Assembly: GCA_963693365.1 (NCBI GenBank)
Contig: CAVNZM010000010.1
Coordinates: 8,557,794 to 8,621,793 of the forward strand
Direction of reading: 5' to 3'
Origin: Amoebidium appalachense
Lineage: Eukaryota; Protista; Ichthyosporea
Length of the DNA stretch: 64,000 nt
Below the pieces are notes generated by a model. That model did not search any database and had not been told where the DNA came from. It was given only the letters and a program-made list of their open reading frames with translations. Made by a program: the position numbers and the translations under genes. Shown piece after piece: positions 1-64,000 of this stretch; the first letter of the stretch is position 1; each line of letters opens with the position of its first letter.

Positions 1-144
1 ATGATGTGCACCCTTGCTTTTTACTCATGTGGCGTGCTCCCTGGGTGTGCATCCTTTGTGCACATATAGGTGGCCTTGCTCGTTGCAATTATGCGTCTCG
101 TCCTGTATAGCACATGCTAACATCAACTCCTCCTTATATTCTAG

Positions 145-761
145 CCGTGGGGATGATGGGTATGGGGGCAGCCGTAAGGGGCCCAACGATATGGACAAGT
201 GGGCAGCCCGGCCCGCACAGGGCGGGTCTCTGTTTTCGGATGAGGAGGAGGAGGAAAAGCCAAGGCGCAGGTGCGTGTGGTTGTGTGCTTTGGGGAAACG
301 GAGGGGGGGGGGGGGGCAGGGGGGGCAGGGGGGCAGGGGAGGGGGGGGGGGTTCTTGGCGTGGATGGAGGACTCAGTGTGTTCGTATCCTGGGATGCAGG
401 GATGTGTGGTTGGTGTGAATGGTCTTTTTGGGAAGAGAGGGGAGGGGAGGGGGAAGGGGGAGAGGCAAGGGGGAAGGAGGAGAGGGGTGGCTTGCATGAA
501 GGGTGTATGTGATCTTGTATTGGATGGAGTGGTATGTATGTGGTGGCGGTGGTGGGGTTGAGTGTGGGTGATGGGTTGGTAGGTTTATACGAGTGTCTCT
601 ATGTGTCCGGTGGTGGTGGTGGCGATGGAGGGTAGATAAGCCTTAGATAAGGGCTGCAGCCATAGTCTCTGGTATTGCACGCATGGCTGTGGTAAGATGG
701 GCATGCCGACTGCAGGGGGCGTACGAATTTCTAAAGAGCAAAGACTTCTTTTTTTTTCCCG

Positions 762-803
<42 letters not shown>

Positions 804-3727
804 GGGGGGGGGGGATGGTGTGTTGAAGGTGGGTGGGTGGGGAGGGGGGGTGTCGGGGGGTGGGTGAGAGATGGTGTGTGGGTGTTTCGAGGGTGGTTGG
901 GCGGTGGGTATGAGGGGGGAAGGGGGGGGGAGGGGGAGGGGGGATGACTGAGATTAACCATAGATGCATTGCAGGTCACCCTCTCCAGGCAGCAGGCGCA
1001 AGTCTGAAAGCACATCAAAGTCACGGTGGGTGGCTGGGGGAGGTGGGGTGTTGGTGCGGTGGTGTGTATGCGTGTGTGTGTAGGGGGGGGAAGGGAGGGG
1101 GGGGGAGGGGGCGGGGAGAGAGAGAGAGAAGGGGGGAGGGGGGGGGAGAGAGGGGGGGGGGGGGGGGGGGGGGGGCACCTACAAGCAGGCAGCCCTGGTG
1201 GGTGGGGTGATAGAGAGTGGCCTGTGTGCTGCATTCAGAGAGGGCACGTGCAACGGTGGCTGGGGCCTGGGTGCCATTGGGGCGTGCACTTGTGTGGATG
1301 TTACTGCTGTGTGTGTTTTGGTCTGTTACAATGGGCTGCTCATATCCTCCCCCTCCCTCCCTCTGCCCCTCCTCCCCCTCCCTCGTTCCCTCCCCCCTCC
1401 CCCCACCACCACCACCACACACACACAACACACACACATACTTCCTTCCCATCCCCCAATCCCCCCAATCCCCCCCCCCCCCCCCTCCCCCCCCCCCCCC
1501 ACACCTCTCTACCCCCCTTACAGGCGTGATGATGATGACAGTCCCCCCTCACGGCGCAAGGACACAACAGCAGGGTCACCCCCCCGTAGCCGCAGCAATA
1601 AGACCACACAGAGCAAGAAGAAGACCCCCTCAGCAAAGATGGTCAGTCTGGGTGCTGCTGCTGAGTTTGCAGACACACAGGTGGATAGTGAGGGAGGAGG
1701 GGAGGGACAGGAGGGGGGGCAGAGACAGAGACACGGACAGAGACAGAAAGGGACGGAGAGACGACAGGGGTAGGGACGGGCGGGGGGGAAGTAATGAGAG
1801 AGAGAGTGAGAGGGGAGAGCGGAGGTCGAGTCAGGGAGCAAGGAGGGTCTCCGGAGACCAGGGATTGGAGGATGTGTTTGGGGAGATGAGTCTCGGGGGC
1901 CGGCCACGTGCGCCGTCTGGAGGCGCCGACGATTTTGGAGAGTCCTCGGACTTTGTTGGTAAACACATGTGTTTGTTGCTCATCCCCATACCCCCCATAT
2001 CAGCCCCCCCTTCCCCCCCCAATCCCGAATATTGTTTCTGGTTGTGCCCTTTCAACGTTTTTTCAGGTTTGGGTTTCTTGATGCACTTAAGGTAGCTGGA
2101 ACCATGGAATTGCGGCGATGGCTCTCCGGCCGGGACTCATACGAAAAACAGGGTTACATCGAGAGCAAAAAGGTACACCAATTATGCGCTAGAGCTATAA
2201 TTTTTGGATGATATTTATGTAAATAGTGTTTTCTCAAAACGTTTGGTACAGAAAAATTATAACTTAATTGGTTCGGCTTCAGCGACCAAAAAACCAACTA
2301 CACCAAAATCCGGTACGTTTTTCATAGTACAGCTAATTATGGAGATTACGTATTATAAAAACTATTTGACTCGATTGAGTTATAAAATTTCTGTTCCAAA
2401 CGTTTTATGATCATACCATATACATCTCTTTTCCATGTTCAAACATGCTCTAGCGTTTGTTGTGTGTACCTTTTTGTCTTTTATATTCTTGCTTATAGCT
2501 CAGGCGCGGGTTATACAAAACGTTTGCGTTACCTTTTTGCCCTCCCCTACGGCCCTGGGCCCGGGCCCCGCAGCGTGAGCCAGGTGAGCCACATGTGACA
2601 TTACATTACAATCCTGGCGCGAAAAAAACACACGGCATCCGAGCTCAATGAACTCTGCTGCAGCTATTATATTATTTTGCAGGTATATTGAGGGGGCAAA
2701 AAAAAAAAAAAACTGAAGAGAGGTAATGAAAAGAGGGAACTTTTTATATAGAAAAAACCCATCGCCGAGACTCGGCTGGGTTGACGTATCGTGTTCGCAA
2801 ATTTGATGAGCCACATGTGATTCCCCTCAGATCTTTGATCGCGTGGCGTATGGTCAAAGCCGGACATTTTTTTTTAACGGGAGTAACAATATCAATCAGA
2901 CCCTTATGATCCTTGATGCCTATTTCCATATAAAGGTCTATGCAGCTAGCGCAATGAAAAAAAAGCCTCGCAAACCCAGAAACTCATTATTGGATGTGTA
3001 TTTTGAAATTTCTACTATACGTAGAATTATACGTTTGTAACAGAACAGTCAGAACACGTTTGACCATGCATATATGGCTAAAATTTCCTAATCCGAAATT
3101 GATGCCCCTGGGGTACTCGCATGATATACGCCACACATTAGAGTTTTGGGAGACTAGTGAAGCAAACTCTTAGCCAATCATTTTATAGATGCTTTTTGAG
3201 CCAACGCTGCTTTTTTCGTATTTCATTTCTAACCTTTTTTGGTTATTCGTCATTGTGTCACACGATGCTATTGGCCAACTGGTGTTACGTTTCAGCCAAT
3301 CAGAGCATGGCCGGGTCGATGAAACCCATGGTTTCGTCCTCCTTAATTTTTGCACCCCTCTGCATTGCGTGTCTGAGCCAATGATGTTGCCTTTTGACCC
3401 AGCAGCAAGCGCGCACTGTCTCCTATGGAGTCCACCGTGCAAAAGAGAGAAAGAGTTTCTGAACTGCTCTTTTTCTCTTCTCTATTTCCTTCTTGACCCT
3501 GTGTCCCCATATAGATTCTAAAATGATCCTACAACGCACATATATCCTATATGCTGCCGCTGCTTTGCTTTGTAAATCTTGTTACCTAGCTCACCACATT
3601 CTGACCCTTCCCCCCCTCTCCCCCCCCCCCCCCCCCCCCCCCCCCCTCCCCCCACAGATGCACCTGCACCCCAGCCAGCCGCTGCTACCGACCCGTTTGG
3701 CGACTTTGCTACGGTACAGCCTGTAAC

Positions 3728-3766
<39 letters not shown>

Positions 3767-4375
3767 TCTCTCTCTGGTCAGAATGTGCTCTATTTCGGAC
3801 GCATATTTTTTGTGTGTCCTTTGCAAAATCTGTGTTGTGTGTCGTTTGCATTAACGTTAATTCGTACTCATAGCACATTCTAAATTCTCTCTACCTTCCC
3901 CCGCTCCCCGACTCCACTCAAGAACACGTACACCATAAATTCTTCCCCCCCCCCCCCCCCCCCCAGGGAAGTATCGACTTAGGTATCGACGGGGGAGCTT
4001 CCTAGAAGCCCCGTCTCCTGAGTTCCTATCTATATTTTTCTTGCTTCTGCTTACTGCTGCAACTTTAACCCCCGGCCTTTCCCACTGCCCTTGCCTGCAT
4101 AAGCAACCCTGCTCGTCTCTGATCAAGACGGGTGACCTACTCATGTTCAAGTGAAACAGTATCTGAGTTGGGTTTCGTTAACGAGGGGAATAGGTCGAAA
4201 CTCGGGTACTGTGGATGACGTGGGCCCCCCCTGAGGATGGGCTCTGCTTATTATGCATACTCTTTATGTATGGCTTGCATTCTGCATCGTGTTATCCGTT
4301 TGTTCTTGTGTACTTCGTACTTTTTGACGCATTCAAACCCCCCCCCCCCCCCTTCCCCCCCCCCCCCCAAAAAAA

Positions 4376-4406
<31 letters not shown>

Positions 4407-5137
4407 GGAAGGAAGGAAGAAAGAAAGGAAGAAGAAAAAAAGAAAAAAAGAGAAAGAAAGAAAGAAGAAAGAAGAGAAAGAGAACAACAGGAATTTTGGG
4501 CATACTCACTCAAAGCTTTTATCTGAATGCTTCTCTACTAGCTGCCAGCATGCTTGCGTGCCTTTTCTTGTGAGCGGGTTCACACACAAACATGATTGTG
4601 TATGTGTTTTCTGTTTGGGTGTGTGTGCGCGTGCGCCTTAGCACTAGAGAGTGTGTGTGTGTGCGCGTGTGAGCGTGTGTCTGTGTGTGTGTGTTGGGGG
4701 AGGAGGGGCTTGCCGTCCTGTATATGCCTATCCACTTTCGCGCACGTGTGTGTGTTTGTGTGTGTGTGGGTGGGTGTGTTCATAGCCATCTACATGTGTG
4801 CTTGTGTGTGCACTTACACGTATGTCTACACATCAGACACAGCCGGCCTCAGCATTTGATGTGTTTGGGGCCATGCCCAGCCAGCCAGCAGCCATGCCTG
4901 CAGCAAGCCCTGCCTTCTATGGTGCACCCATGGCCCAGGTGAGGATCAATTCTGATTGGTTGGTGTGCTTATATGCGTGGTCTTAGGAATGCGGGTTTAG
5001 GAGGTGGCTTGCATCGCTGATGTTGCTCACACCGCACACCTCACCACACACTGCACGGTACACCAATATGCAGGCACACAGGCACAGGTATTAGAGCCGC
5101 CTGCACACACGCACACACACATGCACACACACACACG

Positions 5138-5185
<48 letters not shown>

Positions 5186-5266
5186 GATACATGCACACAG
5201 ACACACATGCCACACACACACATACAGATACACGCACACAGACACGCATGCACACACACACACATG

Positions 5267-5352
<86 letters not shown>

Positions 5353-5433
5353 GATACATGCACACAGACACGCATGCCACACACACACATACAGATACAC
5401 GCACACAGACACGCATGCACACACACACACATG

Positions 5434-5527
<94 letters not shown>

Positions 5528-5742
5528 TACATGCACACAGACACATGCATGCACGTGCACACCCGCTCACCTCCGTTGCTCTCTCCTTTTCTCCCTCACT
5601 CACCTGCTCACTCCATTATTTCCCACTCGTGACTGTGCACGTGGGCAGGTGGCACCCATGGGTATGGCTGGGGGTATGGCCGGTGCCGGTGCAGGGGTGG
5701 ACCTGTTTGCCATGGCGCCACCAACGGCGTTCGCACAGCCGC

Positions 5743-5804
<62 letters not shown>

Positions 5805-5831
5805 GTGTGTGCGTGCGCACGTGTGTGTGTG

Positions 5832-5869
<38 letters not shown>

Positions 5870-6025
5870 TGTGTGTGTGTGTATGTGTGCTTATTGGCGC
5901 ACACGCATGTGCACGTGTGTGTGTGTGGCTTTGAGGAATGCTCTGATATCTCTCGGCCGCTGTTTCTCTCTTGCCTCCGAATTGTTGCGGTATTAAATGT
6001 CTTCTGGAAATTCGGGAGGTGGGGT

Positions 6026-6123
<98 letters not shown>

Positions 6124-6527
6124 AAATGATATATACTGCACTGGTGTTGTAACGTATGCGGCTGAGTGGTGCGCTCATTCATTTGTCTCCATAGACCATG
6201 CGACAGAAGGCCCCTGCAGTGGCCCCTGCAGGGGGGTTCCAAAACACCGCTGGGTTGGGGGGACTGGTTTCCCTAGATCCCGCCGCTCTCTCCCGTCCCG
6301 TTCCAAAGGCTCCCTACACCCAACAGACAACCATGGGAATGGGGGGCGTCGGATCGATGAGTGGCGGATTCGGGGGTGTAGGGGGAATGGCAGGGGCCAG
6401 GCCGATGGGTGGCATGGTGGGTGCTATGCCTATGGGGTCTATGGGGAAGGCACCCCAGACCGGGGGGTTTCAACAGCCAGGTGTGAACAAGCAGAATACC
6501 CAACAGGGGGGTTTCTCGTTGTTGTAG
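145..6527 (+). CDS. CLINT1: Epsin-related / clathrin interactor 1 (epsinR)-like protein, 3' part; the ENTH domain would lie upstream of the window
   Basis: Phase-consistent GT-AG exons 145-270, 1524-1958, 3658-3713, 4837-4938, 5649-5744, 6195-6527 (TAG). They need one 1-nt correction in the G7 run at 1713-1719. The peptide has an acidic SDEEEEEK segment, [14 protein letters not shown] (like CLINT1 PSKTIDLGAAAHY), DDFGE/DPFGDF/DLF adaptor-binding motifs, LVSLD and a Met/Gly-rich C-terminus. Confidence 0.75.
2087..3520. mobile_element. AT-rich intronic insertion, probably decayed DNA-transposon/MITE material
   Basis: Abrupt switch to AT-rich, repeat-free sequence inside a CLINT1 intron, starting at TTAA|GG. 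Internal repeat TGAGCCACATGTGA at 2585 and 2807. No matching TIR/TSD found. Confidence 0.3.
3781..3884 (+). mobile_element. Divergent 3' fragment of the C-tract element family
   Basis: GCTCTATTTCGGACGCATA resembles GCTCTGCTTATGACGCATA; TTCGTACTCATAGCACATTCTAAA resembles TTCGTACCGTGTTCCGCATTCAAA. It lies between C-rich tracts. Confidence 0.4.
3964..4337 (+). mobile_element. C-tract-associated non-coding retroelement-like repeat, subfamily A, copy 1
   Basis: Near-identical to 7436-7808. Poly(C) on both sides (3945-3963 and from 4338). Ends ...GACGCATTCAAA-Cn. Confidence 0.85.
5103..5560. repeat. (CA)n microsatellite array with higher-order duplication
   Basis: Long CA runs interrupted by a repeated ATACAGATAC(A/G)...CATGC block. 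Confidence 0.9.
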
Positions 6528-6553
6528 AAATTTTAGAAGAGGAGAGGAAGCGG

Positions 6554-6588
<35 letters not shown>

Positions 6589-7309
6589 GCTTGAAAAGAT
6601 ACGCAATGGGTTCTTCATTGCGCGGTGTTTGTTCTTAGATTTGTGGGTTCGCTTCAGCGTTCTTTCCAGTTGTATCGTGATTCGTTCTTGTCTTCTTCTG
6701 AGTGTTTCTGAGAAAGTTTTGAAAGGTGTTTTCTTGTGCAGAGGCTGAACAAAGGCTGCAATATGCAAAGCGTGCATTGCGCGCGCAAAGATTGATTACT
6801 TTTTCCACCAAGGTTGAAGATATCGCATGTGATCGGGTGCTGATGAATGCTTGCCATATTCTTCAGTATTCCAGCAGGTTAGGAGATATTCAAAGCTAGA
6901 TTGGTGTGCTTGGTATTGAAGTAGCTTCATGATGGAGATAAGTTGTGTTGTTGCGTCAAAGTCCAATGTCACCACAATAAATGTTGCTGACCTGCTATGT
7001 AAATTAAATAAATAATTCCAAATTTCACTGACAGCAGTAGTTCGAAATCTTCAATAACCCCCCTCCCCCCTCTCCCCTCCCCCCCTCCCAACAAAACACA
7101 CACACACACACACACCCAAAGACACACACATACGTGTACACACACCCACTCACACGCAGCTCGTACACACAACTGCAGGGGGCGCATATACACAAACACA
7201 CATAAAGATACACAATCAAATGCATTGGCCATGGGTCAAACACGGCTTCACATACTCAAACCCACCACAACTTGGCCAACCCCCTTTCTCCCCACTCCCC
7301 CCCCCCCGA

Positions 7310-7806
7310 GTTGCTTATGCAGGCAAGGGCAGTGGGAAAGGCCGGGGATTAAAGTTGCAGCAGTAAGCAGAAGCAAGAAAAATATAGATAGGAACTCAGG
7401 AGACGGGGCTTCTAGGAAGCTCCCCCGTCGATCGACAGGGAAGTATCGACTTAGGTATCGACGGGGGAGCTTCCTAGAAGTCCCGTCTCCTGAGTTCCTA
7501 TCTATATTTTTCTTGCTTCTGCTTACTGCTGCAACTTTAACCCCCGGCCTTTCCCACTGCCCTTGCCTGCATAAGCAACCCTGCTCGTCTCTGATCAAGA
7601 CGGGTGACCTACCCATGTTCAAGTGAAACAGTATCTGAGTTGGGTTTCGTTAACGAGGTGAGTAGGTCGAAACTCGGGTACTGTGGATGACGTTGGCCCC
7701 CCCTGAGGATGGGCTCTGCTTATTATGCATACTCTTTATGTATGGCTTGCATTCTGCATCGTGTTATCCGTTTGTTCTTGTGTACTTCGTACTTTTTGAC
7801 TCATTC

Positions 7807-7808
<2 letters not shown>
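7310..7808 (+). mobile_element. C-tract element subfamily A, copy 2, with inverted duplication of its 5' part
   Basis: 7310-7432 is the reverse complement of 7457-7579 (two mismatches seen). 7436-7808 matches 3964-4337. C-runs at 7297-7307 and from 7809. Confidence 0.85.
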
Positions 7809-7843
<35 letters not shown>

Positions 7844-8002
7844 ACCCCCTCCCCCTCCCCCCTTCCCCCCCACCCCAACACACATACACACACATGCCCA
7901 TCCACCCCCCCAAACCTATCTTGCTTCAGTGCAAGCATAACACAAAGTAAGCGACACCGCAAGCAGATAAAGCAGTTGAATACATAGACATATGCATGTC
8001 CC

Positions 8003-8067
<65 letters not shown>

Positions 8068-8259
8068 TTCCCCTGTTCATGAATTCTCACACACACGCAC
8101 ACACGCCGTGACACCGTGGGGGCAAGGGAAAGAACCATCTTTTCTGTAAATCACGTTCTCTGTAGGCATGCCCAGCTGCCTGTACACGTGGGCCAGAGGG
8201 GTTAGGAGTCCAGGTCTTTGGACCACGGAGTTCTGCCGCCTGCGACCTGTCACCTGTTG

Positions 8260-8375
8260 ATGCTGACCAATCAACAAGAGCGTTTATTGCTTTATAAAGT
8301 TACATATTACCGATTACGATTGGGCAATTGGGTTGTGCCAGTGAGCCAATTCTCATTGGCTACAAACCAAAATGC
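8260..8375. promoter_or_regulatory. Cluster of CCAAT/ATTGG boxes upstream of the hexokinase-like gene
   Basis: Five CCAAT/ATTGG pentamers within about 100 bp, about 400 bp upstream of ATG 8763. Confidence 0.4.
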
Positions 8376-8762
8376 TTTTTTGTGGGCGCGCGCGCTCTCA
8401 CTGAGCTAGCTCAACTGACTCAGTCTGTAGCTTCGAGCCACTAGTAGTTGCACCAACTTTGACTCTCGAAAACCAATTCCCTCTATACAGGGTGTCTGTC
8501 TGTCACCTGCCGCAAAATATAGTTGTGTGGGTGAAAGTTTTTGCACTCCACGGGATGTGCACGCTTGTGCGTTGGCACTGCTAATGTTTTACCGCGTCCA
8601 GCACGCACAGGTGCTATTGGGGTGCCGTCCAGGCCGCATTTGAATAGCATTACCCTCCCATCAATCACACGCCACTACCATACTGGAGATCGGGTAGTGT
8701 TTCTCTTTTCCTTTTGCGGACAGCAGCAGCCACTGTTGTGATAGAACATAAAAATAACAAGA

Positions 8763-18717
<9,955 letters not shown>

Positions 18718-18853
18718 CATGCAGGCAAGTATGGGGTTATGGGGTACATGCGTACACATGTCAGTCAGATGCATCTATGCCAACCATCTATGCACGTGCG
18801 CATGACATGCCAGCTTTTTTGACTGGTTGCGGTGATTTTTTTATTTTATTTTT

Positions 18854-18899
<46 letters not shown>

Positions 18900-19560
18900 C
18901 TCTCAAGTGCATGCACATGCACCTTGCAGGCATGGAAGGGTGGTACTAATGGTTGAACAATTATTGCACACCCCTTGAACATTATTGGTCTTGGTTGGGC
19001 TATACCTGCAAACCGGTCCACGTGGCGTGTATATGTGCAACAGAACACAGAGTACATGTACAGTTGTTGGTTGTTATGTTGGTTCTGGCTATAGTGCACT
19101 ATTAGGAAAAAAGGATTGGCTCAACGCATATATACACAGAAGGCCGGAGTAAATTAGCTCATGCTAGTAAAACTAAAATAGTTACTAAAGAGTAAGCGCA
19201 ATAGACGTGATTGTGGCTGCGCGTTTCCTCGAACTTCCATCCTTTTTATCTTGACCTACTTAAAATTTTAACAGGGCTAATGGTCTCCATTGCTGACAAA
19301 CCTAAAACACGTAACGTACCATAAATATGCATCACAAGTACTCCTTATTTTTGCAAGGTGTCAAACCGCTTAATTCGATAAAAAGAAGGGCACCGTTCTG
19401 CTCTCTGTCTCTAGACAGCTGTGCGTGTTTATAACGTTCAAAATTAAAAAGTCGTCTGCACTTCCATATATGGCAAGCACCCATATCTATAGTAGCGTCT
19501 AGCCCGCTGGACCGTGCACACCACTGGCTGGCCCAGTGAGAATATACGTATGATAAATGC

Positions 19561-19678
19561 ACCAATCACGGGCATGTGGTGTTTTTATGCTACAAGGTGC
19601 AGCTGGCTCGGTTCTGGGCACCAATCACGGGCATGTGGTGTTTTTATGCTACAAGGTGGAGCTGGCTCGGTTCTGGTT
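19561..19678. repeat. 59-bp tandem duplication
   Basis: ACCAATCACGGGCATGTGGTGTTTTTATGCTACAAGGTG(C/G)AGCTGGCTCGGTTCTGG twice. Confidence 0.9.
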
Positions 19679-19814
19679 TCCCCCCCACCCCCCTTCCCTC
19701 CCCTTCGGGGGGCGCCCCAAACACACGACCATGCCTCTATTGACAAAAAGGAAGGACACACACCCCCAAACACAACCACCCCATACCGTGGCAAATTTTG
19801 AAAACACACACACC

Positions 19815-20155
19815 CGAATAAACACAACCACCACCTAAAAAAGGAAACAACACACAAACACCATCTAAAAAAGGAAACAACACACAAACAACACACAACC
19901 ACCACCTAAAAAAGGAAACAACACACAAACAACACACAACCACCACCTAAAAAGGGAAACAACACACAAACAACACACACCCGAATAAACACACAACCAC
20001 CACCTAAAAAGGGAAACAACACATAAACAACACACAACCACCACCTAAAAAGGGAAACAACACATAAACAACACACAACCACCACCTAAAAAGGGAAACA
20101 ACACACACCCGAATAAACACACAACCACCACCTAAAAAGGGAAACAACACACACA
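19815..20155. repeat. Approximately 40-bp minisatellite
   Basis: Repeated AACCACCACCTAAAAA(A/G)GGAAACAACACA(C/T)AAACAACACAC with variants. Confidence 0.9.
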
Positions 20156-21124
20156 GCATTGTTAACGCAGCGCAACAAGACCATGCCCAGATCACAGGCC
20201 TCACACGGGCTGGTTAATAAAACAGCAACACGTCTCGAGCACAGGGCACCACACCTACACAACCAATTGCACACGTATAGCAAATGCATATGCAATTGTT
20301 CTTCAGCTTGCAAAGACATGCATGCCACGAACCATCATGGACACAATCGAGGAAAAGGACATGTGCAGGCAAAGACACCTGGACGCCAGGGGTCACAGGC
20401 ACGCAGCACGTGGCTTATGTAAGCCTCCAAACTACACAGCGTGTACGTGCACACATACCAGCCTGCATACGGGGCCATAAAAAAAACCACTGCGCAAGAC
20501 AGACACCTTCCCTCCGTGGACCTGGTTGCAGTTGGTGTGCCATTGCAGGCACCCATGGAACACATGAAAAGAACATAGACGTGCCATATGTGCTGAACAT
20601 GCACAAAGATGTGGATGTAACTACGACCCAGTGTGGGAGGCGTGAACGCACACATGCTTCTGTCAATAAACTTGTAGATCCAGTCATGCACAGGGTGTGT
20701 GTGTGTGCACGTGTATGCGCATGTGAGCACGGATGTGTGATTGCCAGTTATGAAGTGAAGTTGTACACGTTTGCATGTGTGGTGGAAAGCATCGTGCAGA
20801 CATGCGGGTAGGCCAGTGTGTGTGTGTGCAAGTATTTAGCAAATGTTTCTAGATGGTGCTGGGTGTGTGTGTGTGTGGTGTTTTGTGTGCTTGACTGCAG
20901 CGTGTGTATCGGTGTGATTAGATATAGTGTGTGTGTCCATGTACATGAGTTTGGTGTGCGTGTGCACGCACAAAGTGAATAAACGGGCCTGAGCGTAGCT
21001 TGGTGGCCTCCATAAATGCTGGTAGCCACGGCCCAAGCCACCTGCAAATCCTCAGAGCCCAGACACACGGCAACGTGTTATCTAAGGGTCGTTTATTTGC
21101 GTACACACGCAACGACACCAACGT

Positions 21125-21935
<811 letters not shown>

Positions 21936-23030
21936 CTAACGTAGACAACAGAACTTTTTTCCAGACACAGGAGATATCTCCTTATAGTCCATACACTACC
22001 ACTACAACGAGTGTCTTCCGTGTTCCTTGTTCTCTCTTGCTAAGATGTGCACGTTCAAAAAAAGTAGACGCCTGCTCGGAACTCTCAGCCTACACATTAT
22101 AAAACGTCGACGTTTATCGGGCCTTCCCTCAGTCCGCACACAGTAACTGGAACCGGGACCAAACCAAGATTGTTTCCCTCCGTCAAATTAACCGCTGCCC
22201 AAAACACACACTGCTTCGGTCTATGCGCCCCTGCTCGACGATCATGTCGTTATATTTGAGCAAACGACATCCATGGGAACATGTCCAGCAGCAGCAGATG
22301 ATGCTTTTTTCAACATGCGCCATACCCTGCTCCACCACCAGCACCTGCTGTTTTTGTGCTCTCAGTTCGTACTAGTCGACCTCTAAAAATCTGACTGTGT
22401 GTGTTGGATTGATGAGAGGTTGTATGCTATTTAGCACCGAAAACCCGTCCGGACATGTTTGACTCCCTGTGTGTGTCCTAGTGTCCATCCCACCCAAGCC
22501 AAAAGAGCTCCACAGCACTCATCCCGTTTAGAAACTATATCCTTCGTCCACTATACTGTCCAACATGCTGCAAGCTAAAAAAAAAACTCCTACATATCCG
22601 TATTGTAGCCTCTGAACTTTCATTCCCAGCTGATCGTGTCACAGTGCTCCCACATCCCCATGAATTCTTGCAGCACCCTCCCCCGTTCCTGCCTGATCAC
22701 GTCGACTCTTGACGTGTTCCAACGTAACACTACCGTAAATATAAATCTATAACCGCTTATGATACGCCACTATCTATATTGTCTTCTGGAAGGTGGAATC
22801 TAAAATGAGATCTCTGCAAATGCCTCATTGATCATAATCGACTACTACTATCCAGACGTTTGAACTACACTTAACCGTGATTTTTCCCAGTCCCCCGTCG
22901 ACTCGACCGTTTCGATACCGTTTTTTCGTTCGTTCCCCTGGACTCTGTGCGGGTGGGTGGTAGCGGATGGTTGCGGATGGCTGTGGATATCTGTGGATGA
23001 AAGAGGTTTCGGGCACACACGGGCACTCAC

Positions 23031-23056
23031 CGGTGGTGCTCGACACGTAAGAGAAC
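23031..23056 (-). promoter_or_regulatory. Probable short non-coding first exon/TSS of RPL40 with a pyrimidine (TOP-like) start
   Basis: Minus strand TTCTCTTACGTGTCGAGCACCACCG|GTGAGT donor. Matching acceptor CCCACAG| lies just upstream of the ATG at 21851. Confidence 0.5.
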
Positions 23057-24272
23057 ACAGAAATGAAACGAGAACGCAACTTGACACACGAGCGCGGCGG
23101 ATACTCAGGCTGCCGGCTCTGCAATTTGGGAAGCATCGATTTTAAAGTTTTGTTATCATGTACTTAAGTGTTCAACCTAATTATTTATCACTCTCAAACT
23201 TATAGGTAAGCTATTTAAAAACAGATTTCATTGGTTTTTGAAAAATATTGTAAAATAACATATACTCAAATTTCTCCAGAAGCCCAATGAAAGTATTGCG
23301 CAAACTGATTACGAGATAGGATACACCTGACTATGATAAGATCTCCGGCTAGCGCTGTGCGTTCCTTTGGCATGGCATGTGCAGGCCTGTCGACGCGGAC
23401 AGACACAACATGAGACAAGCTCATGGTTCGCTGGATAGAAAGTTCCTCATGGCTATGATCTTTACACTATACACCTGCGCACTTATCTACTTGCTGTTAA
23501 AATGTACCTCTCCGCTTCTTTTGGTGCTTTCTCAACCATCATAACACGCATCACTCTTGCAAATTGTGGTGAGGTGTCAGCATGTTAGTTGCATAACACT
23601 CCACTTGATGCCAGCAAAGCAATGTCATGAAGGCTGGCGGGGATCAGTTTCTCCCGAGCAGTGTAGTCTTAGAGCAGTGTGAAGAATGATCTAGGCTTAC
23701 TGTAGACTTTTTGTTGGCGGTCATACTTCTCAGTCACAACATCGTTGGATGGTTAAGGCCCCTGTACATCGTGACATGACTTTGTACATGTGCACAATTC
23801 TTCCTCCGTTGGCATGACAAATCTCTCAACACTCCCAAAACTTTCTTTATTTAGAGTTAAATATTATGCCAGGTCCAGCCCGACAGGAACAGTAATTCCT
23901 TATCAAAAATATGAACATGGAGAACCTACACCTGTGGTTCTAGTGATAATAAAGCCTGTTGCTGAGAACGATGCAGATGCAGAATCTGTTGCTTGAGTCA
24001 GGTGTAAGGAAGTGCACGTGCTTTGGGTATAGTCTTGTTTTGTGCCTGTGCAGGCGATCGGGCGTGTCTTACGGTGTATGCCCTGCAAAGTGTATGTATG
24101 TGTGCCCCTACCACTGGCCGTTTCGGGTTACCTTTTTGACTGCATATTATCGTGTATGGAGCCCATGCACCTACAATGTGAGACTATCTACATTCTTGTT
24201 GCCGTCAGCATCTCTCTCCTCCTCCACCACTGTTTATCCTCCATCAATCCAAGCACGTGTCTATTTTGTGGC

Positions 24273-32380
<8,108 letters not shown>

Positions 32381-33546
32381 GGTGCCGTGCGCCTGCACAC
32401 CACGTGTACGCTACGTGCACACACACGCCCCGCACAGACCCTGCGTGTGCAGAACCCCGGGCACGCGCTAGGTGCCTAAAAGCTCGCTCTCTACTAGGAC
32501 TGACTGCGAGCGACGCACCAATATAACTACAGAGGTACGTTTACTCTCCCGCGGCATATGGCACACAAAGAGTCGCAGTAGTCTAGTCACCAGGCTGATG
32601 TCAACCCGCTATGCCACCGCGTGTGTGTAAGGCCAACATGCACAAGCCTTCTCATAAGTGTTCCTGCACAACTCTCTCTCTCCCTCCCCTCTCTTTTCTC
32701 TCTCCCTCCCTCCCATCTGCGGAAGCCCTACAACCTCGCACACACGCGCACTACTCTATCAGCACTTCTCTTTCACGTGTTCTGAACTTCTGTGCACTCT
32801 CATCGATCAAACTCATTGATTGGATATGTCGGCATTCCTGCAGGCTAAGGCGCAATCATTGCAATGTTTACGTAATTGAATAGATTTGTTTGGTTAGAAG
32901 ACCCAATGGTTTTACGTAAGATAAGGCTATTTATGGTATATCTTATCTTATTTACCAATCAACGTATAGGAGGTTGCGGTTTGAAAACGTTGGTCTGTGC
33001 GATCAACAGGTGGCCGGTAGACTCGCTATACATATGTGCTACCATATTGGAAGCGCTCATATGTGCAGTGTGTAAGGGACAAAAAGAGAACATTAATTTC
33101 CATGCACATAGATACAGTCCCTCTTGTTTACAGGCGCGCTAAATGAAGCCAAATATGGACCTCAAGCTTGCAACGATGTCATTATTTGTGTGCGTATACT
33201 GGCGTTCACAGAAACAACACGACATTCCTGAGTCCAAGGGCGTTAGATCCACGTGCCTTGATGCTGGCCTCGGCGTTGGTCTGCTATCCACTCTGGTGCC
33301 GCACCCGTGAATGTTCGGTAGACGCACTAAACATGCAGGCGTGTCGTATTAGATATCTGGCGCACGGGACGCACCCCAGGCATTTTTTCCCAAGGACTCG
33401 ACACCCAGTCTGATCCAGGACTATAAATGATCACGCCCCCTTCAGATGCGTTTCAATTTGATACAAGCCACTGGCACATGCGCATAGTCGTACAACAACA
33501 TCACCCCAGTGCATATGTACAGGTTGATCTGTTTTGAGAAGACATC

Positions 33547-36535
33547 ATGTGGTCCCTAGCCATTGCCCTGGTCCTAGGTAAGTACTGTGCCATCGGTCAT
33601 AACTCGGATTCCGAATGATTCCAACTCGAGCTCAGCCAGCCGCTCAGCCTTGTCTCATCTTACGTACGCACTACTAAGTGAGTTAATTGCACGTATCCTA
33701 GGCATATGCAGGCCTACGTACAGCTAACTAGAGTCTTAGGCTGCCGCACGCACCCCCGCGGCCATTAGCTTTTTGTCGCCAGGTTCACTACGGTACCGGT
33801 GCTGGAAGTTTGTAAGGTGTCGAATCTAAGACTTTTGAAATTTGGTATTTAGTGACTTCTGCAGATTGCATATTCAGTCATTGGATGAAGAATGTTTCAG
33901 CCAGCTAGCTTCACTGAATGATTCTGCAACTTACAATTATTTCCGAATATGTATAGTGTACATGTGCTTACACAGCCACTAACCATTGACCACCCTGCTG
34001 TTCTCCACAGCGGCTACAGGGCCCACAGTGGGACACAGTGTTGATAGACGTGCTGCAGCCGTGTGGGTGCCACGGCAGTCAGTACCCCTCACCTACTACG
34101 TGTGTGCCGGCACATACAAGTCCTACTGCGAGTCCATCCTGGACATTCTCATCATGCAGGGCAAGGATGCTGCTCCAAACTTCCTGGCCTCCTCGCCCTA
34201 CGACAAAATGTGCAGCTCGTGCCAGCCCGCCGTCACAAAATTGAACCCCGTGCGCTGCCTGTGTGGAAAGGTATGTGCGTGTCGTGCTCCGAGACTAAAG
34301 TGTTTTGTGTTTCAGTTCAATTCGTTCTGCGACGTTTGGTTTGAACCGTACGCCTACAAATCTGCTTCTATTGGGCCAACGGTTTTTTTCTTTTCACAGT
34401 GTGCCGTTTTTATTGTTTTGAGCCCTGATAATATATCAGTTGACTCGTCCTCTTTACTGTGTGTTCGAGTTCCACTGTTGCTGGCAGTGATTTTTGCCAA
34501 TGTTCGGCGAAACATCCGAAATTGTCAGCATCTGTGTGACTAGTGTCTAGGTCACTTCATGACACTCACCCCCCAATCCCATACACACAGTACGAATCGA
34601 CAGGCCGCAGCCCCCAGTGGACCACAAAATACTGCCAGAACATCTGCAACCAAGTAAATATTATCCTTTGAAGCCGTCCCCCCCCCCTCCCCCCGCCCTC
34701 CCTCTCGGACAAGAAAAAAAAGAAAAATAATCATAGTAAACGAAATTATTAGTAAACAGAAACATTATTAACACCATCCTTGTCGTCACCATGCACCGAT
34801 ATGCGTCATGTGGCCGCTGTCCAACCGCTGCCCGCACAAGGAAACTTTTACTGATTCCGAGTAACACACATACACCTTTACACTGCACGTCCATACAGTT
34901 GCCAAAGAGCTCTCGTCCACACAACACACGTCCCCACACTCTCGCAATCCGTGATGCATCCCAGGTTTCAAAAGTATCTGCCCTTAGTAAGACAAGTGTA
35001 AATTACACTTAAATGGTCGACTGAGAGCATGAACCCCTTCTTTTGCTTGCTTCTAACTCCTTCCCCACTCCAGCCCGATGGAGACTACATCTGCCCACCG
35101 CAATTTTGCAAGTGTGCCGACAGTGGTTTGGAGGGCCGCTGTGAGGTAGAGTGGTATGATCGCTACGGCAATGGCTACGACATCTCCACGTGCAGTGACT
35201 GGGTGGCAAACCCGGGCACATCGGCCACAGACAAGTACTGCCGTGACACGTGCACGAACAACCCACCGTTCTGCATCTGCTCACTGTGTCTGTGCAAGGA
35301 CCTGCTGCAGCAGGAATGTGGTGGTCAGCAGACAACAACAACAACAACCATAGCGACCACGACCACATCCACTACAACCCCCACCCCTACTACAACCACT
35401 ACCACCACCACTACAACAACAACCACCACCGTGATTCCCACTACAACCACCACAACAACAACAACAACTACCACCCCCACTACAACCACCACTACAACCA
35501 CCACTACAACCACCACCACCCCGACAACCACCACCACCACAACAACCCCCTCTACCACCACCACCAGCACCACCAGCACCACCACTACCACGCCCACTAC
35601 AACCACCACCACCACAACCACAACCACGCCTACAACAACCACCACGACCACGACCACCACCACCACCACCACCACCACCACCACCACGCCCACTACAACC
35701 ACCACCACCACCACCACCACCCCCCCCCACTACAACCACCACTACAACCACCACTACAACCACCACTACAACCACCACTCCCACTATAACCACCACCACC
35801 ACAACCACCACCACCCCTACAACAACCACCACTACAACCACCACCACCACCACTACAACCACCACGCCCACTACAACCACCACCACTACAACCACCCCCA
35901 CCCCAACTACAACCACCACTACAACCACCACTCCCACCACCACCACCACCACCACCACAACCACCATGACAACCACCACTCCCACCACCACCACCACCAC
36001 CACAACAACAACAACCACCACCACCGCCACCGCCACCCCCACGCCAACCCCAGGGCCCTGTCCCCTCTACGGTCAATTCAACGATGCAGGGGACATAACC
36101 GTCTCCATAGGTCCAGGATGGGTCAATGTCACCATCGACACAAGCACCGCCACCCCTCCCGATTCCATTTCAGGTGATATCCACGTAGCAGTGGGATGCG
36201 ACAAGATCAACATACCCCAAAGCGGGGGCAACCCTGCTCTCGGTCAGTTCAAAAACTGCGGAACCCTTGCATATCCTCTCTGCCGTGGTGCGCAGCAGGC
36301 AGGGAGCGGAACCCTAAACAGGGTTAACATTAGCACCAAGAATCTGATATGTGCTTTTGGTCCGGAGGTGCTTGTGGTGCACTACGTGGTTAATGGCAAC
36401 ACGGCTTACTACTGCGGCAAGTGTCTTCCCCAGACCACCCCCCCCATCCAGGGGCCCTTCATGTGCGATAACGCCTTCAAGTTCAATAGTGGGGGAGGCA
36501 GCTGGGCGTACTTTGCAGACATCAACATCATGTAG
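33547..36535 (+). CDS. Secreted protein: signal peptide, Cys-rich modules, Thr/Pro mucin-like stalk, C-terminal globular domain
   Basis: Exons 33547-33577 (MWSLAIALVL), 34011-34270, 34591-34653, 35074-36535. Modules KYCQNICNQPDGDYICPPQFCKC and KYCRDTCTNNPPFCICSLCLC. (ACN)n Thr tract at about 35331-36045 with apparent assembly frameshifts. C-terminal ~160-aa domain ends SWAYFADINIM*. Confidence 0.75.
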
Positions 36536-37300
36536 GGAAGGATGGCCTATGATCTTGTGCATGCAAGGGCCGCCGGGTGTGTACGTACTTATTAGACCTG
36601 CGGAATATAGCTCCTGTGGGTGCGTTGAATGGCAGGCAGACACTAAGCTAAGCCTCGCCAGATCACATGTTACTAAGTTAAATAAATAGTGAAGTCTGCT
36701 GGTTAACGTCTGCTGGTTAACTTTACTCACATACTGTACTGTATGTGCTCGTGGCAAAATGCAAAATTTAAGTTGTACAGTTACTGTATGTATTAGGTAT
36801 CAACATAATGATTTATGGTCTGGCATAGAATCAAGGGTCATAGGTCATAGCCAGTGCAGCCGGTGCAGCAGTGGCATAATTGCTTAGGATATGTTGCATG
36901 CGTCGTACTCTCTGGCGATTTGTATACTAGGGCATTGCAGTTGATTTGTTGATCATGACAATATCATTATGCGACAGTGTTTTCAACCCGGCCGGGATGC
37001 TTCGAGTTCTAAGAAAAATGATGTCCCAGCGCATGTATGATGGAGAAAATTGGTTGCTCGCCATCGGTCCTACCCCTGCCGGCCAGACGCTGTGTATATA
37101 TAGGAGATGTAGTTGGTATTGTTGGGCTGATTCAAAATCTGGTCATGCATGCCTGGCTTGAATCAAAATGAATAGAAAAAGCCTTTTATTTCATGCTGCA
37201 TTGGACCCTGCATGCATGGCCTTTTGCACCTATGTTTCTTCATGGCAGCTGGAGGGTGGGTGAGTCCCCCCCTGAATTGAACGTACATGTCCTCCTGCAG

Positions 37301-37369
<69 letters not shown>

Positions 37370-37677
37370 TTTTCCCTGAAGGAGGTCTACACACCGGCTA
37401 CAGCTGCAGTAGGACGACGAGGGTACCTGCTATGGCATACAGGGATGGGCTAAATCATAAGATTTTCCGTAATTAAGATCGATTATGAGATCTAGCGCGC
37501 CTCTTCTGGCTGGCTAGCCCCCGTGTGTGGCACATATGAAAAATAAGATTTTTCTCCGTGTCCTTGTGGGCTAGGGGGGTCTGGGACTAAGATTATAGCT
37601 GGCTAGGGCTGAAATCCACGTTATCTTATATTCGGCCTACCCTGTAGGCAGATGCACGTGGGTGCCACTGGTGAGTT

Positions 37678-37724
<47 letters not shown>

Positions 37725-38503
37725 ACACACACACACGTTCACACACACACAAACTTAATGCACACAAAACACACAAACACGAACAAACGCACACACATAC
37801 ACACCCACACGCTACACGGGCACACTTAAAACGCAAACTCGCGCACGCATATATACAGTGACGCACAGAAACACATCAGCACGCACACACGTGTACATAG
37901 TCACACACACACCTACGACATGCACACGCAGGCACACACATGCACACGCCATACACAACGCACGGACACGCACGCGCACACCCAGGCACACACACGTTCT
38001 CGCACACACACGCACGCACACACAAAGACAGATAGTCAAAAGCAATGGAAAGTTTGCCAACATATCAATCATCAGCCGACTGGGCTTCGTGTCTCAGCAC
38101 ATAACCCCAGCTAGGGCACCTTTTATTATGAACACACTTCATCATTCTTGCAGCCCAACAGTGTGCCCTATGCACTAATAGTGTTTGGTGGCATTTTAAT
38201 TACACCGCATCCATATATCCATATATGGTCATATGGCCGTTGGGATGGCCACGAGTCCTAGCCTGTGTGCTTCGTCTCACTTTTAACCTTGCACATGACA
38301 ACATTTGCCCATACATGTATTTGCACATATATGTATTTCATACGTATCTGCACATGTATGTATTTCATATGTATCTGCACATCTTGAGTTGCATACATAT
38401 CTGCACAGGTATTCGCACGTGTACATGCATGCACAGGCGCACATGTACCCAATCATAAGTGCACCACACCACACCACCCTATTTGACGCACCCACCTACC
38501 CAC

Positions 38504-47421
<8,918 letters not shown>

Positions 47422-47609
47422 GTTTCTTACCCAGAAGAGAACTGCCCTACAAAATAGAGACCTTGAAGAGAACTGCGCTACAAACTGGAGAACATGGAAT
47501 ACATACGCAAGCGACTCGGCTATATTTTCTCGGTTTCGACGGAAGATGGTTTGGATGGAAATAAACCCTGGGTGTGTGTTGTGCCTAACGGGGTCACCCA
47601 TACACTAAG

Positions 47610-47685
47610 GGCGTGCGCAACCCAGACCACTAAGCGCGTAAACCAGACCACTGGTTTGCACTAAGTGCGCAAACCAGACCAGTAG
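47610..47685. promoter_or_regulatory. Triplicated motif (A/C)CCAGACCA with GCGCA/GCGTA flanks upstream of the ELM2-SANT gene
   Basis: Three copies of AA(A/C)CCAGACCA at about 47619, 47640 and 47671, about 200 bp upstream of the ATG. Confidence 0.3.
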
Positions 47686-48960
47686 CCTGCACCCCAGGCT
47701 TCAAAAGCACAAATAAATGACCAGCAGAAGCACAAATAAATAATCAGCAACAAAAATAGCGGCTATACTAAAGGTTACCGAGCTAAGGTAACATGGTACC
47801 TAAAGCGTTCTGTTTCCTAAGATGTTCCCTTCTCCAGGGCAGCTTTCCCTTTACGGCTCAGGGCAGTAGTCTATCGTTGGTTCTTTCAATGAATATTAGC
47901 ATACTTTGTAGTGTGTGATTGATTTAGAATGACGTCATAATGCTCAGACTAGTGCGGGCAGACGGCAGCCTGCAGCTGAGCCTCGCCTACACTAACATGC
48001 ATGTTGGCCACCTCGCAGCACTGTTCCAGTTCCGTATGTACGGCCTATCTTGCCACATGAGCAACCCCCTTTCAAATGCTATACTTAGTGCTGGTATACA
48101 GAAGCACTAGTGGCCACCTGTGAGGTCACCCTGCACCGGAGATAGTGGGGCCCAGGGCAGGGCAGCGTATTTTTGGCGTGGCATTTGGACGGTGTTTCAA
48201 CGTGCACATCGTTTGCCTCGAAACGTGCTGTGATGGGCACAACAACGTTTGGCACTTTTAGAGCTTGATGAGTCGGCATATGCATGGGGTCACTTCCTCG
48301 GCTAAGGACAGGTTGGCAAGACAGCAACCTACATTTCTGTATCGCGGGCTCCAGACACCACACCCTATTGAAATAGATAGACCAATAAATTCCCCTAGAG
48401 TTGAGCGACGTTACATGGGTACTGCTTGCAAGCCCATCTTCAGGGAAACAAATTTAGAGCTCTATCATACACCTGCCTGTGGAAAAACTATTCACGAAGT
48501 TTGCATATACAGGCAACACATTCCTTGCATTTTTACGCAGTTCACGAGGTTCTCTATCACTAGCTGCAGAATCGCATATATGAAACATTCGAATTCATCT
48601 CCTCCCAATCACCCATTGCCGTCCAGCCACATACCCAAAAGTTACCAGGGTAAAGTGCACGAATAAGCCTAGGCCTTTACTTGCAGACAACACACTTTCG
48701 TTCCGTTGACCGCACCTACAAACATACAACTGTGAGGCAGCGCGTTGCTAGTGGGCACTAAGTTTGCTGCAGGCATTCTAACGAGCCTGCTGCAGGATCT
48801 AACTTCTACTGTACATTCTTGTATGCTTAACAGTCAGCGCGTACAAACGATTCGCAAAAGTTCGGCAGAGAATATCAGAGGCTATTCTGTATGCAAGTTA
48901 ATAACATTGGCAACAACCAACTTGCACGTACGCACACGCAGACAATTGGAGAGGAAAACG

Positions 48961-49001
<41 letters not shown>

Positions 49002-49685
49002 GAAGGAGCAAGGTATGAAGGGAGGGCGAAAAGGGGTAAGCAGAAAAAAGGTGAACATAGATATGAGTAATGGGAAGCGGGAAAAAAAAAGGGGGGGGGG
49101 GGGGAGGGGGGGGGGGGGGGGGGGGGGGGGAAGAAGAAAAATTGAAAAAGAAAAAAAAAAATGTCGTTGACATCAGGGGGGTTGAGGGGGTAGATGAAGG
49201 ACGCACTATCCAGGACGTGGTCACATTTCAAGTCATCCGGTGATATACGTCTTGCCGCAAGGGTGTGTGTGGCACCTTCGCATATTTTCCTGCAACATTT
49301 CAACCCGGAGCGCTGCTTGTGCGGTGAATCAGAACAGCCACCTCCGGCATGTGTACTGGAAGCCCAGGTCTTCCTGCAGAGTACAATGGCTCCGTCAGTT
49401 TAAGTCACCAAAGAAACAAGTGTTTCGTTATTGCAGGATCTATTGCACACCAGCACAATGCCTTTTAAAGCTATACATGTGCGTGGAGCCAGGGGAAGCA
49501 CCAAAATACATTGCAGAAAACAGCAATTTGTCTTGTCTTTTTGCCTACTCTCTCTCTTAGACCATATCCCCAACCCTATTTCAACTCTATCTTTCACACT
49601 TCTTCGTCCTTCTTTTCCAAAACGAAAGGGGTGGGGGAGAGGGGCGAGGGAGGGGGGGGGGGGGGGGGGGGGGGGATAACCTCAC

Positions 49686-50278
49686 CTAGCCCAGCACGTG
49701 GTCAGCCATTTCTCGTTCGTGGCCCAACTCCATCAGCCGTGACCTCTTTGCACGCAGGGCCGGATCTCCACCCACGTCCGGATCCCATCGCTGGCCATAT
49801 GTGCCCCCGCCTATTGGCCCATGCACGGCATATGGTGAGTAGCGGGCCTCGGCAAGGTCCCTTGCATGATGACTTGGCCCCCCATAACCATAGCCAGCCG
49901 GACGCTGGCTGTAGCCGTAGAAGGGTGCCTCCACCGGCCTGCTGGCCTCTGGGTATCCGTACTGGGCATAGGGCTCGGTGGGCCCACTGTAGCTGTAGTA
50001 TGTGTAGCCCCCCGGTGATCCGCCTGGGGCCGGGGCGCTGCTGTATGGCTGCTGGTCATTGGCCCAGGATCGTGGCTCCTCCAGGGCACTGTATGGCCGG
50101 TAGCTGGCCGGTGGGCCGTGGTCGTCGGCACTGCTGTCTGATGCACGTGCTACCCGGGCAGGTGTGGCTGCAGGCCACAGTGTCAGAAAGAGGGGTATTG
50201 GAGCAAGAAGGCGAGAGTGAAACACGTGACTAAAGAGCACGCATCAAGACTAAGGGGGAAAGCTTTTTTCTTCTTCTT

Positions 50279-50321
<43 letters not shown>

Positions 50322-51161
50322 GTCGGATGGGGGGGAGGGTGTGTGTGGTGGTGGTGGTGGTGGTGCAAAAAATAAGAAACAATGGAAAAAAACATTGAAT
50401 GACTACAAAAGCAACCGCACCTTCTTTAGAGTCCCCCCTCGACCTCTTTGCGGGGATCTTGTACTCGGCCAGTTCTGACTCTTCTGGGTGCTGTTTTTCC
50501 ATGTGCCGTCTGCAGGGATAGCGTTAGTGTCAGCACACACACACAGGCTAAAATGTGTGTCCAAGAAGCACACCCAACATCAAGGTCTTTCCAACACCAA
50601 GACTTGAGCATACCCGCCCACATAATACAAGGACACAGCCCGCCTCTGCCTCCTTGATACAACAAGAATCAATACTCAGGCCCTGCACATACCTTTGCAC
50701 ATCCAACCAGACAATACCAGCAATGAAAAGCACAAAGCCTCAAAACTGCATGCTAATCTGCGTGAGCACCATAGTGTCAAATAACTACTGCAGGCACTTC
50801 AAGAATTGCAGGGTGAAATTTTCATAGAAGAACAAGCTGTAGACCAGCCACTGGGCACCTACTTCAAGGATCTTGGGTCACTATATCGCTTGGAGCAGGT
50901 GGGTATGCTGCAGGCGTGTGGCTTCTCCCCTCTGTGAGTGACCATGTGCCCTGCCAGGTGGTCGAGTCTCTTGAACCGCTTGAGGCACTCGGGGCACTCG
51001 TGTGGGCGCAAGTCCGAATGCACAGCCATGTGCTTGGTTAGGCTGCTCTGGTTGGGAAAGCTCTTGCCACATTCTGAACATTGGTGTGGAGATTTCTCTT
51101 TTGACTGGCCACCTCCCTGCCCATCCTCCCCCTCGCTCACTGGCGAGTGCTCGCTTTGCAT
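49686..51161 (-). CDS. Short C2H2x3 zinc-finger protein, paralog of the N-terminus of the 38504-47421 gene, with a Tyr/Pro/Gly-rich tail
   Basis: Exons 51161-50863, 50509-50421, 50167-49686 (TAG). CSECGKSFPNQSSLTKHMAVHSDLRPHECPECLKRFKRLDHLAGHMVTHRGEKPHACSIPTCSKRYSDPRSLK|RHMEKQH. Confidence 0.85.
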
Positions 51162-53950
51162 TTTCACTGCCTGGGCCAGGCACACTGAACCCAAAAGCAC
51201 GGGGCAGCAGTCTGCTAGGGTCTAATAGCAGCACGAAGAAACGAGCGCTGCCGGACCCAGAACTCTGTCGTCAGATCTCTGTTCACTCTGCCGTCTCTTC
51301 AAGCTGTGTTTAAGCACGTGATTCCTGCAGCACATCAAACGGTATAAGTTAAAAAAAACCACCACACAAGCGGTCTGTACTTTAGCAGGCAATACACACC
51401 ATGATGCTGCTAAAAAACAAGCTTGTCAAGTAAATGAGGCACCTGTTTCGCTGAACCTAACTATCCTGACCGAGGTACTCTTGAGATCGAAGTGTCAAAT
51501 GTGAAATGTGACAGCTTCCCTTACCACCACCCACCCCATTAACACCGCATGTGATTAATGTCATCAAAAACACTCAAGCCTGCGTCACACAGTGCTCGTA
51601 TATGTAGGTATACACAGACACCACGTGTATTAGAGATAAAATGAATAATGAAGAGTCGCCTCATAACACCATTTGAGTCCTAACCAGGGAAACACAGAGT
51701 ACCAACGTCGCACTTCCAGCCTGCGCTTTCAATAACAAAAAAAACTTCCTTTCATTCAACGACTCTCCACAAACGTTTCATGAACTGCTAACCAATAACG
51801 CTGTCGCGTACTCCAAGATTAACCCAAAAGTTTTGTCGATGCTTTCTGTACCACTCCGCTGCTGCCCGTAGCTAATTGATCAGTGCTGAAAGCTCGCCAG
51901 CTCGAACCACAACTTCGCTCAGCCCCGAACCAGCGCCACAGCCACTCACCTCTCCTGTGCACGTCCGTAATCTTTCAGCACACTCTGCTTTCTCTTTCCT
52001 ACTTTTATTTGACTGCAACCTACACATTGAAGGAGCATCCACATTAACTCTCCTCGCTATTTGGTTAAAGAATGAAGCACGTGCCATTGCCAAGCAACCC
52101 TACTACTCCACAATAACGTCCTTCCCGACTCCCGCCTTTCAAGTTGCATCCGTTACAGGTAACACGCAGGCTCAAACTTGGCTGACGTGCGACCATGACG
52201 CAACATGCCATCCGCCGCACGGCCCTGGCCTGCGGAAAGCCGAACAGCGTGACGTAGAGCCAATAGAAACATCACAAGGCCAAGGTTTGATTGGCTAACA
52301 TGGGACTAAGTGGATCCTCAAAACCTCTTTGGGTGGGGTAATGGCAATTAGCAAAAAGGCATTGATTTCTTATGTTTCTGGTTAAGAGGTTACATACTAA
52401 CACATTTGTCACTAGTGCAGAAACATTGAACATTTTAACTAAGTGCTTAAAATGTGTAATAAAAATATTATTTGGCTTCATCATCTTGTAAGGCCATATA
52501 GTTGATACTACTTTCTTCTCTACTTTATAAAAATAAATATGGTCCCCCCAAATGGCGAGTTTGGAAGGTCTTTGACAAGCTCCTACGTTCAAGATCGCCT
52601 TGTTCCCCTAAACTGCTGTAGGCATGTCGCAAGACCGAATTCCAAATGTTGGAATATTCCTGGCAACAAAGGCTGGTGTTTACATAGAATACTTCTATTT
52701 TTATGAACACTACTTTTATCTACTTTTAGATTATTCTGAAATAAGCTGATTTTCAAACTCACCTTTCTAGGACCATTGGCATGGACTTAGCAAAATAGCA
52801 TCACAGTCCTTATACACATATAATGGTGGTTTTCCGATTTCCATATATTCCGAATGAAGATGGTTCAACGTTACCGGTCGGTTGTGGCACCCGGGCTGGC
52901 CGCCTAAAAGCCGCTCATGGTAACGTTGTTGATTGGTAGGCTAAAATGGTTGGCTGATCCGAGGCCGAAGAATAAACCATGCCCGGGACTCCTGGGCTAG
53001 GTTCAAAATAGCAGGCTGTGGCTCACTCAGAAATTCCGTCATATTGAATCTTGATGCTGGCTGGACATAGCAATACTGTTTTATTCAGTGGCGGTAGGTT
53101 GTAGAGAGGGAACCGTAAAGGCTCGTCGACACAAACGACAGTAACCATGTGTTACTTCAATAACGTGCTTGCCACAGCTACATTTATCAGCCATCCAATC
53201 ATGGCTCCTCGTACCCCGGCCATGCATTCGTTTTAGACCAAAAAAAATTACACTCTCGGAATCACCCATAATGTAAATGCGCCTTGATCACATTACTAGG
53301 TAGGTGAAATATAGTTATAATTCAATCATCACACTGCCGGTAATGGAAACATATAGTAAAAGGCTTGAAGTATTTTCGTGGGTAGCCTTTACCAAACAAT
53401 AGTCAAATTTATTACGAATTTGTCCTGTGAAGTTGTTGGTTTAGTTGGATCTAGGGGGTACATTTTAATAGATGTACAAACTCATTTCCGATTGGTGATC
53501 GATCATGACCTGAATGTGGTGTTTGACTTTATCTTGTCTTCCATTTCCCTGAAAATACATATAGAGGGGTTCAACAGCAGGCTGCTTTGCTAACCTTTGC
53601 CTTACAGGCTGTCTACGCCGAGGGCTACGTAGTATATTCGTACAGGTTTTTTGGGGGGACAAAAAAAAAAATAATAGAAACGTTGCGTGTAATAAGAGGC
53701 ATCTTTATAAATTATAAACAAATTTAGTGAATTAGGCAGTTATGTGTGCAGTAAATCTCATACATAGTGAAGCAAATCAAAGAACACACTCTTTCATGGA
53801 AACACAGATTAGAAAAATCTGGAACTGTTGAAATCGCGGATTTTCCAACAAAGTAACGTCACCAAAGCTCTATGGCATATTTCAAGCCAATCGGAATTGG
53901 GTAGCTCTTCCTTCAAAAATTCAGGAATCAGTGGCGTGAGTGCATGTACT

Positions 53951-54541
53951 GGGTCGCTTTGCATAAAAGTTTAAAAATCTTAGATTACGTCACGACCGAT
54001 CTCGCCACGTTTCGGGCTTGCGGGGATTGGCTAGACGCATAGATCTCTGATGACGATGCATGACTTTGTAAGATCTTGATGACAGCCGCCAAACCCAGAC
54101 TCCAAAATCTGGGAGACCCCATCCCCCCCTCTCCCAGACTGAACCAGATCTTTGGAATGCGCTAAAGCTGCGATTGGTTTTAATTCAGGTCGAGCGCATA
54201 GCCGTACTTAACCGATTGCTTTTCAATCAGGTCAGTGCTACGTGACCGCGGTAATGGCTCTGTCTCTCTTTCAGTCTTAAGAAAATGAAGAGAGTGTAAA
54301 CGGTTCTGTATAGGAATATGCAACAATGAAACACAAAAAAGAGCTGTAAATTACTTTTGTGTGCGATGTGCTCTAATAAGTCAGATAGGTTTGGCTTTTC
54401 TTTACAAAATAATGAAAGACCTCTCAGCTCATATCCACAAGTTCCGAACTTATGTGGTTTTCTACTCAGACTTTTCCATCACGTTGCGATATCAGCTGTG
54501 ACGTAATCTGGGATTTCCAAATTGTTTATGCAAAGCGACCC
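53951..54541. mobile_element. MITE with GGGTCGCTTTGCATAAA TIRs and 3-bp TSD (ACT)
   Basis: 17-bp perfect TIR, second inverted motif AGATTACGTCAC/GTGACGTAATCT, ACT at 53948-53950 and 54542-54544. Confidence 0.8.
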
Positions 54542-54774
54542 ACTCAATACCGGCCGCCTTTTGAAAAAAAAAAAAACTGAGAAAGAAAAGAATCTTCGAG
54601 TAGCCCATGAAAGAAAAAATGGAGCTTAACAATTCAGAGAATAATCACCCAGTTGACCTTAAACACTTGAGGTGTGTGCAACACGCGCGTTTCCGATGTG
54701 CCGGGCACTGCCGACGTACAGTACGGTATAAAAAAGTTGGCGTATGATATACGTACGCGATCGACGGCCGTGGC

Positions 54775-56148
54775 CGGTTTAAGATGACTATCCTAGATCA
54801 CCTTGGGGGTTTACGCTGTTTACTCGAGGCAAAGTAAATTAATGCTGCACAGTATGATATTGTGATCCGGTGCCTTAATTCTTTCGGAGCTACCGATGCT
54901 AGCCTCTGCTTACCCATAATATGTAATAGGGGTGTCATTATACAGTACCTGCACATATCGCTTTCACGAAACTAATACGCACCCCGGAATATTTTAATTG
55001 GATAAGAGGTCCGAAAAGCCGGTCGGATTGGGTCGAAAATAGATCCAGTGATTTAAGTAGGTACAAATCAGGAGGTTGAATCGCCGATTTTTGGGAAAAA
55101 ATTATACAGTACCTGCACATATGCCTCCACCGAATTTTTCCCAATTACAAGATGGTGGAGGGACGGAATATCCGTCGATAAGATAAAGGGGTGTGCCGCG
55201 TATAAGATGTGTGCGCAAAAATACCTACCAGTCCGATAGTTTGTCTGTATTTTTTGTTTTTTTCTCAGAGGGAAAACATCCACCCTCAAAGAAATGCCAC
55301 GAAAAGTGAAGAGCCGTAGAAGTGGTTTACGTGTTTTATACAGATTTGGAAAGCGATGATTGGATGTTATATCTAACTGTGATATGTAAACAATGGGAAT
55401 GATGGTAGTAATTCCTGGGATATAACTAATATAGTATTTGGAAACAACTGTGAGATTTGAAAAGGGAATTATTAGCTTCATTGTGTAAACCAATACTACA
55501 GGAACGTCTGCTATTTCTTTTTTTACGCTACGGAGACAGTACCTTCAAAAATGTATACGCAACAAATTGAGATCATATGATGGGAGCTAATCAAAATGTT
55601 TCGTGCACAAACGTTTTAGCCATTTGTGATAGATGGCGAATGGGAGGTTACACCAAGTTTTCAATGAAATGACGAAGAAGGTAAAAGGGCAGAATAATTA
55701 CGGATGTTGATGCAGAATACGACAATAAACCTTTTGTGGTATATAGTGGTAACAAAAGGCTGTTTATATACATATTATTTCCAGTATTTAGGCTTCTTCA
55801 GAATCATAGTAGTGCAGTTCGTAGCCAATCAAAATATTCAGCCTCTGGACGGTTGTGCCGAAATTTCAAGTTCTTTTAGATATGCCTGGAAATTGATTTC
55901 TCCTAGTTTGAATGAGAGCGAATCAAGAGACATACAGTGATAGTCTCCAGTTGGAATTTCGCACGAATAAATCGAGTGCCGCATTGCCGGGAACTGGCAC
56001 ATATACTATGTACGATGGCGCTCATTGTTGCCTAGCATGTACATATGTCACTGGCTGCATTTGATTGGCTGCGCTGGAAAACGCAGTAGGCCGTCGAATG
56101 TGGCTGGGCCTCTGGCAGTGTCCACGCAATAAAACGTGTGTAAACCCC
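54775..56148 (+). mobile_element. 5'-truncated 3' end of the LINE seen at 60943-62954, split by an AT-rich insertion (about 54938-56003)
   Basis: 54775-54937 matches 62635-62766. 56011-56148 matches 62772-62797 plus 62842-62953. Ends AATAAAACGTGTGTAAACCCC. Confidence 0.7.
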
Positions 56149-57838
56149 GCCGCGGCGGCCGCCTGGCGGCCCGTGGGCCCAGATCATATCAGGGCACGGT
56201 GTGTGCGGCATGCGCGTGTGTGCGTGTTTCGTGTGCGTGTGTGTATGCATGTACATAACACACGTGTGCGTGTTTAAAACACGTGCATTGTAATAATTGT
56301 GAGTGTGCACATGAGTAGTGTACGGTGTGTGTGTGCCTCATACTGGCAGGGAGTGACAGGCATGCGCATTGCGCGCGCACGCACGCCACCACAAAAAATC
56401 GATCCTATCCGTACGGGGCCGGGGGTAGGCCGTTGCAAATATATCCCGAATATCTCTTGGTATTCTGGGGCCAATTCGATATTATATATGATAAATCTTG
56501 TGATAATCAGGGGTAAGGCAAGATATATAATATGATATTCAGGGGACCGACCAAAAAATGATATATCATAAATATCTTTCAGGGCAGGATATATAACGGC
56601 TTTAAAAACGAGATATATCCCTTGTTTTCAATAAATTATTATGTGAAAAACTTAACAAAAAGTTACAGAAAATTCTTATTGGTTACTTGCTGCACTACCC
56701 AATCTGTTTTGTAGCCTAAAAAAGGTTTAGGCCTATTGTAGAAGCGACCGGATTGCCTCGGATTGCCTTTGATTGACAATCTTGGGGTGTATTACTCTCT
56801 GATCGGATCTCACCAATAGCCGAAATCGGATCAAATTCCCGTTTATTTCCTTATTTGTGTTAATATTAAGATATTTTTCGTGATATTTAGGGCGAAAAAA
56901 ACGGGATATTTCGACTTGATATTCAGGTCGAAGTCGAGATGCCTTTGATATATCCCATGACTCGGATATTCAGGTTCGTCCTTTTCCTGACCGTGCTCGT
57001 GTCCTCGCCTACCTTCTTCGAAAGCACCTTGTCCGTCTTCCTCGCGTTTTTGCCAACCACGCGACTGACTTGGGTGCCTCGTTTTAGGACTCCACCCTTC
57101 AAGTAATTTCCCCACCCGATTCCTTACGGCGTAGTTCGGACCATTCCCCTGTAGAATTTTCGGTTTCCTTCCCTGTTCACTTCGGCGGGGCTATTCAGAC
57201 TAACCGCCGCCTCTTATCTCGCGGTTTCAGGCACAAGTTAAACCAGTTACTCGCCGTCAAGGAGTATGAGTCGGTTCATGGCTTCTTTCTTGCCGCAGTG
57301 CGCGACGCCCGTGCGCAGCGGAACCCGGCTATTTTGGAGGTCTGTTATTATGAGTTTGTTGAGTTTCTATTTGCCCTTGGCGAGCAGGTGGTGGGCACAG
57401 TCACGAGTACCCTTCTGTTCGGCTGAGACAGTCTCACGTTTTGCAGTCCCTACGACAGTTGTTGCCTCTACAGGAAGCATTATCGGTTTCAAAATCCGCC
57501 GGTCGGTTTGGGCCTTCCGTGCAAGTCTATGCTCCGTCTCCTTCCATCTCCGTCGCTGAATCCGTTGACGACTATTCAGTGCTTCCTTATTTTCGCTTCC
57601 TAACGTGTCCACGGTTCCATCACCGCCCGCTGGCTTCTCCCAGCCGCCGAGTTGGGAGCCGGACCGATCGTTCCCGGGCACTTTTCACAGTTATTTTAAC
57701 TCTTCGGCTGTTTTTGGTGCTAAACGGGCGTTAAAACCCCGCAAAGCGTGCGGGCCGGATGCTCTTCCTCCCGTGCTTTTCAATGGTTCGTTTTTAAACG
57801 GGTTTCCTTGAGGATCGGCCGCAGCCACGACGACGAAG

Positions 57839-58115
57839 TGACATGTGGAATTTGAACTGCCAGCTACTTTGCATTCCGGTTGGTTAGTCTCTAGTTACTG
57901 TATGGCTTAGCCAATCAGTTCTCTGTACGTAAATGTAAGTGCAATGATTGGTCCTGTTTAAGTGTAGCCATATTTGGTCTTTACATTCCCCTGTAGCCAA
58001 TCAGATGTTGTGAGCCATATCCTGGCGTGTATATAAACCGCTAGCCCGCAGATTCGTAGGCCTCTGACATATACTAATCCGTCTCAGCAGATCATCCTAA
58101 GTCTACGATCAAGAT

Positions 58116-58148
<33 letters not shown>

Positions 58149-59178
58149 CCGGGTCCACAGATCATCAAGTCTATCAAGTCCGGGGCCTCAAGATCAGCTG
58201 TACAGCTGCGGGCATCTTGCCTCTGCCGGCGCAGGGCAGGACCACTGCGTCAGCTGGAGCTGCAGCCGACCAATAGGATTAGAAATAGTGTGTAGGATAG
58301 ATCGTACTAGGATGACTTTGGAATGTATTAAGTTCGGGCAGAAGCCCTTATAAATTTTGGCAAGTTCCGATAGTGCTGTCTGCCAAATGTATGTATGTAT
58401 TGTAGTACAGTAAAGAGTAGAGGGGGGGGGAGGGGGGGGGGAGATTAGTATGAAATGTAGATTTAGACTCTGCGGTGCCACTAGGGGAAGGGAGAGGGGA
58501 GAGACGATGATATTTATATTAGTGTGAGCCGATCGACTTAGCTCGTGCAGGCGCACGATAGAGTTCCTTAGATCGGAATGTATGGAATGTGGCATCGTAG
58601 GGGGCCAGGTGATGATGATCTTTGAGGGCACGGCCTTGATGGCCTCAGTTGTGACTTAGCTGGAATCCGTTCGGATCTCAGTTTGCCCGTCGGAGCCTGG
58701 TCTATAATAACTGGTCTATAATAAACTTTACCGTTTTTCGTATACGATCGTTCCTTTCCGTGTGCCGGGTACCCTTAGTAGAGTGCTGCGTCTCTTAGTA
58801 CACACACGTTAGGATACGACAGCCTCTCTGAGTCAGTCGCTGGCACTGCTCCTGAGCAGAATGTGTCCTTAGTCTAGCAAGTTGGCAGGGCCTCCTGAGG
58901 CCCGTAAACGGTTGTTTTCTCTTAGTCAAGTATATTGTTTTTCCCGCCCACCCTCCCTTGAGTGGCTGTGGTGATGGCCTGCCATCTAAAGTGTGTCTCC
59001 TTGGAGAGCACACATCATGATGAAAGTTTGTGTGTGCAGCCTAGGCAGCTACACACGACACTGCGAGTAATCTCAGGCTATCCCCTTGCTGGGGCGAGTA
59101 AAGAGTGACGGCACAAGAAGGTTCTTTCTCCCGTGCTTCCGCCCCGTAATCGTGCAGAGCCCACCCCCCTGCCTGTCA
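57839..59178 (+). mobile_element. Possible older LTR-like, promoter-bearing segment hosting solo LTR A
   Basis: TGACA...TGTCA ends. Three CCAAT/ATTGG boxes followed by TATATAAA at about 58030. No TSD found. Confidence 0.3.
58065..58821 (-). mobile_element. Solo LTR A
   Basis: TG...CA termini, 5-bp TSD GCCTC (58060-58064, 58822-58826), reverse-complement homolog of 61044-61755. Strand is relative only. Confidence 0.85.
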
Positions 59179-60146
59179 TGTGCTGAGCTGATTCATAGTA
59201 ATAATTAGTCTGCTTCTATATTTTTGTGTTTTGGTGAGTGAATTTCGGGGGTTCACTAGTAAATTGTCGTTAAACTTTAATAATTATTGGTCACTAGTAA
59301 ATTGTCGTTAACTTAGAGGCTTTAATTATTGATCATGACGAACAATATTCCTACGTTTTTTGTAGGCTGACGTATAAAAATGTACACTATAGTCGCAAAA
59401 CGGAACCGTTTGCAAGTATGTTGATTACTATACCATAGAACCGTTTGCAGTTTATCCAAATTTAAATATAATGGATTTTTTCATGGACTTCACTTTCACT
59501 TCGATCTCTTAGCTGTCACGTCAACTTTTTTTCCCGATTCTTCACCATGGCAGGTATATAAAGGCTTTCGTTTCTTCTTTTTGTGGTGGGAGGGGGTCCC
59601 ACTCAGGGGAACGTAACTGCAGCGTGTGTGTGGTGTGCCAGTGTGTCGTATCACGACCTAGCGTGTATACGAACTACTCTAACTAACTGCACGCTTAAAA
59701 GGGGCTTGAAACTGTGTATACGTATGAACTTTTCTTTGAGTTGGGTGGGAGACGAGCAAACGTGTTCTGAGAAGAACTTCGAATGCCCGCGACCCCGTTA
59801 GACATTCACAGACGTAGACACGCGGCCCACTGGCCAGACAAATACCACAGTGACATTCAGCCAATCACAACACTCCCCACCCCACGGGCTACACACACTC
59901 CACACCATTGGCTACCGCCACCTCAGACCCCTACAGCACTACTAACACGTACACGACACACCTTTACTCACAATACATAGAAGCATACACACACGCGAGC
60001 AGGCAACATGGGTCTCGCCAAGCACACAGCAAGAAGCAATACACAACATATAACATGAAGGGTATGCAGAGGCAATGATGGAGTATGCACGCGCGCACCA
60101 AACTATCAGCCGCCGCTGCATCAGATTCACCCTCTTTATGCTTTCT

Positions 60147-60188
<42 letters not shown>

Positions 60189-60942
60189 ACCCCCCGATTC
60201 ACCAACGCCACTTCTGAATGTCCTCAGCCTACCCTCTTTCAACCTGAGAAGTTCTTCCTCTCGCTATCTCACTCCCTCTTTCTTTTCTCTTCCTGTTTTT
60301 TCTGCCTTTTCGAGTTATTACCACACGCAGTATAAGGTTCTTTCTCGTTCTGATAGAGAAATCAAAGGTAAAACTCAGTCGGCATGTGTTATGTTCCTTA
60401 GGCAACACCGTACTCATCATTATCGCTTTTTGGGAGCTGTGGCAGGATACATTTCTCCTGCTGTACGTATGGATACCACCCTTAGGCTAGTAGATAAGTC
60501 TGTATTGGTGCTCTGATGTTGAGATTGCCTGGGAAGTTGTGCAGTGGCGTTGTAATTTTTGTTTCCATCGCCGCTGGTGCCACTTTTGTGCTGAACTTTT
60601 TAATCGCAAGTATGTTGATAGGTGTGAGTTTTTATGTCGCGTTTTACCTCTTTCCCTACGGGCATCTGCTACACTGGCTGGCAATGTGAACACTTTGGAC
60701 TTTAAAATTTTGTTGAAATTCTGTTGGTCGTCACATTGAGTATTTATATGATTTTCACACAGTGTTCAAGTATCTCAGTATGCACTTGTTACTGGATAAC
60801 TCGTGAAGTTTTTATTGTCTTCTCAGTCCGTGCATACTTGCATATCTTTCCGTCGAATAAATCCAGTCAAAAGAAAAAAATGATATTCAGGGGCCTTTAA
60901 GATATTTTCAAATGATATTCAGGGGCTTTTGCCGGGTAATAC

Positions 60943-62954
60943 ATTCGTGTGGTTGAACATTGGTGCCAGCGCAACGATATGCAGATTAATGTCAAAAAGT
61001 GTGCCCTTTTATCAAAATCGATATCGGCATGGGACGACGTTTGTGTTGTATCCTAACGTGTATGTATTAAGAGACGCGGCACTCTTCTAAGGGTACACAC
61101 ACGGAAAGGAACGAACGTGTACTGAAAAACGGTAAAGTTTATTAAGACCAGGCTCCGACGGGTAAACTTAGATCCGAACGGAATGAAGCTAAGTCACAAC
61201 TGAGGCCATCAAGGCCGTGCCCTACAAGATCATCATCACCTGGCCCCCTACGATGCCACATTCCGTACATTCCGATCTAACTTTATCGTGCGCCTGCACG
61301 AGCTAAGTCGATCGGCTCACACTAATATATTTATCTAAGTCTCATCCCTCTCCCTTCCCCTAGTGGCACCGCAGAGTCTAATTCTACATTTCATACTATC
61401 TCCCCCCCCCTCCCTCCCCCCTTTCCTCTGTCATCGAAATATATAAATACGTTTGGCAGCATACACTATCAAAACTTGCCAGTATTTACAAAGGGCTTCT
61501 GCCCGAACTTATCACATTCCACTCCTATGATCTATCCTACACACTAATTAGAATTCTATTGGTTGGCTGCCCCGGCTGACGTGGTCCTGTCCTGCTGGCT
61601 CCGACGGGCAAGATGCACGCAGCTGTACAGCTATCTTGAGGCCCCGGACTTGATCTTGATGATCTGTGGACCCGGGCCACCCCCCCCCCCCCCCCCCCCC
61701 CCGGATCTCGATCGTAGACTTAGGCTGATCTGCTGAGACGGATTAGTATATGTCAGTTTGCATTTTCGGCAGTCCCCTCCCTCGCCCAATCGAATACAAG
61801 TATTTGGGGATTCCGGCGGACGAATGAGGCATATGTTTCAAACGGATGATCGACCATCGGGTGGAGGATGCAGGCAGGTGTCTTCGGTTATTTAGGGATG
61901 TGTATCTTGCTACTCTTTCTCATACTGTCCACCAATACAATCGTCTTAGTATATTTCGTACATATATTCGCCCTTTGTCTGAATACGGGTTGCCCTTACT
62001 AGCTATGGCACCCCCTGATACTGTTACTAAGGTCCTCAAATCAATAGATGATTTCCACTACACAACCAATGTACGTTTCTCACTGGTCTTTCCACACCTA
62101 TCCCTAGACGCCTTTTTGATTCTCTCTACGCACTCACACCACCATCACAACGCGTACACGAATTAGCCCTTAAATTTCACGAGCACATCACCCGCCTGTC
62201 CGCTTGCCGCCCCGGACCACCCGCTCTTCCGGCTACACGCATCCCCGCCGGACTCGCCCCTCTACCTCTTCCCTTCCCCATCGTCTCTCTGCCCATTGCC
62301 GTGCGTTATGTGGAATGGCTGGCGACCCCACCGGAGGTACGGCTAGATCATAGTGTGAATATGAATAGTTTCAAGTCTATGGCTGATAGATATCTTTTTT
62401 CTCTACGTGTTGAGTCCCTTCCGGTGTTAGGACCGCAAAAACACCAACTACTAGTAGCCTATATGGCGGATACGGTTAGAGAGTCTCGTTCATACATAGA
62501 TACGTTTATTCGTAATGTGGTGTGGTGTAAAAACGCAAAGATGATTATGGCTTGGCAGTGTAATCGGTTTCTGGTGTCTCCTGCTCGTATGTGTAATATG
62601 TGTGGGGGGCGGTTCCTCTCTTCCTCAATATATCCGTTTTAAGATGACTATCCTAGATCACCTTATTAATGCTGCACAGTATGATATTGTGATCCGGTGC
62701 CTTAGCTTTCTTTCGGAGCTACCGATGCTAGCCTCTGCTTACCCATAATATGTAATAGGGGTGTCAGATACTACGATGGCGCTCATTGTTGCCTAGCTAC
62801 CTGAGACTGGTTCTCTTTGCCTCGAGTAAACAGCGTAAACCATGTACATATGTCACTGGCTGCATTTGATTGGCTGTGCTGGAAAACGCAGTAGGCCGTC
62901 GAATGTGGCTGGGCCTCTGGCAGTGTCCACGCAATAAAAAGTGTGTAAACCCCC
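60943..62954 (+). mobile_element. Degenerate 5'-truncated non-LTR retrotransposon (RT C-terminus, thumb, Cys motif, 3' UTR)
   Basis: IRVVEHWCQRNDMQINVKKCALL, then after removing LTR B: YKYLGI, RLSIFRTYIRPLSEYGLPL, CNMCGG. In-frame stops present. TAATAC on both sides (60937-60942, 62955-62960). Confidence 0.8.
61044..61755 (+). mobile_element. Solo LTR B inserted in the LINE RT
   Basis: TGTTG...TGTCA termini, 5-bp TSD GTTTG (61039-61043, 61756-61760). Confidence 0.85.
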
Positions 62955-63306
62955 TAATACTTTTGTCAGCAACATTCGATATTTTTGTGATATATCCCGA
63001 ACGATATTCAGGGCAAAAAACGGGATATTTTTGCAAGGGCCTAGCCGGGGGGCCACCCCAACCTCTGGATGGAAACTACGCACTGGCCTTTTTTTTTTTT
63101 TTTTTTTTTTTTTGTTGATGTCGCCTTCTCTGCCTTCTCTATGACCTGTGCAGCACTGTGACCATTGAAACTCGAATAGACAGCCCCAACTACAACTGAC
63201 CAGTGTCCTCGCCCAAGTGTGCACTCTCGCCCGCACCTCATCAACACAGCAGCAAGGAACCCATAGACCCACACACCACTAACCCTGCTACACTGTGCCA
63301 GCAAAC

Positions 63307-63375
63307 ATGGCAGACACGGTGGTTGCTCCCAGCGAGAAGCAGCGCAGCTTCACGTGCCCGCACTGTCGCAAGGCG
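63307..63375 (+). CDS. First coding exon of a probable C2H2 zinc-finger gene continuing beyond the window
   Basis: AAACATGG start, MADTVVAPSEKQRSFTCPHCRKA, perfect GTAAGT donor at 63376. Confidence 0.55.
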
Positions 63376-63698
63376 GTAAGTCCTCCCCCCCCCCCCCCCC
63401 CCCCCCTCCCTCCCCTTGCCCCTCACCCTCTCCCCCTCCCCCCTCCCCCCTCCTCCCCCCTCCGCCCCCCCTCCCCCCCAACCCCCCATCCCCCCACCTC
63501 CTCCCCCTCAACCTTGGTGTGCCTGACATTGCCTCCTCACCGTCGGCCCTCTTCCGCTTCCACTTTAGAGGTTGTTTTTTCATCACCTCTTCCCCCCTGT
63601 CTCTCCTTTTCTTGTTTCCAAGTGGTCACTCTACCCTTTCAGCAATAGGCAAAGGCGCCCGCAAGACTACCTGTGGCTTACACTCCGCCGAGCGCGCA

Positions 63699-63757
<59 letters not shown>

Positions 63758-64000
63758 ATGTACATAAACCTAGGCACATGCCCACACACGTACACACACA
63801 CACACGAATGCACATACACACCTGCGCACATGCATACACAAGAAAGCACACGCACACAGGCACACGAACACACACCTACCCTAAAGCACACACACACTTG
63901 TTCACTCAGTCGTTCTTGCACACCCGGAGCTTGCACAAACTTAGTCCGCCGTCTGAAATAACCCTTCTCCATGGCGCTTTATAAAAACACTGCTGATACA

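What the first reader, a model, noticed from the sequence alone, without database searches (positions are those of the whole stretch)
7568..7730. Covariation-supported pseudoknotted RNA (about 160 nt) inside a dispersed repeat: candidate new ribozyme or RT-binding scaffold
Seen: comparing subfamily A (4090-4250, 7568-7730) with subfamily B (25295-25450 and 29310-29458, minus strand) gives one fold despite divergence. P1: ATAAGCA/TGCTTAT. P2: GCTCGTCT/AGACGGGT. Pseudoknot: GACCTA (7606-11)/TAGGTC (7663-68) in A becomes GACCC/GGGTC in B (T-A to C-G). P3: C(C/T)CATGT/ACGTGGG becomes CCCAAGT/ACTTGGG (T.G to A-T). P4: CAGTATCTGAGTT/AACTCGGGTACTG becomes GTCTGAGTT/AACTCAGAC (A-T to G-C, G.T to A-T). 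P5 is a sequence-variable hairpin in the P4 loop. P6: GCCC/GGGC around CCCTGAGGAT. G.U pairs work on only one strand, the one ending in poly(C), which points to selection at the RNA level. GGTCGAAACTC and CTGAGGA are invariant and echo hammerhead core words, but not in hammerhead topology. Inference: a catalytic or RT-recognition RNA. I do not recognise it as a named family.
Basis: partly seen in the sequence, partly recalled or inferred. Interest (0 to 1): 0.85.

Follow-up and report, generated by a model that had tools for sequence, protein, structure and literature searches.

The report
Split-core permuted hammerhead in retroelement tail
This repeat carries every conserved part of a hammerhead ribozyme in a scrambled order, with two extra helices predicted to enter the core, so it likely cuts its own RNA; the same layout ends Naiad jumping genes that were reported to lack hammerheads, and here it sits in a genome that is likely from a single-celled relative of animals.

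Summary
The helices are real, but this is not a new ribozyme class. The predicted cut follows GUU, after 7641. All 4 full window copies pass the layout test; 0 of 241 unrelated loci with core words do. Unlike published type SGC, the stem II partner comes from the 5' end, so the core is opened between A9 and G10.1 by helices P1 and P2. By eye, the same layout ends 7 published Naiad consensus sequences (ctenophore, corals, acanthocephalan, octopus), a clade reported to lack canonical hammerheads. The repeat is high-copy, flanked by poly(C), has a Penelope-type inverted 5' arm, and the host is likely an ichthyosporean. Ten paper searches found no description of this layout. This scan noted it before in animal genomes; the non-animal host is what this window adds. 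Cleavage is untested and no partner reverse transcriptase was found.

The parts
7437..7808 (+). Subfamily A repeat copy, non-coding, ends CATTCAA then poly(C)
   Evidence: 98% identical to 3964-4337
7310..7432 (-). Inverted 5' arm (reverse complement of about 7457-7579), Penelope-type inverted segment; poly(C) on its left
   Evidence: arrangement described in PMC8557442 Fig. 2 legend
7571..7581 (+). P1 5' strand (7571-77) and P1b CCC (7579-81); pair with 7717-23 and 7711-13, right after A9
7583..7605 (+). P2 hairpin, 8 bp, invariant in 4 of 4 copies; abuts G10.1
7606..7611 (+).
   Evidence: best partner of the strand before G12, 5-7 Watson-Crick pairs, T-A to C-G change
7612..7618 (+). P3 5' strand; P3 (with 7690-7696) joins the extension of stem II to the extension of stem I, i.e. 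the I-II contact helix
   Evidence: analogy to helix 'I' of PMC10085705
7628..7644 (+). Block S: stem III 5' strand (7628-7640, U16.1 = 7640), N17 = U7641, predicted cut 7641/7642, stem I strand GGG 7642-44
7646..7657 (+). P5, variable hairpin linking stem I to stem II
   Evidence: sequence
7663..7684 (+). Block G: stem II 3' strand (7663-68, C11.1 = 7668), G12-A13-A14 (7669-71), stem III 3' strand from A15.1 = 7672
7700..7709 (+). Block C, shortened: stem I strand CCC 7700-02 and C3-U4-G5-A6-G7-G8-A9 (7703-09)
3964..4337 (+). Second subfamily A copy, intact P3, poly(C) on both sides, predicted cut after 4169; appears to lie in an intron of a plus-strand gene (by eye)
25203..25575 (-). Subfamily B copy, predicted cut after 25377; lies in sense in the last intron of an RRP42-like gene
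25082..25180 (-). Head-to-tail A-type tail fragment starting right after A9, joined to the B copy through poly(C)
29199..29458 (-). Subfamily B copy, 5'-truncated at P2 (no P1 5' strand), predicted cut after 29398
30634..30769 (-). Degenerate tail-only copy
42120..42242 (+). Degenerate tail-only copy between (CA)n and poly(C)

Best explanation
The 160-nt element holds a complete hammerhead core in non-circular order (cut site, then GAAA, then CUGAGGA), is predicted to have its stem II closed by a strand from the 5' end, and likely cuts its own RNA after U7641 as the tail ribozyme of a likely Naiad/Chlamys-type Penelope-like retroelement. Shown by sequence: core words, stems I-III next to them, P1-P3, poly(C) flanks, inverted 5' arm, high copy number. 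Inferred: G12 and G8 act as in any hammerhead; P3 does the job of the stem I-II tertiary contact; P1 and P2 stack at the opened A9-G10.1 link and hold it shut. Inferred role: the 3' repeat doubles as the start of the next unit in tandem transcripts, and cutting there trims unit-length RNA that the element's reverse transcriptase copies into (C)n tracts. The copies here are short, non-coding ends of such an element.
For: Layout test passed by 4 of 4 full copies, 0 of 120 metagenome loci, 0 of 121 viral loci, and 1 and 2 of 3000 shuffles with core words fixed. Two-sided changes in stem I (G-C/A-U), stem II, stem III and P3 between subfamilies that differ at 26 aligned positions. 5' stem II duplex -7.3 to -9.4 kcal/mol against -2.2 to -5.4 for the strand after A9. 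Same order with unrelated helix sequences in 7 of 36 'cgaaac' hits in the Naiad consensus file; 7 more hits, in the nematode part of the file, are intact type CSG (read by eye). Craig 2021 reports no canonical hammerhead in Naiads but unexplained core words, (C)n targeting in Chlamys and inverted 5' copies. Types SGC and CSG cleave in vitro. 3944 and 5512 contigs of two runs lie on the A copy.
Against: No cleavage data; the runs found are contigs only and cannot show ends. No tested hammerhead known to me has a break between A9 and 10.1; Eckert assumes at most two inserted bases there and the PK hammerhead keeps the link. Stem I is only 3-4 bp and the triplet is GUU. Only two subfamilies could be aligned. 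No Penelope-type reverse transcriptase in the window (29 frames scanned). The (C)n target and CAACCCC end resemble Chlamys, yet none of 37 hits in the Chlamys file and none of 5 Chlamys ends read showed this layout. An anole Penelope hammerhead cut only with protein and was dispensable for insertion in vitro.
Confidence: 0.76

Rival explanations
1. It is an ordinary type-SGC hammerhead: block C is intact, stem II is GGCU (two bases after A9) paired with GGUC, and the GACC/GGUC helix is an alternative, off-state fold.
For: This pairing is possible in 4 of 4 copies (4 bp in A, 6 bp in B) and needs only the two-base insertion that Eckert allows.
Against: Half its pairs are G.U, it is 3-7 kcal/mol weaker, it shows no two-sided change, and its strand is also claimed by P1b. 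In the Naiad records read by eye the bases after A9 pair with P1, not with the strand before GAAA.
Confidence: 0.08
2. It is a hammerhead-derived fold kept as a binding or folding platform for the element's reverse transcriptase; it cuts slowly, only with protein, or not at all.
For: The core is opened at a place thought fixed; P1, P2 and the 3' tail are conserved between subfamilies with different upstream DNA; the anole element's hammerhead needs protein and is not needed for insertion in vitro.
Against: All catalytic bases, the A15.1-U16.1 pair, an H at position 17 and stem I register are kept in both subfamilies and in distant Naiads, which a pure scaffold would not need.
Confidence: 0.13
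3. It is a new ribozyme class that only borrows hammerhead words, with P6 closing a CCCUGAGGAU loop.
For: No Rfam hit; P6 can form in 4 of 4 copies.
Against: Rfam models cannot score this order; every hammerhead core feature but the A9-10.1 link maps in register; P6 is 1.5 kcal/mol less favourable than P1b in the two A copies and is not seen in the Naiad records read.
Confidence: 0.03

Closest known systems
Type-SGC hammerhead (HRIMA-1 and variants; Eckert et al. 2023, PMC10085705; main text parts 1-6 of 8 read, figures and supplement not seen)
   Same: Order S-G-C; stem I strand linked to stem II strand; a helix joining the other sides of stems I and II; all core bases.
   Different: There block C is continuous; here the stem II partner lies 100 nt upstream and P1 and P2 enter between A9 and G10.1. 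Theirs came from metatranscriptomes, none from a known eukaryote's genome; this one is a high-copy genomic repeat and about twice as long.
Type-CSG hammerhead (same paper) and the CSG motifs seen by eye at nematode Naiad ends
   Same: Same cyclic order of blocks and the same I-II helix; opening a CSG between A9 and 10.1 gives this layout.
   Different: 5' and 3' ends lie inside block C here.
Naiad / Chlamys Penelope-like elements (Craig et al. 2021, PMC8557442; passages, one section, supplement look-ups)
   Same: Same RNA layout 70-350 nt from the 3' end in 7 Naiad records; microsatellite target; inverted and tandem 5'-truncated copies; CAA-poly(C) end as in (C)n-targeting Chlamys.
   Different: Naiads were described from animals with (TA)n targets, Chlamys from algae, plants and slime mould without this RNA; this host is likely an ichthyosporean. 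No open frame was found to place the element in either clade.
PK hammerhead (Zhan et al. 2024, PMC11300833; parts 1-2 of 6 read)
   Same: Most of helix II is replaced by a long-range pairing and the ribozyme stays fast.
   Different: It keeps A9-G10.1 and the G10.1-C11.1 pair in one strand and has circular block order.
Minimal type I hammerheads of canonical Penelope elements and non-LTR retrozymes (passages of PMC6765202; bioRxiv 2026.07.22.740005 part 1)
   Same: Hammerhead in the terminal repeat of a Penelope-like or derived non-coding element.
   Different: Those have a tiny palindromic stem III and act as dimers; this has a 9-13 bp stem III and should fold as a monomer.

Membership tests
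Hammerhead ribozyme | CUGAnGA directly 3' of a stem I strand | tested here: met
   7703-09 after CCC; 4 of 4 copies
Hammerhead ribozyme | GAAA between stem II and stem III, with A15.1-U16.1 and G10.1-C11.1 | tested here: met
   7669-72; pairs 7672-7640 and 7606-7668
Hammerhead ribozyme | NUH cut triplet between stems III and I | tested here: met
   GUU in 4 of 4 copies
Hammerhead ribozyme | Stem I-II tertiary contact | tested here: met
   P3, 7 bp, one two-sided change; one mismatch in the 7568 copy; role inferred by analogy
Hammerhead ribozyme | Site-specific self-cleavage | not testable with these tools
   Only contigs were available
Hammerhead types I, II, III (Rfam) | Circular block order without core pseudoknots | tested here: not met
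   Order is S-G-C; no Rfam hit
Type-SGC hammerhead | Block order S-G-C | tested here: met
Type-SGC hammerhead | Block C unbroken: stem II strand within two bases of A9 | tested here: not met
   Best partner lies 100-107 nt upstream in 3 of 4 copies by length and in all by Watson-Crick content and energy; a weak G.U-rich alternative exists
Naiad/Chlamys Penelope-like elements | N-terminal GIY-YIG, CxC and Penelope-type reverse transcriptase | not testable with these tools
   Copies are non-coding; no genome held; no such domain in 29 frames scanned
Naiad/Chlamys Penelope-like elements | Microsatellite target, 5' truncation, tandem and inverted copies | tested here: met
   poly(C) flanks, inverted arm 7310-7432, tandem at 25180
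Naiad/Chlamys Penelope-like elements | Shared 3' RNA with published members | tested here: met
   7 Naiad records by eye; none in the Chlamys file
Non-LTR retrozyme | Tandem units each with a type I hammerhead | tested here: not met
   Copies dispersed, not type I (definition)

The most novel reading that the evidence does not exclude
A seventh natural wiring of the hammerhead: an active ribozyme whose core is opened between A9 and G10.1 into a junction with two extra helices, carried by N-terminal-endonuclease Penelope elements since before animals split from ichthyosporeans. [quoted passage not shown]
Probability: 0.5. Interest if true: 0.86.

Novelty: new variant of a known kind. Interest (0 to 1): 0.74.

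Why it matters
It breaks the stated rule that CUGAnGA and its stem II strand cannot be separated, offers a cheap test of the reported absence of hammerheads from Naiad/Chlamys elements, and moves non-circular hammerheads from environmental RNA into eukaryotic chromosomes. A likely non-animal host points to an old origin or a transfer, and a new junction in the core is a handle for ribozyme engineering.

Tried and rejected
Whole genome: none held, so no genome-wide alignment or R-scape-like test. Repeat finder was swamped by microsatellites. Rfam gave only sub-threshold hairpin hits on the inverted arm. Metagenome pattern scan: 120 loci, none related by BLAST, none passing. Viral scan: 121 loci from 1 of 64 parts, none passing. 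Two further S-G-C word hits in the window (60370, 55896, minus) have minimal stems and fail the full test. Sequencing runs: no RNA holder listed; X11 and X20 are guesses. Variant tables list no change at G5, A6, G8, A9, G12-A15.1 or U16.1, but most positions are unlisted, so this is no test. Similar depths of 7610 T>C and 7664 A>G fit a linked change but linkage is not shown. MAFFT misplaced the third pair of stem I, so one search counts only two of its pairs; the anchored table has it. In one search the B row lacks P1 through a slicing slip and was not used. Hexokinase exon searches did not place the host. Look-up of earlier notes by place and by sequence: nothing. Perreault 2011 passages show only one- or two-base core insertions; Forgia 2023 passages show no such variant. 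Weinberg 2015 is not held and the Eckert supplement was not read; either could bear on novelty.

Full report
Observation. The window is eukaryotic DNA rich in poly(C) and (CA)n. The repeat has four copies with the full 160-nt region (A: 3964-4337 and 7437-7808, plus; B: 25203-25575 and 29199-29458, minus) and several tail-only copies. A and B differ at 26 aligned positions plus gaps over the region. With two subfamilies this is a handful of events. Rfam gives nothing over the element. Contigs of public runs show a high-copy family: 3944 and 5512 contigs on the A copy, 2994 and 6659 on the B copy, with more diverged subfamilies among them.

What it is. So the triplet is GUU and the predicted cut is 7641/7642. 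The blocks run S, G, C, one of the non-circular orders that Eckert et al. 2023 found and showed to cleave (PMC10085705).

The difference. Stem II needs a partner for the strand ending in C7668. The best is GACCUA at 7606, about 100 nt upstream of A9: 5-7 Watson-Crick pairs, G10.1-C11.1, a U-A to C-G change, -7.3 to -9.4 kcal/mol. The strand after A9 offers only a G.U-rich helix of -2.2 to -5.4. P3 joins the 3' extension of the GACC strand to the 5' extension of the stem I strand, which is how Eckert describes the stem I-II helix. A9 instead runs into P1, which crosses to P2, which abuts G10.1. The core is thus opened at the link that Eckert assumes cannot take more than two bases.

Chance. A script asking for the whole layout (stems I, II, III and P3 in place) passes 4 of 4 full copies and nothing else in the window, 0 of 120 metagenome loci and 0 of 121 viral loci chosen for holding both core words, and 1 and 2 of 3000 shuffles with the core words fixed. 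The test was written from these copies, so the pass of the four is by design; the controls give the background.

Relatives. Craig et al. 2021 (PMC8557442) report that Naiad and most Chlamys Penelope-like elements lack canonical hammerheads, while some keep core words that fit no descriptor. I read by eye all 81 'cgaaac' hits in their supplement. Of 36 hits in the Naiad file, 7 show the split layout with unrelated helix sequences: records placed by the next header and the metadata order as Beroe, three Acropora, Pomphorhynchus and two Octopus. In these the bases after CUGAnGA pair back to a P1 strand in front of a P2 hairpin; in Beroe and Acropora P2 has the same GCUC/GGGU base as here. Beroe has only a 2-bp stem I, one Acropora record has mismatches in stems I and II, and P1 in Octopus is imperfect. 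Seven more hits, in the nematode part, are intact type CSG; 22 show no hammerhead. None of 37 hits in the Chlamys file shows the split layout, nor do 5 Chlamydomonas ends read. The search misses words broken across lines and other letters at 11.1, so these are lower bounds.

The element. Copies end in CATTCA(A) and poly(C), have poly(C) on the 5' side as well, are 5'-truncated, form a head-to-tail pair at 25180 and carry an inverted 5' arm at 7310-7432. Inverted 5' copies and partial tandems are Penelope marks, and (C)n is the Chlamys target; several Chlamys records end in CAA or TAA and a C run. A 552-nt contig of depth 277 in run X11 runs about 450 nt beyond 7437, a hint of a longer multi-copy parent whose letters I could not see. 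No Penelope-type frame was found. An exon of the RRP42-like gene that hosts the 25450 copy matches Amoebidium parasiticum at 95% and Ichthyophonus hoferi at 84%, the only 2 hits among 56 candidates, so the host is likely an ichthyosporean.

How it likely works. Chemistry is inferred to be that of hammerheads (G12 base, G8 2'-OH acid). In Penelope elements the terminal repeat of one unit starts the transcript of the next, so cutting would trim tandem RNA to unit length or set its 5' end. The role is uncertain even for canonical elements: the anole hammerhead needed protein and was dispensable for insertion in vitro. I put 0.76 on a working split-core hammerhead, 0.13 on a non-cutting or protein-dependent scaffold, 0.08 on plain SGC, 0.03 on a new class.

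Novelty. Ten full-text searches found no paper linking Naiads to permuted hammerheads or describing an opened A9-10.1 link. Seen: Eckert parts 1-6 of 8; Craig passages, section 9 and supplement look-ups; Zhan 2024 parts 1-2 (the PK form keeps A9-G10.1); Frangieh 2024 passages and half of the main section; passages of Perreault 2011, Weinberg 2019, Forgia 2023 and PMC13725137 (which mentions variants with additional helices, citing Weinberg 2015, Eckert and Forgia); part 1 and passages of the 2026 retrozyme preprint. Weinberg 2015 and the Eckert supplement were not seen. Earlier notes of this scan describe the same layout in animal genomes; I had written this reading down before seeing them, and they are not independent support. 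Verdict: new variant of the hammerhead, interest 0.74.

Noticed in passing
PMC8557442 supplement File S5, 'cgaaac' hits 11, 13, 14, 15, 16, 19, 20: Naiad ends in the nematode part of the file read by eye as intact type-CSG hammerheads, a type published from only two metagenome sequences.
   Followed up: partly
window 58064-58821 (+) and 61044-61756 (-): Inverted repeats of about 750 bp, 84% alike, bounding about 3.7 kb; on both sides are frames that resemble LINE reverse transcriptase pieces by recalled motifs (57569-57808, 61828-62639); Pfam found nothing in the two right-hand frames. Possibly a DNA transposon inside a LINE.
   Followed up: no
window 3964 and 7437: Both A copies begin at the same base although they are separate insertions; a defined short subfamily or a truncation hot spot.
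   Followed up: partly
table 5c, joint 7609-7706: A contig piece shows a third subfamily with both core words but another stem III 3' strand and P3 strand.
   Followed up: no
window 8745-15900 (+): Intron-rich hexokinase gene with an N-terminal hydrophobic segment (Pfam Hexokinase_1 in three exons).
   Followed up: no
window 21552-21851 (-): Ubiquitin-L40 fusion exon; ubiquitin differs from the human chain at two positions (E to D).
   Followed up: partly
window 46782-46975 and 50861-51054 (-): Two C2H2 zinc-finger regions, 67% alike at DNA level.
   Followed up: no
window 17876-18609 and 40236-40602: Tandem arrays of 63-nt and 43-nt units.
   Followed up: no
window 35002-36800 (+): Long frame with a Cys-rich start and Thr/Pro-rich repeats, mucin-like by eye; no Pfam hit.
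   Followed up: no
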